Source: Candidatus Tayloriibacteriota bacterium
GTDB taxonomy: Bacteria; Patescibacteriota; Minisyncoccia; Phycocordibacterales; PALSA-1337
DNA length: 64,000 nucleotides
Direction of reading: 5' to 3'
NCBI GenBank assembly: GCA_943350765.1
Contig: CALRAJ010000003.1
Location: forward strand, 65,456-129,455
The notes under the pieces were generated by a model. It was given only the letters and a program-made list of their open reading frames with translations, made no database searches and was not told the DNA's origin. Below, piece after piece: positions 1 to 64,000 of the stretch. Made by a program: the position numbers and the translations under genes. The first letter of the stretch is position 1. The number at the start of each line of letters is the position of its first letter.

Positions 1-424
1 TTTACTACAAACTTTTTAAAGTTCTCAAGTATCGCAGTCCAGCCAGCCCTCTGCATATCCTCGCTGTTTATTTCTTCAGGATAAAATGCTTCTTCTATTT
101 TTGTCGTACCATTTCCCAGATCAGTGAAAATGATTTCACATTCTCTGTGCTGATTTTCACCATCAGCCTTGTCCATAATGTATTTTATTTTATTAAACTC
201 TAAGATCTCAGTATATGTACCAGTAAAATCAAAAGAGACACTGCCATCTTTTGCGGACATTCTAGTCACAAATCTACCACCAACCTTTAAATCATTTTCA
301 GCATACGGACACTCCCAAGTGTCGCTAGCAAATGCCCAGCCTTTGATACTCTCGGTGTCATTCCAATGTTTCCAAACTTTTTTGATGTCAGCGTTTATTG
401 TGGTTTCTATGGTGATGATTTTCA
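1..424 (-). CDS. SRPBCC/AHSA1-like (Bet v1 fold) protein, partial (runs off window start)
   Basis: Not in the ORF track because there is no stop codon inside the window. Minus-strand ATG at 424-422. The reverse complement translates to MKIITIETTINADIKKVWKHWNDTESIKGWAFASDTWECPYAENDLKVGGRFVTRMSAKDGSVSFDFTGTYTEI..., which resembles activator-of-Hsp90-ATPase-homolog/SRPBCC proteins. The plus-strand ORF 169-441 looks spurious. Confidence 0.5.
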
Positions 425-626
425 TTTTATTTTTTACTTGAGTAGTTTACTATCTACTAGGTGATTGATTTTGCCATTTGGTTTAAAATTAACTATAAGT
501 AGTGACAGGGTATCACCCTTCAGATATTTTTCATCATCAGATCATTCTGCCTATGAAAAACAGGCAGTCACTATGACCTTGAATATTATTTAATAATATT
601 ATACCATAATAGAATAATATAAATAT

Positions 627-989
627 ATGAAAAAATATAAAATAATTTTTTGCATTACGACTAGTCTCATCTTTCTATTTGAAGGTGTGGTGCCAGCCCT
701 TACTTCTCAAAGCGAAATGTCCATTCAGGGGATAACACACCTAGGGTATCCTGTGTATTTTGTTACTTTACTTACACTTTTTAAAGTTTTGGGTGCATTT
801 GCTCTGATACTTCCACAAGTTTCAAAGTGTATAAAAGAGTGGGCATACGCGGGATTTGGTTTTGATTTTATTTTTGCTTTTATAAGTATTTGGATTGTCG
901 ATGGTTTTAGTGGTATCTTGCTAATACCCATCATAGCTATGATCACACTTGTACTTTCTTATAGGTCTTACCACGAATTAAATTCTTAG
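627..989 (+). CDS. DoxX-family small membrane protein
   Basis: 120 aa with 3-4 TM helices; the KEWAYAGFGFDF motif is typical of DoxX-like proteins. Confidence 0.5.
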   Translation: MKKYKIIFCITTSLIFLFEGVVPALTSQSEMSIQGITHLGYPVYFVTLLTLFKVLGAFALILPQVSKCIKEWAYAGFGFDFIFAFISIWIVDGFSGILLIPIIAMITLVLSYRSYHELNS

Positions 990-1051
990 TAGACAAGGGT
1001 ACTAGTATGGGCATTCTCATCAGAATATTTTGGTGATATAGTATAGTTTAT

Positions 1052-1378
1052 ATGAATACTATTATTTTACTGATTGTGGGAATCTTGATTGGGGTAGGCA
1101 TTTCGCGGTGGTGTCTTGCCAAGAAAAAAGGCGAAGAAAAAGATGGGTGTGGCACTCTGGTAAATACCAAACAAACCGATGAAAAAGAAAGGCGGAAAGC
1201 TGAGATTATGAAGCTGTTTGAGACACAGGAGGAGGTGCGAAACAGAGATGTCGAGACACTTTTTCAAGTGTCCGATGCGACCGCGACCAACTATTTGACC
1301 GAGCTTGAGACAGAAGGGAAAGTACGGCAAGTGGGGGTTTTTGGACCATTGGTATCGTATAAAAAAGTCATCGGCTAA
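1052..1378 (+). CDS. hypothetical protein, N-terminal TM helix plus C-terminal winged-helix-like segment
   Basis: 108 aa. N-terminal hydrophobic helix. The C-terminus DVETLFQVSDATATNYLTELETEGKVRQ looks like an HTH. Confidence 0.4.
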   Translation: MNTIILLIVGILIGVGISRWCLAKKKGEEKDGCGTLVNTKQTDEKERRKAEIMKLFETQEEVRNRDVETLFQVSDATATNYLTELETEGKVRQVGVFGPLVSYKKVIG

Positions 1379-1397
1379 ACCCCGTGTTTAGCCGATG
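1369..1397 (+). terminator. perfect hairpin catcggctaaac-cccgt-gtttagccgatg immediately after the stop codon
   Basis: Inverted repeat read directly. Member of the aaacggctaaacac...gtgtttagccgttt palindrome family (see also 21227, 34873). Confidence 0.5.
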
Positions 1398-1504
1398 AAA
1401 ATGGCTCTGTTGAGCCGTTTGTGTTTTTGGTCAGTTTTCTAATTTTAGCCATACTTATGAACCTTTACCAAAAACATATTTTACCAAAATTATTGAATTT
1501 TACG

Positions 1505-2068
1505 ATGCAGAGGTCGGAAATGGAGAAGCATCGACCTGATATTGTAGGGCAAGCCTCTGGGGTGGTGCTTGAAGTGGGTTTTGGCTCAGGGCTAAATCTG
1601 CCTTATTATAAAAATGTTAGTAAATTGTATGCTTTAGATCCATCACGGGAATTATACGACATAGCTAAGGATAGGGTAGAAAAGGCTTTATTTACGACAG
1701 AACATTTAGAAGCATCGGCAGAAAATATTCCACTTGCGAGCGGAACTATTGATTGTGTCGTTTCTACATGGAGTCTATGTAGTATTCCAAATCCAGAAAT
1801 AGCTCTCGGGGAGATTTTTAGGGTTTTGAAATCTGGTGGCAGGTTTATGTTTATTGAGCATGGTAAGTCACCGATAATCTTTGTTGGAAAAATACAGAAA
1901 TTATTTACACCTATTTCAAAATGTGTCGCTGGCGGTTGCCATATGGATAGGGATATAGAAAAAATGATAAAAAATGCTGGTTTTGAGATCCAAAAGCTTG
2001 AAAAGTTTCAGCAAAAGTTTAAACCTTTGGCTTTTATGTACAAAGGTGTGGCTGCGGTAAAAAAGTAG
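1505..2068 (+). CDS. class I SAM-dependent methyltransferase
   Basis: VLEVGFGSGLN is a glycine-rich motif I. The first in-frame ATG downstream of the terminator hairpin, at 1505, is chosen over the track start at 1421. Confidence 0.7.
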   Translation: MQRSEMEKHRPDIVGQASGVVLEVGFGSGLNLPYYKNVSKLYALDPSRELYDIAKDRVEKALFTTEHLEASAENIPLASGTIDCVVSTWSLCSIPNPEIALGEIFRVLKSGGRFMFIEHGKSPIIFVGKIQKLFTPISKCVAGGCHMDRDIEKMIKNAGFEIQKLEKFQQKFKPLAFMYKGVAAVKK

Positions 2069-2099
2069 CTATTTTATTGTAAACTATTTTAATTTTCTT

Positions 2100-2507
2100 A
2101 TGTTACAGTGGATAAAAACCAGAATAAGGGTAAGGCGAAGGAGATTAAAACCGACTAAAAGTGCTAGGAAAGCTGGGTTACTGAAACACGGGGAGGAAGC
2201 AAGAAATCTGGTACATGAAAAGCTGGTCTATTGGAATAAGTTTTATGGATACAAGTACAATCGTGTTTTTATAAGATTTCAGACTACTAGGTGGGGGAGT
2301 TGCTCGAGTAAAGGTAATTTAAATTTTAATTGCAAAATCGTGTTGCTTTCGCCAGCTCAGGCTGACTACCTTATTGTTCATGAACTTTGCCATTTGGGCG
2401 AGTTCAATCATTCATCTAAGTTCTGGGATTTGGTTGGAAAAACTATTCCAAACTACAAAGAGTTACGAGGGGAAATTAGGAAAGTTGACTTAAGACTTTT
2501 GGGTTGA
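2100..2507 (+). CDS. YgjP-like (DUF45/M48-family) metal-dependent hydrolase
   Basis: WGSCS...HELCHL..NHS..FW motif block. Confidence 0.65.
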   Translation: MLQWIKTRIRVRRRRLKPTKSARKAGLLKHGEEARNLVHEKLVYWNKFYGYKYNRVFIRFQTTRWGSCSSKGNLNFNCKIVLLSPAQADYLIVHELCHLGEFNHSSKFWDLVGKTIPNYKELRGEIRKVDLRLLG

Positions 2508-2580
2508 TGGGGGAGGGCTATGGGTGTACACAAAAGTTAGATCAGTAGTATACTAAGGATATTAGCTAAAATTACAAATA

Positions 2581-2692
2581 CCTTTCTTAGCATATCTTTT
2601 TGAAAGCACGAGTATTTCTTTGCTAAGAAATCTCTCAAGTCTCAGCTACCCGCTTCCGAAGTCTTTCAAAAAGATACGCCTGCGACGGTATT
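2581..2692 (+). repeat. MITE-like structured repeat, family F1 copy A
   Basis: Shares the core agcatatctttttgaaagcacgagtatttc...tctcaagtctcagctacccgcttccgaagtc...aaaagatacgcc with 27990-28112, 40420-40557(-), 47851-47991 and 53969-54050(-). Confidence 0.6.
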
Positions 2693-2730
2693 TTGTAATT
2701 TTGGGTATATTATTAATTATAAATACAATC

Positions 2731-3333
2731 ATGTCTAAAAAATATATTGCAGAATTTATTGGAACATTTACACTTTCGTTTATTGTTTTGGTTGCGGTGG
2801 CTCACAAAGGTGGTTTGCCTATGGCGATACCACTTATTGCTGGACTCACCCTGGCACTTTTTGTATATTCGATCGGGTCTATTTCCGGATGTCATATCAA
2901 TCCGTCAGTTACTATTGGACAGCTGTCGGTCGGCAAGATTTCTGGTAAAAATGCTTTAAATTATATTATCGCTCAGATTTTGGGTGCGGTAGGTGCTATA
3001 TTTGTGGCTAAAATGCTTTCGATTGCTAGTCCAATGTCAGCGAGTGATTTCAGTAGCAAGGCATTTTTGGCTGAGGCCCTTGGCGCCTTTTTCTTTAACT
3101 TTGGGATTGCCTCTGTGGTATATGGAAAAGCCAAGGAGCAGATGTCGGGTCTAGTGGTGGGAGGGTCATTACTTTTAGGAGTGCTTATTGCATCGCTTTC
3201 AGGCGCTTCGGGAATACTCAATCCTGCTGTAGCACTGGCACTAAACTCACTTTCAGTTGTATATATCCTTGCACCTATTGTTGGTGCGATACTTGGTTTT
3301 CAGGTGTACAGATTTGTGGCTGAGGAAAAATAA
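2731..3333 (+). CDS. MIP-family channel (aquaporin / glycerol facilitator)
   Basis: SGCHINPSVT and LNPAVALA are the two NPA-type boxes; 6 TM helices. ATG at 2731 follows the F1 repeat; the track start at 2620 lies inside the repeat. Confidence 0.8.
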   Translation: MSKKYIAEFIGTFTLSFIVLVAVAHKGGLPMAIPLIAGLTLALFVYSIGSISGCHINPSVTIGQLSVGKISGKNALNYIIAQILGAVGAIFVAKMLSIASPMSASDFSSKAFLAEALGAFFFNFGIASVVYGKAKEQMSGLVVGGSLLLGVLIASLSGASGILNPAVALALNSLSVVYILAPIVGAILGFQVYRFVAEEK

Positions 3334-3341
3334 AATAAAAA

Positions 3342-3366
3342 GCAGGCGGTCTTGTGGACGGCCTGC
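3342..3366. terminator. bidirectional hairpin between convergent genes
   Basis: gcaggcggtc ttgt ggacggcctgc inverted repeat. Confidence 0.4.
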
Positions 3367-3371
3367 GGGAG

Positions 3372-3689
3372 CTACTTAACCTGTTTTGGCTTTTGACCTG
3401 TGGATTTGGGACTCTTCCTTCGGACGAAGCGATACTTGAAGATTCCGTCTTCGTTGACTAGCAACTCTGCCGTCAAACCAAACAGCTCGGCGAACATACA
3501 GGACAGGTCGTTTATTTGACCGATAGTCGCCACCAAGTAGAATTTATCATCCCCGTCTACCTTGACGATTTTTCTACCAGCTCTGAAAAACGCAACTGTG
3601 TTTGCACCTGCATCCCATGTACAAGTATCCCCGTGTTTCAGACGAGTTCGGGTCAGCTTACCATTACCATTATTGCTTTCAAGATACAT
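3372..3689 (-). CDS. hypothetical protein with Lys-rich C-terminus
   Basis: 105 aa ORF flanked by terminators on both sides. No recognisable motif. Confidence 0.3.
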   Translation of the reverse strand: MYLESNNGNGKLTRTRLKHGDTCTWDAGANTVAFFRAGRKIVKVDGDDKFYLVATIGQINDLSCMFAELFGLTAELLVNEDGIFKYRFVRRKSPKSTGQKPKQVK

Positions 3690-3790
3690 TCCATACCCTT
3701 TCCTTTTGGTTGTTTCTTCTCAAAGACCTCACTGCTTAGTATAGCATTAAACACCATGGCTTGTCAAGTCTTTTGTTTGTAAAATAAAAA

Positions 3791-3812
3791 TCCCCACATA
3801 AAAAATAGGGGA
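3791..3812 (-). terminator. hairpin tccccacataaaaaatagggga plus T-tract on the minus strand
   Basis: Lies downstream of the minus-strand desaturase gene. Confidence 0.4.
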
Positions 3813-3833
3813 TATGTGTCACTTATGAAGGTT

Positions 3834-4766
3834 TTATACCGCATGTTTTTCTACCCTTACTCCTGCCATAACCTTGGCTATTTCTTCTCTGGTTGGGGCT
3901 TTTACATCCCATACTAGACCGAGTTTTTTAAGTAAGCAAATAAACCACCAGCTCGGGTCAATCTGCCACCAAAATAGACCTTGTTTTGCAGACCATTGCC
4001 ATTTGTGATGATTATTGTGCCAGCCTTCACCAAAAGCAAATATCGCACAAAGGAGATTGTTACGACTGTGGTCGCCCGTAGCAAAGGGTCGCGTTCCCCA
4101 GAGATGGCAAATGGAGTTGATGCTCCATGTGATATGGTGTACTAGGCATACCCTTACAAAAAACCCCCACAGAAGTCCGAGTACTGCCCCTTCCCACGAA
4201 AAGCTGGTGAGTACCCAGCCAAAGAGTGTTGGAAGTAATGCACTCAAGATAATCCAAGAGACAAAATGACGATCTAGAAAAACAGAAATAGGGTCATTTC
4301 GAAGTCGTTGTATGGCGTATCTTTCTTCAGGCTTACCGACACTAAATATCCAGCCAGTGTGAGAATGCCAAAGTCCTCGTAGACTATTCCAAAAACCTTT
4401 TCCCTGTAGATGGGGAGAATGGTCATCACCCTCCGTATCACTGTGTACATGGTGCTTTCGATGCCGAAAACACCACTCAAACAAGCTACCATTTAATGCC
4501 ATTCCACCTGCGATTCCGAGCAAAAGTCGTATAGTGGGGTAGGTTTTAAATGAGTTGTGTGTAAAGAGACGATGGTAACCCACCGTGATTCCACCTAGTC
4601 CTGTGATAATATAAAACAGGATAAGGTTGCTGAGTTCTACTCTAGTAATACCCCAGCCCCACATTCTGATCATTGCCACAAGTACTCCTAAGAGAGGTAG
4701 AAATACCGCAACAAAAACCATTATTTTTTCAAGCGAAACTGGCCGAGTTTTATTCAAGGTTTTCAT
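3834..4766 (-). CDS. acyl-CoA (stearoyl) delta-9 fatty-acid desaturase
   Basis: Three His boxes (HRLFTH, HRKHH, HNNHH) and four TM segments. Confidence 0.85.
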   Translation of the reverse strand: MKTLNKTRPVSLEKIMVFVAVFLPLLGVLVAMIRMWGWGITRVELSNLILFYIITGLGGITVGYHRLFTHNSFKTYPTIRLLLGIAGGMALNGSLFEWCFRHRKHHVHSDTEGDDHSPHLQGKGFWNSLRGLWHSHTGWIFSVGKPEERYAIQRLRNDPISVFLDRHFVSWIILSALLPTLFGWVLTSFSWEGAVLGLLWGFFVRVCLVHHITWSINSICHLWGTRPFATGDHSRNNLLCAIFAFGEGWHNNHHKWQWSAKQGLFWWQIDPSWWFICLLKKLGLVWDVKAPTREEIAKVMAGVRVEKHAV

Positions 4767-4844
4767 AGTCAGGTTTAGGTTTTGTCGATGAGCCGTCCGT
4801 CATAAGTATATCAAAGTTAGTGCGTATATACGATTATTATAAAT

Positions 4845-6155
4845 GTGTTGTATACTAAACATACAGTGGAAAAAAGTAAAAAAGATTTCAATGGACTAAT
4901 TGTCGCTAGTATTGTTGGAGGTGTTTTTGTGATTGCACTTGGAGTTTTTTATATTTTTCCAAACCAGATACTGTACGCATTAGTGGCAATCAAAGGGGCG
5001 GGTATTCAGCTGGCGTCTGTTGTCCTGAGGCATGATTTTAGGTCTGTGGCAGAAATTAAATCTAATTATGCTGATGCAATAAATACCAATAGCTCCCTAC
5101 AAACCCAAAAGAAGGTCCGTATACTTATAGTTCCTGGACATGAGCCAGGCTATGGTGGCTCAGAGTACGCCTCCCTAAAAGAGAGGGATATGACCGTAGA
5201 GCTGGGCATGTATTTGCGAAAGTTTTTGGAAAATGATTCTCATTACGAAGTCTTTATTACTCGTGATACAGAAGTCTGGCATCCAGACTTTACAATGTAT
5301 TTTAAAAATAATTGGACTGATATTGCGGAATGGACAAAGGCGTCTCGAGAGGAATTTTCTAGTTTGGTGTCATTGGGATCGGTGGCGAGAACAGTTTCGA
5401 CGGTCGTACATAACAACGCTCCTAAATCCGTCGCACTTCGTCTCTATGGTATTACCAAGTGGGCAAATGAGAATGCAATCGACATCACTATCCATATCCA
5501 TTTTAATGACAACCCTAGACGCAATACAAGTATAGCTGGTAAGTACTCTGGTTTTTCAATATATGTGCCAGCAAGCCAGTACGGCAATAGTTCGACCACA
5601 AGGGTTATTGCAAGTACGATTTTTAATCGTTTGGGAAAGTACAATTCAGTCAGCAATCTCAAGGGGGAATCAGTTGGAATTATCGATGAGCCAGATTTGA
5701 TCGCTATAGGGGCAAATAACACAGCCGATTCAGCGAGTATGTTGATTGAGTATAGTTATATTTATGAGCCACAATTTCAGGATTCACAAGTGAGTAGTTT
5801 GGCAATAAAAGATTTAGCATTTCAGACATACTTAGGTCTGCAGGACTTTTTTGACCCGAGTACTTCTGCTACACGGAGTCTACCTGACACATCTATTTTG
5901 CCTTATGAGTGGAGTGGTACTTTGTTGGATTATAATTCCTCAGGTCAAGAAGTGTATGCTTTGCAGACAGCAATGATGGGTGATGGCGTCTATCCTCCTC
6001 TCGGTAAAGATAAAAACGATTGTTCTCGAAGTGGTGGTTTTGGTCCTTGTACGCGAGCCTCGCTTGAAGCTTTTCAAAATAAGTACAAAATCACTGGTGA
6101 AACAGGGGTGGTAGGGAAGAAGACCTTGGTGGTGTTGAAGGGGTTGGATTTATAG
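4845..6155 (+). CDS. cell-wall amidase (N-acetylmuramoyl-L-alanine amidase-like) with C-terminal peptidoglycan-binding domain
   Basis: N-terminal TM anchor. Amidase_3-like IHIHFND motif. The C-terminal GQEVYALQTAMMGDG...LEAFQNKYKITGETGVVGKKTL resembles PG_binding_1. Confidence 0.55.
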   Translation: MLYTKHTVEKSKKDFNGLIVASIVGGVFVIALGVFYIFPNQILYALVAIKGAGIQLASVVLRHDFRSVAEIKSNYADAINTNSSLQTQKKVRILIVPGHEPGYGGSEYASLKERDMTVELGMYLRKFLENDSHYEVFITRDTEVWHPDFTMYFKNNWTDIAEWTKASREEFSSLVSLGSVARTVSTVVHNNAPKSVALRLYGITKWANENAIDITIHIHFNDNPRRNTSIAGKYSGFSIYVPASQYGNSSTTRVIASTIFNRLGKYNSVSNLKGESVGIIDEPDLIAIGANNTADSASMLIEYSYIYEPQFQDSQVSSLAIKDLAFQTYLGLQDFFDPSTSATRSLPDTSILPYEWSGTLLDYNSSGQEVYALQTAMMGDGVYPPLGKDKNDCSRSGGFGPCTRASLEAFQNKYKITGETGVVGKKTLVVLKGLDL

Positions 6156-6204
6156 GCATTTTTTTGTAGTTGCACTTTATTAATCAGAGTACTATAATAT
6201 CAGT

Positions 6205-6795
6205 ATGAAAGAATTCTTAAAGAAAAACTTTGCGATACTTCTAGCTTTTATACTGCCTATATTACTTATAATAATCGTGGCTTTGACAGCATATCTTCCG
6301 TCACTTTTTCTTTCCACAAATTATAATTTTGTCTATACCTCATGTACAGACGGTAGGGGCTACTACCCATATCCATGCGCCAACTATCTTCAGAAACGCT
6401 ATTCTGTAGTAGATAATAAATTAGTCACAAATCCTGTCGATACCACTCAAGATTCTGATAAAAATGGTGTGCCAGACTTTAGTGAAAAGTACTCTGACAG
6501 AATCTTTTTGCACGATACAAAAAAGAATGAAAGCAGAGAGATAACCCTAAAAGAGGCACAGCTACTCACCCTAAATGATCTTTTGACCTCAGCTGATGGA
6601 GTTACTGTTTCTAGTGCGTATGATAGGAGGGGTAATGACTTTTCATTTATTTTTGGTGGAGGATCCTCTACCTATGGTTACTATCTTACAAAAGGGAATA
6701 GCCGTAGTAAAATAAACCTCATAAACAGTAGTGATCAGTATTATTACCAAAACAATTTCCAATTTATGGGCTGGGTATTACCAGGTAGAAATTAA
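6205..6795 (+). CDS. hypothetical membrane-anchored protein
   Basis: N-terminal TM helix only. Confidence 0.35.
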   Translation: MKEFLKKNFAILLAFILPILLIIIVALTAYLPSLFLSTNYNFVYTSCTDGRGYYPYPCANYLQKRYSVVDNKLVTNPVDTTQDSDKNGVPDFSEKYSDRIFLHDTKKNESREITLKEAQLLTLNDLLTSADGVTVSSAYDRRGNDFSFIFGGGSSTYGYYLTKGNSRSKINLINSSDQYYYQNNFQFMGWVLPGRN

Positions 6796-6818
6796 TAGTA
6801 GTAAGCACTAAATTTATT

Positions 6819-7799
6819 ATGAATAAAGAAGAATTATTTCAAGAGCTTTCGAGTAAAATAAGTACAGGTGAGATACAGCGTGATGAGCTGGTTAGCCGTT
6901 TTGGATTTTCGTCAGTAATGCAAGGGGGGAGTAAAGCGGAAGTTTCTAGTAACTCCGCAACATTCTCCGTAACAAAAATGCTTTATTTTTTGGGTGCAGC
7001 TATTGCAGTTGTCGGTATTATTATTTTTGTTTCCCAAATCTGGTCTGACATAGGATCTTTTGGACGCATATCGGTTACATTAGGTCTCGGTTTTGTTATC
7101 ACAGCTGTAGGATCATTGCTTTTAAATCAAAAGCCAAATGACAATATTGGGTCAGTTTTTCATTTTATTGGTGGAATGTTGGTCCCTGGGGGCGCGATGG
7201 TTACTCTTACTGAGTTGAGTACAGGACAGGATACTTTGTGGCCGGTTGCCTTTACATTTGGAGTAGTATTTGTATTTTATTTGTTATTAAACTTTGTCCA
7301 CAAAACTGCTATTCTAACTTTCTTTGCTATAGCAAACGGCACCGCCTTTGTGTACTTGCTCGTGGGCGCTATTACTGATGGTTCAATTTATATGAATGGT
7401 GATTTGTACGCCTATCTTACTATGGTAATAGGTGTGAGTTATATCTTACTAGCATACGCTTTTCGTGAAGGTTGGAATAATAAGCTTGTTTGGATTCTTT
7501 ATAATTTTGGTATCACGGGTTTCCTGGGAGCAGCTTTTACCCAAGTATTTGATTCTGTTATATGGCAAATGCTCTATTTCCTCCTTATAATCCTAGGCTT
7601 TTTTATAGCCGTGTCTATGAAAAGTCGTGGTATTTTAACTATCAGCACACTTTTTCTTATTGGTCATGTTTCGTATATTACTAGCGAATATTTTGCTGAT
7701 TCTATTGGCTGGCCTATTTCCCTTGTTATACTGGGCTTTGTTTTTATAGCTCTCGGATACGCTTCTATCTCTATCAATAAAAATTATATTGCAAAATAG
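6819..7799 (+). CDS. hypothetical polytopic membrane protein
   Basis: 326 aa with about 8 hydrophobic helices. Confidence 0.4.
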   Translation: MNKEELFQELSSKISTGEIQRDELVSRFGFSSVMQGGSKAEVSSNSATFSVTKMLYFLGAAIAVVGIIIFVSQIWSDIGSFGRISVTLGLGFVITAVGSLLLNQKPNDNIGSVFHFIGGMLVPGGAMVTLTELSTGQDTLWPVAFTFGVVFVFYLLLNFVHKTAILTFFAIANGTAFVYLLVGAITDGSIYMNGDLYAYLTMVIGVSYILLAYAFREGWNNKLVWILYNFGITGFLGAAFTQVFDSVIWQMLYFLLIILGFFIAVSMKSRGILTISTLFLIGHVSYITSEYFADSIGWPISLVILGFVFIALGYASISINKNYIAK

Positions 7800-7837
7800 G
7801 TGCAAAAACTGTTTTTGCTTGTTTTTCCATTACAATT

Positions 7838-7873
7838 TGAACGGCTCAACAGCCCTGTTGAGCCGTTCAAATG
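7838..7873 (+). terminator. palindromic hairpin tttgaacggctcaacag-ccc-tgttgagccgttcaaa
   Basis: Perfect inverted repeat. Same family as 29885-29925. Confidence 0.5.
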
Positions 7874-7984
7874 GCTCCATATAGCCACTTTCTAGGAACC
7901 ACTGATCCATTAGACGCGAGTGACCTTTTTTCAGGTTGCGTTAGGTATTTTGTGTCATATTGACCGATGTGCTATAGTTTATGT

Positions 7985-8740
7985 ATGTTAGAAAAATACC
8001 TTCAAGAAATAGGGCTTAATGAAAAAGAGGCGAGCGTGTACCTAGCCTTACTCCAATACGAAAATGCTTCAGCGATTGATATTTCTGAAAAAACTAAGAT
8101 CAACCGTTCGACCACATACACAGTTTTGGAATCACTGGCAAAAAAGGGTCTAGTAAGTGAGACGACCGTAGGTGTAAAAACTCGATATCACGCAGAATCA
8201 CCAGAGCGTTTGGAGTCTTTTGTTGAAAGACAAAAAGTTATTCTAGAGGAACACTCAAAGCGCTTAAAGGACATTATTCCACAGATCAAGAGTGTGCAGA
8301 GAGAGAGCGGAGAAAAACCGATCGTTCAGTATTATGATGGAAGGGAGGGTATTATTACCTCAGCAGAAAGACTCTATGAGAAAAATGATGAGGGCGGGGA
8401 AGTCTATTTGATGTACTCACGCGACCTGATTACAGATATTTTTTCAGAAACTGAAAATAAAAAATATAGAAAAATAAGACTTGATAAGGGTATTAAGTCC
8501 AAGGTTCTGTACACATACAAAACAGGTGAGCTAAAATCCGATGAAATGGGCGACAGAGTAAAGATTGATGGCGAAAAGTACCCAATAAAATGTGATATTG
8601 CAATATATAAGGATAGAGTACGAATAAACACTCTCACAAAATCTTTATCTAGCGTTTTTATTAAGAGTCAGGATTTGGCGGATACTCTGCGAAGCCTATT
8701 CGACCTAGCACATGATTATATAAAAAAAAGTCGGCCATAG
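7985..8740 (+). CDS. TrmB-family transcriptional regulator
   Basis: N-terminal wHTH LNEKEASVYLALLQYENASAIDISEKTKINRSTTYTVLESLAKKGLV. Start taken at MLEKY. Confidence 0.7.
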   Translation: MLEKYLQEIGLNEKEASVYLALLQYENASAIDISEKTKINRSTTYTVLESLAKKGLVSETTVGVKTRYHAESPERLESFVERQKVILEEHSKRLKDIIPQIKSVQRESGEKPIVQYYDGREGIITSAERLYEKNDEGGEVYLMYSRDLITDIFSETENKKYRKIRLDKGIKSKVLYTYKTGELKSDEMGDRVKIDGEKYPIKCDIAIYKDRVRINTLTKSLSSVFIKSQDLADTLRSLFDLAHDYIKKSRP

Positions 8741-10220
8741 TTACCTATGACCGACTCGCGTACTAGCTTTTAGTATAAATCTATTTCCGATGCCCTTTTC
8801 GTGCTAATCAGAATGATTTTACTAACCAATGAGGTGATTTTTCCCCTAATCAGACTTCACCATAGACTTTACCTTGCCTGCTGGGGTTTTCCCCTTAATC
8901 GGACTCGCCGCTGTGCTGCATAATAGGCCTTTTGGCTTGTTGTTTGTGGTGTGCCTGAGAGAACTCGACTGGAGTGGGCTTCCAATACCGTGTTCTAGTG
9001 CCAATGAGGTCCACTAGAACACGGTACTTTCTGCCTAGCTTAGTCGCTCATTGTGTCCTCCTTTGGCTACAGGTGGCTAGTATTGCCGGCGTCTCATGAC
9101 ACCACCACCCTACATCCAAAAGACAGTATATACTATCTGCGGTACATTTGTCAAGTATTACTAACATTTTTCATGACTAAGGCTATATTACTAGCCATAT
9201 TTTCATATAAATCAACGATTAATAGCCATTTTAAGTGTTTTTAATAAATGACAGAATTATTTTATTAAGAATTATAAAAATAATATGTCAAAGAAATACT
9301 AATAATGTTATATCTCAATAACACTTATATATGTATAAATAGCTTTAAATAAGGATATCATGGTATTTAAAAACGAGAAGTGTCAAAAAGGCTTGACAAA
9401 AATACTGTATCGTGTATACTCATGCACAGATTGATTTTTGATTGCGTTGGGTACTTCTTTGTGTTTCTTTAAAAAACTTCTCGGCCTCCCAGTAATACAG
9501 TGGGGTTTTAAAGAGAACATTTTTGAGAAGCACAAAGAAGTATCCAATTTTATACCAAAATGCACATCATGAGTGATGGCACAACCATGACCCACGCTGA
9601 GTGGCTCGCATGGTTGCGCGGGGAGTAGAAGTACTTCCTATGCTGCGATTGCAGAAATGTGATACGCGGGGTTTGGGTGTCTACCTGGCAAAATAAGGAC
9701 ACAGCAGATCAGAAACAATCAACGGAGAATTTTAAGATTCTCCACTTCATTGGGTTTACAACATTGTGTTGCAAATCCATAGAGTTTAGCTCTTTGAATA
9801 AAAACATTAGGTGTCTGCACTAAATTGTGTTTATGAGAAATGAGAAAGTATAAACATAGCTTAGTGCAGATACTTTGCATGTATCCGAGCACCAGTATCA
9901 CTGATGTGGTGATACGAAGGAAAGTAGGTATATCGTTTGTCGATCCAACAAACTCGCAGGGGGAAATCCTCGGAGTATTGATGGTTGATAAACGAGCCTG
10001 ACGGTACAGAGAACGGCTCTGATTACCGGACTTACTGAGCCCTAAACAGTTATTAGGCTGTTATGGGGGAGGGTAATAACTCCCGCTGACGAAAAGCTAT
10101 CGTCAGTACTTGGTGGATGAATGATCCCAGTGGATCGTTCGGAGGTTGTAGATAGGTCGCGACCTGTCTAGCCTCCACTGCATATAGTTTATTTCGATGC
10201 CCCCAGACACATGGTCTGGG

Positions 10221-10296
10221 TTCTGTCCGAGAGTATTTGCTCTCGCTGATGAGTCCGACCTATAGCGTAAAACGCTTGGCCATGAGGACGAAACAG
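10221..10296 (+). ncRNA. hammerhead ribozyme motif HHR1 (type-III-like topology)
   Basis: cuGUC | stem I cgagaguauuugcucucg | CUGAUGA | stem II gucc...ggac | GAAAC | ag. Predicted cleavage after C10227. Confidence 0.6.
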
Positions 10297-10621
10297 AATG
10301 TTCTTTAAAATAAGTACATCTACGCAAATAGTGTTTGAAATATCGATCACTGCTTGCGCAGATGTACATAGAAGACATCAAAGCGCCCACGGGCGACCGT
10401 GAGCACTTGATATTTGGAGCAAAATAAGGGCGTTGACCTTTATTTTGGAACCATGCAACTTCCGATTCATTTCGGAAGGCTTTTTTCAAGTTAAATCAGC
10501 TTCATTGCTGGATGTTGGATGATCACCGACAGGTAACCACTCGAATATTATTTGAGTGAACCACTTCTAGACTTCCTCCTTCGTAAATCCTGCCTAACTT
10601 CGGGTATAGGTTGAAGGGGGT

Positions 10622-10696
10622 TTCTGTCCACGAATATCATTCGTGCTGATGAGCTAGTCTAATACCGCATGGAGGTTGATGACAATAGCGAAACAG
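10622..10696 (+). ncRNA. hammerhead ribozyme motif HHR2
   Basis: cuGUC | stem I cacgaauaucauucgug | CUGAUGA | stem II cuag..uag with large loop | CGAAAC | ag. Cleavage after C10628. Confidence 0.5.
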
Positions 10697-10847
10697 AATG
10701 TTCTTTGAATAATTCGTCATAGCAGAAAGTGGCTCAAGTCTTGGGCTATTCTCCGCTATGACGAAACCTGTCGGTTACGTATAGCAAACGCACCCAAACC
10801 TTTTAAATAAGGGTTGTTTAGCGATAACGTTACCGCCTTGTAATATT

Positions 10848-11465
10848 ATGAATAACAATAAATTCAGCCTCGGTCGTAGTTCAGAAAATCTGGTGGTTCT
10901 CAAGAACGGTCAACCGTTCTTCACCAGTCCCATTGCAAACGCTTGCATGGGTTCCCTGGAAGTTGGACTTCAACTTCCTAATCTCCCTGTGACCAAGAAA
11001 GACGACAGCGTCTGCACTGGTTACATGGAGCCTTACTGGGGTAATGCCCATACCGAAATTCTCGTTGCTGGAGGGAGTTGCTGTGATGGTTACTTGATGG
11101 GCGTAAGTCCTGACGGTAAACTCACAAAAATTCTTGCCATCGACTTCAACATTCGATGCATCGCACCATTTATCTACACCATTCCTGCAAAGGAAGCTGG
11201 GAAAGATGAGCATGTGATGCTCGGGTTGTTGGTTTCGGGATCAGGCTGTTCGGGTTGCGGTGTCAGGTTTGTGGATTTCAATAGGCCAACACCTATTTCC
11301 ATGCCTGTCATTTCAACCGAGGAAGCGGCGAAGCGTTCCAACTTCTGGCTTAACGGCGGTGACCCATTCAGCGTTGCTGATATTTGGGACCGTTTGGCTA
11401 AACTCGGCATCACTGCTGACAAGGAGAGGACCGCAATGGCTTCAAAAGCCTTCGTCGCCTTCTAA
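10848..11465 (+). CDS. hypothetical protein (cassette ORF A)
   Basis: 205 aa, Cys/Gly-rich. No recognisable domain. Confidence 0.45.
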   Translation: MNNNKFSLGRSSENLVVLKNGQPFFTSPIANACMGSLEVGLQLPNLPVTKKDDSVCTGYMEPYWGNAHTEILVAGGSCCDGYLMGVSPDGKLTKILAIDFNIRCIAPFIYTIPAKEAGKDEHVMLGLLVSGSGCSGCGVRFVDFNRPTPISMPVISTEEAAKRSNFWLNGGDPFSVADIWDRLAKLGITADKERTAMASKAFVAF

Positions 11466-11556
11466 CGAACAGAGGGACTGCGGCATCGGCACGCGGGCTA
11501 TGCATACTAGCTGGCAACAGAATAGTATGAACCGGGATTAGTAATTTACTAATCAA

Positions 11557-11607
11557 TACTGTCCGAGAGTGCGTACTCTCGCTGAAGAGCTCAAAAGAGC
11601 GAAACAG
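11557..11607 (+). ncRNA. hammerhead ribozyme motif HHR3 (minimal)
   Basis: cuGUC | cgagagugcguacucucg | CUGAAGA | g cuc aaaa gag c | GAAAC | ag. Cleavage after C11563. Confidence 0.6.
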
Positions 11608-11924
11608 AATGTTCTTAAAACCAAAAATCTTTAACCTCCGCTTTATTTATTTTATTCCGAAATAGAATGCATAAAGCGGAGGTGTAAAGAACGCCACTCC
11701 GACTTCACCGAAGGGAAGGGCGGTGGTCGTAACCACTGTCAGCAACTAAACCGCACTCAAACATTGGCAGGTTGAAAACTGTCTTGGGTAATTCCAGATA
11801 ATGAGCAGTCATTATTATTTGAGAGGTGTAGTTGCAAGCTATAAATCATAAGCCAAGGGTGGCAAATTACCACCCTGTTGATTTATAGAAGGAGAATGCT
11901 CAGTAATTCAATACCCAGCCTTCT

Positions 11925-11982
11925 CCACTTTATTGAGTTCATAAAGAAATTTGTGGATTCATAGAGTTCTTTGAATTTTATG
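11925..11982 (+). promoter_or_regulatory. conserved leader hairpin motif, copy 1
   Basis: ctttattgagttcata...tgtggattcatagagttctttgaattttATG. Stem tgagttcata/tgtggattca holds only if GU wobbles are allowed. Homologous to 13051-13124 and 15818-15886. Confidence 0.5.
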
Positions 11983-12228
11983 TGGTATGACTGGGAATGG
12001 ATACAGTGGGCCAAGGAAGAGTGGTGGTATCTGGAAGTTAAACCTGAGAGTCCTCTCGGGAGGAAAATCAGATGGAAACTTCTGGTGAAAGCCGCTCTTG
12101 CTTATCTGCGTTCCGGAAAAGTCCAAGAAGAAAACTCAACCATCAGGGATGCCGTCAGGCTGGCACACGGGTGGGTGCAGAGTAATTTTCAGGGAATCGG
12201 AGTGTGGTTGGGCACTGGTCAACACTAA
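11980..12228 (+). CDS. hypothetical small Trp-rich protein (cassette ORF B)
   Basis: ATG at 11980 (MWYDWEW...), directly after the leader motif. Short, so low confidence. Confidence 0.3.
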   Translation: MWYDWEWIQWAKEEWWYLEVKPESPLGRKIRWKLLVKAALAYLRSGKVQEENSTIRDAVRLAHGWVQSNFQGIGVWLGTGQH

Positions 12229-12314
12229 CCATTTAAAACTGCCATATAAGTATGGCGGAGCACGGGTCACGGCTTGGCAACAGAATTGTGACAAATAAAT
12301 CTTGGTGTGCAGAA

Positions 12315-12397
12315 ACATGTGATGATACAGCATTATAAATGTATCCGTAATTCCTCGGTGAAGTTCCGAGGCGCCTGACGAGCGGAAATTGTTGGGG
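12315..12397 (+). repeat. composite intergenic repeat, blocks X plus Y, copy 1, continuous with HHR4
   Basis: acatgtgatgatacagcattataaatgtatccgtaat followed by hairpin ccucggugaaguuccgagg and cgccugacgagcggaaauuguugg. The same blocks recur at 16278-16384 and partly at 12854-12907. Confidence 0.55.
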
Positions 12398-12411
12398 ATC
12401 GCAAGATTCTC

Positions 12412-12466
12412 CTCTGTCTCGGAATGTGTTATTCCGACTGATGATGACTCAAAAGAGTCGAAACAG
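12412..12466 (+). ncRNA. hammerhead ribozyme motif HHR4 (minimal)
   Basis: cuGUC | ucggaauguguuauuccga | CUGAUGA | ug acuc aaaa gagu c | GAAAC | ag. Cleavage after C12418. Confidence 0.6.
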
Positions 12467-12538
12467 AGTGTTCTTTAAAATATATTTCATAGCACAGTCT
12501 CATTAAAGGGTCGATTTTCGATTTGATGGGAGTGTGCT

Positions 12539-12769
12539 ATGAAATATAAAACAAATTGGAAGCCGATTGTAGGAAGTCTCGATGAGTTACCTGTGCTAAG
12601 GAGCGCAACAACCCTAAGTGGGGTTGTTGAGTCAGCTTCTCGGACAGGGTCACTCGTTGTCCTTCTCGACGATGGAAGCAAGGTTGGAGTTTCAGGTGGA
12701 AAATATGCCCAAAAAGGACAAAGGGTCATACTCACTGATGGGGCTGATGGAGGTTATGTTGTGGCCTAA
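12539..12769 (+). CDS. hypothetical small protein (cassette ORF C)
   Basis: 76 aa, Gly/Val-rich. Confidence 0.35.
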   Translation: MKYKTNWKPIVGSLDELPVLRSATTLSGVVESASRTGSLVVLLDDGSKVGVSGGKYAQKGQRVILTDGADGGYVVA

Positions 12770-12853
12770 AAATCCAAGGTAATCCTAGCGGAGGCTAGTA
12801 CAACACTCACCACTCCCGCACATTCTCGGTGGGACAAAAAGTGGTCAAATCAT

Positions 12854-12907
12854 GGGACGTAATTCTTCGGGGAAGCTCCGAAGCGCCTAGCGAGCGGAAA
12901 TTGTTGG
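12854..12907 (+). repeat. partial X'-Y repeat without hammerhead
   Basis: gacgtaattcttcggggaagctccgaagcgcctagcgagcggaaattgttgg, homologous to 12340-12397. Confidence 0.5.
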
Positions 12908-13050
12908 TTTGGTAGTTGCTCCACAGCATACTTTATGGCACTTGCGTGTTAACTACTCAAGTGCAAAGGATCTACTCGTAGGCTTGATGGGTGAACCCGT
13001 CGGCATAAGAAAGAGTTGGCAAAAGATCCTGCTTGAGAACCACCTATTCT

Positions 13051-13124
13051 CGAGCACTTTATTGAGTCCATACAGTGAAATATTCTTATGGACTCATTGA
13101 GTGATTGTTTTTTGTGAATAAAAT
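13051..13124 (+). promoter_or_regulatory. conserved leader hairpin motif, copy 2
   Basis: gagcactttattgagtccata cagtgaaatattct tatggactcaa, a perfect 11-bp stem. The ATG of ORF D lies 27 nt downstream. Track ORF 12909-13100 overlaps it and is probably non-coding. Confidence 0.55.
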
Positions 13125-13574
13125 ATGAAAAAAAGAGGCGACACGGTTAGGTTCAACGACGTACACTTCGTTGTGTATCAGATTGTCAGGCCGATAGCCA
13201 TTGAGGGGGTCTTTGTGCTTCCTCTGGTGTTTGCTACGATGCCACTCACAACATCTGAACTTTTGGTAACCACCCCGAGAGGTCAGATGATAGCTCAGTG
13301 TTGGAATATGCGGAATGTCTCTGAAAAAGCTTTTGGACGGCTTGGAGATTCTGAGATAGGCATACTTTCCTTGGGGGAGATGGATCGCGTCCGGTTCGTT
13401 GTAAGGAATTTTTGGTCTGGATCCGATATTCCTCCTCATGTCGCGGAGTACTACGGGATTCATCCGATTGGCGATGACCACCCCGATCTTGAGCAGTACC
13501 TCAGAAGCTGGACTCGGAAAGTTGATCCGATTCAGGTGGATATCCGTGCCGAACTTTTTGGAAGGGGCATGTGA
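13125..13574 (+). CDS. hypothetical protein (cassette ORF D)
   Basis: 149 aa; GC noticeably higher than the flanking housekeeping genes. Confidence 0.4.
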   Translation: MKKRGDTVRFNDVHFVVYQIVRPIAIEGVFVLPLVFATMPLTTSELLVTTPRGQMIAQCWNMRNVSEKAFGRLGDSEIGILSLGEMDRVRFVVRNFWSGSDIPPHVAEYYGIHPIGDDHPDLEQYLRSWTRKVDPIQVDIRAELFGRGM

Positions 13575-13592
13575 GTTTTTCGGAATCAATAA

Positions 13593-14021
13593 GTGGACGA
13601 TGTAACGTTCACTTTCTTATCAAGTCCATCAACGATGGTGGGCTTGTTGGAAAAACGACAGAATTTCGAATTATCTATGAGCACAAATTTTCAGTCGGCA
13701 ATGGTCGAATGGGTTCTGACGGGAAACAATACGGAGGAAGACCCTTTTGAGTTTGAGTTCCATGCGATAACCAGCGATGAGGAGAGTAAGTTTCTTAGGC
13801 CGTTTGTCGTCGCTACAGTGTGGGTGGCCGGTGACGATTATGGTTTAATCGGGCCGTGCCTAGATAGATTGTTTGAAGAGAGTCGGTTTGCAGGCATGGC
13901 CCGTTACGGAAATGTTCGGCTGTCAACCATCGGTCTCGTTGTTTTTGATGGTATTGGAAAACTAACCTTCGCTTTGACTGATGAAGGTCAGTATGTGTGT
14001 TGTTTCGATAGTTTCACTTGA
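13593..14021 (+). CDS. hypothetical protein (cassette ORF E)
   Basis: 142 aa. Its first 25 codons are duplicated at 15250-15318. Confidence 0.4.
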   Translation: MDDVTFTFLSSPSTMVGLLEKRQNFELSMSTNFQSAMVEWVLTGNNTEEDPFEFEFHAITSDEESKFLRPFVVATVWVAGDDYGLIGPCLDRLFEESRFAGMARYGNVRLSTIGLVVFDGIGKLTFALTDEGQYVCCFDSFT

Positions 14022-14281
14022 TGGACCGCCGATCTCCATGGTACATGATCGGCAATTTATCAAGCTCGGCATTTTCCACACTGTAAAGTTGGAAAAATGA
14101 TGAGCTTGTAGATTTGATTTCAGTTCTTTGAAATCTCGTAACACATTTCATGTTCGACAGGTGAATGGGGACAGTCTAGACCCCCGTTCACTTGTTGAAA
14201 AATCCAAATAGGCATATCTGGAAGTTGCAAAAAAGCGACAGGATATGAGGGGTAGAGATTGCATCAATATTTCTATTTTTT

Positions 14282-15187
14282 GTGATGAGTGAACTTGTTA
14301 TGAAAATCACAATCTTGGTGAAGTGTGTCCAACTCGACCCCCGCCCTCAAGGCGCGGGAGGCAACGAGGAGTTTTTCCGCGGTAACCGCGTTCTCGGCAT
14401 CGAAGTCACGATTCCGAGCCTTGCGGCCCGCTGTATCGCTAACCTCGACCACCATGGCGAACATGACACAGCGGAAACGCCAAGTGCCTGTGAGCAAGCT
14501 CTCACCAAGAGCCTCGGCAATACTGGCGTAATCATGGCGACGGTTCGGCCTGATGCTGACTCGGTGACCGCCATGGCGGTTTTGGCACGGCAGCTCGAAG
14601 GCCTGTCAGTGGATGAAGACCTCATCCGCGCGGTCGGAGCCTTCGACCGGCTGGGGCCAGCTGCCGGGCGTCCGGAAGATCGCGTCATTGCGATCGCTCG
14701 GAAGGCGATGGACTTCAAGATCCTCCTGTGTGATCGGGTGATCTGGGTGGCTGACCTTATCGGGGGTGAGGACAAGTCGGCCGAGGTCGCGACTTTGGTG
14801 GCGTCTCACGATGCCGACATCGCCGCGGCTCGGCAGGCATCGCAAATCAGCACCCGCTCTTCCAAAGGGGTGATGATCGCATCGGTCACCTCTACTCACC
14901 GCAACGCCACCCTGCTCGGCTACGAGGCTGGACAGGTGGTGGTGGCGTTTAACCCCACCATGGCGGTGGACCCGAAGTCGCCCTCTGCCGGTACCTACGA
15001 GAAGTTCACGGTCTGCAGGTACGACTCCCATGTCAGGTGCGATTTGCCCTCAGCTCTCAAAGAACTTCAAGCTCTCGAAGTTGGGTGGGGTGGTCGCGGC
15101 GACATCTTCGGGTCCCCTCAGGGTGTCAGTTCGACCTTAGTGACGGCACAGGTGTTGGAAGTGGTTGCTCGCCACTGCTACGAATAA
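14282..15187 (+). CDS. hypothetical protein, markedly GC-rich (cassette ORF F)
   Basis: 301 aa, Ala/Arg/Gly-rich. Several antisense ORFs overlap it, as expected for high GC. Composition differs from the host genes. Confidence 0.4.
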   Translation: MMSELVMKITILVKCVQLDPRPQGAGGNEEFFRGNRVLGIEVTIPSLAARCIANLDHHGEHDTAETPSACEQALTKSLGNTGVIMATVRPDADSVTAMAVLARQLEGLSVDEDLIRAVGAFDRLGPAAGRPEDRVIAIARKAMDFKILLCDRVIWVADLIGGEDKSAEVATLVASHDADIAAARQASQISTRSSKGVMIASVTSTHRNATLLGYEAGQVVVAFNPTMAVDPKSPSAGTYEKFTVCRYDSHVRCDLPSALKELQALEVGWGGRGDIFGSPQGVSSTLVTAQVLEVVARHCYE

Positions 15188-15249
15188 GTTTTGACGGCGT
15201 TTGAGCAACGCCATCACATACCGCAATATGTGATTTCGAATCAACATGT

Positions 15250-15318
15250 AAATCAACAAGTGGACGATGCGGCGTTCACTTTCTTATCAAGTCCATCAAC
15301 GATGGTGGGCTTGTTGGA
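15250..15318 (+). repeat. direct repeat of the 5' end of ORF E
   Basis: caacaagtggacgatgcggcgttcactttcttatcaagtccatcaacgatggtgggcttgttggaaag is near-identical to 13585-13655. It encodes MDDAAFTFLSSPSTMVGLLERRGYQ and then a stop. Confidence 0.6.
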
Positions 15319-15406
15319 AAGAAGGGGATATCAATGATCCCGAAGTGGTTATTGAGAGGGCTAGACGGCAGATGGCCGAGAATTATGAAGGATTAGATTG
15401 AAAATT

Positions 15407-15570
15407 ATGGGAAAAGGTACGAAGTCCTTCAAGGTGTCAGGCGGTTCGGGAGGAAAGCGTGGTCACTCTAACATGTGCCATTGGACAGTTACTGCTGAAA
15501 TCAAGGCAGTTTCCAAGAGGGCGCGTCGTCTGGAAACCAAGCGTCTCATCGCTACTGAACGCCAAGACTA
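15407..15570 (+). CDS. possible small basic protein (54 aa)
   Basis: MGKGTKSFKVSGGSGGKRGHSNMCHWTVTAEIKAVSKRARRLETKRLIATERQD. Below the ORF-track size cutoff and speculative. Confidence 0.2.
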
Positions 15571-15817
15571 GAAGGCAATAACACCTTGCAAAAGGTTGCC
15601 ACAAAATCCGGTGGTGTAAATCAAGGTAAACAGTTTTGTCCCCGTTTTTTCTGAAAAAAATGGATGAGCCTAGAGGAAGCAGAGCCTCAAATGTTTTGTT
15701 CTTAAGGGGATCAATTTTTGCTAGCAAGAATTGATAAAGGATCTATCCCATAGCGTGATGAGAAATCATCGGCGTAAGGGGTGGCACAGATCCATGCTCA
15801 AAGAAAGGACCTAATCT

Positions 15818-15886
15818 TGAGCACTTTATTGAGTCCGTGCAGTGAAATACATTCGCGGATTCATAGAGTTCTTTACAAATTATGTT
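15818..15886 (+). promoter_or_regulatory. conserved leader hairpin motif, copy 3
   Basis: cttgagcactttattgagtccgtg cagtgaaatacatt cgcggattca tagagttctttacaaattatg. The stem is kept by compensatory and wobble changes relative to copies 1 and 2. Confidence 0.55.
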
Positions 15887-16219
15887 ATGAGTATGAAAAC
15901 CAACTCAGTTATCGGGGCTGTCATTTTGGTAGTCGTAATCTTCCTAACCACTGGTTGTGAGGAGGCTGACAAGAGTCAGTTCAACCTCACATCGTTTCCG
16001 ACTAACCACTGGAAAGTGGTCGGTCAGGGAACGAATGGGCAAGTCGTCGTCGAGACGACATCCACTAACCTGTTGCAGTACTTTCGGGTACACCTAGCGA
16101 CAGCTGTGGTTCCCTTGACTAACGGGCAATCGGCCCGACTCGAGGTAACCACAAGGTGGAATCCCAGGAAAGGGGTGCGGGAGATTATCTCCTCCATGGC
16201 TTATCCAGCGATGGAGTGA
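15887..16219 (+). CDS. hypothetical lipoprotein (cassette ORF G)
   Basis: MSMKTNSVIGAVILVVVIFLTTGCEE is a signal peptide plus lipobox Cys. First in-frame ATG after the leader motif. Confidence 0.4.
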   Translation: MSMKTNSVIGAVILVVVIFLTTGCEEADKSQFNLTSFPTNHWKVVGQGTNGQVVVETTSTNLLQYFRVHLATAVVPLTNGQSARLEVTTRWNPRKGVREIISSMAYPAME

Positions 16220-16277
16220 TGAAGTAAGGTTGAAATTGAACCTCTAAAATTCTCCTCTCCTGCAGAGTGCGCAGGGA

Positions 16278-16384
16278 ACATGTGATGGTACAGCATTATA
16301 AATGTATCCGTAATGTGATTTGGCTAATACCAAATCCGACTCTGGGGAAGCTCCGGGGCGCTTGACGAGCGGAAACTGTTGGGG
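16278..16384 (+). repeat. composite intergenic repeat, blocks X plus Y, copy 2, continuous with HHR5
   Basis: acatgtgatggtacagcattataaatgtatccgtaat, then a 30-nt insert, then ctctggggaagctccggggcgcttgacgagcggaaactgttgggg. Confidence 0.55.
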
Positions 16385-16398
16385 ATCATAAGATCCTC

Positions 16399-16453
16399 CC
16401 CTGTCTCGGAATGTGTTATTCCGACTGATGATGGCTCAAAAGAGCCGAAACAG
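16399..16453 (+). ncRNA. hammerhead ribozyme motif HHR5 (minimal)
   Basis: cuGUC | ucggaauguguuauuccga | CUGAUGA | ug gcuc aaaa gagc c | GAAAC | ag. Cleavage after C16405. The stem II changes a-u to g-c relative to HHR4 and so are compensatory. Confidence 0.6.
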
Positions 16454-16499
16454 AATGCTGGTGTGCTTGTTGGAAAAATTACGGTATTCGTATTTCCCT

Positions 16500-16835
16500 A
16501 TGAAGACATTTCAAGACGAAGTCTGTGGCGATCTGGTGGCCTCGGTGATATCTGGCTACACATCCCTGAATCATTCGGATGTTAAGGCGTGGATTATGAA
16601 GTGGGGGTTGATGCCCGTTGAATTCCCTCAAGACCTCTGTCTTTCGTTGATTGAGATAGACGAGGATCATGAGACTGATGGCGGCTTGGTTATAAACCTC
16701 GGAAAGATTGATGGTACCAGGAAATGGTATGCAAACAAACCCAAAGATGTCATCGAAAAAGTTCGACGGGATATTGCCGACGCACTACGGGATCTAGGAG
16801 CTGTTACCAAAGAATCTTCTCGGGCGACGGACTGA
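16500..16835 (+). CDS. hypothetical protein (cassette ORF H)
   Basis: Track ORF 16413 overlaps HHR5, so start is moved to ATG 16500 (MKTFQDE...). Confidence 0.35.
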   Translation: MKTFQDEVCGDLVASVISGYTSLNHSDVKAWIMKWGLMPVEFPQDLCLSLIEIDEDHETDGGLVINLGKIDGTRKWYANKPKDVIEKVRRDIADALRDLGAVTKESSRATD

Positions 16836-16938
16836 TCCATGCGATAGGCGGTCATAAAAGTTTTCAAAGTGCCTGACCAGCACTTTTTTATTTTGTAATA
16901 CATCTCTTAAAATGCTAGTATGAGGGCTATATAATAAT

Positions 16939-19900
16939 ATGACAGATGAAACTAAAAATAAGCTGATACAGCCTTTAATTCCAGTACAGAAAAGCTTGGT
17001 TGCTCAAAAAGAGGAGGAAATTCTCGCTTTTTGGCAGAAAAATAATATTTTCAAAAAGACTATCGAAAAGCCTGCACCAAAAGGTGATTTTGTGTTTTAT
17101 GATGGACCACCTTTTGCTACGGGTCTGCCACATTTTGGGCATCTTTTGCCAACCTCGATCAAAGACGCTATTCCTCGTTATAAAACCATGCAGGGCTTTC
17201 GGGTAGCTCGTCGCTGGGGCTGGGACTGTCACGGTTTACCTATAGAAAATCTGGTGGAAAAAGAGCTTGGACTGAAAACCAAGCAGGACATTGAAAGCTT
17301 CGGTGTAGGAAATTTTAATAAGGCCGCACGGGATACTGTATTGCGATACGCCTCGCAATGGAAAGAAATCATTCCCCGCATCGGGCGTTTTGTGGATATG
17401 GAGGACGATTATCGTACTATGGATGCTTCCTATACCGAGTCCGTCTGGTGGGTATTTAAAACACTTCATGAAAAGGGCCTCGTACATCAGGGCTTCAAGT
17501 CCATGCAACTCTGTCCGAGATGTGAGACCACACTATCAAACTTCGAAGTCAATCTAGGGTATAAAGACATTACTGATATTTCAGTATTTGTAACCTTTCC
17601 ACTTCTAGAGGATCCTAGTATTTCACTTATTGCATGGACCACAACACCATGGACTTTGCCCGGTAATGTAGCTCTCGCGGTGGGGGCGGATATTGTGTAT
17701 GTACAGATTGCGCTTGAAGGTAAAAAGTATATTGTAGCAAAGGAGCGAGTGGGGCAGGTGGCAAAGGATAAGGCGTATACGATCGAGAAGGAATTTAATG
17801 GCACTGATTTGGTAGGTAAAAAATATGTACCGATTTTTGATTATTATATAAATGATACGGCACTCGCAAATAGAGAAAATGGCTGGAAAATAGTAGTAGG
17901 AGATTTTGTGACTACGACTGATGGCTCAGGTATTGTGCATATTGCTCCAGCTTTCGGGGAAGACGATTATGAGCTCTCAAAGCGAGAAAAATTGCCTTTT
18001 GTGCAACATGTTACAACAGGTGGATTATTTAAAAAAGAGGTTACGGATTTTGCTGGACAGTCAGTAAAGCCAAAAGAAGACCCTACTCAGACCAAGTCTG
18101 ACGGGCAAGTCCATCAGAAGGCTGATATCGAAATTATCAAACATCTCGCTCACGCGGGACGACTTTTTGGTAAAGAAAAAATTATTCACTCGTACCCGCA
18201 CTGTTGGCGTTGTGAGACCCCACTTTTAAATTACGCTTCTTCGTCGTGGTTTGTAAATGTACCAAAGATCAAAGACCGACTGGTAGCAGAAAATAAAAAG
18301 ATTGGCTGGACGCCAGAGTTTGTGGGAGAGGGAAGGTTTGGCAACTGGCTGTCTGGAGCGAGGGAGTGGGCGATTTCTCGCTCGAGATACTGGGGTGCAC
18401 CACTGCCAGTCTGGAAATGTAGTGAATGTGACAAAAAAGAATTCATAGGCTCAGTAGAAGAGCTCAAAAAGCATCTCAAGCCGAGAAACACCTATTATGT
18501 GATGAGACATGGTCAGTATCCGGGGAACGCAGAAGGTTTCTTGTGTTCAGGGCTCGACTGCGCAGGATTGACAGATGTTGGTCGTGGTGAAGCGATTAAA
18601 GCTACTAAAACTCTTTCTGACACAAAGATTGATTTGATCATAACCTCACCTCTTGCGAGAACAAAGGAGACCGCATATATCGTTGCAGAAAATTTGGGTA
18701 TTACAAAAGAAAAGATTGTTGAGGATGAGCGACTTCAGGAAATAAAGTTTGGTATTTTTAACGGTAAGCCTGCTGGGGAATACCATAAACAATTTGAAGG
18801 TGGAGGTGATGGCTGGTTCACAAAAGGTCCTGTGGATGCAGAAAGTCATTTGCAAGTAAAACACCGAATGGGGGATGCTCTTTATGACCTAGAACAGAAA
18901 TATCAAGGTAAAAAGATTTTGATTGTGACACACGATACTCCAGCGTGGCTTTTGATAGCCGCTTCTTTGGGGCTTAATCAAAAAGATACTATCGATCTTC
19001 ATCCTGGTGGGGATTTTATGAAAAATGCTGAAGTCAAAGAAATGCCTTTTGTAACAATTCCACATAATGCTGACTACGAGCTCGACCTCCACCGGCCGTA
19101 TATCGACGAGGTGACTTTTACCTGCTCATGTGGAGGAATAATGAAGCGAGTGCCAGAGGTTTTTGATTGTTGGTTTGAGTCTGGCGCAATGCCTTATGGT
19201 CAAAATAAGTATCAAGGTACAGCACTTTCTGGATTTGATCCAAAAAGTGCTATGGGTTTCCCTGCTGACTTTATTGCAGAAGGACTAGATCAAACTCGTG
19301 GCTGGTTTTACTCGATGCTCGTCCTAGGTGTAGCTTTGTTTGATAAAACTCCTTATAAAAATGTTATCGTAAACGGAGTGATTTTGGCAGAGGACGGACG
19401 AAAGATGTCAAAATCACTTAAAAATTATCCAGACCTGATGCTCACGGTAGATAAATACGGTGCAGACGCTTTGAGGTACTATTTGCTCGCATCACCATCG
19501 GTGCGAGCCGAAGACGCTTGTTTTTTTGAAAAAGGTGTAGATGAAGTAGTAAAAAAGCACATCGGTCGTCTGAACAATGTCTACACATTCTATGCTCTAT
19601 ATTCCCAAGGCGAAAACGCACTATCTGCGAGTGCGGACTCTAAAAACATTCTCGATATATGGATACTTGCGAGACTAGCCGAGCTGGTAGAGACGGTAGA
19701 AGCCTCGATGGAAAAATACGAGCTAGACCGAGCATCTCGACCGATTGCCGATTTTATAGACGATCTTTCCACTTGGTATATTCGTCGTTCAAGAGACCGT
19801 TTCAAATCAGAAGATATTGCGGATAAAAAATCTGCACTACAAACTACGAGGTTTGTGCTGGAACATTTATCAAAAGTGATCGCACCTTTTATGCCGTTTT

Positions 19901-20499
19901 TGGCAGAAGATATATATCAAAAAGTGAAAGGTTCAAACGGGTTTGAAAGTGTCCATTTGGCAGAGTGGCCTCAGGTGGATTTTGTAGATAAAGCACAACA
20001 GCTAAAAGTAATCACCAGCATGCAAGAAGTTCGAAAGATCGTAACACTAGGTCTTGAAGCTAGGATGCGAACAAAAATAAATGTGAGGCAGCCACTTTCG
20101 GTACTAAAAATAAAGCTACCCGTATCAATATCTATTGCTGAAAAAGAAATGATTGCTTTGATAGCTGATGAGGTAAATGTTAAGCGGATTGTATCAGATG
20201 AAACAATAAATACTGAAGTGGAACTGGATACCCTGATCACCCTAGAGCTAAAAGCCGAAGGGCAGGTCAGAGAGCTTATTCGAGCTATTCAGGATTTACG
20301 AAAGAAACAAGGTCTGACCGTTACGGATAGACCTGTGCTTTCTGTGGCGACAAGTGATATTGGTAAAAAACTCTTGACCGATTTTAAAAAAGAAATCAGT
20401 AGAGCGACTCAGCTAAGAGAACTTTTGATTTTAGATACTGGGGTGGGGGAAAGGGTGGTTTTGGACGAAGTTATTTTCGAGCTTGTTCTCGTTATGTAG
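16939..20499 (+). CDS. ileS: isoleucyl-tRNA synthetase with an inserted histidine-phosphatase (PGAM-like) domain
   Basis: HIGH-type motif PHFGHLL, WTTTPWTLPGN in the editing domain, KMSKS, and anticodon-binding C-terminus. At 1186 aa it is over-long because of a domain at about 18487-19010 (YYVMRHGQ...IVTHDT). Confidence 0.9.
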   Translation: MTDETKNKLIQPLIPVQKSLVAQKEEEILAFWQKNNIFKKTIEKPAPKGDFVFYDGPPFATGLPHFGHLLPTSIKDAIPRYKTMQGFRVARRWGWDCHGLPIENLVEKELGLKTKQDIESFGVGNFNKAARDTVLRYASQWKEIIPRIGRFVDMEDDYRTMDASYTESVWWVFKTLHEKGLVHQGFKSMQLCPRCETTLSNFEVNLGYKDITDISVFVTFPLLEDPSISLIAWTTTPWTLPGNVALAVGADIVYVQIALEGKKYIVAKERVGQVAKDKAYTIEKEFNGTDLVGKKYVPIFDYYINDTALANRENGWKIVVGDFVTTTDGSGIVHIAPAFGEDDYELSKREKLPFVQHVTTGGLFKKEVTDFAGQSVKPKEDPTQTKSDGQVHQKADIEIIKHLAHAGRLFGKEKIIHSYPHCWRCETPLLNYASSSWFVNVPKIKDRLVAENKKIGWTPEFVGEGRFGNWLSGAREWAISRSRYWGAPLPVWKCSECDKKEFIGSVEELKKHLKPRNTYYVMRHGQYPGNAEGFLCSGLDCAGLTDVGRGEAIKATKTLSDTKIDLIITSPLARTKETAYIVAENLGITKEKIVEDERLQEIKFGIFNGKPAGEYHKQFEGGGDGWFTKGPVDAESHLQVKHRMGDALYDLEQKYQGKKILIVTHDTPAWLLIAASLGLNQKDTIDLHPGGDFMKNAEVKEMPFVTIPHNADYELDLHRPYIDEVTFTCSCGGIMKRVPEVFDCWFESGAMPYGQNKYQGTALSGFDPKSAMGFPADFIAEGLDQTRGWFYSMLVLGVALFDKTPYKNVIVNGVILAEDGRKMSKSLKNYPDLMLTVDKYGADALRYYLLASPSVRAEDACFFEKGVDEVVKKHIGRLNNVYTFYALYSQGENALSASADSKNILDIWILARLAELVETVEASMEKYELDRASRPIADFIDDLSTWYIRRSRDRFKSEDIADKKSALQTTRFVLEHLSKVIAPFMPFLAEDIYQKVKGSNGFESVHLAEWPQVDFVDKAQQLKVITSMQEVRKIVTLGLEARMRTKINVRQPLSVLKIKLPVSISIAEKEMIALIADEVNVKRIVSDETINTEVELDTLITLELKAEGQVRELIRAIQDLRKKQGLTVTDRPVLSVATSDIGKKLLTDFKKEISRATQLRELLILDTGVGERVVLDEVIFELVLVM

Positions 20500-20535
20500 C
20501 GAAGAGAGTTGTGGCGGTGTGATGTTTTATTAGAT

Positions 20536-20565
20536 TTGACATAAGGTATGGTTGTATGCTATGTT
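20536..20565 (+). promoter_or_regulatory. candidate sigma70-like promoter
   Basis: TTGACA, an 18-nt spacer, then TATGTT; upstream of 20620. Confidence 0.25.
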
Positions 20566-20619
20566 TTGTCTTGGGAATTTGGTAGCAATTTAGCGTGCGG
20601 ACAAAACGAAAGGAAAATT

Positions 20620-21030
20620 ATGAGCAAGTCAGTTTTGGAGGTTTTGACGCCTGTTTTGGCGTCCAGTAATTTCGATGATTTATTTGAGCAAGTAGCGGAA
20701 GTGCAGGTTCCTGAAGTTGGGATCGTGGCACTTTTCCGTTCGAGGATAGACGCGTTTGCTGACCTCATTGGTTATCAAATTGTTGATTTTCTCCACGTTC
20801 TATTTTCAGAATATACCTTGGTGTCAGGACAGGATTCTCTGAGTAGGGTTTGTTATCTGATTCCAGAGCATTTCTCGGAGATGCCACTGTTGCCACTCGG
20901 AGATATGGAAAAAGGAGCATCTTTTCATCAGGGTAGCTTCAAGTTTGTTTACTATGGTGGACACCTCATTTCTTCTACTGTGGATGATATTGCCAATGGC
21001 TCTTTCCTGGTGGCGGTGCTTTTGAAATAA
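20620..21030 (+). CDS. hypothetical protein
   Basis: ATG preceded by aaaggaaaatt (RBS-like). No recognisable motif. Confidence 0.35.
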   Translation: MSKSVLEVLTPVLASSNFDDLFEQVAEVQVPEVGIVALFRSRIDAFADLIGYQIVDFLHVLFSEYTLVSGQDSLSRVCYLIPEHFSEMPLLPLGDMEKGASFHQGSFKFVYYGGHLISSTVDDIANGSFLVAVLLK

Positions 21031-21048
21031 GATTTGACTTTTACCAAT

Positions 21049-21082
21049 GCTGACACAGGATTTTCTCCTGAGTCAGCTTTTT
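21049..21082 (+). terminator. rho-independent terminator
   Basis: gctgacacagga ttttc tcctgagtcagc followed by ttttt. Confidence 0.55.
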
Positions 21083-21226
21083 AATTTACACAAAGATACA
21101 AAATACGACTGTGACGGTCGATCGTTTGTGATCGATCGTCCACAGATGTCTATCCCTAATCGATAGACCAACTGTAGACGGCATTTCGTAATTTGGGGTA
21201 TTTATCACCTTAGCATATCCCATATC

Positions 21227-21263
21227 TAAACGGCTAAACACTAGTGTTTAGCCGTTTAGCCTT
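21227..21263. repeat. palindromic REP-like element taaacggctaaacactagtgtttagccgtttag
   Basis: Same family as 1369-1397 and 34873-34908. Confidence 0.5.
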
Positions 21264-21385
21264 TGGTTTATATATGGCTCGGCTGTAGGCTACATTGGTG
21301 TTTTTGGGTAGATTTAGCTCAAAAGTGCTTTCTGTCTAAAACCTGTGTTAAAATAGGGTTAAATACTAGAGTACTAGACCCCAAA

Positions 21386-21979
21386 ATGTCTCATCATATC
21401 TACAATACCGAAGGTTTTGTTTTATCAAGTAATGCATCTCAAGAGGCCAGTAAGGTGTTGTGTGTTTTTACCAAAGAGCTCGGGGTGGTAAATGCTATTG
21501 CTCAGGGTGTGAGATTACTAAAATCTAAACTTCGCTATTCCTTGCAGGACTTTTCGTATACCAATATCTCTTTGATCAGAGGTAAAGAGATCTGGAGAGT
21601 TACCAGTGCCTCGCCAGTCGCTACGCGTTTCCCTTTAATACAAAGCCACTCAGAATACTACATAGTTTATATTAAAATCCTCAGTCTACTAAAGCGACTT
21701 TTAAACGGTGAAGAAAAGAACGAATCTCTGTTTATATCTGTCACCGAAGCTTTTGATTTCTTGGAAAATACCACACTGAGCAGTTCAGAGCTACTTTCTT
21801 TTGAATGTATTTTGGTTTTAAAAATACTGCATAACCTCGGCTATGGGGCAAAAAACCAAGTTCTGGATAAGTACGCATCACCCCTGACTTGGGACAAGGA
21901 TAAGTTGGGGGATTTTGATCAGTATCGTGTTCAGGCACTGACCACAATCAACACAGCTTTGAGAGAGAGTCAGTTGTAA
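21386..21979 (+). CDS. recO: DNA repair protein RecO
   Basis: N-terminal YNTEGFVLSSNASQEASKVLCVFTKELGVVNAIAQG matches the RecO OB-fold region. Start taken at MSHHIY. Confidence 0.6.
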   Translation: MSHHIYNTEGFVLSSNASQEASKVLCVFTKELGVVNAIAQGVRLLKSKLRYSLQDFSYTNISLIRGKEIWRVTSASPVATRFPLIQSHSEYYIVYIKILSLLKRLLNGEEKNESLFISVTEAFDFLENTTLSSSELLSFECILVLKILHNLGYGAKNQVLDKYASPLTWDKDKLGDFDQYRVQALTTINTALRESQL

Positions 21980-22007
21980 AATAATTTTGGGCAGGATATA
22001 GAGCTTT

Positions 22008-23972
22008 GTGCTACAATATACCCATATGAACCCAAATGGTAATAGTGGTCTCAAGGACAGTAGAATAGAAGAGTTGAAAAAAGGCTTATATTCTAGAACA
22101 GCTTCCGTGAGCGGTATGATTCGTCGAGCTAGGCTTTCTAGGGACGGTGAGCAGGTTCAGGTTGATTGGGGCAGTCAGGACAATCTAGGTGTAAAAGACG
22201 AGGTGGTTTTATTAAAAGATATGTCTTCTAAAAAAACATCAATTGTAGGAAAGATATTTTGGAGCTCGTTTGTCTTCTTTGTTCTGGCTATCGGTACGGC
22301 TGTGTTTATATTTTATGGTGGTAACAACCTGATTTCAGCAAACAATGTTGATATTTTAGTAGATGGACCAATATCAGTAGCTGGAGGGGAGCCACTTACG
22401 CTAGACATATCTGTAGTTAATAAAAATGATGTAAAGCTCGAGCTGGTAGACCTGGTAGTAGAATACCCAAAAGGCACAGCGAGTGCAGATGATACTACAA
22501 AAGAGTTAAACAGATTCCGAGAGCTCATCGGTGATATCGAATCTCAAAAAGATGGCCATAAAAATGTCACAGCAGTATTTTTTGGCGAGGCGAACGAAAA
22601 AAAGGATTTAAAAATAACCGCCGAATACCGAGTCCAAGGATCAAACGCCACTTTTTATAAAGAAAAGATATACTCGATTTTTATAAGCTCAGCACCTATC
22701 TCGATTACCACCAGCTCTTTCAAAGAGGTAAACGCAGGTCAGGAATTTACCATGGCTTTTACGGTTACTTCAAATTCGTCCAAATTACTAAAGAACATTG
22801 TTTTCCAAGTCGAATATCCTTTTGGTTTTAACTTTAAAAAGGCGGTTCCAGTTGCGAGTTTCGATAATATGTTATGGAAAATCGGTGATTTGGCTCCTGG
22901 TGTAAAAAGGGTGATTTCGGTGACAGGGACTATCGACGGGCAAAATGATGATGAGAGGGTGTTTCGGCTGAACGTCGGGGTACAGAGTACAAAAGACAAT
23001 AAAAAGATTGGTATTGCACTCCTCAGTACCCAGCAGTCTATTATGGTTAAAAAACCATTTATCACATCCTCGCTCGCGCTTGATGGCAATATCTCAAACG
23101 GCGATTATGCTGGAGAGGCTGGACGAAGTATCCGCGCGGATGTTACTTGGACCAACAATCTACCCACCAATATCATCGACGCTGAGATATTTGTCAAGAT
23201 AAACGGCACCGCATTAGATAAGTCATCGGTTTTGGTGGATCAGGGCTTTTATGATTCAGCAAACGGGGTGATTCGTTGGGATAAAAGCAATACCTCTGAG
23301 CTAGGTCTTTTAAACCCTGGTGGTAGTGGAAGTGTTAGTTTTAGTTTTACTCCGACTAGTCAAAATACATCCTCAGGTCAGAAAAATCCCGGTGTAACTC
23401 TCGAGGTAAGTGTGCGTGGCAAGAGAGTTTCCGAAAATCAGGTGCCAGAGCAAATTATTTCTTCAGTACTCCGAACCGTCCGTGTTGCCTCGAGGATCAG
23501 ATTGCTTCCTAGGCTTATTTATTCTATTGGACCATTTGTAAATACTGGTCCTATCCCACCAAAGGCCGAAAAAGAAACAAAATACACTGTGGTCTGGACA
23601 GTCACCAATACCACCAATGCTATTTCAAATGCTCAAGTTCGAGCAAGCCTACCGTCCTACATAAAATGGCTGGGTGTGACTACTGATAATTCCAAAATAT
23701 CCTACAACCCTGTGGGTGGTGAGCTGGTCTGGGATATTGGTTCGATTGCCGCTAATACAGACGGCAACGCTTCAAAGGAAATTGCTTTTCAGGTTGCTTT
23801 TATACCGAGTGTAAGTCAGGTCGGCAGTGTTCCTATAGTAGTCAACGAAGCAGTGCTTTCTGGGGAGGACGACTTTACCGGGTTGACCTTGCGTGATAGC
23901 CGTAGTAGTCTAAATATTCGACTTAGCACCGATCCAAACTTCAGTAACATTGAGGACAAAGTAGCCCCTTAG
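22008..23972 (+). CDS. hypothetical membrane-anchored protein with large extracytoplasmic beta-rich region
   Basis: One TM helix near residue 85, then about 550 aa that are Thr/Ser/Val-rich. Possibly CARDB/DUF11-like repeats (weak). Confidence 0.45.
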   Translation: MLQYTHMNPNGNSGLKDSRIEELKKGLYSRTASVSGMIRRARLSRDGEQVQVDWGSQDNLGVKDEVVLLKDMSSKKTSIVGKIFWSSFVFFVLAIGTAVFIFYGGNNLISANNVDILVDGPISVAGGEPLTLDISVVNKNDVKLELVDLVVEYPKGTASADDTTKELNRFRELIGDIESQKDGHKNVTAVFFGEANEKKDLKITAEYRVQGSNATFYKEKIYSIFISSAPISITTSSFKEVNAGQEFTMAFTVTSNSSKLLKNIVFQVEYPFGFNFKKAVPVASFDNMLWKIGDLAPGVKRVISVTGTIDGQNDDERVFRLNVGVQSTKDNKKIGIALLSTQQSIMVKKPFITSSLALDGNISNGDYAGEAGRSIRADVTWTNNLPTNIIDAEIFVKINGTALDKSSVLVDQGFYDSANGVIRWDKSNTSELGLLNPGGSGSVSFSFTPTSQNTSSGQKNPGVTLEVSVRGKRVSENQVPEQIISSVLRTVRVASRIRLLPRLIYSIGPFVNTGPIPPKAEKETKYTVVWTVTNTTNAISNAQVRASLPSYIKWLGVTTDNSKISYNPVGGELVWDIGSIAANTDGNASKEIAFQVAFIPSVSQVGSVPIVVNEAVLSGEDDFTGLTLRDSRSSLNIRLSTDPNFSNIEDKVAP

Positions 23973-24023
23973 TCTGAGAAGCTAATTTATTTAAATAGTA
24001 TGAAAAGAAAAGAAGAAGATGTA

Positions 24024-25394
24024 ATGGAAAAGATAATTTCTCTCTGTAAAAGACGCGGTTTTATATTTCAGGGCTCAGAGATTTACGGTGGATTGGCTGG
24101 TACTTGGGACTACGGTCCATACGGTGTAGCACTACGCAATACCATCAAGCATCTTTGGTGGAAGCGTTTTGTAGATGATAGAAATGATATTTTTGGCGTA
24201 GATGCTGCGATTTTGATGAATCAAAATGTGTGGAAAGCCAGTGGTCATGTGGGAGGTTTTTCTGACCCATTGGTGGAGGATTTAAAGACAAAAAAGAGAT
24301 TCCGTGCAGACCATCTCCTCGAAGAACAGGGTATTGACCCAAAAGGTATGACTCTCGCTCAGATGGACGCGCTTATCAAAGAAAAGAAGCTCAAGAGCCC
24401 AGACGGTAACGCGCTCGGCGAAGTACGCCAGTTCAACATGATGTTTAAGACGCATGTCGGCGCTATCCAAGACGACACTTCTATTTCATATCTCCGACCG
24501 GAGACTGCACAGGGGATGTTTGTGAATTTTAAAAATATTATAGATACTTTTCATCCAAAATTACCATTTGGTCTCGCACAGATAGGGAAGGCATTTCGTA
24601 ATGAGATCGCCCCACGGGATTTTATTTTTCGTCTTCGTGAAATGGAACAAATGGAGGTTGAGTACTTTGTCGATCCTCGTGATGAGAAGTCTATAATGGC
24701 AGAGTTTGATAAGCTTTTTGATGAACAGATGAATTTTCTTGCAGATCTAGGGTTAACGAAGTCAAAAATCCACAAGGTGGAAATTGCCCCAGCCGATCGC
24801 GCGCATTACTCAAAGCGAAGTGTCGATACTGAGTTTGATTTCCCTTTTGGACAGAAAGAGCTCGGAGGACTTGCATACCGCACCGATTACGATTTAAAAG
24901 CACATACCGAAAAGAGTGGTGTTGACCTTTCGTACTTCGATGAAGAGACCAAGACCCGTTTTATTCCACATTGTATCGAGCCAACCTTCGGTGTCGATCG
25001 TCTCACACTCGCGATACTTGCTGACGCATATAGAGAGGATGAGCTTGGCGGAGAGAAGCGTGAGTATTTGAAGTTGTCTCCAAAGGTAGCACCAATACTC
25101 GTGGCTGTATTTCCACTTTTGAAAAATAAGCCGATTTTGGTGGAAAAAGCCAAAGAGGTGTACTCTGAACTAAAGAAGGTTTTTGGTGCCAGAGTAACTT
25201 TTGATGATAATGGCAATATCGGCAAAAGGTACCGTAGACAAGATGAGATAGGTACCCCATACTGTGTTACTGTCGATTTTGATACTGTAGAAAAGGAGGC
25301 TGGAGTGACTGTGCGAAATAGGGATACGGGTGAACAGGAGAGGATGCCGATAAGTGACCTGGCGAGTTATTTGCTGGGCAAAATAAGCTCATAA
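24024..25394 (+). CDS. glyQS: glycyl-tRNA synthetase (dimeric alpha2 type)
   Basis: N-terminus MEKIISLCKRRGFIFQGSEIYGGLAGTWDYGPYG; class II motifs; length about 457 aa. Confidence 0.85.
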   Translation: MEKIISLCKRRGFIFQGSEIYGGLAGTWDYGPYGVALRNTIKHLWWKRFVDDRNDIFGVDAAILMNQNVWKASGHVGGFSDPLVEDLKTKKRFRADHLLEEQGIDPKGMTLAQMDALIKEKKLKSPDGNALGEVRQFNMMFKTHVGAIQDDTSISYLRPETAQGMFVNFKNIIDTFHPKLPFGLAQIGKAFRNEIAPRDFIFRLREMEQMEVEYFVDPRDEKSIMAEFDKLFDEQMNFLADLGLTKSKIHKVEIAPADRAHYSKRSVDTEFDFPFGQKELGGLAYRTDYDLKAHTEKSGVDLSYFDEETKTRFIPHCIEPTFGVDRLTLAILADAYREDELGGEKREYLKLSPKVAPILVAVFPLLKNKPILVEKAKEVYSELKKVFGARVTFDDNGNIGKRYRRQDEIGTPYCVTVDFDTVEKEAGVTVRNRDTGEQERMPISDLASYLLGKISS

Positions 25395-25553
25395 TTTCAA
25401 CGGCCGCGAGGAGCGGAGGCGACCAAGATACAGGAGTCATACTGGTGGCGGGAGTACTGAGCTCACCAGAGCGAATGTGCCGGTTTAGCAAAACTCGTTA
25501 CGAACAAAGTAGTGAGCCGTTAAAACCTCTCTGTAGAGCCATATACTAAAAAC

Positions 25554-26822
25554 ATGAAATACTACAGAAAAGTGCTAAAAAATGGTCTAAGGATCATCAC
25601 AATACCGATGAAGGACAACCCGACCGTTACTGTACTGGTCATGGTTTCGGCTGGTTCAAAATATGAGCAAAAAGCACAGGCAGGCATCTCGCATTTTCTC
25701 GAACATATGTGTTTCAAAGGTACCGAAAAGAGACCTCAGGCGATCAATATTAGTGAGGAGCTAGATAGTATTGGCGCGGAGCACAATGCATTTACTGGTC
25801 AGGAGTACACAGGCTATTATGCCAAGTCACATCCAAAACATTTAGACAGTATTCTCGATGTTGTTTCTGATATTTATCTCAATCCAAAACTTGATGTAAC
25901 AGAAATCAATAAAGAAAAGGGTGTGATCATTGAGGAGATAAATATGTATCTAGACATGCCACAGCATCATGTGCATAGTCTTATGATGCGATTACTTTAC
26001 GGAGAACAGCCAGCTGGGCGAGATATTGCAGGGACAAAAGAAAGTGTTTCTAAAATGAGCAGGGAAGACTTTTTAAAATACAGAGCGGAACATTATGTTG
26101 CAACAGCTACTACGGTGATAGTGAGTGGAAACATCCAAAATACTCAAGCTATAAAATCAATCGAACGGGCGTTCAAAAATATCTCAGATCATAAAAAAGC
26201 AGACAAGGAAAAAGTGTTAGAAAATCAGACCGCACCACAAGTACTGGTTCATAATAAAAAAGGTGAGCAAACCCATTTGGTGCTGGCTTGTAGGGGTTAC
26301 AATGCCTATGACAAAAGATTGCCAGCACTCAAGGTTTTGCGTACCGTTTTGGGTGGAGGAATGAGTTCTCGACTTTTTCATAAACTCCGAAATGAAATGG
26401 GTGTTTGCTACTATGTTTCGGCACATCAAAACTCTTTTACTGACCACGGATTTTTTGATATCTCAATCGGTGTTGATAATGCTAGGGTTCACGAAGTGAT
26501 CAAGGTGGTTTTGGAAGAATGTAAAAAGCTAACCGAGATTTTGGTGGGTAAGGTGGAATTACAAAAAGCCAAAGAGTGTATTGCTGGCGGGCTGTATCTC
26601 GGACTCGAGTCTTCAGATTCGCTCGCGGAATACTACGGATTTCAGGAAATAATGAAAAAGGAACTAAAAAGGCCAGAGGATATTTTGGATGCTATGAAAA
26701 AGGTTACCGCAAAAGATGTACAAAGAGTAGCAAGGGAGATTTTTCAAGATAAAAATCTCAACCTGGCTATTATTGGAGACTTTCAGACAGATGAGACCTT
26801 CAGGGACATTTTGAAATTTTAG
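25554..26822 (+). CDS. M16-family (insulinase/pitrilysin-like) zinc peptidase
   Basis: Inverted zinc motif HFLEHMCFKGT (HxxEH). Confidence 0.75.
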   Translation: MKYYRKVLKNGLRIITIPMKDNPTVTVLVMVSAGSKYEQKAQAGISHFLEHMCFKGTEKRPQAINISEELDSIGAEHNAFTGQEYTGYYAKSHPKHLDSILDVVSDIYLNPKLDVTEINKEKGVIIEEINMYLDMPQHHVHSLMMRLLYGEQPAGRDIAGTKESVSKMSREDFLKYRAEHYVATATTVIVSGNIQNTQAIKSIERAFKNISDHKKADKEKVLENQTAPQVLVHNKKGEQTHLVLACRGYNAYDKRLPALKVLRTVLGGGMSSRLFHKLRNEMGVCYYVSAHQNSFTDHGFFDISIGVDNARVHEVIKVVLEECKKLTEILVGKVELQKAKECIAGGLYLGLESSDSLAEYYGFQEIMKKELKRPEDILDAMKKVTAKDVQRVAREIFQDKNLNLAIIGDFQTDETFRDILKF

Positions 26823-26878
26823 TTCTGATAAATCAAAAAGTACTTTCTCTGGATAAACTTTTGTGGTATTATTATTGT

Positions 26879-27964
26879 ATGAATATTTCAGGTGGAATAG
26901 AGACTACGAGTATAAGTACGGGGACGATCATTCGGGTATTTCTCGTAGCATTATTTTTTGTAGTGCTGTATGTGGTGCGGGATCTTGTGTTGGTAGTGCT
27001 TACTGCAATAGTTTTGGCTTCCTCTATAGAGCCAGTGATAAAATGGTGTCGCAAGTTTCGTATCCCCAGATTGATGACTGTGATTGGAGTCTATATAGGG
27101 CTAGTGCTTACGATACTTGGCCTTTTTTACTATTTTGTCCCCATCTTGCTATCAGATGTGCTTTTATATCTGAAAGATTTGCCACACAGCGTCAGTATTT
27201 CTGATTTGCTAGGTCCTCTAAAGGATAGTAATTTTTTCAGTGCTTCTCAGTCAGTAGGTATTCCGCAGGAGTTTTCTATCAAAGAGCTTGCCGACAGTAC
27301 TCAAAAAGTTCTCGCCAGCTCGTCTCAAGGTTTCGTAAAGGTCGCGGGGACATTTTTCGGCGGTTTGATAAACTTTATCCTTATTATGGTCATCTCTTTT
27401 TACTTGGCAGCTCAGGAAGATGGGGTGGTCGATTTTCTAAGGATTATTGTACCAGTCAAAAATCAAAAATATGTCCTAGATCTTTGGAAGAGGTCTCAGC
27501 TCAAGATCGGATATTGGATGCAGGGGCAGTTTTTCCTAGCATTTTTCATCGGACTTTTAGTGTGGCTTTTTCTGGCTATATTTGTGGGTGTTAAATATGC
27601 GTTTACCCTCGCTGTTTTGGCGGCGGTGTGTGAGCTGATCCCTATTTTTGGACCACTTATCGCTGCTATACCAGGAGTGCTTGTGGTGGGAGGGGAAGGT
27701 GGAACACAAATGGGGGTCATTGTGGCACTTATATATTTACTCATACAGCAGTTTGAAAACCACCTTATTTATCCTATGGTGGTGAGGAAAATCGTGGGTG
27801 TGTCGCCGATACTGGTCATTGTGTCTCTTGTTATCGGGCTCAAGCTGGCGGGCTTTCTCGGCGTAATCCTCTCAGTACCACTCGCGGCGGTGTTTATGGA
27901 GTATGTCCATGATGTGGAGCTGGATAAGAGAGCGGAGCACGAGCGTTTGGCTCAGATTGGGTAG
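26879..27964 (+). CDS. AI-2E family transporter (PerM/UPF0118)
   Basis: 8 TM helices with IPIFGPLIAAIPGVLV. Confidence 0.7.
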   Translation: MNISGGIETTSISTGTIIRVFLVALFFVVLYVVRDLVLVVLTAIVLASSIEPVIKWCRKFRIPRLMTVIGVYIGLVLTILGLFYYFVPILLSDVLLYLKDLPHSVSISDLLGPLKDSNFFSASQSVGIPQEFSIKELADSTQKVLASSSQGFVKVAGTFFGGLINFILIMVISFYLAAQEDGVVDFLRIIVPVKNQKYVLDLWKRSQLKIGYWMQGQFFLAFFIGLLVWLFLAIFVGVKYAFTLAVLAAVCELIPIFGPLIAAIPGVLVVGGEGGTQMGVIVALIYLLIQQFENHLIYPMVVRKIVGVSPILVIVSLVIGLKLAGFLGVILSVPLAAVFMEYVHDVELDKRAEHERLAQIG

Positions 27965-27989
27965 ATGGGGGTATTACTTATACTGAGAG

Positions 27990-28112
27990 CCATAAAATTC
28001 TTTCTCGGCATATCTTTTAAAAGGCACGAATATTTTCTTGGTAGAAAATTTCTCAGTCTCGGCTACCCGCCTTGCGAAGTCCTTTTAAAAGATACGCCTT
28101 CAACGAATTTTA
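27990..28112 (+). repeat. MITE-like structured repeat, family F1 copy B
   Basis: Terminal inverted repeats ccataaaattc...gaattttatgg flank the conserved core. Sits in the metG leader. Confidence 0.6.
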
Positions 28113-28137
28113 TGGCATGGCGAAAGATTTGCTTTAT

Positions 28138-29574
28138 ATGAAAAAACAAAATACATTTTACATTACGACCCCGATTTTTTACCCTAATGCTGAGTTGCAT
28201 ATGGGCAATGTGTACCCAGTGATACTCTGTGATATTTTAGCTCGATATCATAGGCTTATTGGCGATACCACATACTTTTTGACTGGTTCAGATGAACATT
28301 CGACCAAGGTAGTAAAAATGGCTGAAAAAGCTGGTAAAACTACAGAAGACTTTTTAAAGGTTACTGTTGGAGGTTTTAAAACTCTTTTTGCTTCGCTTGA
28401 TATTTCCCATGATCAGTTTATTCGTACTTCGGATCGTGAGATACATTGGCCTGGAGCTATTTTGATGTGGAATAAGCTAGTGGAGGCGGGGGACATTTAT
28501 AAGAAAAGCTACAAAGGTCTGTACTGTATTGGTTGTGAAGCTTTTGTGACCGAAAAGGATTTGGTGGGTGGTAAATGTCAGTACCATGACACTGTACCAG
28601 AGCTTCTTGAGGAGGAAAACTACTTCTTTAGACTTTCAAAGTATACCGAAAAGGTAAAGGAAAAGATTGTCTCGGGCGAGCTCAATGTTATGCCAGATTC
28701 TCGCAAGGCGGAAATCCTCGCACTACTAGATCGTGGGCTAGAGGATGTCAGCTTTTCCCGTCCAGCAAGCAAGAATCCATGGGCGATACCAGTACCAAAC
28801 GATCCCACTCAGACTATGTATGTCTGGTGTGATGCACTTGTAAACTATATCTCGGCTATTGGCTACGGACGGGACGATAAAATGTTCGAGATTTACTGGC
28901 CGGTAGATTTTCATGTTATCGGCAAGGATATTTTGCGTTTCCATACGGCTTTTTGGCCAGCGATGCTTATGTCTGCGGGTCTTCCTTTACCAAAAAATAT
29001 CCTCGTGCACGGTATGATTCTCTCTGGCGGACGAAAAATGTCAAAAACTCTTGGTAATGTGATAGATCCACAAGTGCACATCGCAGAATATGGCAAGGAC
29101 GCTTTTCGATATTTTATCGCTCGACACCTTTCTACATTTGAGGACAGTGAAATAACCCCTGAGTCGTACAAAGATGCCTACAATGCCAACCTCGCCAACG
29201 GCATTGGAAACCTCGTCTCTCGAGTAATGAAAATGGTGGTCTCATACGATATATCGTACGAAATAGTAATGGGGGAGAATAAGCTGATTAAAGAATATTC
29301 AGCACATCTCGACCGTTTTGAAATAAATAAAGCGATTGATATTGTCTTTGCAAAAGTTGGTGAGCTAGATGCATTTATCCAGACCAGTCAGCCGTTTAAG
29401 ACTATCAAAACTGATTCTAAAAAGGCCCATGCGGATATCGCGTATCTCGCACAGGAGCTGTATGTGGTAGGAGAGGCTCTTGCACCATTTATGCCAGAAA
29501 CTTCAGCGACGATCATGTCACTCGTGGCTTCAAAGAAGTCCCCAGAGAAACCTTTGTTTGAGAGGAGGATGTAA
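28138..29574 (+). CDS. metG: methionyl-tRNA synthetase
   Basis: TPIFYPNAELHMGNVY (HIGH-type) and KMSKTLGN. Start taken at MKKQNTFYITTPIFY, after the repeat. Confidence 0.85.
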   Translation: MKKQNTFYITTPIFYPNAELHMGNVYPVILCDILARYHRLIGDTTYFLTGSDEHSTKVVKMAEKAGKTTEDFLKVTVGGFKTLFASLDISHDQFIRTSDREIHWPGAILMWNKLVEAGDIYKKSYKGLYCIGCEAFVTEKDLVGGKCQYHDTVPELLEEENYFFRLSKYTEKVKEKIVSGELNVMPDSRKAEILALLDRGLEDVSFSRPASKNPWAIPVPNDPTQTMYVWCDALVNYISAIGYGRDDKMFEIYWPVDFHVIGKDILRFHTAFWPAMLMSAGLPLPKNILVHGMILSGGRKMSKTLGNVIDPQVHIAEYGKDAFRYFIARHLSTFEDSEITPESYKDAYNANLANGIGNLVSRVMKMVVSYDISYEIVMGENKLIKEYSAHLDRFEINKAIDIVFAKVGELDAFIQTSQPFKTIKTDSKKAHADIAYLAQELYVVGEALAPFMPETSATIMSLVASKKSPEKPLFERRM

Positions 29575-29588
29575 TAAACGAAAAGATA

Positions 29589-29870
29589 ATGGATGTTAAA
29601 AAAATTAAGGAACAATTAGAAAGAGAAAGTTTCAAGCATGTTTTTGAGTGGGAAGATGCACCTGATATTGAGTATCAAAAGCACTCTCATAAAGACAAGG
29701 TGGTTTTCTATATAGTTTATGGCGGTGTGACTATGTATTTCGGAGACAAGACACTTGAGTTTAAAAAAGGCGATCGTTTTGATGTTCCGGTTGGGATTGA
29801 ACATACAGCAAAAGTAGGGAATCAGGGTTGTAAATGGGTGGTAGGAGAGATGATTGAGGGTGACGCTTAG
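29589..29870 (+). CDS. cupin-domain protein
   Basis: 93 aa with GDKTLEFKKGDRFDVPVGIEHTAK, a cupin_2-like beta-barrel signature. Confidence 0.5.
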   Translation: MDVKKIKEQLERESFKHVFEWEDAPDIEYQKHSHKDKVVFYIVYGGVTMYFGDKTLEFKKGDRFDVPVGIEHTAKVGNQGCKWVVGEMIEGDA

Positions 29871-29884
29871 TCGCTCAACCAAGC

Positions 29885-29925
29885 CATTTGAACGGCTCAA
29901 CAGGCGTGTTGAGCCGTTCAAATTC
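29885..29925 (+). terminator. palindromic hairpin catttgaacggctcaacag-gcg-tgttgagccgttcaaattc
   Basis: Perfect inverted repeat. Same family as 7838-7873. Confidence 0.5.
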
Positions 29926-30172
29926 AGATAAATTCTAAAATAAGAGCTTCTATCCTATTGACAGATAGTTAAGACTGGTATATAATGTATATAGAATTTT
30001 GAGTCATTGAAAATATGCAAATTCGCCACAGCTTTGGCCTCGAAAGGGCTTTTGAGTCGAAAGCTGTGGCGAAACATCATCTTTTTCGGAACACTCTTCT
30101 TGGTGGGTTTGGTAGTAAACCAAGGCACGCGAAGACTCCAGAAAAAATGGTGCAATAGCCGGCAAAAACACA

Positions 30173-30823
30173 ATGAGCAATCAAAACAATCAGACCGCAG
30201 CTGCTATCGGGGCTATCACAAACGCGGTGGACTGGGAAGCCCAAGGTCTCAACCTCCAGGCTATCGTCGAGGCTGGAAACCAAGGCAAGCTTGGTGGCCC
30301 GCTCACGAAGTGGTTCATCGAGTATGGCTGGCTTACCCCGGCGCAAGCGATGAAAGTCGAAGTCCTGCCGAAAGACGCAGAGCTTCCCAATGGCATCATC
30401 TCCATCAACCGCACCACTCCGCTTCGGCATCCCGAATGGGTGAAAGAACCTCTCTACGACGAGAGCATGGGTCCGGCCGAGATCGACCCATCGAAAGCCG
30501 AGCAGTGGCTCCACGACAGCCAGAAAACTGGTGTCGTCACCGGCACGGTAATCCACGATTATCTTGTCGAGAAAAAGATGATCGAGAGTTGCTATGGCCT
30601 CCGCGAATTGCTCGCCATCCAGGCCAAAGGCATCGCCTACTTCCGCAAGCATTTCAAAGGCATGGCCGTCTTCGGCTGGAAGGGCACGGTGCGGCATCGC
30701 GACGACAACCTTCACGTCCCGTATCTCGTCGATGACGGCGGCAAGGTCATCCTGCACTGGTACTGGCTCGACAACGACTGGAGTTCCCGCAACCCCGCCC
30801 TTCGCGTCGCAAGTGGCTCTTGA
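30173..30823 (+). CDS. hypothetical protein in GC-rich islet
   Basis: 216 aa. The GC-rich segment starts abruptly near 30000. Overlapping antisense ORFs are probably artefacts. The 3' end is duplicated at 31204-31331. Confidence 0.4.
   Translation: MSNQNNQTAAAIGAITNAVDWEAQGLNLQAIVEAGNQGKLGGPLTKWFIEYGWLTPAQAMKVEVLPKDAELPNGIISINRTTPLRHPEWVKEPLYDESMGPAEIDPSKAEQWLHDSQKTGVVTGTVIHDYLVEKKMIESCYGLRELLAIQAKGIAYFRKHFKGMAVFGWKGTVRHRDDNLHVPYLVDDGGKVILHWYWLDNDWSSRNPALRVASGS
30686..30812 (+). repeat. direct repeat DR1 (3' end of ORF 30173-30823)
   Basis: About 127 bp, near-identical to 31204-31331. Confidence 0.6.
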
Positions 30824-30872
30824 GCCCTTGGATACTCGGGCACTTCGGGTCCTTGGACCCTTTGTGCTTTGA

Positions 30873-30910
30873 CCCTCCGCACTGAAAAGTGTGTGAGGGT
30901 TTTCTTTTTA
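30873..30910 (+). terminator. rho-independent terminator
   Basis: ccctccgcac tgaaaa gtgtgtgaggg followed by ttttcttttt. Confidence 0.45.
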
Positions 30911-31203
30911 TACTGAAGACAATATGCTAAAATTCTTAGTGGTAGTAGGTGAATATGCGGGCGGTCAAGGCTTCCCGCTACCGAACCCAGTATCCATGAG
31001 CTGAGAGCGTCTGCGGTCACGGCTTCAGACGGAGGGCTCATGCCGTCTACAGGTGCCTATCATGGACTTGTAGGCTAGACACTTCAAAAAAAGAAGTTAC
31101 TTGGTGAAGAGGACTGGTGCATTATGATGCAAAATACGATTCAACTCTGAGATCGCTACGGGGCTTCGAGGGGTGGTGTTACAGATGGTCTTCTTCACAA
31201 TAC

Positions 31204-31331
31204 GACGGTGCGGCATCGCGACGACAACCTTCACGTCCCGTATCTCTACGATGACGGCGACAAGGTCATCCTGAACTGGAACTGGCTCGACAACGACTGG
31301 AGTTCCCGCAACCCCGCCCTTCGCGTCGCAA
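31204..31331 (+). repeat. direct repeat DR2 (truncated second copy of the ORF 3' end)
   Basis: Encodes TVRHRDDNLHVPYLYDDGDKVILNWNWLDNDWSSRNPALRVA. There are 4 nonsynonymous differences from DR1. Confidence 0.6.
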
Positions 31332-31392
31332 CTCACTTCATTTCCCAGTGCCACAAAATGTGGCGCTGGGTTTTTTATGTTATTATTTTATT

Positions 31393-32193
31393 ATGTCTTT
31401 TAAATACCTCGATATTCACTCCCACCTCCAAATGTCAGAGTATGATGCTGATCGGGAAGCCGTACTTGCACGGATGAAAGAGGCTGGGGTGGGGACTATT
31501 GTAGTGGGAGTAGACTACGAGAGTTCTAAACGGGCGGTGGAGCTCGCAGAAAAACATGCTGAAATATACTCTTGTATTGGCTTACACCCAAAAGATAATC
31601 TAGCGGAGGTATTTGATGTTGAAGCATATAGAAAACTCACTCAAAATCCAAAGGTCGTAGCGATAGGGGAATGCGGGCTCGACTTTTTCCGCATGGAGGG
31701 CGACTCAGGAAAAGTCGAAGAAACAAAGTCTCGTCAGAAGCAACTTTTTATACAACAAATCGAGCTGGCGATAGCGGTAGGTATACCCCTCATGCTTCAC
31801 TGTCGTGACGCCTACCGAGAAGTGCTGGATATACTTATTCCTTATAAAAAAGAGGCGGGGGAGAGACTGTATGGCGATGTACACTTTTTCGCTGGCGATA
31901 CAGAGACAGCGCGAGAGTTTATCGAGCTTGGTTTTTCTTTGTCTTTTACTGGGGTAATCACTTTTGCTCGCAATTATGACGAGGTTATTCGTTCTATACC
32001 ACTCGAAAGCATTCTTTCCGAGACAGACGCACCTTTTGTGGCACCAATACCATATCGAGGCAAGCGGAATGAGCCTGCCTATGTGGTTGAGGTGGTAAGA
32101 AAGCTTGCCGAGATACGCGGGGAAGATTTTGAGAAAGTCCGTACTCAGCTCCTTGAGAACACAAGACGAGTGTTTGGTCTATCACTCCTATAG
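31393..32193 (+). CDS. tatD: TatD-family metal-dependent deoxyribonuclease/hydrolase
   Basis: YLDIHSHL and AIGECGLDF motifs. Start taken at MSFKYLD. Confidence 0.75.
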   Translation: MSFKYLDIHSHLQMSEYDADREAVLARMKEAGVGTIVVGVDYESSKRAVELAEKHAEIYSCIGLHPKDNLAEVFDVEAYRKLTQNPKVVAIGECGLDFFRMEGDSGKVEETKSRQKQLFIQQIELAIAVGIPLMLHCRDAYREVLDILIPYKKEAGERLYGDVHFFAGDTETAREFIELGFSLSFTGVITFARNYDEVIRSIPLESILSETDAPFVAPIPYRGKRNEPAYVVEVVRKLAEIRGEDFEKVRTQLLENTRRVFGLSLL

Positions 32194-32252
32194 TCTTATC
32201 TATCGCCAAGGAGCTCTTGTATTTATGAACTCACTGTGTTAGTCTATATTCT

Positions 32253-32744
32253 ATGCAAAACAAAGAGAATATCGTGAGCGAAACAGAAATATACGAAGTC
32301 GGCTACCATATTATGCCATCTGTACTAGAGGAAAAGCTTCCGCTAGAGGTGTCTGCTATTGAGTCAGCTATTGTAGAAAAGAATGGCGGAGTAATCATCT
32401 CTAGTGAAACTCCATCAAAAATCGAGCTTGCCTACACCATGGCAAAGAAAGTTGGATCTACCCGATACAAGTGTGATGAGGCTTATTTTGGCTGGATCAA
32501 GTTTGAGATGCCGGCTTCAAATGTAAACACGCTCAAGACATTTCTCGATGCACAGGACAATATCCTTCGTTTTATTCTCATTAAAACTGTACGAGAAAAC
32601 ACTCTTGTGGGTGCAAAGTTGCTTGCAGATGAAAAGTCTGCACTTATTCCAAAGGAGGATGTAAAATCCGAGCTCAAGGTAGCTAAAACATCTGCAACTG
32701 AGGCTGAGATTGATAAAACTATCGATGAATTAGTAAAAGCATAA
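32253..32744 (+). CDS. rpsF: 30S ribosomal protein S6 with C-terminal extension
   Basis: YEVGYHIMPS...LAYTMAKK pattern, and position directly upstream of ssb and rpsR. Confidence 0.6.
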   Translation: MQNKENIVSETEIYEVGYHIMPSVLEEKLPLEVSAIESAIVEKNGGVIISSETPSKIELAYTMAKKVGSTRYKCDEAYFGWIKFEMPASNVNTLKTFLDAQDNILRFILIKTVRENTLVGAKLLADEKSALIPKEDVKSELKVAKTSATEAEIDKTIDELVKA

Positions 32745-32757
32745 CCATTATTTTATT

Positions 32758-33246
32758 ATGTTTCTAAATCACGCTATCGTTATAGGTAATTTGACAAGAG
32801 ACCCTGAGGTCAAGTCTTTACCATCTGGGATCAAGGTTACTACATTTTCTGTTGCCACAAACCGTGTCTGGAAAGATAAGGCTGGGGTCAAGCAGGAGAG
32901 TGCCGACTATCACAATGTTGTGGTGTTTGGACGATCGGCCGAGACCGCAGGGCAGTATTTAAAAAAGGGTCAGACGGCGATGGTGGAGGGACGCATGCAG
33001 ACTAGGAGCTGGGACGATGCTTCTGGGGTCAAGAAATACCGCACTGAGATTGTTGCTGACCGAGTGCAGTTTGGTCCAAAGGCTGTGGCAGGAGGAGGGA
33101 CGGGAGGAGGCTTTGCTCCACAGTCAGGCTCAGGTACTACTAGTAGTAGTGCAAAGGGTACCCCAGCAGATGATCAGAAAGCACCACCCTTGGACGCGAT
33201 CGAGTATCCAGAAGAAGAGATAAACCCAGACGACATTCCATTTTAA
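32758..33246 (+). CDS. ssb: single-stranded DNA-binding protein
   Basis: OB-fold NHAIVIGNLTRDPEV...; Gly-rich linker; acidic C-terminal tail DDIPF. Confidence 0.85.
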   Translation: MFLNHAIVIGNLTRDPEVKSLPSGIKVTTFSVATNRVWKDKAGVKQESADYHNVVVFGRSAETAGQYLKKGQTAMVEGRMQTRSWDDASGVKKYRTEIVADRVQFGPKAVAGGGTGGGFAPQSGSGTTSSSAKGTPADDQKAPPLDAIEYPEEEINPDDIPF

Positions 33247-33443
33247 GTGAATTGACCCAGATTTTGGAATGTAGCCGTGAACAAAAGATGGTAGTCAAAC
33301 CTTAACCCAGCACCATTTATCGGACTTTACTTTTAATCATAATCTTGCTATACTGCAGAAACAAATAATAAATAGAGTGAGGTCTACGAAAATGGTGCTG
33401 GGTCATTATTTTCAAAAACTCGCTCTACTCGTTAAGAAAATAT

Positions 33444-33644
33444 ATGAAACAGTGCTTTTTTTCTAAAAACAACATTAAACATATTGACTACAAGGACACC
33501 GAGATCTTGAAAAAGTTCTTGAATCCTCATGCTCGTATGCTAGCTCGAAAGAAGACAAGTGTGAGTGCAAAGAGCCAGAGACAGCTATCTGAGGCGGTAA
33601 AGAGAGCACGATTTATGGGACTTATTCCCTTCATCGCTAGATAA
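33444..33644 (+). CDS. rpsR: 30S ribosomal protein S18
   Basis: DYKDTEILKKFLNPHARMLARKKTSVSAKSQRQLSEAVKRARFMGLIPF. Confidence 0.8.
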   Translation: MKQCFFSKNNIKHIDYKDTEILKKFLNPHARMLARKKTSVSAKSQRQLSEAVKRARFMGLIPFIAR

Positions 33645-33686
33645 CAGACGAGACGGTAGACAGTAGTAGTCAGACATTAGACAAAC

Positions 33687-33716
33687 AAAAAACCGCCAAA
33701 TGGCGGTTTTTTGTTT
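33687..33716. terminator. bidirectional terminator aaaaaaccgccaaatggcggtttttt
   Basis: Hairpin with A-tract before and T-tract after. Confidence 0.6.
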
Positions 33717-33772
33717 TGACAAACCATATCATGGGTGTGGTATACTTAGGTAGTATTAGTTATAATTAAAAT

Positions 33773-34048
33773 ATGTATAATAACCAAGAAAGACCTGAGA
33801 AAAGTTTTGTTTTGAGTCGACAAACTGCAAAAACGGGAGAATTCGTAGTATCAGATGAGGTAGTTATATCAGGAACTCATCAAGATGGGGGAAAGTCAAT
33901 TGGTGTTTCCTTTCACAAAGATGAGGTTGTCACTATTGTGCATGAAGATGAGGCTGGGGTCGTAATCTCAGCTCCAAGATTTATGTTAAATGTATTGTTG
34001 AAATGGGAAGATCTTGAAGAATCCAATCTAAGTTTAAGGGAACAGTAA
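33773..34048 (+). CDS. hypothetical small protein
   Basis: 91 aa, isolated between two strong terminators. Confidence 0.3.
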   Translation: MYNNQERPEKSFVLSRQTAKTGEFVVSDEVVISGTHQDGGKSIGVSFHKDEVVTIVHEDEAGVVISAPRFMLNVLLKWEDLEESNLSLREQ

Positions 34049-34053
34049 TAACA

Positions 34054-34083
34054 AAAAAACCGCCTATGGCGGTTTTTTTTGTT
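34054..34083. terminator. bidirectional terminator aaaaaaaccgcctatggcgguuuuuuuu
   Basis: Hairpin flanked by A- and T-tracts. Serves the convergent efp gene as well. Confidence 0.6.
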
Positions 34084-34122
34084 TGTCTAATGTCTAATTA
34101 CTAAAATCTAGTGTCTATTTTG

Positions 34123-34695
34123 CTACTTCCCAACTCGTTCACTATACTCCTCGGTTTCAGTATTTATTTTAATCACATCGCCCTGGTTTACAAACATCGG
34201 TACATTGATTTCAGCACCAGTTTCTAGGGTAACTCGCTTACTGCCTCCTGAGATGGTATTGCCTTTGACTGCGTCTACTGCTTCGGTTACTTTGAGCTCG
34301 ACTGAAATAGGGAACTTGAAGCCAATAATCTTTTCCTCAAAAGTCATCAGGTCGATGACACTATTAGCCTTGAGAAACTTGGCTCGAGTGCCAGCCACCT
34401 CCTCTGTCACAGAAAATCTCTTGCTAGCATCTCTTTCTTCACAGAACCAATATTCGCCACGGTTTTTGTAGAGAAACTTTACCTGTCGCGTATCTATTTC
34501 GGCTTCCGCAATCTTTTCAGATACATGGAAAGAATGCTCTGTTACCTTACCTGTCAGAAGGTTTCTGATTTTCGTTGCATTGACAGGTTTTCGTTGTTGT
34601 TTGCGAAAAACATGCGAGGTGATTACTTCGTAGGGAGCACCTTCAAAAACAATGTATTTCTTTTCTACTACTTCGCTATAATCGAGCATTGCCAT
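34123..34695 (-). CDS. efp: translation elongation factor P
   Basis: MAMLDYSEV...RKQQRKPVNATKIRNLLTGKV is the KOW-like N-domain carrying the modified-Lys loop region. Length about 190 aa. Confidence 0.85.
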   Translation of the reverse strand: MAMLDYSEVVEKKYIVFEGAPYEVITSHVFRKQQRKPVNATKIRNLLTGKVTEHSFHVSEKIAEAEIDTRQVKFLYKNRGEYWFCEERDASKRFSVTEEVAGTRAKFLKANSVIDLMTFEEKIIGFKFPISVELKVTEAVDAVKGNTISGGSKRVTLETGAEINVPMFVNQGDVIKINTETEEYSERVGK

Positions 34696-34872
34696 AGGGA
34701 TCTTGGATAATTGAGTAATGAGGCTTCATTCTATAGGAGTAAATGAAAAAAGTCCAATCTTTGGAAGTAAAATACCCCCCACGGCGTACTCGCCGTGGGG
34801 GGTATTTTAGCTTTTTAACCTCCCAAAAACACGAAAATCGTTAAAAAACCAAAACGGCTCTGTAGAGCCACA

Positions 34873-34908
34873 CTAAACGGCTAAACACTCGTGTTTAGCC
34901 GTTTAAAT
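34873..34908. repeat. palindromic REP-like element ctaaacggctaaacactcgtgtttagccgtttaaa
   Basis: Same family as 1369 and 21227. Lies downstream of recA, so it is a likely terminator. Confidence 0.5.
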
Positions 34909-34917
34909 TTAACCTTT

Positions 34918-35967
34918 TTATTCCTCACTAGCCCCTGGAATCGGCAAACCACCGTCCTTGAGCTTTTCGCGTATTTTACTCAAGATTTCTTCTGCCACTT
35001 CCTTATTTTCTTTTAGGAACTGTCGAGTGGCATCATAGCCTCGGCCTAGCTTGACCTCGCCATAGCTGTAGCTGTTACCAGTTTTGTTTACAAGCTCCAT
35101 TTTTTCACCCAGAGCAATAATTTCACCCTCCCTAGATATACCCTCGTTGTACATGAGGTCAAATTCAGTTTGCTTAAAAGGTGCCGCTACTTTATTTTTT
35201 ACTACCTTCACTCTGATACGACCTCCCATTATCTCCTCACCTTTTTTGATTTGGGCAATACGACGAATGTCGAGACGGATAGAAGTATAAAACTTGAGGG
35301 CTTTGCCACCTGGGGTAGTTTCTGGATTGCCAAACATAACACCGATTTGCATACGGATTTGGTTGATAAAAATCACCAAGGTTTTACTCTTTGCGACTAT
35401 GGCAGTGAGTTTTCGGAGTGCCTGTGACATGAGACGAGCTTGTTTACCGACATGATGCGCTCCCATATCTCCCTCAATTTCATCTTTTGGAGTGAGGGCA
35501 GCGACTGAGTCGATCACGATCACATCCATTTTACCTGATCGGACGAGACTTTCCACTATTTCTAGTGCTTGCTCGCCGTTGTCTGGCTGGGATATTAGTA
35601 ATTCGTTTATTTTTACACCAAGTCGTCCAGCATAGTCAGGGTCCATAGCATGTTCAGCATCTATGAAAGCACAGATACCACCTGTCTTTTGGGCTTCTGC
35701 TATTATGTGGAGCGATAGGGTAGTCTTGCCGGATGACTCTGGTCCAAATATCTCGGCTATTCTACCGCGAGGCATTCCACCGACCCCGAGCGCTGCGTCT
35801 AGTCCGATAGATCCAGTAGGTATTGCATTCACATCTACTTTTGGCTTTGCACCGAGCATCATTATGGAGTCATCTCCAAATTTACTTCGTATCGCGTCAA
35901 GTGTATCATCGATATTGGCGGTGGTTGCTTTTAATTCTTTTTCTTTTTTAGGTTTACTGAAGGCCAT
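34918..35967 (-). CDS. recA: recombinase RecA
   Basis: [10 protein letters not shown] Walker A, and L1/L2 loop regions. Confidence 0.92.
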
Positions 35968-35991
35968 TTTTATATGTATTAGTTTATAAAC

Positions 35992-36594
35992 TTATTTATT
36001 TTTTACCACAACCTCATCTTCAAAGCGAAGATTTAGACTTCTAATCTCATTTTCCATAGTCTCGGACATTGACACAATAGATGGTAATGTTTTTTCAATT
36101 TTATCTAATCTGATATTTGTTTCTCGTGCGTGATTATCCATATTGAAAAGTGTGGTATCAGTTCTTTTTTTAAAGTCGGTCATTTCCTCTTTAAACTCAA
36201 TCATTTCATCTTTGAATTCAGTGAATTCTTTTTTTGAAACTGTATTATCAAAGCCTTTCTTGGTAGATATAGCAAGATTATCGACTATTTCTGATAAATC
36301 ACTAATCGATTTAGTTACTTTTACCAAATCAGCTTTCGTCGCCATATTTTCAAGTACTTTGGCTAGATCAACCTTTGTCGCCATGCCACTAAGATCAGCT
36401 TTCGTCGCCATATTTTCAAGTACTTTGGCTAGATAAACCTTTGTTGCCATACCACTAAGGTCTGCTTTACTTGCCATACCCTTGATGTCAGCTTTTGTTG
36501 CCATACCCTTGATGTCAGCTTTTGTTGCCATACCTTTAAGAGATTTGGCGATTGTCTCAAGCGTTATTTTTTTCTTTTCCATTTTTTTATTCAT
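35992..36594 (-). CDS. hypothetical coiled-coil protein with tandem (K/S)GMATKADL repeats
   Basis: KGMATKADI appears six or more times, alternating with AKVLENMATKADL. Confidence 0.5.
   Translation of the reverse strand: MNKKMEKKKITLETIAKSLKGMATKADIKGMATKADIKGMASKADLSGMATKVYLAKVLENMATKADLSGMATKVDLAKVLENMATKADLVKVTKSISDLSEIVDNLAISTKKGFDNTVSKKEFTEFKDEMIEFKEEMTDFKKRTDTTLFNMDNHARETNIRLDKIEKTLPSIVSMSETMENEIRSLNLRFEDEVVVKNK
36300..36560. repeat. in-frame tandem DNA repeats (about 27-bp and 57-bp units)
   Basis: gccataccctt gatgtcagcttttgtt occurs twice; gtcgccatattttcaagtactttggctagat.aacctttgt.gccat.ccactaag.tc.gctttc occurs twice. Confidence 0.6.
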
Positions 36595-36606
36595 ACGGAT
36601 AGTATA

Positions 36607-36990
36607 TCACACACTTGGTGATGTAGAACTCGCCACACCTTCTTTCCTTACCAGCTCTAGTCTCTTGACCACCTCCCGTCCAAATCGATCTTTTGCCCGT
36701 ATTGTAAGTACGGTATAGCCTGGAGCAAGGAGTAATTTTTCCGAAAAACGCCCAGACTGATCTATAAAAATAGGGCGGTCATTGAAGCTGATAGAGTTTA
36801 TCTTTTTTGTTGTACCCTGAATAAGTACCAAGGAACCTACTACGACAGAGCCGTTTTCAGGAGATTCGATGTTTACTTGTGGTCCTAAAATTAGGTCGCG
36901 AGAGGCAAAAAAAGCGTAAGTAACAATAGTTATCACTGCTATACTGATAATAAACCACTTAAGAATAAATTTTGTTGCTCTTCTTTCCAT
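36607..36990 (-). CDS. hypothetical membrane-anchored protein
   Basis: N-terminal TM helix. Confidence 0.35.
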   Translation of the reverse strand: MERRATKFILKWFIISIAVITIVTYAFFASRDLILGPQVNIESPENGSVVVGSLVLIQGTTKKINSISFNDRPIFIDQSGRFSEKLLLAPGYTVLTIRAKDRFGREVVKRLELVRKEGVASSTSPSV

Positions 36991-37002
36991 ACATAGTGGT
37001 TA

Positions 37003-39267
37003 TTATTTTGAAAGTATGTCTTCTGTTGCGACATGGTCCCCTTGGGGTGCAGGGTCGCCCGACATAGCTGATGGATCACCTATCGCTTGCAGTACCTCCC
37101 TAGGCTTTGCCCCATCTCCTGGTCCTATTACACCTCTTTCCTCCAGCATATCGACAAGTCTGGCGGCTCTAGCATATCCCACCCTCAGTTTCCTTTGGAT
37201 ATATGAAGTCGAGGCCTTGCCCGCCTCTAGTACTACTCTGCGAGCCTCGTCATACATATCATCATCGTCATCTAGACTTTCACTATCTAGATTACTATCA
37301 AAAAGCACATTTTTATCGTTTTCTGCTGTGGCGAGATTTATTTCGTGAGGGATCTCGTTCTCGTATGTCTCGGCTAGGTACTTTACCACGCGTTTTAGCT
37401 CTACTTCAGAGATATAAGAGGACTGGATTCTTTGTGGTTTGGACATTTCCCCACCGAGATAGAGCATATCTCCAGCACCTAGAAGCTTTTCCGCTCCACC
37501 AGTATCTAGGATAGTCCGAGAGTCTATCTGAGATGATACCTGTAGAGCTAGCCGAGACGGCACATTGGCTTTGATTAGTCCTGTGATGACATTTACCGAT
37601 GGTCGTTGGGTAGATAACATGAGGTGAATACCGATAGCACGACTCATTTGGGCTAGTCGGACGATAGCACTTTCGAGTTCCCTGGGAAAAGTTTGCATAA
37701 TATCCGCCAGCTCGTCTATGACTACTACTATATACGGCATAGTTTCTGGTATTTCGGCTGCTGTAGGGGGTGTATCCGTCTGGTTTTCAGAAAGTTTTTT
37801 CAGGGCAGGGGTGAGTATGTTTTTATGGTACGACTCAATATCTCGTACAGAGTGGGACTCTAGGATGTCGTATCGGCGATCCATCTCTTTTGCTGCCCAT
37901 TTTAAAGCCAGGATGGCTTTTTTAGCATCGGTTATGACGGGTGTGAGTAGATGGGGTATTTTATTGTACAAAGTGAGCTCGACGCGTTTTGGGTCGATCA
38001 TGATAAATTTGAGATTGGCTGGGGAGTTTCTAAAGAGTAGGGAAGTGATGATCGAGTGAATAGTCACAGATTTACCCGAGCCAGTGGCACCTGCGATAAG
38101 GAGGTGTGGCATCTTGGCTAGGTTTGCAAAGTGTGATTTTCCAGAAATGCCTTTACCTAGGGAAATGAGTAGTGGCTTTTCAGACTGCTGGTATTCTTCT
38201 GAGGCGAGAATAGTGCCGAGTCCGACAGTGGTTTTGGTGCTGTTTGGTATTTCGATACCCACAAGTGATTTGCCAGGGATGGGTGCCTCGATACGGATAG
38301 GGTGAGCTGCCAGAGCTAGGGCAAGGTCATTGTTGAGAGATATTATTTTAGAAAGTTTTACACCCTCAGCTGGCTTTAGGGAATAGCGTGTTACCGAAGG
38401 TCCGATAGATATTTCGTCCATCTCCACATCAATGCCAAAGTTCATCAGTGTTCGCTTTATAATGTTTGCGTTTGCTTTTATGTCTCCTACTTCTGGTTTA
38501 CCTCTGTCTCGTTCGAGTAGGGAAAGTGGTGGGGGAGTGAAAGTGGTGTTTGAATACGACAGTCTGGAGCCAATAGAAAACTCACTCTCGTCCTTACCCA
38601 GATTGACCAGCTCCTTTGCACGAGTTGGTTTTTTGTCTTCCTTTTTTTCTGCGAGAGCGGGTTCCTCTTTCGGTAGGATTATTTTTGTTTCGGTTACTGG
38701 TTCATACTCCTTTTTCCCATCAGTTTCTTTTGACAGAGTCTTTTTATCCTCCGAAGCTTTGTTTTTGGAGAGCTTTCTCCAGAAAAAAAGATACTCTATA
38801 TTGAGCCGAGTATCGAGTGTTACTAGTACCGATATGATAAGGAGTGCTACTAGGAAAATCCCACTCGCAGGCTTTTCAAAAAGACTGATCAGTGGGGCAG
38901 AGATATAATGACCAATAGACCCTCCTTTACCAGCACTCGCGAGGTCGATAAGACCGAGCCCAGAGATTAAAAATAGAATGGATCCAATGATGCGTAGTAG
39001 ATCAAACTTTCTTTCTAGGCTTTCAAAAAATGAAACACCAAGCATGGTAAAAAGAGCCGGGAAAAGATAGTAGCCTAGACCAAATAATCTTGAGAGATGT
39101 GTGTATACATAGTTTCCAACATGACCTGATTTTCCAAAAGCCGCTAGTATAAAAAGAATAGCAAATACAAAAAATATAATTGCGTAAATCCCTTGCAGCG
39201 TTTCATCTTTTAATTTTTTAAAAACACTCACTCCATCAGAATCTTTTTTATTCTTTTTTGTACCCAT
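37003..39267 (-). CDS. ftsK: DNA translocase FtsK/SpoIIIE
   Basis: N-terminal TM segments, IAGATGSGKSV Walker A, C-terminal gamma winged helix YDEARRVVLEAGKASTSYIQRKLRVGYARAARLVD. Confidence 0.85.
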   Translation of the reverse strand: MGTKKNKKDSDGVSVFKKLKDETLQGIYAIIFFVFAILFILAAFGKSGHVGNYVYTHLSRLFGLGYYLFPALFTMLGVSFFESLERKFDLLRIIGSILFLISGLGLIDLASAGKGGSIGHYISAPLISLFEKPASGIFLVALLIISVLVTLDTRLNIEYLFFWRKLSKNKASEDKKTLSKETDGKKEYEPVTETKIILPKEEPALAEKKEDKKPTRAKELVNLGKDESEFSIGSRLSYSNTTFTPPPLSLLERDRGKPEVGDIKANANIIKRTLMNFGIDVEMDEISIGPSVTRYSLKPAEGVKLSKIISLNNDLALALAAHPIRIEAPIPGKSLVGIEIPNSTKTTVGLGTILASEEYQQSEKPLLISLGKGISGKSHFANLAKMPHLLIAGATGSGKSVTIHSIITSLLFRNSPANLKFIMIDPKRVELTLYNKIPHLLTPVITDAKKAILALKWAAKEMDRRYDILESHSVRDIESYHKNILTPALKKLSENQTDTPPTAAEIPETMPYIVVVIDELADIMQTFPRELESAIVRLAQMSRAIGIHLMLSTQRPSVNVITGLIKANVPSRLALQVSSQIDSRTILDTGGAEKLLGAGDMLYLGGEMSKPQRIQSSYISEVELKRVVKYLAETYENEIPHEINLATAENDKNVLFDSNLDSESLDDDDDMYDEARRVVLEAGKASTSYIQRKLRVGYARAARLVDMLEERGVIGPGDGAKPREVLQAIGDPSAMSGDPAPQGDHVATEDILSK

Positions 39268-39559
39268 AAAATTATTATTTTGTTTCTATAGTATACCGTA
39301 TATTTGGAATAATGTATCTGTGTAAATTGTTTACTTTGTCCTTCGACACGCCACAGTCTATTTAGAAAGGCTGTACTCTACTCGCAGACTTGCTTTTTAC
39401 TTATGTCCGATATATCATGGACATAAAGTAAGTTCTAAAAGATTTAGTTTATAAGAGACAAATAAGTATAGGACTATACGCTGGCTGTATCAGACATAAG
39501 TACTGTGGTACCATACATACCCCATACATTTATAGCTAGATCAATAAAGCTTTAAAACA

Positions 39560-40414
39560 ATGATATTATCAAACAATACAGAACAAAATAATCAAACTAG
39601 TGAGATAAAAGACATAGCAATCTTTAAGGATAAAAGATTCTGTCTTTTTGTTTACAAAAAGACAGGCAGACTGTCTGCTGGTGTGTATGTAGTAACCAAT
39701 CTCCTATCGGACAGTGAGCCATTAAAATGGGAACTCAGAAAGTGTACACAAAAGCTCGTTACTAGCTCGACAGACGAAAGACTTTTTCACACATCATCTT
39801 TGCATACAGTGGTTACTACTTTACATACTCATTCGCTCGCGATACTTTCTCTTCTTGAGGTGGCATTCTACGCAGGACTGATAACTGAGATGAACTATTC
39901 AATACTTAGGCAAGAATTTATGATTTTTATTTCCTCAATCGAAGAAAAGCTCGATGGCTTTTATGGGACTGTTGATGTACTCGATTCTCGTTTCTTTGAA
40001 CTTGGAAAAGAGTATCGACTTTCAAGGAATGATTTTGATCGAGAGAATAAGTCCAGAAGCAATGAGCGGTTACAATATGCGTCTAAAGGACAGCATATAG
40101 GACAGAAGAAAGATAAGGATTTTAATATTACATCAAATCAAAATAGTGACCCCAAAGCCCTATCTATATCTAAAGGACAGACTAACACGGCTGAACAAAA
40201 GAAATATCTAAAAAACTCAAGAAAGGAAAGTATTTTGAATCTTTTAAAAAACAAAGAATCATTGACCATTAGAGACTTTTCAAACAACATAAAGGACTGT
40301 AGTGAAAAGACTATCCAGAGAGAGTTACTCAGTCTGGTTACTTTGGGTGTCCTAAAGAAGGAGGGTGAAAGGCGTTGGAGCAGGTATGCAGTGGCGACAA
40401 ATATTATAGAGTAA
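39560..40414 (+). CDS. hypothetical protein with C-terminal winged-helix-like domain
   Basis: C-terminus TIRDFSNNIKDCSEKTIQRELLSLVTLGVLKKEGERRWSRYAV. Confidence 0.4.
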   Translation: MILSNNTEQNNQTSEIKDIAIFKDKRFCLFVYKKTGRLSAGVYVVTNLLSDSEPLKWELRKCTQKLVTSSTDERLFHTSSLHTVVTTLHTHSLAILSLLEVAFYAGLITEMNYSILRQEFMIFISSIEEKLDGFYGTVDVLDSRFFELGKEYRLSRNDFDRENKSRSNERLQYASKGQHIGQKKDKDFNITSNQNSDPKALSISKGQTNTAEQKKYLKNSRKESILNLLKNKESLTIRDFSNNIKDCSEKTIQRELLSLVTLGVLKKEGERRWSRYAVATNIIE

Positions 40415-40419
40415 GTGCT

Positions 40420-40557
40420 CAAATTACGAAATGCGTTGAAGGCGTATCTTTTTGAAAGACTTCGGAGACGGGCAGTCGAGACTTGAGAGATTTTCTACCA
40501 AGAAAATACTCGTGCTTTCAAAAAGATATGCCGAGAAAGCATTTCGTAATTTGGGGA
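40420..40557 (-). repeat. MITE-like structured repeat, family F1 copy C (inverted orientation)
   Basis: Terminal inverted repeats caaattacgaaatgc...gcatttcgtaatttg flank the conserved core. Confidence 0.6.
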
Positions 40558-40636
40558 ATATACCACCTATAGACGCTATTTCGTAATAGGGTGTACCTAC
40601 CTAAACATGCTTTACTCAGCCTCCCCACTTTTTTCC

Positions 40637-40665
40637 TTGACTTTTGCATTTGTAGGGTATACTAT
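40637..40665 (+). promoter_or_regulatory. candidate sigma70-like promoter
   Basis: TTGACT, a 17-nt spacer, then TACTAT. It sits about 450 nt upstream of 41113, which implies a long leader. Confidence 0.3.
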
Positions 40666-41112
40666 TGTCTAGTGGCTAATTTTAGCCCTATACCATATTT
40701 AGTATGGTAGCCAGCATCCTTTTTATTACGCTAAAAGTGCGTATGTTTAGGTGTTCAGGCTTAGTTATCCACATATGCCGTTTTGCAGTAGTTTGGGTAA
40801 GGATATATAATATCCTGAGGTCAGCTAAATAGCTTTTTTGCTACGCTGATTTATTACCGAGAAGCTACTGAAAAGAATCAGAACTTTGACAACAAAATAG
40901 CTCGCATTTAAAAGTTTTCCGAAACTCCTTTTTCAGTTATGTCTGCACGGCTTTTTCAGACACCATTTATCAACTACCTTCAGAGGCTTGAGTCGATACT
41001 ATAAGTCCTGAGGGATAGTAGTGTAGAAGTTTACGATAGTTTCTGTTCCCATTATTAGATTATTAGTAACCACGAAGCAGAGACTGTTTACATTATTAGA
41101 AATAAAAAAATT

Positions 41113-44100
41113 ATGAATTCATCAATATCTAAAACAAAGAAATTTGTTGCAGGATTTGTTGGAGGTGTGATTGCACTTAGCTTGGTTCTTGGAGCAGCTG
41201 CTCCAGCTCAGGCTTATACGATCGCAGAGCTCACAGCACTTATTGCACAATTACAAGCACAGCTAAACACAGCAGGTACTACATCAGTACCAGGAAATTA
41301 CACTTTTGCTCGAAGCCTCACAGTAGGTGCTACGGGTACAGATGTAAAGAACCTTCAGATCTTGCTCAACTCAAACCCAGCTACACGAGTGTCGGTTTCA
41401 GGAGCAGGTTCTCCAGGTAACGAAACTTCATACTTCGGTCCTGCAACACGGGCTGCAGTTATCAAGTTCCAAGTATTAAATAGTATTACACCAGCAGTTG
41501 GATATTTTGGTCCAAAGACTCGAGCAGCCGCTGAGCTCATTTCTACAGGTCCAGTAGTAGTTGTTCCACCAGGAACAGTTATTCCTCCAGTTATTGTTCC
41601 AACAGGTTCAGGACTACGAGTTAGTCTTGCAGCCGATTCTGCTAACACAGCATTGGTAGCAGGTCAGGCTATTGGTGAGCTTGGTAAGTTTACTTTTGTA
41701 AACCCAACAGCTTCTTCAATCACAATCACCAACCTCGCTTTCAAGCGAACAGGTGCTTCGTCTGACTCTACTCTTTCAAACATTTACCTCTATCAGGGTG
41801 CAAATCGTTTGACTGATGCAGCAGGTCTTAGTAACAGTGCTTTCAACTTCAATAGTAGTGCAGGTCTCGTAACTATCCCAGCAGGTTCATCAGTTTCAGT
41901 ATCAGTTCGTGCTGATATTGCAGCGGGTACCTCAGGACAGTTGGTAGGTGTACAGCTTGTATCAGTAGGCTCAAACGGCTCACTAGAATCAAGTGTAGTA
42001 TTCCCAATCAATAGTTATCAGCAGACAATCTCATCTGCTACTATCGGAACAGCAGCGTTCACATACACTGGTCCAACAAGCGCAAGTGAGAATCCAACAA
42101 GTGATGTTCGAGTGTTCGAATCATCTGTTGTTATATCAACACACGCAGCTAGACTTGAGTCTATCGCGTTTGAGAACCGAGGTTCATCAAATGACGCTGA
42201 CTTCACCAACTTCCGACTCTTTGTAGACGGAGTACAAGTAGGTAACACAGTTGCATCTCTCGTAAATGATCGAGCAACATTTGACCTTTCTGCAAACCCA
42301 CTTCGACTTGAGACAGGTACACGAATCTTCAAGGTACTTGCAAACATCATCGGTGGATCTGGTGAGACATACGATATCCAAGTTCGACGAACAGCAGATG
42401 TACGAATCGTTGATGCAGAAATCGGACAGCCTATCCTAGCGACAGACGCTGGTGGTAGCTTCCCAGTATCTGCTGCAGCAGCAAACACAGTTTCTGCTGC
42501 TAGTCTTTCAGTTACTCGAGCTGCAAACTCACCTTCAACAAACATTTCAGTGGGTGCAACAAATGTTAAGCTCGCTTCATTCGAATTCCGAGCATCTGGT
42601 GAGAATGTAAAGATCGAAACTATCACAGTTGATGCTGATTCATCACTTCAGACAACAGGTGGTTTTGACAACGGTAAAGTATTCCTAAACGGAGTACAGG
42701 TAGGTTCTACTCTTGATATCTCTTCTTCAGGTACAGACTTTGACTTTGGCTCATCTTTCATCCTCCAGCAGGGTCAGGTGGCTGTTGTTGATATCTATGC
42801 AGATGCAAAGACTTCAACTAGTACAAACTACGCAGACAGTACTACACTTGATGTAGGTGTTTCAGTAGTAGCTGCCGACACCGAAGGTGTTGATTCAGGA
42901 GACTCTGTATCAGATATCTCAGAAGTTGAAGGCTTTACTCGAACAGTTAGTGCGGCGTCAGTAACACTCACAAAGTTCTCTGGTTACGGTAACCAGACTA
43001 TGATTGCTGGTACTAACAATGCAAAGCTTGGTGCATTTACACTTTCAGCAGGTTCTACCGAAGGTGTCAACATCAACACATTGACAGTTACTCTTTCTTC
43101 AGACGAATCAGCATCTATCACTGACCTTGTACTCAAGGATAGTGTTACTGGTACTGTACTCGCTACAGCAAAGCCAACCCCTTCAACAAGTAACTCATAC
43201 TCTGTAAACTTTGTTGTTCCTATGAGTTCAACAAAGACCATTGACCTATTTGGTAATATCAAATCAGGTGCAAACTCAGGTGCATGGATTGCTGCTGTTG
43301 ACGGATCAGGTACAGGTGCTAGTACTGCCACTTCAGTAACATTGTCTAGTGCAAACCTCCAGACTATCACAGTTGGATCAGGCACACTCACTGTTGCCGT
43401 AAATACTGGTAGTACTCCAGACACAAAGACAGTGGTGGCAGGTTCTACAATGCAGAAAGTTGGTTCATTCCGATTTACTGCACAGAACTCACCTTTCACT
43501 GTTCAGGAAGTAAAGGTTAAGGTTCCTGCAAACGCAGCGACATCAGTTTCAAATGTTGTACTCAAGTACAAGGATGCTTCTGGTGCAGAACAGACTGCTT
43601 CTCAGGCACTTACACTTTCTTCAGGTGCTCAGACTTATGCAACAGCTACATACACAGGTCTATCAGCTTTTGTTCCACAGAACACTGATCGAGATATCGA
43701 TGTATATGTAGATGTTTCTACTATCGAGTCTGGTGCAAGTACAGGTGCCGCTGTGACAGTTACTCTTGACGCTAACGAAGGCTTCAAGGCTATTGACTCA
43801 GCTGGTACTTCAGATACCTCACTTAATGCTTCTGATCTAGGATCAGCAGACACAAGTGGAAAAGGTACTCTATATGTACGAAAGTCAGTTCCTACACTTG
43901 AGGCAGTTGCTCTTGACTCAACCACACTTTTGGCTGGTTCAAACGTAGCTATTGGCCGAGTAAAGATAACTGCAAATAGCTCAGGAGACATTGGTTGGAA
44001 GAAACTTTCTTTCACTGTAAACAAGACAGCGGCTATCACTCTTGGTGCAACCACCACGATGAAGCTTTACAACCTTGCTTCAAACACTGAAATTGCTGGT

Positions 44101-44493
44101 ACATTTGGAACAACTACAGGCGCACTTCTTGGAGGTCTTGATTCACTTCAAAACTCTACAAGTGGTAACCTAACATTCGTTGCTACAAGTGAAGAGCAGA
44201 TCGCTATGGGTTCATCTATCACTTACGAACTTCGAACAACTGTTGGAGGTCTCGCATCTGGTAGTAACTCAGTGAGTGTAAGTATTGCTAACCCATCGAC
44301 ATCAATCTCAACTGACACAGCGTCAGCAGTTGGTATCACGGTAGCATCTACTCCATCATTCACATGGACAGATCGATCAGCTTCAGCAGTTTCAGGAGGC
44401 ACTGTACACAGCGAGTCTACGTCTGATTGGACAAATGACTATCTTGTGAAGACTCTCCCTCTAACAGTAGGAAGCAAGTCAAACAACTTCTAA
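41113..44493 (+). CDS. large secreted surface protein: signal peptide, peptidoglycan-binding-like domain, long Ser/Thr/Ala-rich repetitive region
   Basis: Signal peptide VAGFVGGVIALSLVLGAAAPAQA. PG_binding_1-like segment YFGPATRAAVIKFQ. About 950 aa of low complexity follow. Confidence 0.55.
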   Translation: MNSSISKTKKFVAGFVGGVIALSLVLGAAAPAQAYTIAELTALIAQLQAQLNTAGTTSVPGNYTFARSLTVGATGTDVKNLQILLNSNPATRVSVSGAGSPGNETSYFGPATRAAVIKFQVLNSITPAVGYFGPKTRAAAELISTGPVVVVPPGTVIPPVIVPTGSGLRVSLAADSANTALVAGQAIGELGKFTFVNPTASSITITNLAFKRTGASSDSTLSNIYLYQGANRLTDAAGLSNSAFNFNSSAGLVTIPAGSSVSVSVRADIAAGTSGQLVGVQLVSVGSNGSLESSVVFPINSYQQTISSATIGTAAFTYTGPTSASENPTSDVRVFESSVVISTHAARLESIAFENRGSSNDADFTNFRLFVDGVQVGNTVASLVNDRATFDLSANPLRLETGTRIFKVLANIIGGSGETYDIQVRRTADVRIVDAEIGQPILATDAGGSFPVSAAAANTVSAASLSVTRAANSPSTNISVGATNVKLASFEFRASGENVKIETITVDADSSLQTTGGFDNGKVFLNGVQVGSTLDISSSGTDFDFGSSFILQQGQVAVVDIYADAKTSTSTNYADSTTLDVGVSVVAADTEGVDSGDSVSDISEVEGFTRTVSAASVTLTKFSGYGNQTMIAGTNNAKLGAFTLSAGSTEGVNINTLTVTLSSDESASITDLVLKDSVTGTVLATAKPTPSTSNSYSVNFVVPMSSTKTIDLFGNIKSGANSGAWIAAVDGSGTGASTATSVTLSSANLQTITVGSGTLTVAVNTGSTPDTKTVVAGSTMQKVGSFRFTAQNSPFTVQEVKVKVPANAATSVSNVVLKYKDASGAEQTASQALTLSSGAQTYATATYTGLSAFVPQNTDRDIDVYVDVSTIESGASTGAAVTVTLDANEGFKAIDSAGTSDTSLNASDLGSADTSGKGTLYVRKSVPTLEAVALDSTTLLAGSNVAIGRVKITANSSGDIGWKKLSFTVNKTAAITLGATTTMKLYNLASNTEIAGTFGTTTGALLGGLDSLQNSTSGNLTFVATSEEQIAMGSSITYELRTTVGGLASGSNSVSVSIANPSTSISTDTASAVGITVASTPSFTWTDRSASAVSGGTVHSESTSDWTNDYLVKTLPLTVGSKSNNF

Positions 44494-44603
44494 CTCTCGC
44501 GAGTTTTGAAGACAGGTTTACGAAGCATCGCTTCGCATACCTCTAGTCGAGAATTTAGCTCGACATGAGCGAACGCTTTGGGTAACCAAAGTCTAGCTCA
44601 GCA

Positions 44604-44634
44604 AAAAAACCACCCACCCGGGTGGTTTTTTTGC
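44604..44634 (+). terminator. rho-independent terminator aaaaaaccacccacccggguggttttttt
   Basis: Hairpin followed by a T-tract. Confidence 0.6.
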
Positions 44635-44682
44635 GTCTCTGTGTTACACTTTCATGCATGATGGGATATATGTACTCGGCCC

Positions 44683-44733
44683 CATTCTCCCTTTGTAAAG
44701 GGAGCAGGCTCCAGGCCGAGGGATTTTAAATAC
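44683..44733 (+). repeat. about 50-nt module shared with a 23S rRNA insertion (60978-61030)
   Basis: ttctccctttgtaaagggagcaggctccaggccgagggatttt compared with ttctccctttttaaagggagcaggctccatgccgagggattt. Confidence 0.5.
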
Positions 44734-44808
44734 TCCGTCTGTAGTACCAGCAACCTCCTTTAGAAAAGGAGGAATAAATGCTAGTGACTTGACCAAAAAC
44801 CTTCATAT

Positions 44809-47031
44809 ATGAAAACATTCAACGACAGTCTCGCTAAGATTTTCAAATGGCTACTACTTTTGCCCGCCTTTATACCACTTCTCTATATAGACGGCATGCT
44901 TTATCCGTACCTTGCTCCAAAGACCTTTATCTTTCGGGCAGTAGGGATTCTGGCAACAGCACTATTTGTATATCTCAGTGCCTCTGGTTACCCATTTTAT
45001 TTTAAAAGGCTAAAGAATAAACTTTCATGGCTTCCTGCCGGATTGCTCGTAGTAGCGTATGCCACATCTCTTGCCGGAGTGAATTTCTATCATAGTTTTT
45101 GGTCTACTTTTGACCGTGGGGATGGTCTTCTAACCATATCGATTGTCGTTATTTTTTTCTACCTTATTTTACTTTACGCGGGAAAAGATTTTTTGAATAG
45201 GTTTTTAAAACTTACTGCTTTTGTTGGAAGCTTGGTCGCGGTACATGCATTTTTGCAATGGATCGAGATTGTTTCGGGGGTCAATCTCCCGTTTATCGAC
45301 TTGACTCGAGGTCGTCTAGGAGGAACTCTCGGTAACGCAGCTTTTCTCGCTTCATATCTCGGTATGACCGCTTTCGCCACTCTTGCTGTCACAAGGACCG
45401 TCCTTGCGAGCATGAAGTGGAAAAAGATTGCCTATGCCTCAACTACTCTGCAGCTCATTATTATTTTTCTGACCGCTACTCGAGGAAGTATTATTTCTCT
45501 CATTGTTATTGGATTTATTTTTCTAGTACATCAATCATGGAAGGGGGGTGGAAGAGTAAAAAATCTATCCAGAACTGCTCTTGCGGGTGTGATTTTGCTA
45601 GGCATTATTTTTATTATATTTCGAGTCCAGCTTTCGCAAAGCTCATTTGAGCCGATACGCCGTGTCGCTTCTATTTCTTTGCAAGACGAAACCGTTTCGA
45701 GTCGACTATTTCTAGCCAAACATCTCGGTGGAGCGGTATTAGATCATCCGCTTGCTGGCTACGGTGCTGAGCATGTTGTCACTGTTTTCAATAGGGAATA
45801 TGACCCGAGTGCTATACTCGAACAGTGGTTTGACCGTTCACACAATGCTTTTATAGATTATTTTTTACAGTATGGCCTCGTCGGTGGATTGCTCTATATT
45901 TTGATCATACTTTCAGGACTGATGTACGCACGACGAATGCATAAAAATGGAGATTCTCGAGGTATATATATCGGTGCTATCGTACTCATCTATGCACTAC
46001 AAAATCTTTTTGTGTTTGATACTGCAGTGACTCTTTGGCTTCTGTTTGTGCTAATTGCTTTGACTATCGCGACGGATGATGACACCTCATCCATTTCATT
46101 TCCGACAAATTCTACAAAAAGTTCTTTGGCAGGCGTGCTGGCAATAGGCATTCTATACCTCATTATTCCTGTTTCTATCCAACCGCTGCGGGCCAATCTT
46201 TTGTTGGCTGACGGCTACCTCTATCACATTGCTGATGTAAAAAGAGCCAATATTTCTATGGAAAAGGGTCTTGCTCTCGGTACATATGCCGACCTAGAAT
46301 ATGGCTATCAGGCATATAGTATGTACACCGACAGGCAGGTAAGTATGCTAAAGGGAGATGAGCGAGTACAAGCGTATCGCTACACGGAAAATTTACTTGA
46401 AAAAAACTTTGCGAAATACCCCTACGATGCTCGCACGGCAGTATATTTTGCCCATGTACTCGAGATCGCTCCACCTGAGATTACACCCAATGAAGATTTG
46501 ATAAATAAAGTGCTTGACCGAGCGATTGAGCTATCCCCACATCGTATTCAGCCGTGGTATTTGCGTGCCAATATTTTCCTGCGAAAGGGTGATACTGCTA
46601 AAAAGCTGTTGGATAAAAAAGCTTGGTATTTGCAAGGGGTAACTGTGATTGAGCAGTATGCAAAACAAGAACCGCGTCTCTCAGAGCCAAGATATATTCT
46701 CGCAAACCTCTATCTGTCTATAGGAGATCGCCTAATAGCTGAGAAGTGGGCGAGTGAAGGGTTGAGCCTATACAAAAACAACGAGGATACAGCTAGGCGA
46801 GCCATGAGATACTATCTGGCGGTAGAGGACTGGATAAACACTGCTCGTTTTATGGAGGATGTGATCTCGGCAAAGCCTGATGACCTCGATACTACCTACG
46901 ACCTTGCCAAGGTGAGCTTTATGGCTGGCAACAAGGCTCGTACTATGGAGCTTGTAGAGTATCTACGGCGTGTCAAACCAGGGCTAGTGGAGACAGACCA
47001 GGCTTTTGTGGAGGCGATATCAAAGCCGTAG
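44809..47031 (+). CDS. O-antigen ligase (Wzy_C)-like polytopic membrane protein with C-terminal TPR repeats
   Basis: About 12 TM helices. SHNAFIDYFLQYGLVGGLLYI matches the Wzy_C signature region. The C-terminal 300 aa look TPR-like. Confidence 0.55.
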   Translation: MKTFNDSLAKIFKWLLLLPAFIPLLYIDGMLYPYLAPKTFIFRAVGILATALFVYLSASGYPFYFKRLKNKLSWLPAGLLVVAYATSLAGVNFYHSFWSTFDRGDGLLTISIVVIFFYLILLYAGKDFLNRFLKLTAFVGSLVAVHAFLQWIEIVSGVNLPFIDLTRGRLGGTLGNAAFLASYLGMTAFATLAVTRTVLASMKWKKIAYASTTLQLIIIFLTATRGSIISLIVIGFIFLVHQSWKGGGRVKNLSRTALAGVILLGIIFIIFRVQLSQSSFEPIRRVASISLQDETVSSRLFLAKHLGGAVLDHPLAGYGAEHVVTVFNREYDPSAILEQWFDRSHNAFIDYFLQYGLVGGLLYILIILSGLMYARRMHKNGDSRGIYIGAIVLIYALQNLFVFDTAVTLWLLFVLIALTIATDDDTSSISFPTNSTKSSLAGVLAIGILYLIIPVSIQPLRANLLLADGYLYHIADVKRANISMEKGLALGTYADLEYGYQAYSMYTDRQVSMLKGDERVQAYRYTENLLEKNFAKYPYDARTAVYFAHVLEIAPPEITPNEDLINKVLDRAIELSPHRIQPWYLRANIFLRKGDTAKKLLDKKAWYLQGVTVIEQYAKQEPRLSEPRYILANLYLSIGDRLIAEKWASEGLSLYKNNEDTARRAMRYYLAVEDWINTARFMEDVISAKPDDLDTTYDLAKVSFMAGNKARTMELVEYLRRVKPGLVETDQAFVEAISKP

Positions 47032-47080
47032 GAAATAAATGATGTATTGACAATGTCATTACATCGTATATACTTGTAGT

Positions 47081-47347
47081 ATGACCACATTACAAATCCG
47101 TATAGACGAGAAGACAAAGAGAAAAGCAAAGAAGACCCTCGAAAGCCTTGGGCTAGACATATCCTCTGGGGTCAAGCTTTTTCTGGAACAAGTGATCACC
47201 ACCCAGTCGATCCCTTTTTCCCCAGTCACGCCTAGTGGGTATAAGCTTCGGCGCGGAAGGGAATATTTAAAGGAGCTTGATGAAATAAAGAAAAATGGTA
47301 AAAGCTTTTCTTCTGTCGATGAAATGTTTGTGGATATTTTAAAGTAA
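47081..47347 (+). CDS. dinJ: DinJ/RelB-family antitoxin
   Basis: IRIDEKTKRKAKKTLESLGLDISSGVKLFLEQV is a RHH fold. Its stop overlaps the start of the toxin gene. Confidence 0.7.
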   Translation: MTTLQIRIDEKTKRKAKKTLESLGLDISSGVKLFLEQVITTQSIPFSPVTPSGYKLRRGREYLKELDEIKKNGKSFSSVDEMFVDILK

Positions 47348-47348
47348 G

Positions 47349-47627
47349 ATGAGATCACTTTCTTACTCAAAAAGATTTAAAAAGTCTCTTAAAAGATATA
47401 TTAGATCAGGAAACTTTAATCTCAATGAGCTTCAAGTTTTAATTCAGAAGGTTTGGCGTGGAGAACGGTTAGAGGAAAGGTATCAAAATCATAAGTTGTC
47501 AGGTGTATTCGAAGGCTACAGCGAGTGTCATATTAGGCCTGATTTGCTTTTAATCTATCATATCGATATGCAAGCGAGCCGATTAACCATTTTTGATATC
47601 GGTAGTCACTCCGAGCTATTTGGGTAG
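47349..47627 (+). CDS. yafQ: YafQ-type (RelE/ParE superfamily) mRNA-interferase toxin
   Basis: YQNHKLSGVFEGYSECHIRPDLLLIYH...GSHSELFG parallels E. coli YafQ (YKDHPLQGSWKGYRDAHVEPDWILIYK...GTHAALFG). Confidence 0.7.
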   Translation: MRSLSYSKRFKKSLKRYIRSGNFNLNELQVLIQKVWRGERLEERYQNHKLSGVFEGYSECHIRPDLLLIYHIDMQASRLTIFDIGSHSELFG

Positions 47628-47850
47628 GAATGTACTTGCGAAAATAGTACAAAAAAAGTTATACACAGCACAGGAAAATAATGGGCATGCTATACTCTTT
47701 GGGTAATGAATTTTTACAAAAAAGAATATTTCTTTACCGTTGTCTGTGTTTATTAATAATTAACTTTTAAAAAAGTAGCTTTTTGTAAGCTACTTTTTTG
47801 TTTTAATCTATGAAAAAGTCTGTATATTTATCTACTTTCGTGTCTAAGGT

Positions 47851-47991
47851 ACCCCAAATTACTAAATGCTTTCTCGGCACATCTTTTAAATGGCACGAGT
47901 ATTTTTCTACTGAAAAATTTCTCAAGTCTCAGCTACCCGCTTCCGAAGTCCATTTAAAAGATATGCCTTCAACGCATTTCGTAATTTGGGG
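47851..47991 (+). repeat. MITE-like structured repeat, family F1 copy D
   Basis: 18-bp terminal inverted repeats ccccaaattactaaatgc...gcatttcgtaatttgggg. Confidence 0.6.
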
Positions 47992-49555
47992 TAAGGTAGT
48001 ATGTCTGGTATTTTTATTTACCTCCTGTTTTGCTTTTCAAAGCACTCTGGTGTCTGCATCAGTCGCAAACATCACTCAAACCGCTTTTACGACTTCGGCA
48101 CAGACAGTCGCTACGAGTGCGGTCTCAGAAAAGCTCACCATACAAACTCAAAATACCGGTGGTACCGAGGAACAGCTCGATGAGACAGCCGACCTCACTC
48201 TCGGTTCCTCCTCTGCGACAGGGGAGTTTTCCTCGAGTGCCACTACTTGGAATCCAGATACTGTAATCACAATGAGTAAAAATTCTGCCAATCGTTCATT
48301 TTATTATAAAGATTCTGTAGACGGCACATACACCATTACAGCTACGCTTTTGACGCGTACTACTCAAAAAAGTTGGACGACTACTCAGACTATTATTGTG
48401 GGTACCGGGGGATCGGGAGGAGGTACTACTAGCACAACTACCGACACGACCACAGCGACGACCACCGATAGCACTATAGCTACTTCCACAGCATCTATTG
48501 TTGGCAGTACATCGTCTCATTCTAGTGGTAGCTCTATAGCTAGAGATCCTGAGCCGATAGAATTTGAGATTTTTGGAGGGAGGGACAGACTAGCTATGGT
48601 TGGTGCACCTGTTACTTTTCAGGCCAAAATCGTGATTATTAAAAATGTTTCAAGTCCATCGAGGTATCTATGGTCGTTTGGTGACGGCTCAGCTCATGAT
48701 GGAGCAAAAGTTGATCATACCTACCTAATTCCTGGTGAGTATGCAGTGGTACTCAATGCAGACGCTTATGAAAGCAATGCTGTGTGGCGAGGTAGGGTTA
48801 CGGTAGTATCTCCAGATTTTTCTATTAGTACCTCAACCCCAGAATATATAGAGGTGTGGAACAAATCAGCATTTGAAAGCAATTTAAACGGCTGGAAAAT
48901 ACAAAACGGCAAAGAATCTTTTACTTTTCCTCTAGATACTATTATTCCCGCTCATAAAAAAGTGGCTTTTCCATATCAGGTTACCAAAGTGTCTTCCGGA
49001 CCAGATTTTTCACTAGAATTGTATAATCCGTCCTTAAGAGTGGTTACAAGCTGGAAAGCCCCAGTGTTGGCGAATGTTCCCGTCGCAATATCCACTAATC
49101 TTGCTTTAACAAACATCATATCTGGCTCAGCTTTGCTCACCAGTGCATCATCTGCTGAGGACATTGATATCCTATACAAAAAAGCTATTGCTATGAGAGA
49201 TGAGTGGGAAGCTGTGAATAGTCCTGATGTTAAGGTAAGTGAAAATGAGAATGAAGTCGTTTTGCCGAGACAAGCTTCACTAGCACTAGTTGAGTCAAGT
49301 GTCCAAAAACAAGCAAAAACGGTAGTCGAGATTGAGCCAGAAGAAGTAAAGACCGAAAAGCTAGCAAAGGTCTTGGTGGAGGAGGCTATCCCAGAAAAAG
49401 TTAAAAATATCGAGCCTGTCTCAAAAGGTAAAGGCCAAACTGCTTCAGCGATCACTATTTTGCCAGAAAGTAGTGAGACGACACGGGGATTTTTTGGTAC
49501 AATTATGTCATGGCCAGGTCGAAGCTTTCGTTTTGTGAGAGATTTAGTATTTTAA
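47961..49555 (+). CDS. secreted Ser/Thr-rich surface protein with PKD domain
   Basis: Candidate signal peptide VVCLVFLFTSCFAFQSTLVSASVA; PKD motif WSFGDGS...HTY. Start is uncertain: the track start 47810 reads through the repeat, and ATG 47961 lies in its last 30 nt. Confidence 0.5.
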
Positions 49556-49736
49556 TTAAATAATATGAGCATATTGCAACTATTCGATAAGAAGTTTTTC
49601 AAGACTGCGATAGGTTTTGGGGCTATTTTGGCTGTAGCAGGTATTGTTTTGAGTGTGGCTGGATACTACTACGAAAGTAATCTAAATATAGACAAAGCCA
49701 CAGAAGCCAATGTAATAAGTAGCACCAAATAATATA

Positions 49737-50324
49737 ATGAAAAAAGATATTTTACGCGTCATTGTGGGAGTTTTTATTTTTGCAACTTTGGTGGTAGTCG
49801 GACTGTATTTTTATGGTTTGTATTTACCTGATATAAATAGCTATTTTGCAAAGAGGGAGGAAGCGATAATTTTACAGAGAATGGAGGCAGAAAAGCAGGC
49901 TTTCAACGAGCTACATAAAAAAGATATTGAGGGTGGGGTAACACCTGAGGAAACATTTGACCTACTTATCACTGCTCTAAAGGCTGGTAATGTCGAGCTT
50001 GCGAGCAAGTATTATGTACCGATTTATCAAGAGGAGGCTAGGAAGGGGTTTGAGGAGGAGATTAAAAAGAATGGTGGGTTGGGGAGGAGTATCGAATCTT
50101 TTGTTGGAGTTAGGATGAATGCAAAAAAAGAGTGTGCAAATAGTGCAGGTGAATTGGGTGGATGTACTTTTGAATATATTTATACTGTAGATAAAGATGA
50201 AGTCGCTGATGTTGCAGGGAGACCAGAAAAGCTATTTTTTCCTAAAGGAAGTAAAGCATCACAAACTGTAAGTTTCTGGCTAAATCCATATACTAAAAAA
50301 TGGAAAATAAAAGATCAACCATAG
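49737..50324 (+). CDS. hypothetical membrane-anchored protein
   Basis: N-terminal TM helix and charged coiled segment. Confidence 0.35.
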   Translation: MKKDILRVIVGVFIFATLVVVGLYFYGLYLPDINSYFAKREEAIILQRMEAEKQAFNELHKKDIEGGVTPEETFDLLITALKAGNVELASKYYVPIYQEEARKGFEEEIKKNGGLGRSIESFVGVRMNAKKECANSAGELGGCTFEYIYTVDKDEVADVAGRPEKLFFPKGSKASQTVSFWLNPYTKKWKIKDQP

Positions 50325-50325
50325 A

Positions 50326-53300
50326 ATGAAGTTTTTTCAAATACTTTTGGTTTTTTGTATTTCATTCCTCACACCTTTTGTCGCATCTGCTTATCAGCCA
50401 CGCACTACTCATGCAGGACTCACTGAGCAGATGATAGAGTTTTATAACTCTTCCAACTCAAAACCTATTGGTACCCCAGATATGGAGCTAATAGTGCAAG
50501 CATCTGTCGACGAGGATTTCCTCACTCGTCCACTCAATCATTTTTATGATCCTATTCGCAATATCGGTATCAACAACGCTCGTTCGTCAAAAGTCTGGGC
50601 AATAGATGGAAGTATTGTCGAGAATGACTATTCGTGGCCAAAGGCAATCCGTGCCTATGCCGAGGGTAAGGACAGGCAGGCTCTGATCGGTCTCGGGCAT
50701 ATTTTACACCTCATCGAGGATTTATCTGTCCCTGATCATACTCGTAATGATCCCCACAAGGGTGATGGGCTAGAAAACGGCTTTACAGGAGAAAGTCCGT
50801 ATGAAAAGTGGACAAATGATACAAAAAATAGGGAGACTCTCAAGGGGCTTGCTCGTTGGTACCTGGTAGATGGGAGTAAGGCCTACCATTTCAATGATCT
50901 AGCTCAGGCTTTTGACTTTCTTGCTGGCTACTCTAACTATAACTTTTTTAGTCGGGATACTATTGTTAATAAGATTTATCAGTATTCCAACCCACTATTA
51001 AATGACGGAGATGGACTGTATCTGTATTCATTTGATAGTATAAATAAAGATAGACATAAACTACTAAAAATAAATAGAGACAAGGTTACAGGAAAGATAG
51101 AATATGTACTAGTAACAGACAACGACAAATCCGTCCTCTCCTCCTATTTCGATCGTCTTGCTAAACAAGCAATACTCACTGGTGTAGGAGTTATTGAGCT
51201 TTTCTTTAGAGAGGGCGAAAAAGCTCGTGCCGAGTACAAAATCGAGCAAGTAAAAGCAGAACAGGAGAAGATTGCCAAAGACGAGGCTATAGCAAAGGCT
51301 CAAGCAGATAAAAGCTACCTAGGAAAAGTAGTAGCTAGTATCGGCACTACTTTTAGTAACTACATTACAGAGCCTATAGTAAACACATCCAGACAGCTTG
51401 CCACGACTGTGTCGGGTGGAGCGACAGGTATCAGCCAAGCTTCCGGACACTACAGTGCTTTTTTGTTTTCAAGCAGTGCTTTGGCTGTACAAGAGGGTAA
51501 AGAGGCGGTAGTAGTAGAAGCCAATAAAGTCAAAGCTACCATAGCTCTCGCGACCGCTCAGGTAGCTACGATTATTCGACAAACCATAAATCAAAATATC
51601 GATACTAGTTCCCAAGTCGCTTCAGCATCTGAAATTGTCTCCCCACCAGCTAAAAATATAGCTTTGGCGACACCTACTTCCGAGATAAAATCCGTAACTA
51701 TTCCAACACCGCCTATTGTTGAAAAAGTTATCAAGGAAATTTCCACCATTATCCCGTCATTTTTTTATAACGGCGGTGGGGGAGGTGGTTCAAGTCAGAC
51801 TGCCAGAGTCATACAGCCCGAAGTAGTCATCGAGGATACTGCTACCAGTACCGCCACGACCAGCACACCTACTTTACCAGCTTCATCACTACTCTCATTT
51901 AATGTTACCGAATGCTCGCATTCATTAGTCGTGGGTATCTGTGCTGTAGCTACTAGTACCATCAGACTTTCTTGGCAGGCAAGCACCACTCCAGACTATT
52001 TCCAGGTCGCTATGAGTGGCACTCAAGATGAAATAGCCACAACCACAGAAAATCAAGCTGAAGTACTACTTTCTGGGGCGGGAACATATACTTTTTTGGT
52101 GGAGGCTTATGCTAGCACAACCTCATCTACCGCCTACGCCTCATCTACACAAACCGTAGTTGTTCTGGAAAATCCAGTAGTGATAAACGAAATAGCATGG
52201 TCAGGCACTAGTGCTACGACGACTGATCAGTGGCTCGAGCTTTATAATAATTCTACCTATAGTATCGACCTTTCAGCCTTAAAAATCACCTCACTAGATT
52301 CAAACTTTTCTATAAACCTTGGTGGAGTTATTTCCTCACACGGATACGCTTTGCTCGAGCGGGGAAGTGATCAGGTGGTGCAAAATATCTCCGCCGATAT
52401 GGTCTACGAAGTCATAGAAACCTCCCTACTTCCTGATACAGGTACCGCGCTTTCGCTACTTTGGAGCGACACAATCATAGACCAAATTCCCGACAGCACT
52501 TTCTTTGGTTGGACAGCAGGAAATGAAAATGTTTCGATGGAACGCTTCAGTACTACAGTTTCCGGTAAAGATGCTGACAATTGGAGTTCAAACCTCGTCT
52601 ATGTTTCTACAGGAAATGATTCTTTGGATAGTCCAATCTTCGGTACACCTCGGCAGAAAAATAGTATTTCCTATTTGATTAACAAAGGGCAGATCATTGA
52701 AAGCCCTGTCACGCTTACGATTGAAGATAGTCCATATATTATAGAGGGTGATTACGATATGTCAGTGATAGCTTCGACAGGTAGTCTTGTTGTAGATCCT
52801 GGAGTGGTTATCAAAGTATATAATTCATACCCTGTATATTCCAATGGGCAATTAAATATTCACGGTACAGTTTCAAATCCAGTCATTTTTACAAGTGTAT
52901 TAGATACAAGTGTGGGAGCTGGTATTCCAATACGCACAGAACAGGTCGTGGGTGGAAATACTTTTGCTGGCATCACACTTTATGATGGTTCCGAGGGGTC
53001 GGTTATCAATAATTTACAAATAAAGTCAGTAAAGAAAGGTATTACTTTTAATAAAACCAATGCAAAAGTGGACGGTCTCTCTATTTCAAATTCAGACAAT
53101 GGTATTACTATAAAAGACGGATATATTACTCTAAACAATATACAGCTCGAGAATATCCAAGAAGATGCGATAAGTGTGTATGGGGGTGAAATGATTATAT
53201 CGAGCAGTACTATTTCGGGGGTGTATGATGGAGATGCTATTGCTCTATACACCGCATCGTCATCTATCACTGGCGTTTCGATTTCTGGATTGGATGATGG

Positions 53301-53787
53301 TGACGCCTTCGGTCTTTATGATTCATTTGCAACACTCGACAATGTATCTACTTTAGATAGTATGGGTGGCTCCGCACTTGGTATGTACAGTAGTTTTGCA
53401 ACCACCACTAGAAGTGTCTTTAAAAATGGTTTGTTTGGTATCGAGCTGTATTCATCTGCTCTACATATATCGACCAGCACTGTATCTGGATTTGAGCGTA
53501 CGGGGATTTCTGGGTATTCAAGTAATCTAGTTATATCAGGAGTAACTGTTTCGAGTAATGCTACGGGTATCGATGCTTATGGAGATTTTATGTCCATTGA
53601 CTACAGTAATATTTTTGGCAATACCGACTACGGTCTTTATTATGCTGGGTCGGGCATACTACAGGTTATGCATAGCTGGTGGGGTGATATGACAGGACCA
53701 TATCATGAGACGGATAACCCAGCGGGTCTAGGAAATGGAGTTTATGGGTCGGCGGACTTCTCAGGGTGGCTTTTGGAAGCTATCTAA
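50326..53787 (+). CDS. large secreted multidomain protein: lamin-tail domain plus right-handed beta-helix repeats
   Basis: Signal peptide. VVINEIAWSGTSATTTDQWLELYN...ALLERGSD matches the LTD fold. C-terminal repeated G-rich beta-helix units (NSDNGITIKDG...). Confidence 0.55.
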   Translation: MKFFQILLVFCISFLTPFVASAYQPRTTHAGLTEQMIEFYNSSNSKPIGTPDMELIVQASVDEDFLTRPLNHFYDPIRNIGINNARSSKVWAIDGSIVENDYSWPKAIRAYAEGKDRQALIGLGHILHLIEDLSVPDHTRNDPHKGDGLENGFTGESPYEKWTNDTKNRETLKGLARWYLVDGSKAYHFNDLAQAFDFLAGYSNYNFFSRDTIVNKIYQYSNPLLNDGDGLYLYSFDSINKDRHKLLKINRDKVTGKIEYVLVTDNDKSVLSSYFDRLAKQAILTGVGVIELFFREGEKARAEYKIEQVKAEQEKIAKDEAIAKAQADKSYLGKVVASIGTTFSNYITEPIVNTSRQLATTVSGGATGISQASGHYSAFLFSSSALAVQEGKEAVVVEANKVKATIALATAQVATIIRQTINQNIDTSSQVASASEIVSPPAKNIALATPTSEIKSVTIPTPPIVEKVIKEISTIIPSFFYNGGGGGGSSQTARVIQPEVVIEDTATSTATTSTPTLPASSLLSFNVTECSHSLVVGICAVATSTIRLSWQASTTPDYFQVAMSGTQDEIATTTENQAEVLLSGAGTYTFLVEAYASTTSSTAYASSTQTVVVLENPVVINEIAWSGTSATTTDQWLELYNNSTYSIDLSALKITSLDSNFSINLGGVISSHGYALLERGSDQVVQNISADMVYEVIETSLLPDTGTALSLLWSDTIIDQIPDSTFFGWTAGNENVSMERFSTTVSGKDADNWSSNLVYVSTGNDSLDSPIFGTPRQKNSISYLINKGQIIESPVTLTIEDSPYIIEGDYDMSVIASTGSLVVDPGVVIKVYNSYPVYSNGQLNIHGTVSNPVIFTSVLDTSVGAGIPIRTEQVVGGNTFAGITLYDGSEGSVINNLQIKSVKKGITFNKTNAKVDGLSISNSDNGITIKDGYITLNNIQLENIQEDAISVYGGEMIISSSTISGVYDGDAIALYTASSSITGVSISGLDDGDAFGLYDSFATLDNVSTLDSMGGSALGMYSSFATTTRSVFKNGLFGIELYSSALHISTSTVSGFERTGISGYSSNLVISGVTVSSNATGIDAYGDFMSIDYSNIFGNTDYGLYYAGSGILQVMHSWWGDMTGPYHETDNPAGLGNGVYGSADFSGWLLEAI

Positions 53788-53862
53788 AAATCATCTATGA
53801 GCAGAGGTGTTTTATGAGAGCTTATTTGCACAATCCACGAAATTTTTTACTAAAAATTTCGT

Positions 53863-53968
53863 GGTCGCGTAGCGATTAGTCCTAAAAAGGTGGTTCGGAA
53901 CGCGTCGGCTGAGACTTCAGGTTTTGACGGGCTAGCCCGTCCGTACCCTTCCGGGGCGGAGTAGTAAT
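53863..53968 (+). repeat. repeat family F2 copy 1 (upstream of the r-protein operon)
   Basis: aaaaatttcgtggtcgcgtagcgattagtcctaaaaaggtggttcgga...gagacttcaggt...ccgtaccc, homologous to 59611-59740. Confidence 0.5.
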
Positions 53969-54050
53969 AGCAAAAAAGAGACTTCGGAAGCGGGTAGCTG
54001 AGACTTGAGAGATTTCTTACCAAAGAAATACTCGTGCTCTTTTTTGGTAT
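53969..54050 (-). repeat. family F1 copy E (core only, inverted), inside or adjacent to F2 copy 1
   Basis: aaaaaagagacttcggaagcgggtagctgagacttgagagatttcttaccaaagaaatactcgtgctctttttt is the reverse complement of the F1 core. Confidence 0.5.
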
Positions 54051-54128
54051 TACTGCGAAGCCGTTGACTTTATTTTCCTATCTGCTATGATAGTACGCAC
54101 TGGCTCATAGAGCTTGTTTTATTTCATA

Positions 54129-54470
54129 ATGACACGGTCACTTAAAAAGGGTCCATATGTTGATGAGAAACTGCTAAAGAAAATAGCAGGTAAGAAACCT
54201 ATTGAAACTGGGGTTATTAAAACATGGGCACGCCGAAGTCAGATCGCTCCAGAAATGGTTGGCTTTGCCTTTGGTGTACACAACGGCAAGCAACATCTCG
54301 AGGTACTTGTTACCGAAGATATGGTGGGTCATAGACTAGGTGAATTTTCACACACAAAGAAATTCTTCCGACACGGAGGTAAAATGCAGAAAGAGCTCGA
54401 GCTCAAAAAGAAAGAGGCTGAAATCACCGCAGCCAAGTCCGCAAAGGCTGAAACTCCAGCTAAAAAGTAA
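54129..54470 (+). CDS. rpsS: 30S ribosomal protein S19
   Basis: [18 protein letters not shown]...GHRLGEF. Confidence 0.9.
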
Positions 54471-54479
54471 TATATTCCC

Positions 54480-54908
54480 ATGGTTACAGCATCACTCAAC
54501 AACTATCGTCAGTCTCCTAGAAAAGTTCGCCTCGTGGCGACACTGCTTTGTGGTAAGACAGTTACCGATGCACTCGTTGCACTTCAGTTTGTAGGCAAGC
54601 GGGCTTCTGGTCCTATCGCCACCCTTATTCAGTCTGCGGTGGCAAATGCCAAGAACAACTTCAGTCTCGATGTGCAAAACCTTTTTATAAAAGAATTACG
54701 AGTAGATTCTGGTCCGGTACTAAAACGACGAATGCCTAGAGCACGAGGCAGAGCTTTTCCTATCCACAAGCGTACCAGCCATGTGAGACTTGTGTTGGCT
54801 GAGAAAATTGGAGGAGACAAAAAGTCTATGAAAGCTTTAAAATCACCGGTAAAAAGTTTACAGGCCCCAAAAGTAGTAAAAGCCAAAAAAGTCACAACTA
54901 AAAAATAA
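54480..54908 (+). CDS. rplV: 50S ribosomal protein L22
   Basis: SPRKVRLVATLLCGKTVTDALVALQF...; lysine-rich C-terminal extension. Confidence 0.9.
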   Translation: MVTASLNNYRQSPRKVRLVATLLCGKTVTDALVALQFVGKRASGPIATLIQSAVANAKNNFSLDVQNLFIKELRVDSGPVLKRRMPRARGRAFPIHKRTSHVRLVLAEKIGGDKKSMKALKSPVKSLQAPKVVKAKKVTTKK

Positions 54909-54913
54909 CCACC

Positions 54914-55576
54914 ATGTCACATTCAGTACATCCATACGCACATAGATTGGGTATTATCAGAGACTGGAAGTCTCGCTGGTTTGGTGTAAAAGGTCAGTAC
55001 AAAAATTTCCTACTCTGCGATATCACTATTCGAGAATACTTGGAAAAGAAGCTAAGAGGGTACTATGTTGCTGGTATTGATATTGAACGAAGTCAAAAGT
55101 CCCTCCGTGTTATTATAAAAACCTCACGACCGGGTATGATTATTGGACGAGCTGGTGATGGTGTTGCAAAGCTCCGAGATGCGGTAGTAAAACACCTTGA
55201 GAAAAAAGGTCTACCTCAGACACAAGAAATCAAAATGGACATAGAGGAGGTGCGAAGTCCAGAGTCTAGCGCTGCGATTGTAAGCTTTATGATTGCCGAA
55301 GGTCTCGAAAAACGACTACCTTTTCGCCGAGTAATGAAGCAGACTGTGGAAAAGGTAATGGCAAACCGTGATGTTCAGGGTGTTAAAATCCGCCTCGGAG
55401 GTCGCCTCGGAGGTGCTGATATGGCTCGGGTAGAAGACCTAAAAAAGGGTCGTATTCCACTGCAGACATTCCGTGCCAATATTGATTTTCACCGAGAAAA
55501 GGCACACATGACCTACGGTGATATCGGTATCAAGGTCTGGATATATAAAGGCAATATTTTTGCCAAAACCAAATAA
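54914..55576 (+). CDS. rpsC: 30S ribosomal protein S3
   Basis: HPYAHRLGII..WKSRWF, then KH domain. Confidence 0.9.
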   Translation: MSHSVHPYAHRLGIIRDWKSRWFGVKGQYKNFLLCDITIREYLEKKLRGYYVAGIDIERSQKSLRVIIKTSRPGMIIGRAGDGVAKLRDAVVKHLEKKGLPQTQEIKMDIEEVRSPESSAAIVSFMIAEGLEKRLPFRRVMKQTVEKVMANRDVQGVKIRLGGRLGGADMARVEDLKKGRIPLQTFRANIDFHREKAHMTYGDIGIKVWIYKGNIFAKTK

Positions 55577-55584
55577 ATACTTCC

Positions 55585-56013
55585 ATGTTATTCCCTAAAA
55601 AAGTAAAATTTAGAAAGTGGCATACCGGCCGAGAGAATCCAAAAAAGGTAACCCCTGAAACAAGAGGTATTACTTTGTCTTTTGGATCATTTGGTCTAAA
55701 GTCACTCGGTTATGCTCGAATGACCTCTAATCAGATCGAGTCAGCTCGAAAGGTGATGGCGAGATATGCTACAAAGTCTGGAAAAGTCTGGGTACGGATT
55801 TTCCCAGACCGACCATTTACGGTAAAGCCTGCCGAAGTAAAGATGGGTAAGGGAAAGGGAGACCCGGTCGGTTTCGTTTTCCCAGTATACGCTGGCAGAG
55901 TACTCTTTGAGATCGATGGCGTTGATGAAAAAGTAGCAAAAGAGGCACTTCGCAAGGCGGGTACAAAGTTGCCAGTCAAAACACGCATCATAAGTCGAGC
56001 TATTCTCGGATAA
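55585..56013 (+). CDS. rplP: 50S ribosomal protein L16
   Basis: MLFPKKVKFRKWHTGRE... Confidence 0.9.
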   Translation: MLFPKKVKFRKWHTGRENPKKVTPETRGITLSFGSFGLKSLGYARMTSNQIESARKVMARYATKSGKVWVRIFPDRPFTVKPAEVKMGKGKGDPVGFVFPVYAGRVLFEIDGVDEKVAKEALRKAGTKLPVKTRIISRAILG

Positions 56014-56033
56014 CTTGCAATAATATCAAAAAT

Positions 56034-56219
56034 ATGTCAGATTTTAAGAAAATGAATGATGTAGACCTAGTAAAGACCCTCAAAGATAAGAGGGAGGCAC
56101 TTCGGGTATTTCGTTTTGGGGTTGCGGGGAGCAAGACTCGGAATGTAAAAGAAGCCAGTGTGCTTAGACGAGATATTGCTCGAGTGATGACCGAAATAGG
56201 TAGCAAGAAAAATAAATAG
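56034..56219 (+). CDS. rpmC: 50S ribosomal protein L29
   Basis: LVKTLKDKREALRVFRF. Confidence 0.8.
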   Translation: MSDFKKMNDVDLVKTLKDKREALRVFRFGVAGSKTRNVKEASVLRRDIARVMTEIGSKKNK

Positions 56220-56221
56220 CC

Positions 56222-56485
56222 ATGAATACACAAACAACACAAAATAATACAGAATTAGTAGGAAAGAAAAAAGTTCTTTCTGGTGTTGTGGTGTCTGATA
56301 AGATGAAGGATACTATTGTGGTACTCGTGGAACGATATGTAAAGCACCCAAAATACCAAAAGTTTTTGAACCTTAGAAAGAAGTACAAGGTACACGATGC
56401 TGGTAACATAAAGAAGATAGGGGATAAGGTAGATATCGAGGAGACTCGACCTATTTCAAAGACAAAGCATTTTCGAGTACTCTAA
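56222..56485 (+). CDS. rpsQ: 30S ribosomal protein S17
   Basis: VLSGVVVSDKMKDTIVVLVERYVKHPKYQKF. Confidence 0.85.
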   Translation: MNTQTTQNNTELVGKKKVLSGVVVSDKMKDTIVVLVERYVKHPKYQKFLNLRKKYKVHDAGNIKKIGDKVDIEETRPISKTKHFRVL

Positions 56486-56500
56486 TTTTTATATACTTAT

Positions 56501-56872
56501 ATGATTCAACCAAGATCAATTGTACGAATAACAGACAACTCAGGCGCAAAAGTCGGCCGAATTTTCAAGGTACTTGGTAGTGCTGGTAAGCGTTGGGCAT
56601 GTATTGGTGAGACTGTAGTGCTTTCAGTACAGCGCGCAGAGCCTAGAAAAGCTATCAAAAAGAAAGATGTTCTTCAGGCAGTGGTGGTACGACAAACCAA
56701 GCCATTTAGACGCTCTGATGGCTCATATATTCGATTTGATGAAAACGCAGTGGTGATTATTGAAAAGGGCAAGAAAGATCCTGTAGCTGGTCGCGTATTC
56801 GGTCCTATTCCACGAGAGTTGGCAGAAAAGGGGTATCAGAAAATCGCCTCATTAGCTCCAGAAATAGTATAA
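56501..56872 (+). CDS. rplN: 50S ribosomal protein L14
   Basis: MIQPRSIVRITDNSGAK. Confidence 0.9.
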   Translation: MIQPRSIVRITDNSGAKVGRIFKVLGSAGKRWACIGETVVLSVQRAEPRKAIKKKDVLQAVVVRQTKPFRRSDGSYIRFDENAVVIIEKGKKDPVAGRVFGPIPRELAEKGYQKIASLAPEIV

Positions 56873-56877
56873 ATACC

Positions 56878-57147
56878 ATGAAGATACATAAAAATGACAA
56901 TGTAATAGTGATTGCTGGAAAGGATAAGGGTAAAACCGGAAAAGTGGTAAAGGCAATACCAAAAGAAAACAAGATTATTGTCGAAGGTGTTGGTATGGTT
57001 AAAAAGCATCAGCGACCCACCAAAGGTGGTCAAAAGGGACAGGTAATTCAAAAGGCTATGCCGATAGATGTTTCAAATGTGAGGATAGCGGGTGTACAAA
57101 AGCCAAAGAAGGAGAAGGTGGTAAAAAAGGTGATTAAAAAAGCATAA
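56878..57147 (+). CDS. rplX: 50S ribosomal protein L24
   Basis: MKIHKNDNVIVIAGKDKGKTGKV (KOW). Confidence 0.85.
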   Translation: MKIHKNDNVIVIAGKDKGKTGKVVKAIPKENKIIVEGVGMVKKHQRPTKGGQKGQVIQKAMPIDVSNVRIAGVQKPKKEKVVKKVIKKA

Positions 57148-57165
57148 AGACAGAATATTACTACT

Positions 57166-57714
57166 ATGAAAACACTAAGAGAAAAAGAAGCTGGCGCGTT
57201 TGAGGCACTAAAGGTAGCTTTTGCATATAAAAATAAAATGCAGGCACCTCGCCTTGTAAAGGTGGCTATTTCGAGTGGTATCGGATCAATAAAAGATAAG
57301 AAAAAAGCAGAGCTTGTGGGTGATAGACTTGGAAAGATAACTGGTCAAAAGCCAGCTAAAAAAGGCTCAAAGAAATCAATCGCCGCTTTCAAGATTCGCG
57401 AGGGTGACCTTGTGGGTTATCAGATTACCTTGAGAGGTCAGAGAATGTATGATTTTCTCGAGAAGTTGGTAAATGTGGCATTGCCAAGAACTCGAGACTT
57501 TCGAGGTATTTCACCAAAGGCGGTGGACGAGATGGGTAACTACACTGTAGGTATGCGAGAACACACTATTTTTCCTGAGACAGCGGACGAAGATTTAAAG
57601 GATGTGTTTGGACTTTCGGCTACTATTGTGACTACCTCAAATAACAAAAAGGAAACACTAGCTTTCTTGGAGCTTTTAGGTTTTCCATTTAAAAAAGAGG
57701 TTGCGGTAAAGTAA
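57166..57714 (+). CDS. rplE: 50S ribosomal protein L5
   Basis: PRLVKVAISSGIG...; position after rplX. Confidence 0.9.
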   Translation: MKTLREKEAGAFEALKVAFAYKNKMQAPRLVKVAISSGIGSIKDKKKAELVGDRLGKITGQKPAKKGSKKSIAAFKIREGDLVGYQITLRGQRMYDFLEKLVNVALPRTRDFRGISPKAVDEMGNYTVGMREHTIFPETADEDLKDVFGLSATIVTTSNNKKETLAFLELLGFPFKKEVAVK

Positions 57715-57730
57715 ATATAAATAATCTAAC

Positions 57731-57772
57731 ACAAAATTCGCCGTTCACCCGAAGTGAACGGCGAATTTTGTG
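57731..57772 (+). terminator. perfect hairpin acaaaattcgccgttcac-ccgaa-gtgaacggcgaattttgt ending the r-protein block
   Basis: 19-bp inverted repeat immediately after the rplE stop. Confidence 0.6.
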
Positions 57773-57854
57773 TTTAAGAATGCTATATCTGACAACATAT
57801 TTTGATTTTGGTAAGTTGTTGGTAGCGATTGGTTTGATGTATAATTGTATAATT

Positions 57855-58478
57855 ATGGAAATACTGGAAAAACTATTCGGTTCACAGTCAAGGGTCAAAA
57901 TGATGCGTCTTTTCTTGTTTAATCCTGAGCAGGCATACGGTGTTGATGATATTGTTTTGCGTGCAAAAGTTATAGCCAAAGAGGTCAAAGAACAAATCGC
58001 TGTTTTTGAAAAAATCGGGTTGGTTAAGAGTAGGCAACTCACTCAGGAAATTTCAAAGAAAAAAGGTAAAAAGATAGTGATCAAAAAGCTTCGGGTTCAG
58101 GGTTGGTTTCTTGATGATAGTTTCCTTTATATGGTGGCACTAAAAAATCTTTTGATTACTGTCAGTATGAAGACACACGAAGATATTGCAAAGCATTTTG
58201 GTCCAGTGGGTAAAATCAGGGCGTTGATAGTGTCCGGTATTTTTATTCAGGACTGGGAGAGTCGGGTAGATTTGTTGATTGTTGCAGATAATCTAAAACC
58301 TGCATCGCTTGAGCGTGCTGTAAAGTCCCTCGAAGCAGAAATAGGTAGGGAGATACGATATGCGGCATTTGAAACTTCTGATTTTCAGTACAGACTTGAT
58401 ATATATGACAAATTGATAAGAGATATCCTAGATTTTCCTCATAAAAAGGTTGTGGATAAGATAGGTATTGTGCACTAG
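57855..58478 (+). CDS. hypothetical protein
   Basis: Start taken at MEILEKLFG. No recognisable motif. Confidence 0.4.
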   Translation: MEILEKLFGSQSRVKMMRLFLFNPEQAYGVDDIVLRAKVIAKEVKEQIAVFEKIGLVKSRQLTQEISKKKGKKIVIKKLRVQGWFLDDSFLYMVALKNLLITVSMKTHEDIAKHFGPVGKIRALIVSGIFIQDWESRVDLLIVADNLKPASLERAVKSLEAEIGREIRYAAFETSDFQYRLDIYDKLIRDILDFPHKKVVDKIGIVH

Positions 58479-58507
58479 GGATTGATTTATTTTTGTGGTA
58501 TTATTTA

Positions 58508-58702
58508 TGTGTATTTAGAGCCTGTTCAAAATCTAATGCCTAGGTCAAACCCTCAAATTTTGAGCGAAAATCAAACAGTTCGAGGAAACATATCGAGATA
58601 CGCTGACGAGAAATGGATGATTTGTAGCCAAAATTTGAGGGTTTGGGCAGGCAAGCCATCTTTTACAAGAGATTAGTGCGGTTAGATTTTGAACAGGCTC
58701 TT
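58508..58702. repeat. about 195-nt element with nested inverted repeats (MITE-like or structured RNA)
   Basis: Outer 20-bp TIR gagcctgttcaaaatctaa...ttagattttgaacaggctc. Inner IR gtcaaaccctcaaattttg...caaaatttgagggtttggg. Track ORF 58482-58676 is probably not coding. Confidence 0.5.
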
Positions 58703-58802
58703 AATGGTCGAATTTGTGCCTATTTTTTCATTATTACCATCAGTCTCTTGCACTTAAACTGATTGCAGTAGACTTAATAACAGATAATTTTATAATATTA
58801 CT

Positions 58803-59492
58803 ATGTTTCAAAATCAAGTAGGTGACTTGTTTGCTGGTCCTTTAACAGGTATTTGGAGCGGGGTTTCGGAATTTATTCCACGATTTGTGTTTGCGTTGGT
58901 TATTTTTATAGTTGGTTGTATTGTTGCATCATTTATTAAAAAACTGATAGTTCATATCATAAGAATGATAAAGCTTGATCAGCTTTTGGCTACAGCTGGG
59001 GTGGATGTGGTTTTAAGACGAGCGGATATGAATTTGGATTCTGGTAAGTTTCTCGGTACTCTGGTGCAGTGGTTTGTGGTTATCGTTTTTTTGGTGGCTT
59101 CACTCAATGTTCTCGGGCTTGCACAGGTGAATGAGTTTTTCCTTGCAGTGGTTGTAAATTACCTACCGCGTGTGATAGTAGCTGTACTCATGCTCATTGT
59201 CGGAGTACTTGTTGCCGATTTTATGGGTAAGGTAGTGGTGGGAGGTGCAAAGGCAACCAATGTAATGCAAGCCAATCTTCTGGGTAGTATTACACGATGG
59301 GCTATTTGGATTTTTGCTCTTCTTGTAGCTCTACAGCAAGTAGGCATCGCAGGTCAGCTTATACAGACTATTTTCCTCGGCTTGGTGGTGGCAGTATCTC
59401 TCGCTGTAGGTCTAGCTTTTGGTCTTGGTGGACAAGAAGCAGCATCAAGGGCGATCGAGCGTATTCGACAGGAGATTGCATCTCGAAAGTAG
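58803..59492 (+). CDS. membrane protein with conserved-TM-helix repeats (MscS-related N-terminal type)
   Basis: Repeated hydrophobic helices with conserved G/A spacing. No cytoplasmic MscS beta domain. Confidence 0.45.
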   Translation: MFQNQVGDLFAGPLTGIWSGVSEFIPRFVFALVIFIVGCIVASFIKKLIVHIIRMIKLDQLLATAGVDVVLRRADMNLDSGKFLGTLVQWFVVIVFLVASLNVLGLAQVNEFFLAVVVNYLPRVIVAVLMLIVGVLVADFMGKVVVGGAKATNVMQANLLGSITRWAIWIFALLVALQQVGIAGQLIQTIFLGLVVAVSLAVGLAFGLGGQEAASRAIERIRQEIASRK

Positions 59493-59525
59493 TTTTCTTT
59501 CTAGAAAAACTTAAGTTTTCTAAAC

Positions 59526-59560
59526 AAAAAATCTTGCCATTAAAACGGCAAGATTTTTTG
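59526..59560 (+). terminator. rho-independent terminator aaaaaatcttgccattaaaacggcaagattttttg
   Basis: Hairpin plus T-tract. Confidence 0.6.
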
Positions 59561-59610
59561 TTTGGAAAAGTAACATTTTATTTACTTAAATCACAGGAAA
59601 TTTTTTGCCA

Positions 59611-59740
59611 AAAATTTCCTGGTGTCGTGTAGCAACTAGTCCTAAAAAGGGGGTTCGGAGGCTGACGAGCCGAGACTTCAGGTCTTGGCGAGCCAGCCAA
59701 AGGCCGTACCCTTTTTAGGACTAGTTGCGAAACCGTTGAC
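59611..59740 (+). repeat. repeat family F2 copy 2 (upstream of the 23S rRNA gene)
   Basis: gtgtagcaactagtcctaaaaaggg...ccctttttaggactagttgcgaaaccgttgac forms a long hairpin. Homologous to 53863-53968. Confidence 0.5.
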
Positions 59741-60836
59741 AATAAAAACGCCCTAGTATATACTATCCGTTACCTGAATATGTTGAAGAATCACTTTAAA
59801 AAGCGCTAAAGATAACGGATATTTTTCTGTTGTTTTTAGAACCGCTTAAAAAAGCGGATTTTTGTTTCCAAAAAGGAAACACCCAACCGAATGGTGCGAG
59901 GTTTAGGGCTAAATCATTCACGAAGGCGAATGATCGCCCGACTCCACGAAATGGAGTTTAGGGTCCAGAAACGACCGTCACTTTGAAAAATAAATCCTAT
60001 CGTCGTATCAACTTGCGGTGTACTCTTTTGGGTATACGCGTGGGTCTTTTCGGTACGATAGATAGCTGTACTGCGGAAACGCAGTACAAAACCTTTATCA
60101 GGTTTTCAATCAGGATCTGGTAAAGCGAATTGGTAAGTCTGTGGGGAGAAATCTTCACAGACAATTGTAAGTAAATAATTGTGGTTTTTAAATTTCCTAA
60201 TAGGAAATTAAGAGCATATGGTGGATGCCTTGACTTGAAGAGGCGATGAAGGACGCGGTCTGGCTGCGATAAGCTTCGGGGAGGTGCCTAGCAACCTTTG
60301 ATCCGAAGATTTCCGAATGGGGAAACCCCTCGTGCTTGACACGAGACTCTGTAGCAATACAGAGAGCATACCCAGGGAAGTAAAACATTTCATTACCTGG
60401 TGGAAAAGAAAACAATGTCCGCAAGGACAATATTTCCTAAGTAGCGGCGAGCGAAAAGGAAAGAGCCCAAACCGAAGCATCACGGTGAGTGTGATAGATG
60501 AGGCGAAAGTCGAAAGTACGAAGTCTAAGGTCGATTCAAAATGCAAACACTATGCATTTGAGTTCACTTTTGACTTTTAGGCTTAGGACTTTCGACTTGT
60601 GCATCGTACCCAGCGTGATGCTTCGGGGTTGTAAGGTGAGAGCGTTCTATTTATAGAAGTAGAGTTAAAAAATAGTGTATTAGCTTAAATATCTGAAAAG
60701 ATATACCCTAGAAGGTTATAGTCCCGTAAGCGAAAATATACTATCTCTATTGTTCTCATTCTTGAGTACCTCGAGACACGAATGGCTCGGGGGAATCTGC
60801 CGGAACTAACCGGTAAGGCTAAATACTCTTCAAGAT

Positions 60837-60875
<39 letters not shown>

Positions 60876-61630
60876 GCCCGTCAAGGGCGGTGAAATAGAC
60901 CTGAAACCATATGCTTACAAGGAGTAGAAGCGGTGTCTCGCTTGTGCGAGGAAAAATAAAGAATGTATGTATTGAATTATTCTCCCTTTTTTAAAGGGAG
61001 CAGGCTCCATGCCGAGGGATTTAAATTTCAAATCCCTCCGCGCCAGAGTACTGTCGGTGCTCCCTTTAAAAAAGGGAGAATTTAATACAACAGCTTTTGA
61101 TTTTTATTCGTAAAAGTGAGACACCGTGACTGCGTGCCTATTGAAGAATGAGCCAACGAGTTAATGTATGCTGCAAGCTAAGTCCTTTACCGGATGGAGC
61201 TTCAGGGAAACCGAGTGTTAATAGCGCGTCTGTAGTATACATTAGACCCGAAGCCAGGTGAGCTTGTCATGCGCAGGGTGAACTCTCGAGAAATCGAGAG
61301 GGAGGCCCGAACCGGTGAGCCGTTCAATACTCTCGGATGACGTGTGATAAGGAGTGATAAGCTAATCGAACCTGGTAATAGCTGGTTCTCTCCGAAATAG
61401 CTTTTGGGCTAGCGTCGGAATTACCTTTGAGGGGTAGAGCACTGGAAGGTCTTGACAGGTCGAAAGATCCCGAGACCTATCAAACTCCGAATACTCAGAG
61501 TAAATTTTCCGGCAGTTAGACTGTGGGGGCTAAGCTCCATTGGTCAAAAGGGAAACAGCCCGGATCTCCATTTAAGGTCCCTAAATCTATGTTAAGTACG
61601 CTTAAGGTGGTAAGTTTTCTCAAACAATGA

Positions 61631-61662
<32 letters not shown>

Positions 61663-62610
61663 GAAAGCGTAACAGCTCACTCATCGAGAGAATTTGCGCC
61701 GCAGATAATCGGGGTTAAACATAGTACCGAAACTGAGGATTGCATATGTCTTCGGACGTATGCACTGGTAGGAGAGTATTCGCAACTGCACTGAAGGTAA
61801 AGGGGTGACCCATACTGGAGCGTTGCGAAGTAAGAATGTTGGCACAAGTAACCACAATGCAGGTGAGATACCTGCACGCCGAAAGACCAAGGATTCCTTG
61901 GCTATGTAAATCAGCCAAGGGTTAGTCGGGCCTAAGGGAATGGCGAAAGCCGTACTCGATGGACACATGGTTAATATTCCATGACGTATTTTGTGTGCGA
62001 CGGGATGACGAAGAGTAGTATGTATAGCGCATTATTGGATTTGCGTTTGTGTCGTCAGGGTGATTTCCAGGAAAATCCGGAAGTCTGTGTTTAATCACGC
62101 TCCAAGCGATATGAAGATGCTCGGGTTCGCTCGGGTAAATTGTACAAAGCACACTTTCAAGAAAAATCTCTAAGCATAACGCAAAGTACACCGTACCGCA
62201 AACCGACACAGGTGGTCAGCTCGAGTAGAGTAAGGCGAACGAGTGATTTTTCTCCAAGGAACTCGGCAAAAAAGCAGCCGTAACTTCGGAATATGGCTTG
62301 CCCGAGCATCACATGGGGTGTGATGCAGGCAAAAGTCGAAAGGTCGTAAGTCTGAAAGTCGGGATCCCGACTTTATGGACTCTATACTTTTAACTTTTGA
62401 CTCGTGCATCGCGCTTCGCGCGATGCTCGGGCCGCAGCGAAAGTATCCCTGGCAACTGTTTATCAAAAACACAGCTCCCTGCGAACTCGTAAGAGGATGT
62501 ATAGGGGGTGACACTTGACCAATGCCAGAAGGTCAAACGACGGCGGTGCTATGGTCGCAAGATTGTAGTGCTGGATGTTGTAAGCCCTGGTGAATGTCGG
62601 CCGTAACTAT

Positions 62611-63438
62611 AGACATGACCGTTGTAGTTACGCAAATAAATCTTGCCATATGCTGGAAACTCTGGCTTCACCTTCAATTTGGAGATGAAGAAAAAAGTGT
62701 TTATTACTACTCGCTTTGTCGAAAAGCAGTGACAATGTAATAACGCAGACAATCAGCAGGAAAGACTTCTTCTGTAATCAAAAATAAAATGGATTGGCTA
62801 CGCCAAATCAAACCGGATATGGGAAACTATATCGCAGGGTTCACGGATGGTGAAGGAAGTTTCAACATTTCAGTGAAAAAGAGAATTGATTACAAAGATC
62901 ATTGGAAGTTGACAGCCTCATTTAATATCTCTCAAAAAGACCGTGTTATCCTTGCTCTCATAAAAAAGGAGCTTGGGTGCGGGACTCTGCGAGAGAGAAA
63001 AGACGGAGTTGTTTACTACGAAGTGACTAACATCACTTCATTGAAAGAAAGAATTATTCCGTTTTTTAAACGGTTTGGTTTTCTTTCAGCACGGAAAAAA
63101 ACAAATTTCTCCATCTTTTCGACAATTGTCGAAAAGATGGAGAAAGGAGAACATCTGACAGATGAAGGTTTTCTGAAAATTCTAGAATTGAGAGAAACTC
63201 TCAATGAAGGAAGGGGAAGAAAACGTAAGTATAATTTATCAGATTGTATATCAAAAGAAGAATCCTCAGAGACTATACGCAAGACGGTTTCAAATCAATT
63301 GGAAGTCGACGATTTGAGAACGATGATATAGTCCGACCTTTGTGGCGACACAAAGATTAACAAAAAAGCAGAATCTTTGATAAACAGAGACTAGTTAAAT
63401 AAGTCGAAATAGTATGAGTGCATTGCTACTACATTATG
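62611..63438 (+). mobile_element. group I intron in 23S rRNA (domain IV, near E. coli positions 1915-1917)
   Basis: Exon junction ccgtaactat|...|aacggtcctaaggtagcgaaattcc reconstitutes the conserved AACUAUAACGGUCC. The exon ends in U, the intron ends in G, and the intron carries a LAGLIDADG ORF. Confidence 0.75.
62789..63331 (+). CDS. LAGLIDADG homing endonuclease (single-motif type)
   Basis: IAGFTDGEGSFNISV motif; 180 aa; sits inside the intron. Confidence 0.8.
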   Translation: MDWLRQIKPDMGNYIAGFTDGEGSFNISVKKRIDYKDHWKLTASFNISQKDRVILALIKKELGCGTLRERKDGVVYYEVTNITSLKERIIPFFKRFGFLSARKKTNFSIFSTIVEKMEKGEHLTDEGFLKILELRETLNEGRGRKRKYNLSDCISKEESSETIRKTVSNQLEVDDLRTMI

Positions 63439-64000
63439 AACGGTCCTAAGGTAGCGAAATTCCTTGTCAGGTAAGTTCTGACGTGCACGAATAGTGTAAT
63501 GACTGGGGAACTGTCTCGGAGAATAGCTCGGTGAAAATACAGTACCGGTGAAGATGCCGGTTACCTGCAGTTAGACGAAAAGACCCTAGAAGCTTTACTG
63601 CAGCTTGATATTGAGCATATGTTTTTGATGCGTAGCGTAGATGGGAGGATTTGAAGTGTATCTCTCGGGGTGCATGGATCCGCAAGTGAAATACCATTCT
63701 TTAAAAATATATGTTCTAACCTGTACGGCAAAAACGCACAGGGACATTATCTGGTGGGCAGTTTTAGTGGGGCGCTATCCTCCTAAAGAGTAACGGAGGA
63801 GTTTATTAAGGTCAGCTAGGCGCGAATGGAAACCGTGCCGATAGTGTAATGGCATAAGCTGGCTTAACTGTGAGGCGTACTTGCCAAGCAGATGCGAAAG
63901 CAGAACATAGTGAACCGACCATTCGCATTAGACGCGGTGGAAGATTATCGGATAAAAGCTACTCTAGGGATAACAGGCTGGTTGTGCCTAAGAGTTCATA

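Follow-up and report, generated by a model that had tools for sequence, protein, structure and literature searches.

The GC-rich islet that lies between a cupin gene and tatD in the window (the whole 64-kb stretch of DNA that was analysed) is almost certainly half of a diversity-generating retroelement (DGR), comprising target and template; DGRs of this type are common in Patescibacteria/CPR bacteria. The first copy of the direct repeat within the islet is the variable region (VR) of a target gene, ORF216, the second copy is the template repeat (TR), and the directional adenine mismatches between the two are the signature of a DGR. An unexplained repeat is thereby turned into a recognisable system. 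A reverse transcriptase (RT) and the accessory protein Avd encoded with the TR, as in complete relatives of the cassette, were not found within the 64-kb window.

The direct repeat is a VR/TR pair

The initial annotation had reported that a 127-bp segment from the 3' end of the ORF recurs downstream, with four amino-acid-changing differences between the copies. Both statements were confirmed, with the second copy starting at 31205 and not, one base earlier, at 31204. The two copies are:

30686-30812, plus strand: variable region (VR), coding for the last ~43 residues but four of the target; 96% identical to the TR
31205-31331, plus strand: template repeat (TR), with A at four of the five mismatch positions

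The 127-nt copies are 96% identical, start 519 nt apart and, in the case of the VR, end 11 nt ahead of the ORF216 stop codon in a GC-rich sequence (CCCCGCCCTTCGCGTCGCAA). A search for the repeat elsewhere, which had been proposed, was carried out within the window, where the 43-nt repeat core occurs at these two places only (0 expected in shuffles).

The VR carries G, T, G, C and T at positions 30728, 30729, 30741, 30755 and 30761, all of them codon positions 1 or 2, where the TR carries T at 31247 and A at 31248, 31260, 31274 and 31280. Four of the five mismatches therefore pair A in the TR with a non-A base in the VR and no mismatch shows the reverse, an A in the VR; at least four of five mismatches would fall on A by chance with P = 0.0097. 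The five nucleotide differences give rise to four amino-acid differences (V/Y, G/D, H/N and Y/N), the affected TR codons being TAC, GAC, AAC and AAC. Moreover, the protein columns that differ between VR and TR are the same columns that are hypervariable across the family.

The islet in its genomic context

The abrupt change in composition that first drew attention to the islet was borne out: GC is 0.52-0.59 over 30050-30950, up from about 0.40, and the cassette as a whole has a GC content of 0.557 against 0.423 in its flanks. This jump, together with the observation that several contigs of other assemblies break close to the islet's left boundary (29885-29942), is what could be said for an assembly chimera or a collapsed repeat, one of the alternatives that had been raised. 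The breaks, however, coincide with a perfect 17-bp inverted repeat of the cupin terminator, and contigs from ERZ27280192, GCA_943354485.1, ERZ27265269, ERZ27265266 and ERZ27265268 show 99.9-100% identity over the islet parts that they cover, several of them covering the islet plus both flanks. Because the arrangement recurs at this level of identity in contigs of several other assemblies, an assembly artefact is excluded. The same cassette is also found in other species. The chimera is refuted at the level that assemblies allow, and the probability left to it is negligible.

Every cupin-bearing contig that reaches the islet position carries the islet, and a search with exact copies of the cupin protein returned no islet-free relative, that is, no empty cupin/tatD site. 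A search for repeats of 14 nt or more detected no target duplication flanking the islet, and there is no integrase or transposase near it.

The target gene and its product

The first half of the cassette comprises the following features:

29958-29986, plus strand: target-gene promoter (TTGACA, 17 nt, TATAAT), matching 12/12 consensus positions
29995-30172, plus strand: target-gene 5' leader of about 175 nt, its start placed from the position of the promoter
30173-30823, plus strand: ORF216, the DGR target gene, encoding 216 aa of an uncharacterised Patescibacteria family
30810-30868, plus strand: two hairpins directly 3' of the VR, at about 30810-30830 and 30840-30867, from the DNA fold
30871-30909, plus strand: target-gene terminator, stem ACCCTCCGCAC...GTGTGAGGGT followed by a T-run, from hairpin search and fold

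The promoter is kept together with the cassette in related loci L001, L004 and L034, and falls within the match to a promoter-plus-leader profile at 29955-30171. Within the leader, 30010-30046 and 30049-30085 form the arms of a long hairpin, and the conservation of the leader among the window, L001, L004 and L034 exceeds that of the coding sequence; in nhmmer searches the leader profile matched close relatives only.

The 216-aa ORF predicted at 30173-30823 is present and has 54 homologues by word-indexed protein search, while an exhaustive search matched 1148 representative clusters at 50% identity. The protein has no match in Pfam or NCBIfam, and a profile search against PDB sequences gave nothing relevant. 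An AlphaFold2 model has pLDDT values of 88-97 for residues 81-210; Foldseek searches of this model against the PDB and the BFVD viral predicted structures returned nothing significant (best E 0.64 and 0.53, respectively), with weak matches resembling the C-type lectin fold, on which one class of DGR variable proteins displays the VR at the C-terminus, at TMt (target-normalised TM-score) values of 0.35-0.46. The targets form a family of more than 1000 representative clusters at 50% identity with no annotation and no detectable structural relative.

Downstream of the VR, the DNA fold of 30800-30915 has an energy of -21.7 kcal/mol (z = -4.7), and 0/200 shuffles were equally stable. The post-VR hairpin sequence is kept in L001, L003 and L004. 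At the level of sequence, the hairpin/GC-rich element that DGRs carry at the VR 3' end is present, and these hairpins may constitute the DGR target-recognition stem-loop. The terminator previously noted between the repeats was recovered as a terminator-like hairpin at about 30871-30909; in the TR-less relatives L003 and L004, homology to the window stops at 30917, at this terminator.

A structured RNA carries the template

The TR is proposed to reside on a non-coding transcript of ~435 nt (about 30939-31376), here called the TR-RNA, which would be separate from the target transcript and have its own promoter. Its elements, in addition to the TR itself, are:

30924-30932, plus strand: putative extended -10 promoter of the TR-RNA, TGCTAAAAT, a TGnTAnAnT-like element
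30938-31200, plus strand: structured 5' domain of the TR-RNA (~260 nt), with helices H1-H6 at 30941-31051 and H8-H10 at 31104-31198
31089-31097, plus strand: 5' strand of helix H7, AAAAGAAGT, which pairs with 31335-31343
31332-31343, plus strand: post-TR motif CTCACTTCATTT, the last 9 nt of which (31335-31343) are the 3' strand of H7
31344-31376, plus strand: post-TR stem-loop (31344-31370) and T-run, with a 12-bp stem containing 8 GC pairs

In most of 11 aligned loci, the conserved GGTAGTAGG start is preceded at a distance of 7-8 nt by a TGnTAnAnT-like element, and 30924-30932 is, judged from this sequence pattern, the probable promoter of the TR-RNA.

The sequence between the repeats had been described as possibly structured, and it does indeed encode a conserved RNA scaffold. 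Pair counting over 12 loci gave 96.3% of cells paired, with compensatory changes in 39 of 64 pairs; 0/500 shuffles were as good, and slid controls reached 37-49% paired. RNAalifold found compensatory changes in 37 of 59 scaffold pairs, and the single-sequence fold agrees with the structure (z = -2.4). The long inverted repeat annotated at 31096-31198 is real, and represents helix H8 (31104-31115 with 31187-31198) of this RNA. The window copy has an extra hairpin of its own in the scaffold, at about 31046-31077. An nhmmer profile of the scaffold matched only directly upstream of TRs. The suggested covariance-model check against Rfam produced no family match: nothing relevant was found in the window or in 29850-31450, 30938-31380 had no hit at the gathering threshold, and an E-value scan gave IMES-3 as its best match, at 16 bits against a threshold of 55 bits. 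A scaffold of ~260 nt with strong covariation and no Rfam model could be used to locate CPR-type DGR template RNAs directly.

Helix H7 brackets H8-H10 and the TR, pairing sequence upstream of the TR with sequence downstream of it. Over the 12 loci, 89.8% of its cells are paired and in three of its nine pairs both bases have changed, as in pair 195/453, which is AU in eight loci, UA in three and CG in one. The post-TR motif is kept in all TR-bearing loci, with or without an RT, and a hairpin followed by GTTTTG is present at the post-TR place in every locus. The stem-loop and T-run are read as the TR-RNA terminator. Since the stem-loop stands at the place of the Avd-binding stem-loop in other DGRs, it may, by analogy, also bind Avd. 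The second repeat copy had been thought to run straight into the tatD upstream region; instead, the conserved 12-nt motif and the 12-bp stem-loop with its T-run (31344-31376) intervene, and tatD starts at 31393, 17 nt past the TR-RNA terminator. The template-RNA cis-elements of a DGR, a post-TR stem-loop and a duplex spanning the TR, can both be recognised in the sequence.

Complete relatives and a decay series

Complete relatives of the cassette occur on Patescibacteria/CPR contigs, their hosts being Patescibacteria MAGs, and have the order target (plus strand), about 260 nt of structured RNA, TR, stem-loop, avd (minus strand) and RT (plus strand). The avd gene between TR and RT encodes a bAvd (PF22296); against NF033474, E-values of 3e-13 and 7e-10 were obtained, which is below the cut-off of that family. 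The RT is an RVT_1 protein with LPLGNLTSQ and YxDD motifs; in about 14 related loci its gene follows the TR at a distance of about 330 nt. The RT profile matched at least 7998 proteins of this clade at E <= 1e-60.

The adenine pattern seen in the window recurs throughout the family. In L001, 15 of 16 VR/TR mismatches fall at TR adenines, as do 14 of 15 in the distant L006, and about 25 further loci show the same pattern with almost no mismatch having A on the VR side. Near-identical family members (clusters 3, 5, 7 and 10) differ inside the VR only, so that VR variants among otherwise identical genomes are observed for the family.

The family spans all stages from the complete element to the solo gene. 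L073 has a truncated RT, L010 only an avd remnant, L057 a truncated TR, and L024 and L027 a truncated scaffold, while about 35 loci are solo genes. Avd remnants are present in both L010 and L021, which indicates that RT-less modules arise by deletion. For about 21 distinct loci with a TR the state could be established, and six of these are RT-less modules with clean adenine-only mismatches.

Alternative explanations of the repeat

Two explanations that involve no DGR were weighed against this evidence. An ordinary tandem partial duplication in a horizontally acquired fragment, homogenised by recombination and without any retroelement, would be in keeping with direct repeats 519 bp apart that have only five differences, with the high GC content of the islet and with the absence of an RT nearby. 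A foreign fragment with a tandem partial duplication had been among the initial suggestions, and as a description it is apt; as an explanation it leaves aside the adenine-specific, directional differences, here and in more than 25 related loci, and the conserved structured RNA between the copies. Nor would it predict Avd and a DGR RT immediately downstream in relatives, or population variation restricted to the VR. It is contradicted by these findings and considered very unlikely.

Still less probable, to the point of being hardly tenable, is the explanation preferred in the initial annotation, namely that a mobile element inserted at the 3' end of a gene of the host, supplying a new end in place of the old. 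The idea of a replacement end contained a correct element, in that the second copy is a template for rewriting the 3' end of a gene. Insertion into a resident gene did not stand, as the repeated segment is part of the cassette's own gene, and ORF, RNA and TR are conserved as a unit with its own promoter. The cassette does occupy differing neighbourhoods (cupin/tatD in the window, RNase J/L20 in L001), and in L026 a complete DGR cassette lies between 53-nt direct repeats of the rpoD 3' end, from which it appears that such cassettes may insert at gene ends. Around the islet, however, there is neither a flanking duplication of at least 14 nt nor a nearby integrase or transposase, and an insertion of this kind would leave unexplained both the adenine-specific mismatches and the Avd and DGR-type RT that follow directly after the second copy in relatives.

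Comparison with known DGRs

The biochemical steps of the DGR mechanism are drawn here by analogy with the Bordetella-phage element. RT-Avd, encoded past the stem-loop in complete relatives, would bind the TR-RNA and reverse-transcribe the TR, with misincorporation opposite adenines of the template; replacement of the VR by this cDNA would then alter the C-terminal surface of the target protein.

With the DGR of Bordetella phage BPP-1, whose components are mtd, avd, TR and brt, the window shares adenine-specific transfer from TR to VR at the 3' end of a gene, which in BPP-1 encodes a ligand-binding protein, a GC-rich VR end followed by hairpins, and a stem-loop just downstream of the TR. The BPP-1 DGR RNA contains an Avd-binding stem-loop and a 'cPRT Stop' duplex spanning the TR (bioRxiv 10.1101/2023.10.23.563531), the apparent counterparts of which in the window are the stem-loop at 31344-31370 and H7, respectively. 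The two systems differ in that the stretch of RNA preceding the TR codes for Avd in BPP-1 but is a dedicated non-coding scaffold in the window, that a 140-nt spacer follows the BPP-1 TR whereas the window RNA ends about 45 nt after the TR, that the relatives of the window carry avd on the opposite strand, and that the window has no RT or Avd in cis. No priming site could be identified.

The arrangement in the relatives (target plus, TR plus, avd minus, RT plus) would correspond to the B3 architecture, which in the relevant passages of Wu et al. (2018, NAR, PMC5758913) accounts for 90% of CPR DGRs. As described there, CPR/DPANN B3 DGRs, like the relatives of the islet, have target, TR, avd and RT as their only components, in an avd/TR arrangement unlike the Bordetella order. 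The relatives are hosted by Patescibacteria MAGs, and most CPR DGR targets lack a known domain (passages of PMC5758913), as does the target in the window. The window copy differs from these elements in having no avd and no RT. The ~260-nt covarying scaffold 5' of the TR, absent from Rfam, receives no mention in the passages of Wu et al. on the topic (PMC5758913).

The same passages state that DGR enzymes operate on VRs at a distance from the RT and that avd, TR and brt work in trans. Solo members of the ORF216 family resemble such remote targets in varying in the VR only; the described cases, however, keep the TR beside the RT with the target remote, whereas the window keeps TR and scaffold with the target and it is the RT that is missing. 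More than half of the candidate DGRs in that study were, according to these passages, discarded for stops, truncations or poor TR-VR matches (PMC5758913). The ORF216 family has a decay series of this kind, but the window copy has lost its enzymes cleanly, with every RNA/DNA cis-element intact. No description of orphan or RT-less TRs was found in the literature searched. DGR search tools start from the RT, so that RT-less modules such as that in the window are missed.

Orphan module or service in trans

A motif scan of the 64-kb window found no YxDD-containing ORF of at least 150 aa, tblastn with four clade RT queries and with Avd queries found nothing in the window, and Pfam searches of 20 window ORFs found no RT. 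On balance, and with modest confidence, the window copy is taken to be a DGR module deprived of RT-Avd by deletion, an orphan that is now static or decaying. Its main rival is trans service, in which the RT-less module would still work, an RT-Avd encoded elsewhere in the genome, beside another TR-RNA, diversifying ORF216; we regard this as a serious but tentative proposal. The associated recognition of the TR-RNA via the shared scaffold, the long-range helix and the post-TR stem-loop, one enzyme thereby using several template RNAs, is put forward just as tentatively.

The absence of RT and Avd within 30 kb on either side, with tatD 17 nt after the TR-RNA terminator, fits the orphan, as do the family's decay series and the origin of RT-less modules by deletion. 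The state of the TR points the same way. Of 28 hot adenines defined family-wide, the window TR has lost eight, compared with ten in the RT-truncated L073, seven in L001 and five in L013, whereas all 14 RT-bearing loci have lost 0-3 (Fisher p = 0.006). Mutable adenines of the TR are lost in step with the RT, which provides a sequence-only indicator of a live DGR. In addition, only 4 of 28 window TR adenines are changed in the VR, versus about half in other loci. No VR variant was seen at the window locus, the VR being identical in all contigs found and the 90%-identity protein cluster of the target having a single member, although the assemblies that share this VR may originate from a single site and consensus assemblies hide minor VR variants; similarly, the protein of the RT-less L010 is identical on six contigs.

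Other observations are less easily reconciled with an orphan and argue for service in trans. Scaffold, TR, tail, terminator and both promoters are fully intact in the window, and the share of non-adenine mismatches is no higher in RT-less modules (7/88) than in complete ones (20/293), six of the state-determinable loci being RT-less with adenine-only mismatches. The window and L001 cassettes, both RT-less and at nearly the same end point, have ORFs that are 77% identical, yet their scaffolds are 87.5% identical with compensatory changes; their TRs differ at 12 sites, and each VR matches its own TR at 12/12. This concerted evolution across 23% ORF divergence, together with the conserved scaffold, suggests long-lasting TR-to-VR transfer, possibly without a local RT. 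The TR-RNA is a separate transcript throughout the clade, which would make a supply of RT-Avd in trans mechanistically easy; indeed, as each locus provides it with a promoter and a terminator of its own, it would always be delivered in trans to the proteins. Avd, TR and brt of the Bordetella phage function when expressed in trans, as stated in the passages of PMC5758913 cited above, and the very large RT clade makes a second DGR in the genome plausible. Finally, variation confined to the VR is also seen in solo family genes that lack a TR within 8 kb; when solo genes on long contigs were compared with the TRs that full DGRs of the same metagenome carry, no match was found. P0128, considered as an RT of the same genome, belongs to another genome.

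Should RT-less modules indeed be served in trans, several template RNAs would depend on one enzyme, and the way of counting DGR repertoires in small genomes would change. As a similarly tentative extension, RT-less cassettes of target, scaffold RNA and TR may be working satellites, a single RT-Avd encoded elsewhere in a small CPR genome serving several independently transcribed template RNAs, each recognised by way of the common ~260-nt scaffold and each with its own diverged target, and the cassettes spreading from genome to genome as 1.4-kb GC-rich units. Spread of the cassette as cDNA of a read-through transcript was rejected, because the homology between cassettes extends over the promoter.

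Two repeat copies bearing a DGR signature

The GC-rich islet between the cupin and tatD genes is confirmed, with GC rising from ~0.40 to 0.52-0.59 over 30050-30950; the cassette as a whole has a GC of 0.557 against 0.423 for its flanks. The open reading frame, the terminator on its 3' side, the inverted repeat and the 127-nt repeat reported in the initial annotation were likewise all recovered, and a repeat search across the window returned two copies (96% identity) and no third.

Features of the islet and its borders
29886-29923, cupin terminator, a perfect 17-bp inverted repeat
29955-30172, promoter and leader of the target gene
30173-30823, target gene (ORF216), product 216 aa
30686-30812, repeat copy 1, the VR
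~30939 to ~31376, putative template transcript (TR-RNA), ~435 nt
31089-31097 with 31335-31343, long-range helix H7; its 3' strand is the motif immediately after the TR
31096-31198, inverted repeat
31205-31331, repeat copy 2, the TR
31344-31376, strong stem-loop terminator, after a conserved 12-nt motif
31393, tatD start, 17 nt past the TR-RNA terminator

The two copies differ at five positions. At four of these copy 2 has A, and copy 1 reads T, G, C and T in turn; adjoining one of the four lies the fifth, T to G, and A is never the copy-1 base (0 of 5). All five fall at codon positions 1 or 2, the altered TR codons being TAC, GAC, AAC and AAC, and the probability of at least four of five mismatches lying on A by chance is ~0.01. 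This adenine-directed pattern is the signature of a diversity-generating retroelement (DGR), in which copy 2 is the invariant template repeat (TR) and copy 1 is the variable region (VR), located at the target gene's 3' end. The islet represents one half of a CPR-type DGR, its target and template, with the enzymes absent, and adds one more example of an already known kind of system. Neither reverse transcriptase (RT) nor Avd is encoded in the 64-kb window: it contains no YxDD-containing ORF of at least 150 aa, four RTs and two Avds of the clade gave no match as tblastn queries, and Pfam searches of 20 window ORFs found no RT.

The initial annotation had proposed an element inserted into the 3' end of a gene and supplying a replacement end. 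This model fails on four counts: the repeated segment comes from a gene that the cassette itself carries, that gene has a promoter within the cassette, the islet has no flanking duplication of 14 nt or more, and no recombinase is encoded nearby. Identical independent assemblies exclude a chimeric assembly, and plain tandem duplication leaves the adenine bias, the conserved RNA and the RT-bearing relatives unexplained. Nor does copy 2 run straight into the tatD upstream region, since the conserved motif and terminator intervene. The cassette does look foreign to its host: in most low-GC genomes its GC is above that of the host, and its neighbourhoods vary from genome to genome.

Contigs of two other assemblies stop at 29885 and 29911 and another begins at 29942, which indicates that assemblers tend to break at the cupin terminator. 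A 226-aa antisense ORF (30077-30757, minus strand) overlaps the target gene; one assembly (L116) annotates it in place of ORF216, and it is probably spurious, produced by the GC-rich sequence.

Related loci and complete cassettes

ORF216 matched nothing in Pfam or NCBIfam. A word-indexed search gave 54 family matches and an exhaustive search 1148 representative clusters, with hypervariable fixed columns within the last ~45 residues of the proteins. Scans of species-representative genomes and metagenomes yielded ~100 related loci, all on Patescibacteria-type contigs. One of them, L001 from another MAG, is 80% identical over the whole islet (30014-31354) and is flanked by RNase J and L20 rather than cupin and tatD. 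Wherever the gene end recurs downstream, the second copy lies 320-390 nt past the VR, and the relatives' VR/TR pairs usually hold 11-26 mismatches, almost all at TR adenines. Downstream of the TR, ~14 loci have a hairpin, then avd (minus strand) and an RT gene (plus strand). The avd products match PF22296 (and NF033474 below its cut-off), and the RTs carry LPLGNLTSQ and YxDD motifs. This layout appears to correspond to the B3 avd/TR arrangement of Wu et al. (PMC5758913), who report B3 for 90% of CPR DGRs. Between samples, near-identical members of the family vary in the VR alone; the family is therefore actively diversified in nature.

Several relatives are arranged unusually. On a Saccharibacteria MAG contig (L026, CAZFSV010000001.1) a full 2750-nt cassette (target, TR, avd, RT) lies between 53-nt direct repeats, 94% identical, at 9534-9586 and 12284-12336. 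Both repeats correspond to the 3' end of an rpoD-like gene lying upstream, the duplicated tail (...SHEKIARLKNYFD) closing the RT ORF, and this looks like insertion of a whole cassette at the 3' end of a gene. At L005 a leuS-like gene has its final 100 nt repeated (3925-4024 and 4625-4724, 82% identity) on each side of a ParE toxin/antitoxin pair; here there is a 3'-end insertion with a replacement end, exactly as the initial annotation envisaged for the islet. L004 (4249-4962, minus strand, and 5029-5807) and likewise L003 have a second gene of 237 aa, transcribed divergently from the family gene; it uses the shared promoter and leader in inverted form, and its product has a VR-like C-terminal end (...GNLYVLYLFWDGQRWRFGYQWLYSDWRGSCPA). 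No TR or RT lies within several kb of either gene. Inverted repeats of 85 nt flank the P0002 gene, whose orientation is opposite to that in L001. At L058 (10840-11100) the scaffold RNA precedes a TR-like segment dissimilar to the adjacent VR, then a second promoter and the beginning of a second scaffold (ATGGTAATAGGTAAATATG), which suggests tandem template cassettes. The profile matched P0209 (792 aa) and P0210 (658 aa) in three separate stretches, so each may contain the ~150-aa target domain three times in tandem.

A conserved RNA scaffold with a helix that brackets the TR

The possibly structured sequence between the repeats is a conserved base-paired RNA, as judged from covariation across loci. 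The ~260 nt from the target-gene terminator to the TR are kept across loci whose proteins share only ~40% identity, and RNAalifold found compensatory changes at 37 of 59 pairs. In a 12-locus alignment, 96.3% of cells were paired in a ten-helix structure (H1-H10), and 39 of its 64 base pairs showed compensatory changes; no shuffle out of 500 was as good, and slid controls were 37-49% paired. H7 encloses H8-H10 and the TR, and covaries at two pairs (AU, UA and CG at one; GC and AU at the other). The DGR RNA of Bordetella phage BPP-1 has a 'cPRT Stop' duplex and an Avd-binding stem-loop (bioRxiv 10.1101/2023.10.23.563531), to which H7 and the stem-loop after the TR, respectively, correspond by position. 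In most loci an extended -10 element (TGnTAnAnT) lies upstream of a conserved GGTAGTAGG start, and the TR-RNA is thus predicted to be an independent transcript. No Rfam model matches the TR-RNA region, and a profile of the scaffold domain matches only directly upstream of TRs. The scaffold, with its covariation support, is one part of wider interest; the indicators of decay described below are another. An extra ~32-nt hairpin after H4 (31046-31077) is found in the window scaffold and in none of the 11 others.

Possible decay or service in trans

Five more distinct loci (L001, L013/L043, L021, L067 and L010/L037) lack RT with scaffold and TR intact. That the window copy is an orphan of a decayed DGR, its RT-Avd lost, is judged marginally probable. 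For this reading, every intermediate of decay is represented in the family.

Stages of decay among related loci
Broken RT ORFs: L044, L046, L084
RT cut to ~130 nt: L073/L077
Only an avd remnant: L010
Degenerate avd remnant: L021
TR shortened to ~45 nt: L057
Scaffold shortened to its first 120-140 nt: L024, L027
Solo genes: ~35 loci

Twenty-eight 'hot' adenine columns were defined, with A in most TRs and frequent alteration in VRs. Of these, 8 are lost from the window TR, 7 from L001, 5 from L013 and 10 from the RT-truncated L073, as against 0-3 in each of 14 RT-bearing loci (14/14); loss is associated with RT state (Fisher p = 0.006), with samples that are not fully independent because the window and L001 share ancestry. 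The window VR is altered at 4 of 28 TR adenines, compared with roughly half at other loci (P = 9e-5 under p = 0.5). It is identical in all contigs from other assemblies, and the 90% cluster of the target protein has one member.

A more doubtful, still tenable reading is that RT-Avd encoded elsewhere in the genome works on the window module. All its cis-elements are intact, and non-adenine mismatches are no commoner in RT-less modules (7/88) than in complete ones (20/293). The window and L001 TRs differ at 12 sites, and at 12/12 each VR follows its own TR; the two loci share 87.5% identity in the scaffold against 77% in the ORF upstream of the VR. Service in trans would also accord with a TR-RNA that, from its predicted promoter, is always a separate transcript, and solo genes lacking any TR within 8 kb nonetheless vary in the VR only.

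The target gene and the 23S rRNA gene

Upstream of the target gene lie a perfect sigma-70 promoter and a ~175-nt leader. Among close relatives this leader is better conserved than the coding sequence; it contains a hairpin with 37-nt arms (30010-30085) and matches nothing in Rfam. In the AlphaFold2 model, residues 81-210 are predicted with confidence to form an alpha/beta domain. Foldseek and a PDB sequence profile gave no significant relative of the protein, the best structural matches of the model being weak and C-type-lectin-like.

At the end of the window, a 23S rRNA match (60345-64000) spreads model positions 1-2504 over 3656 nt, so that the gene has ~1.1 kb of insertions; a 180-aa ORF lies within the match (62789-63331). 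Such a pattern is typical of rRNA introns in CPR.
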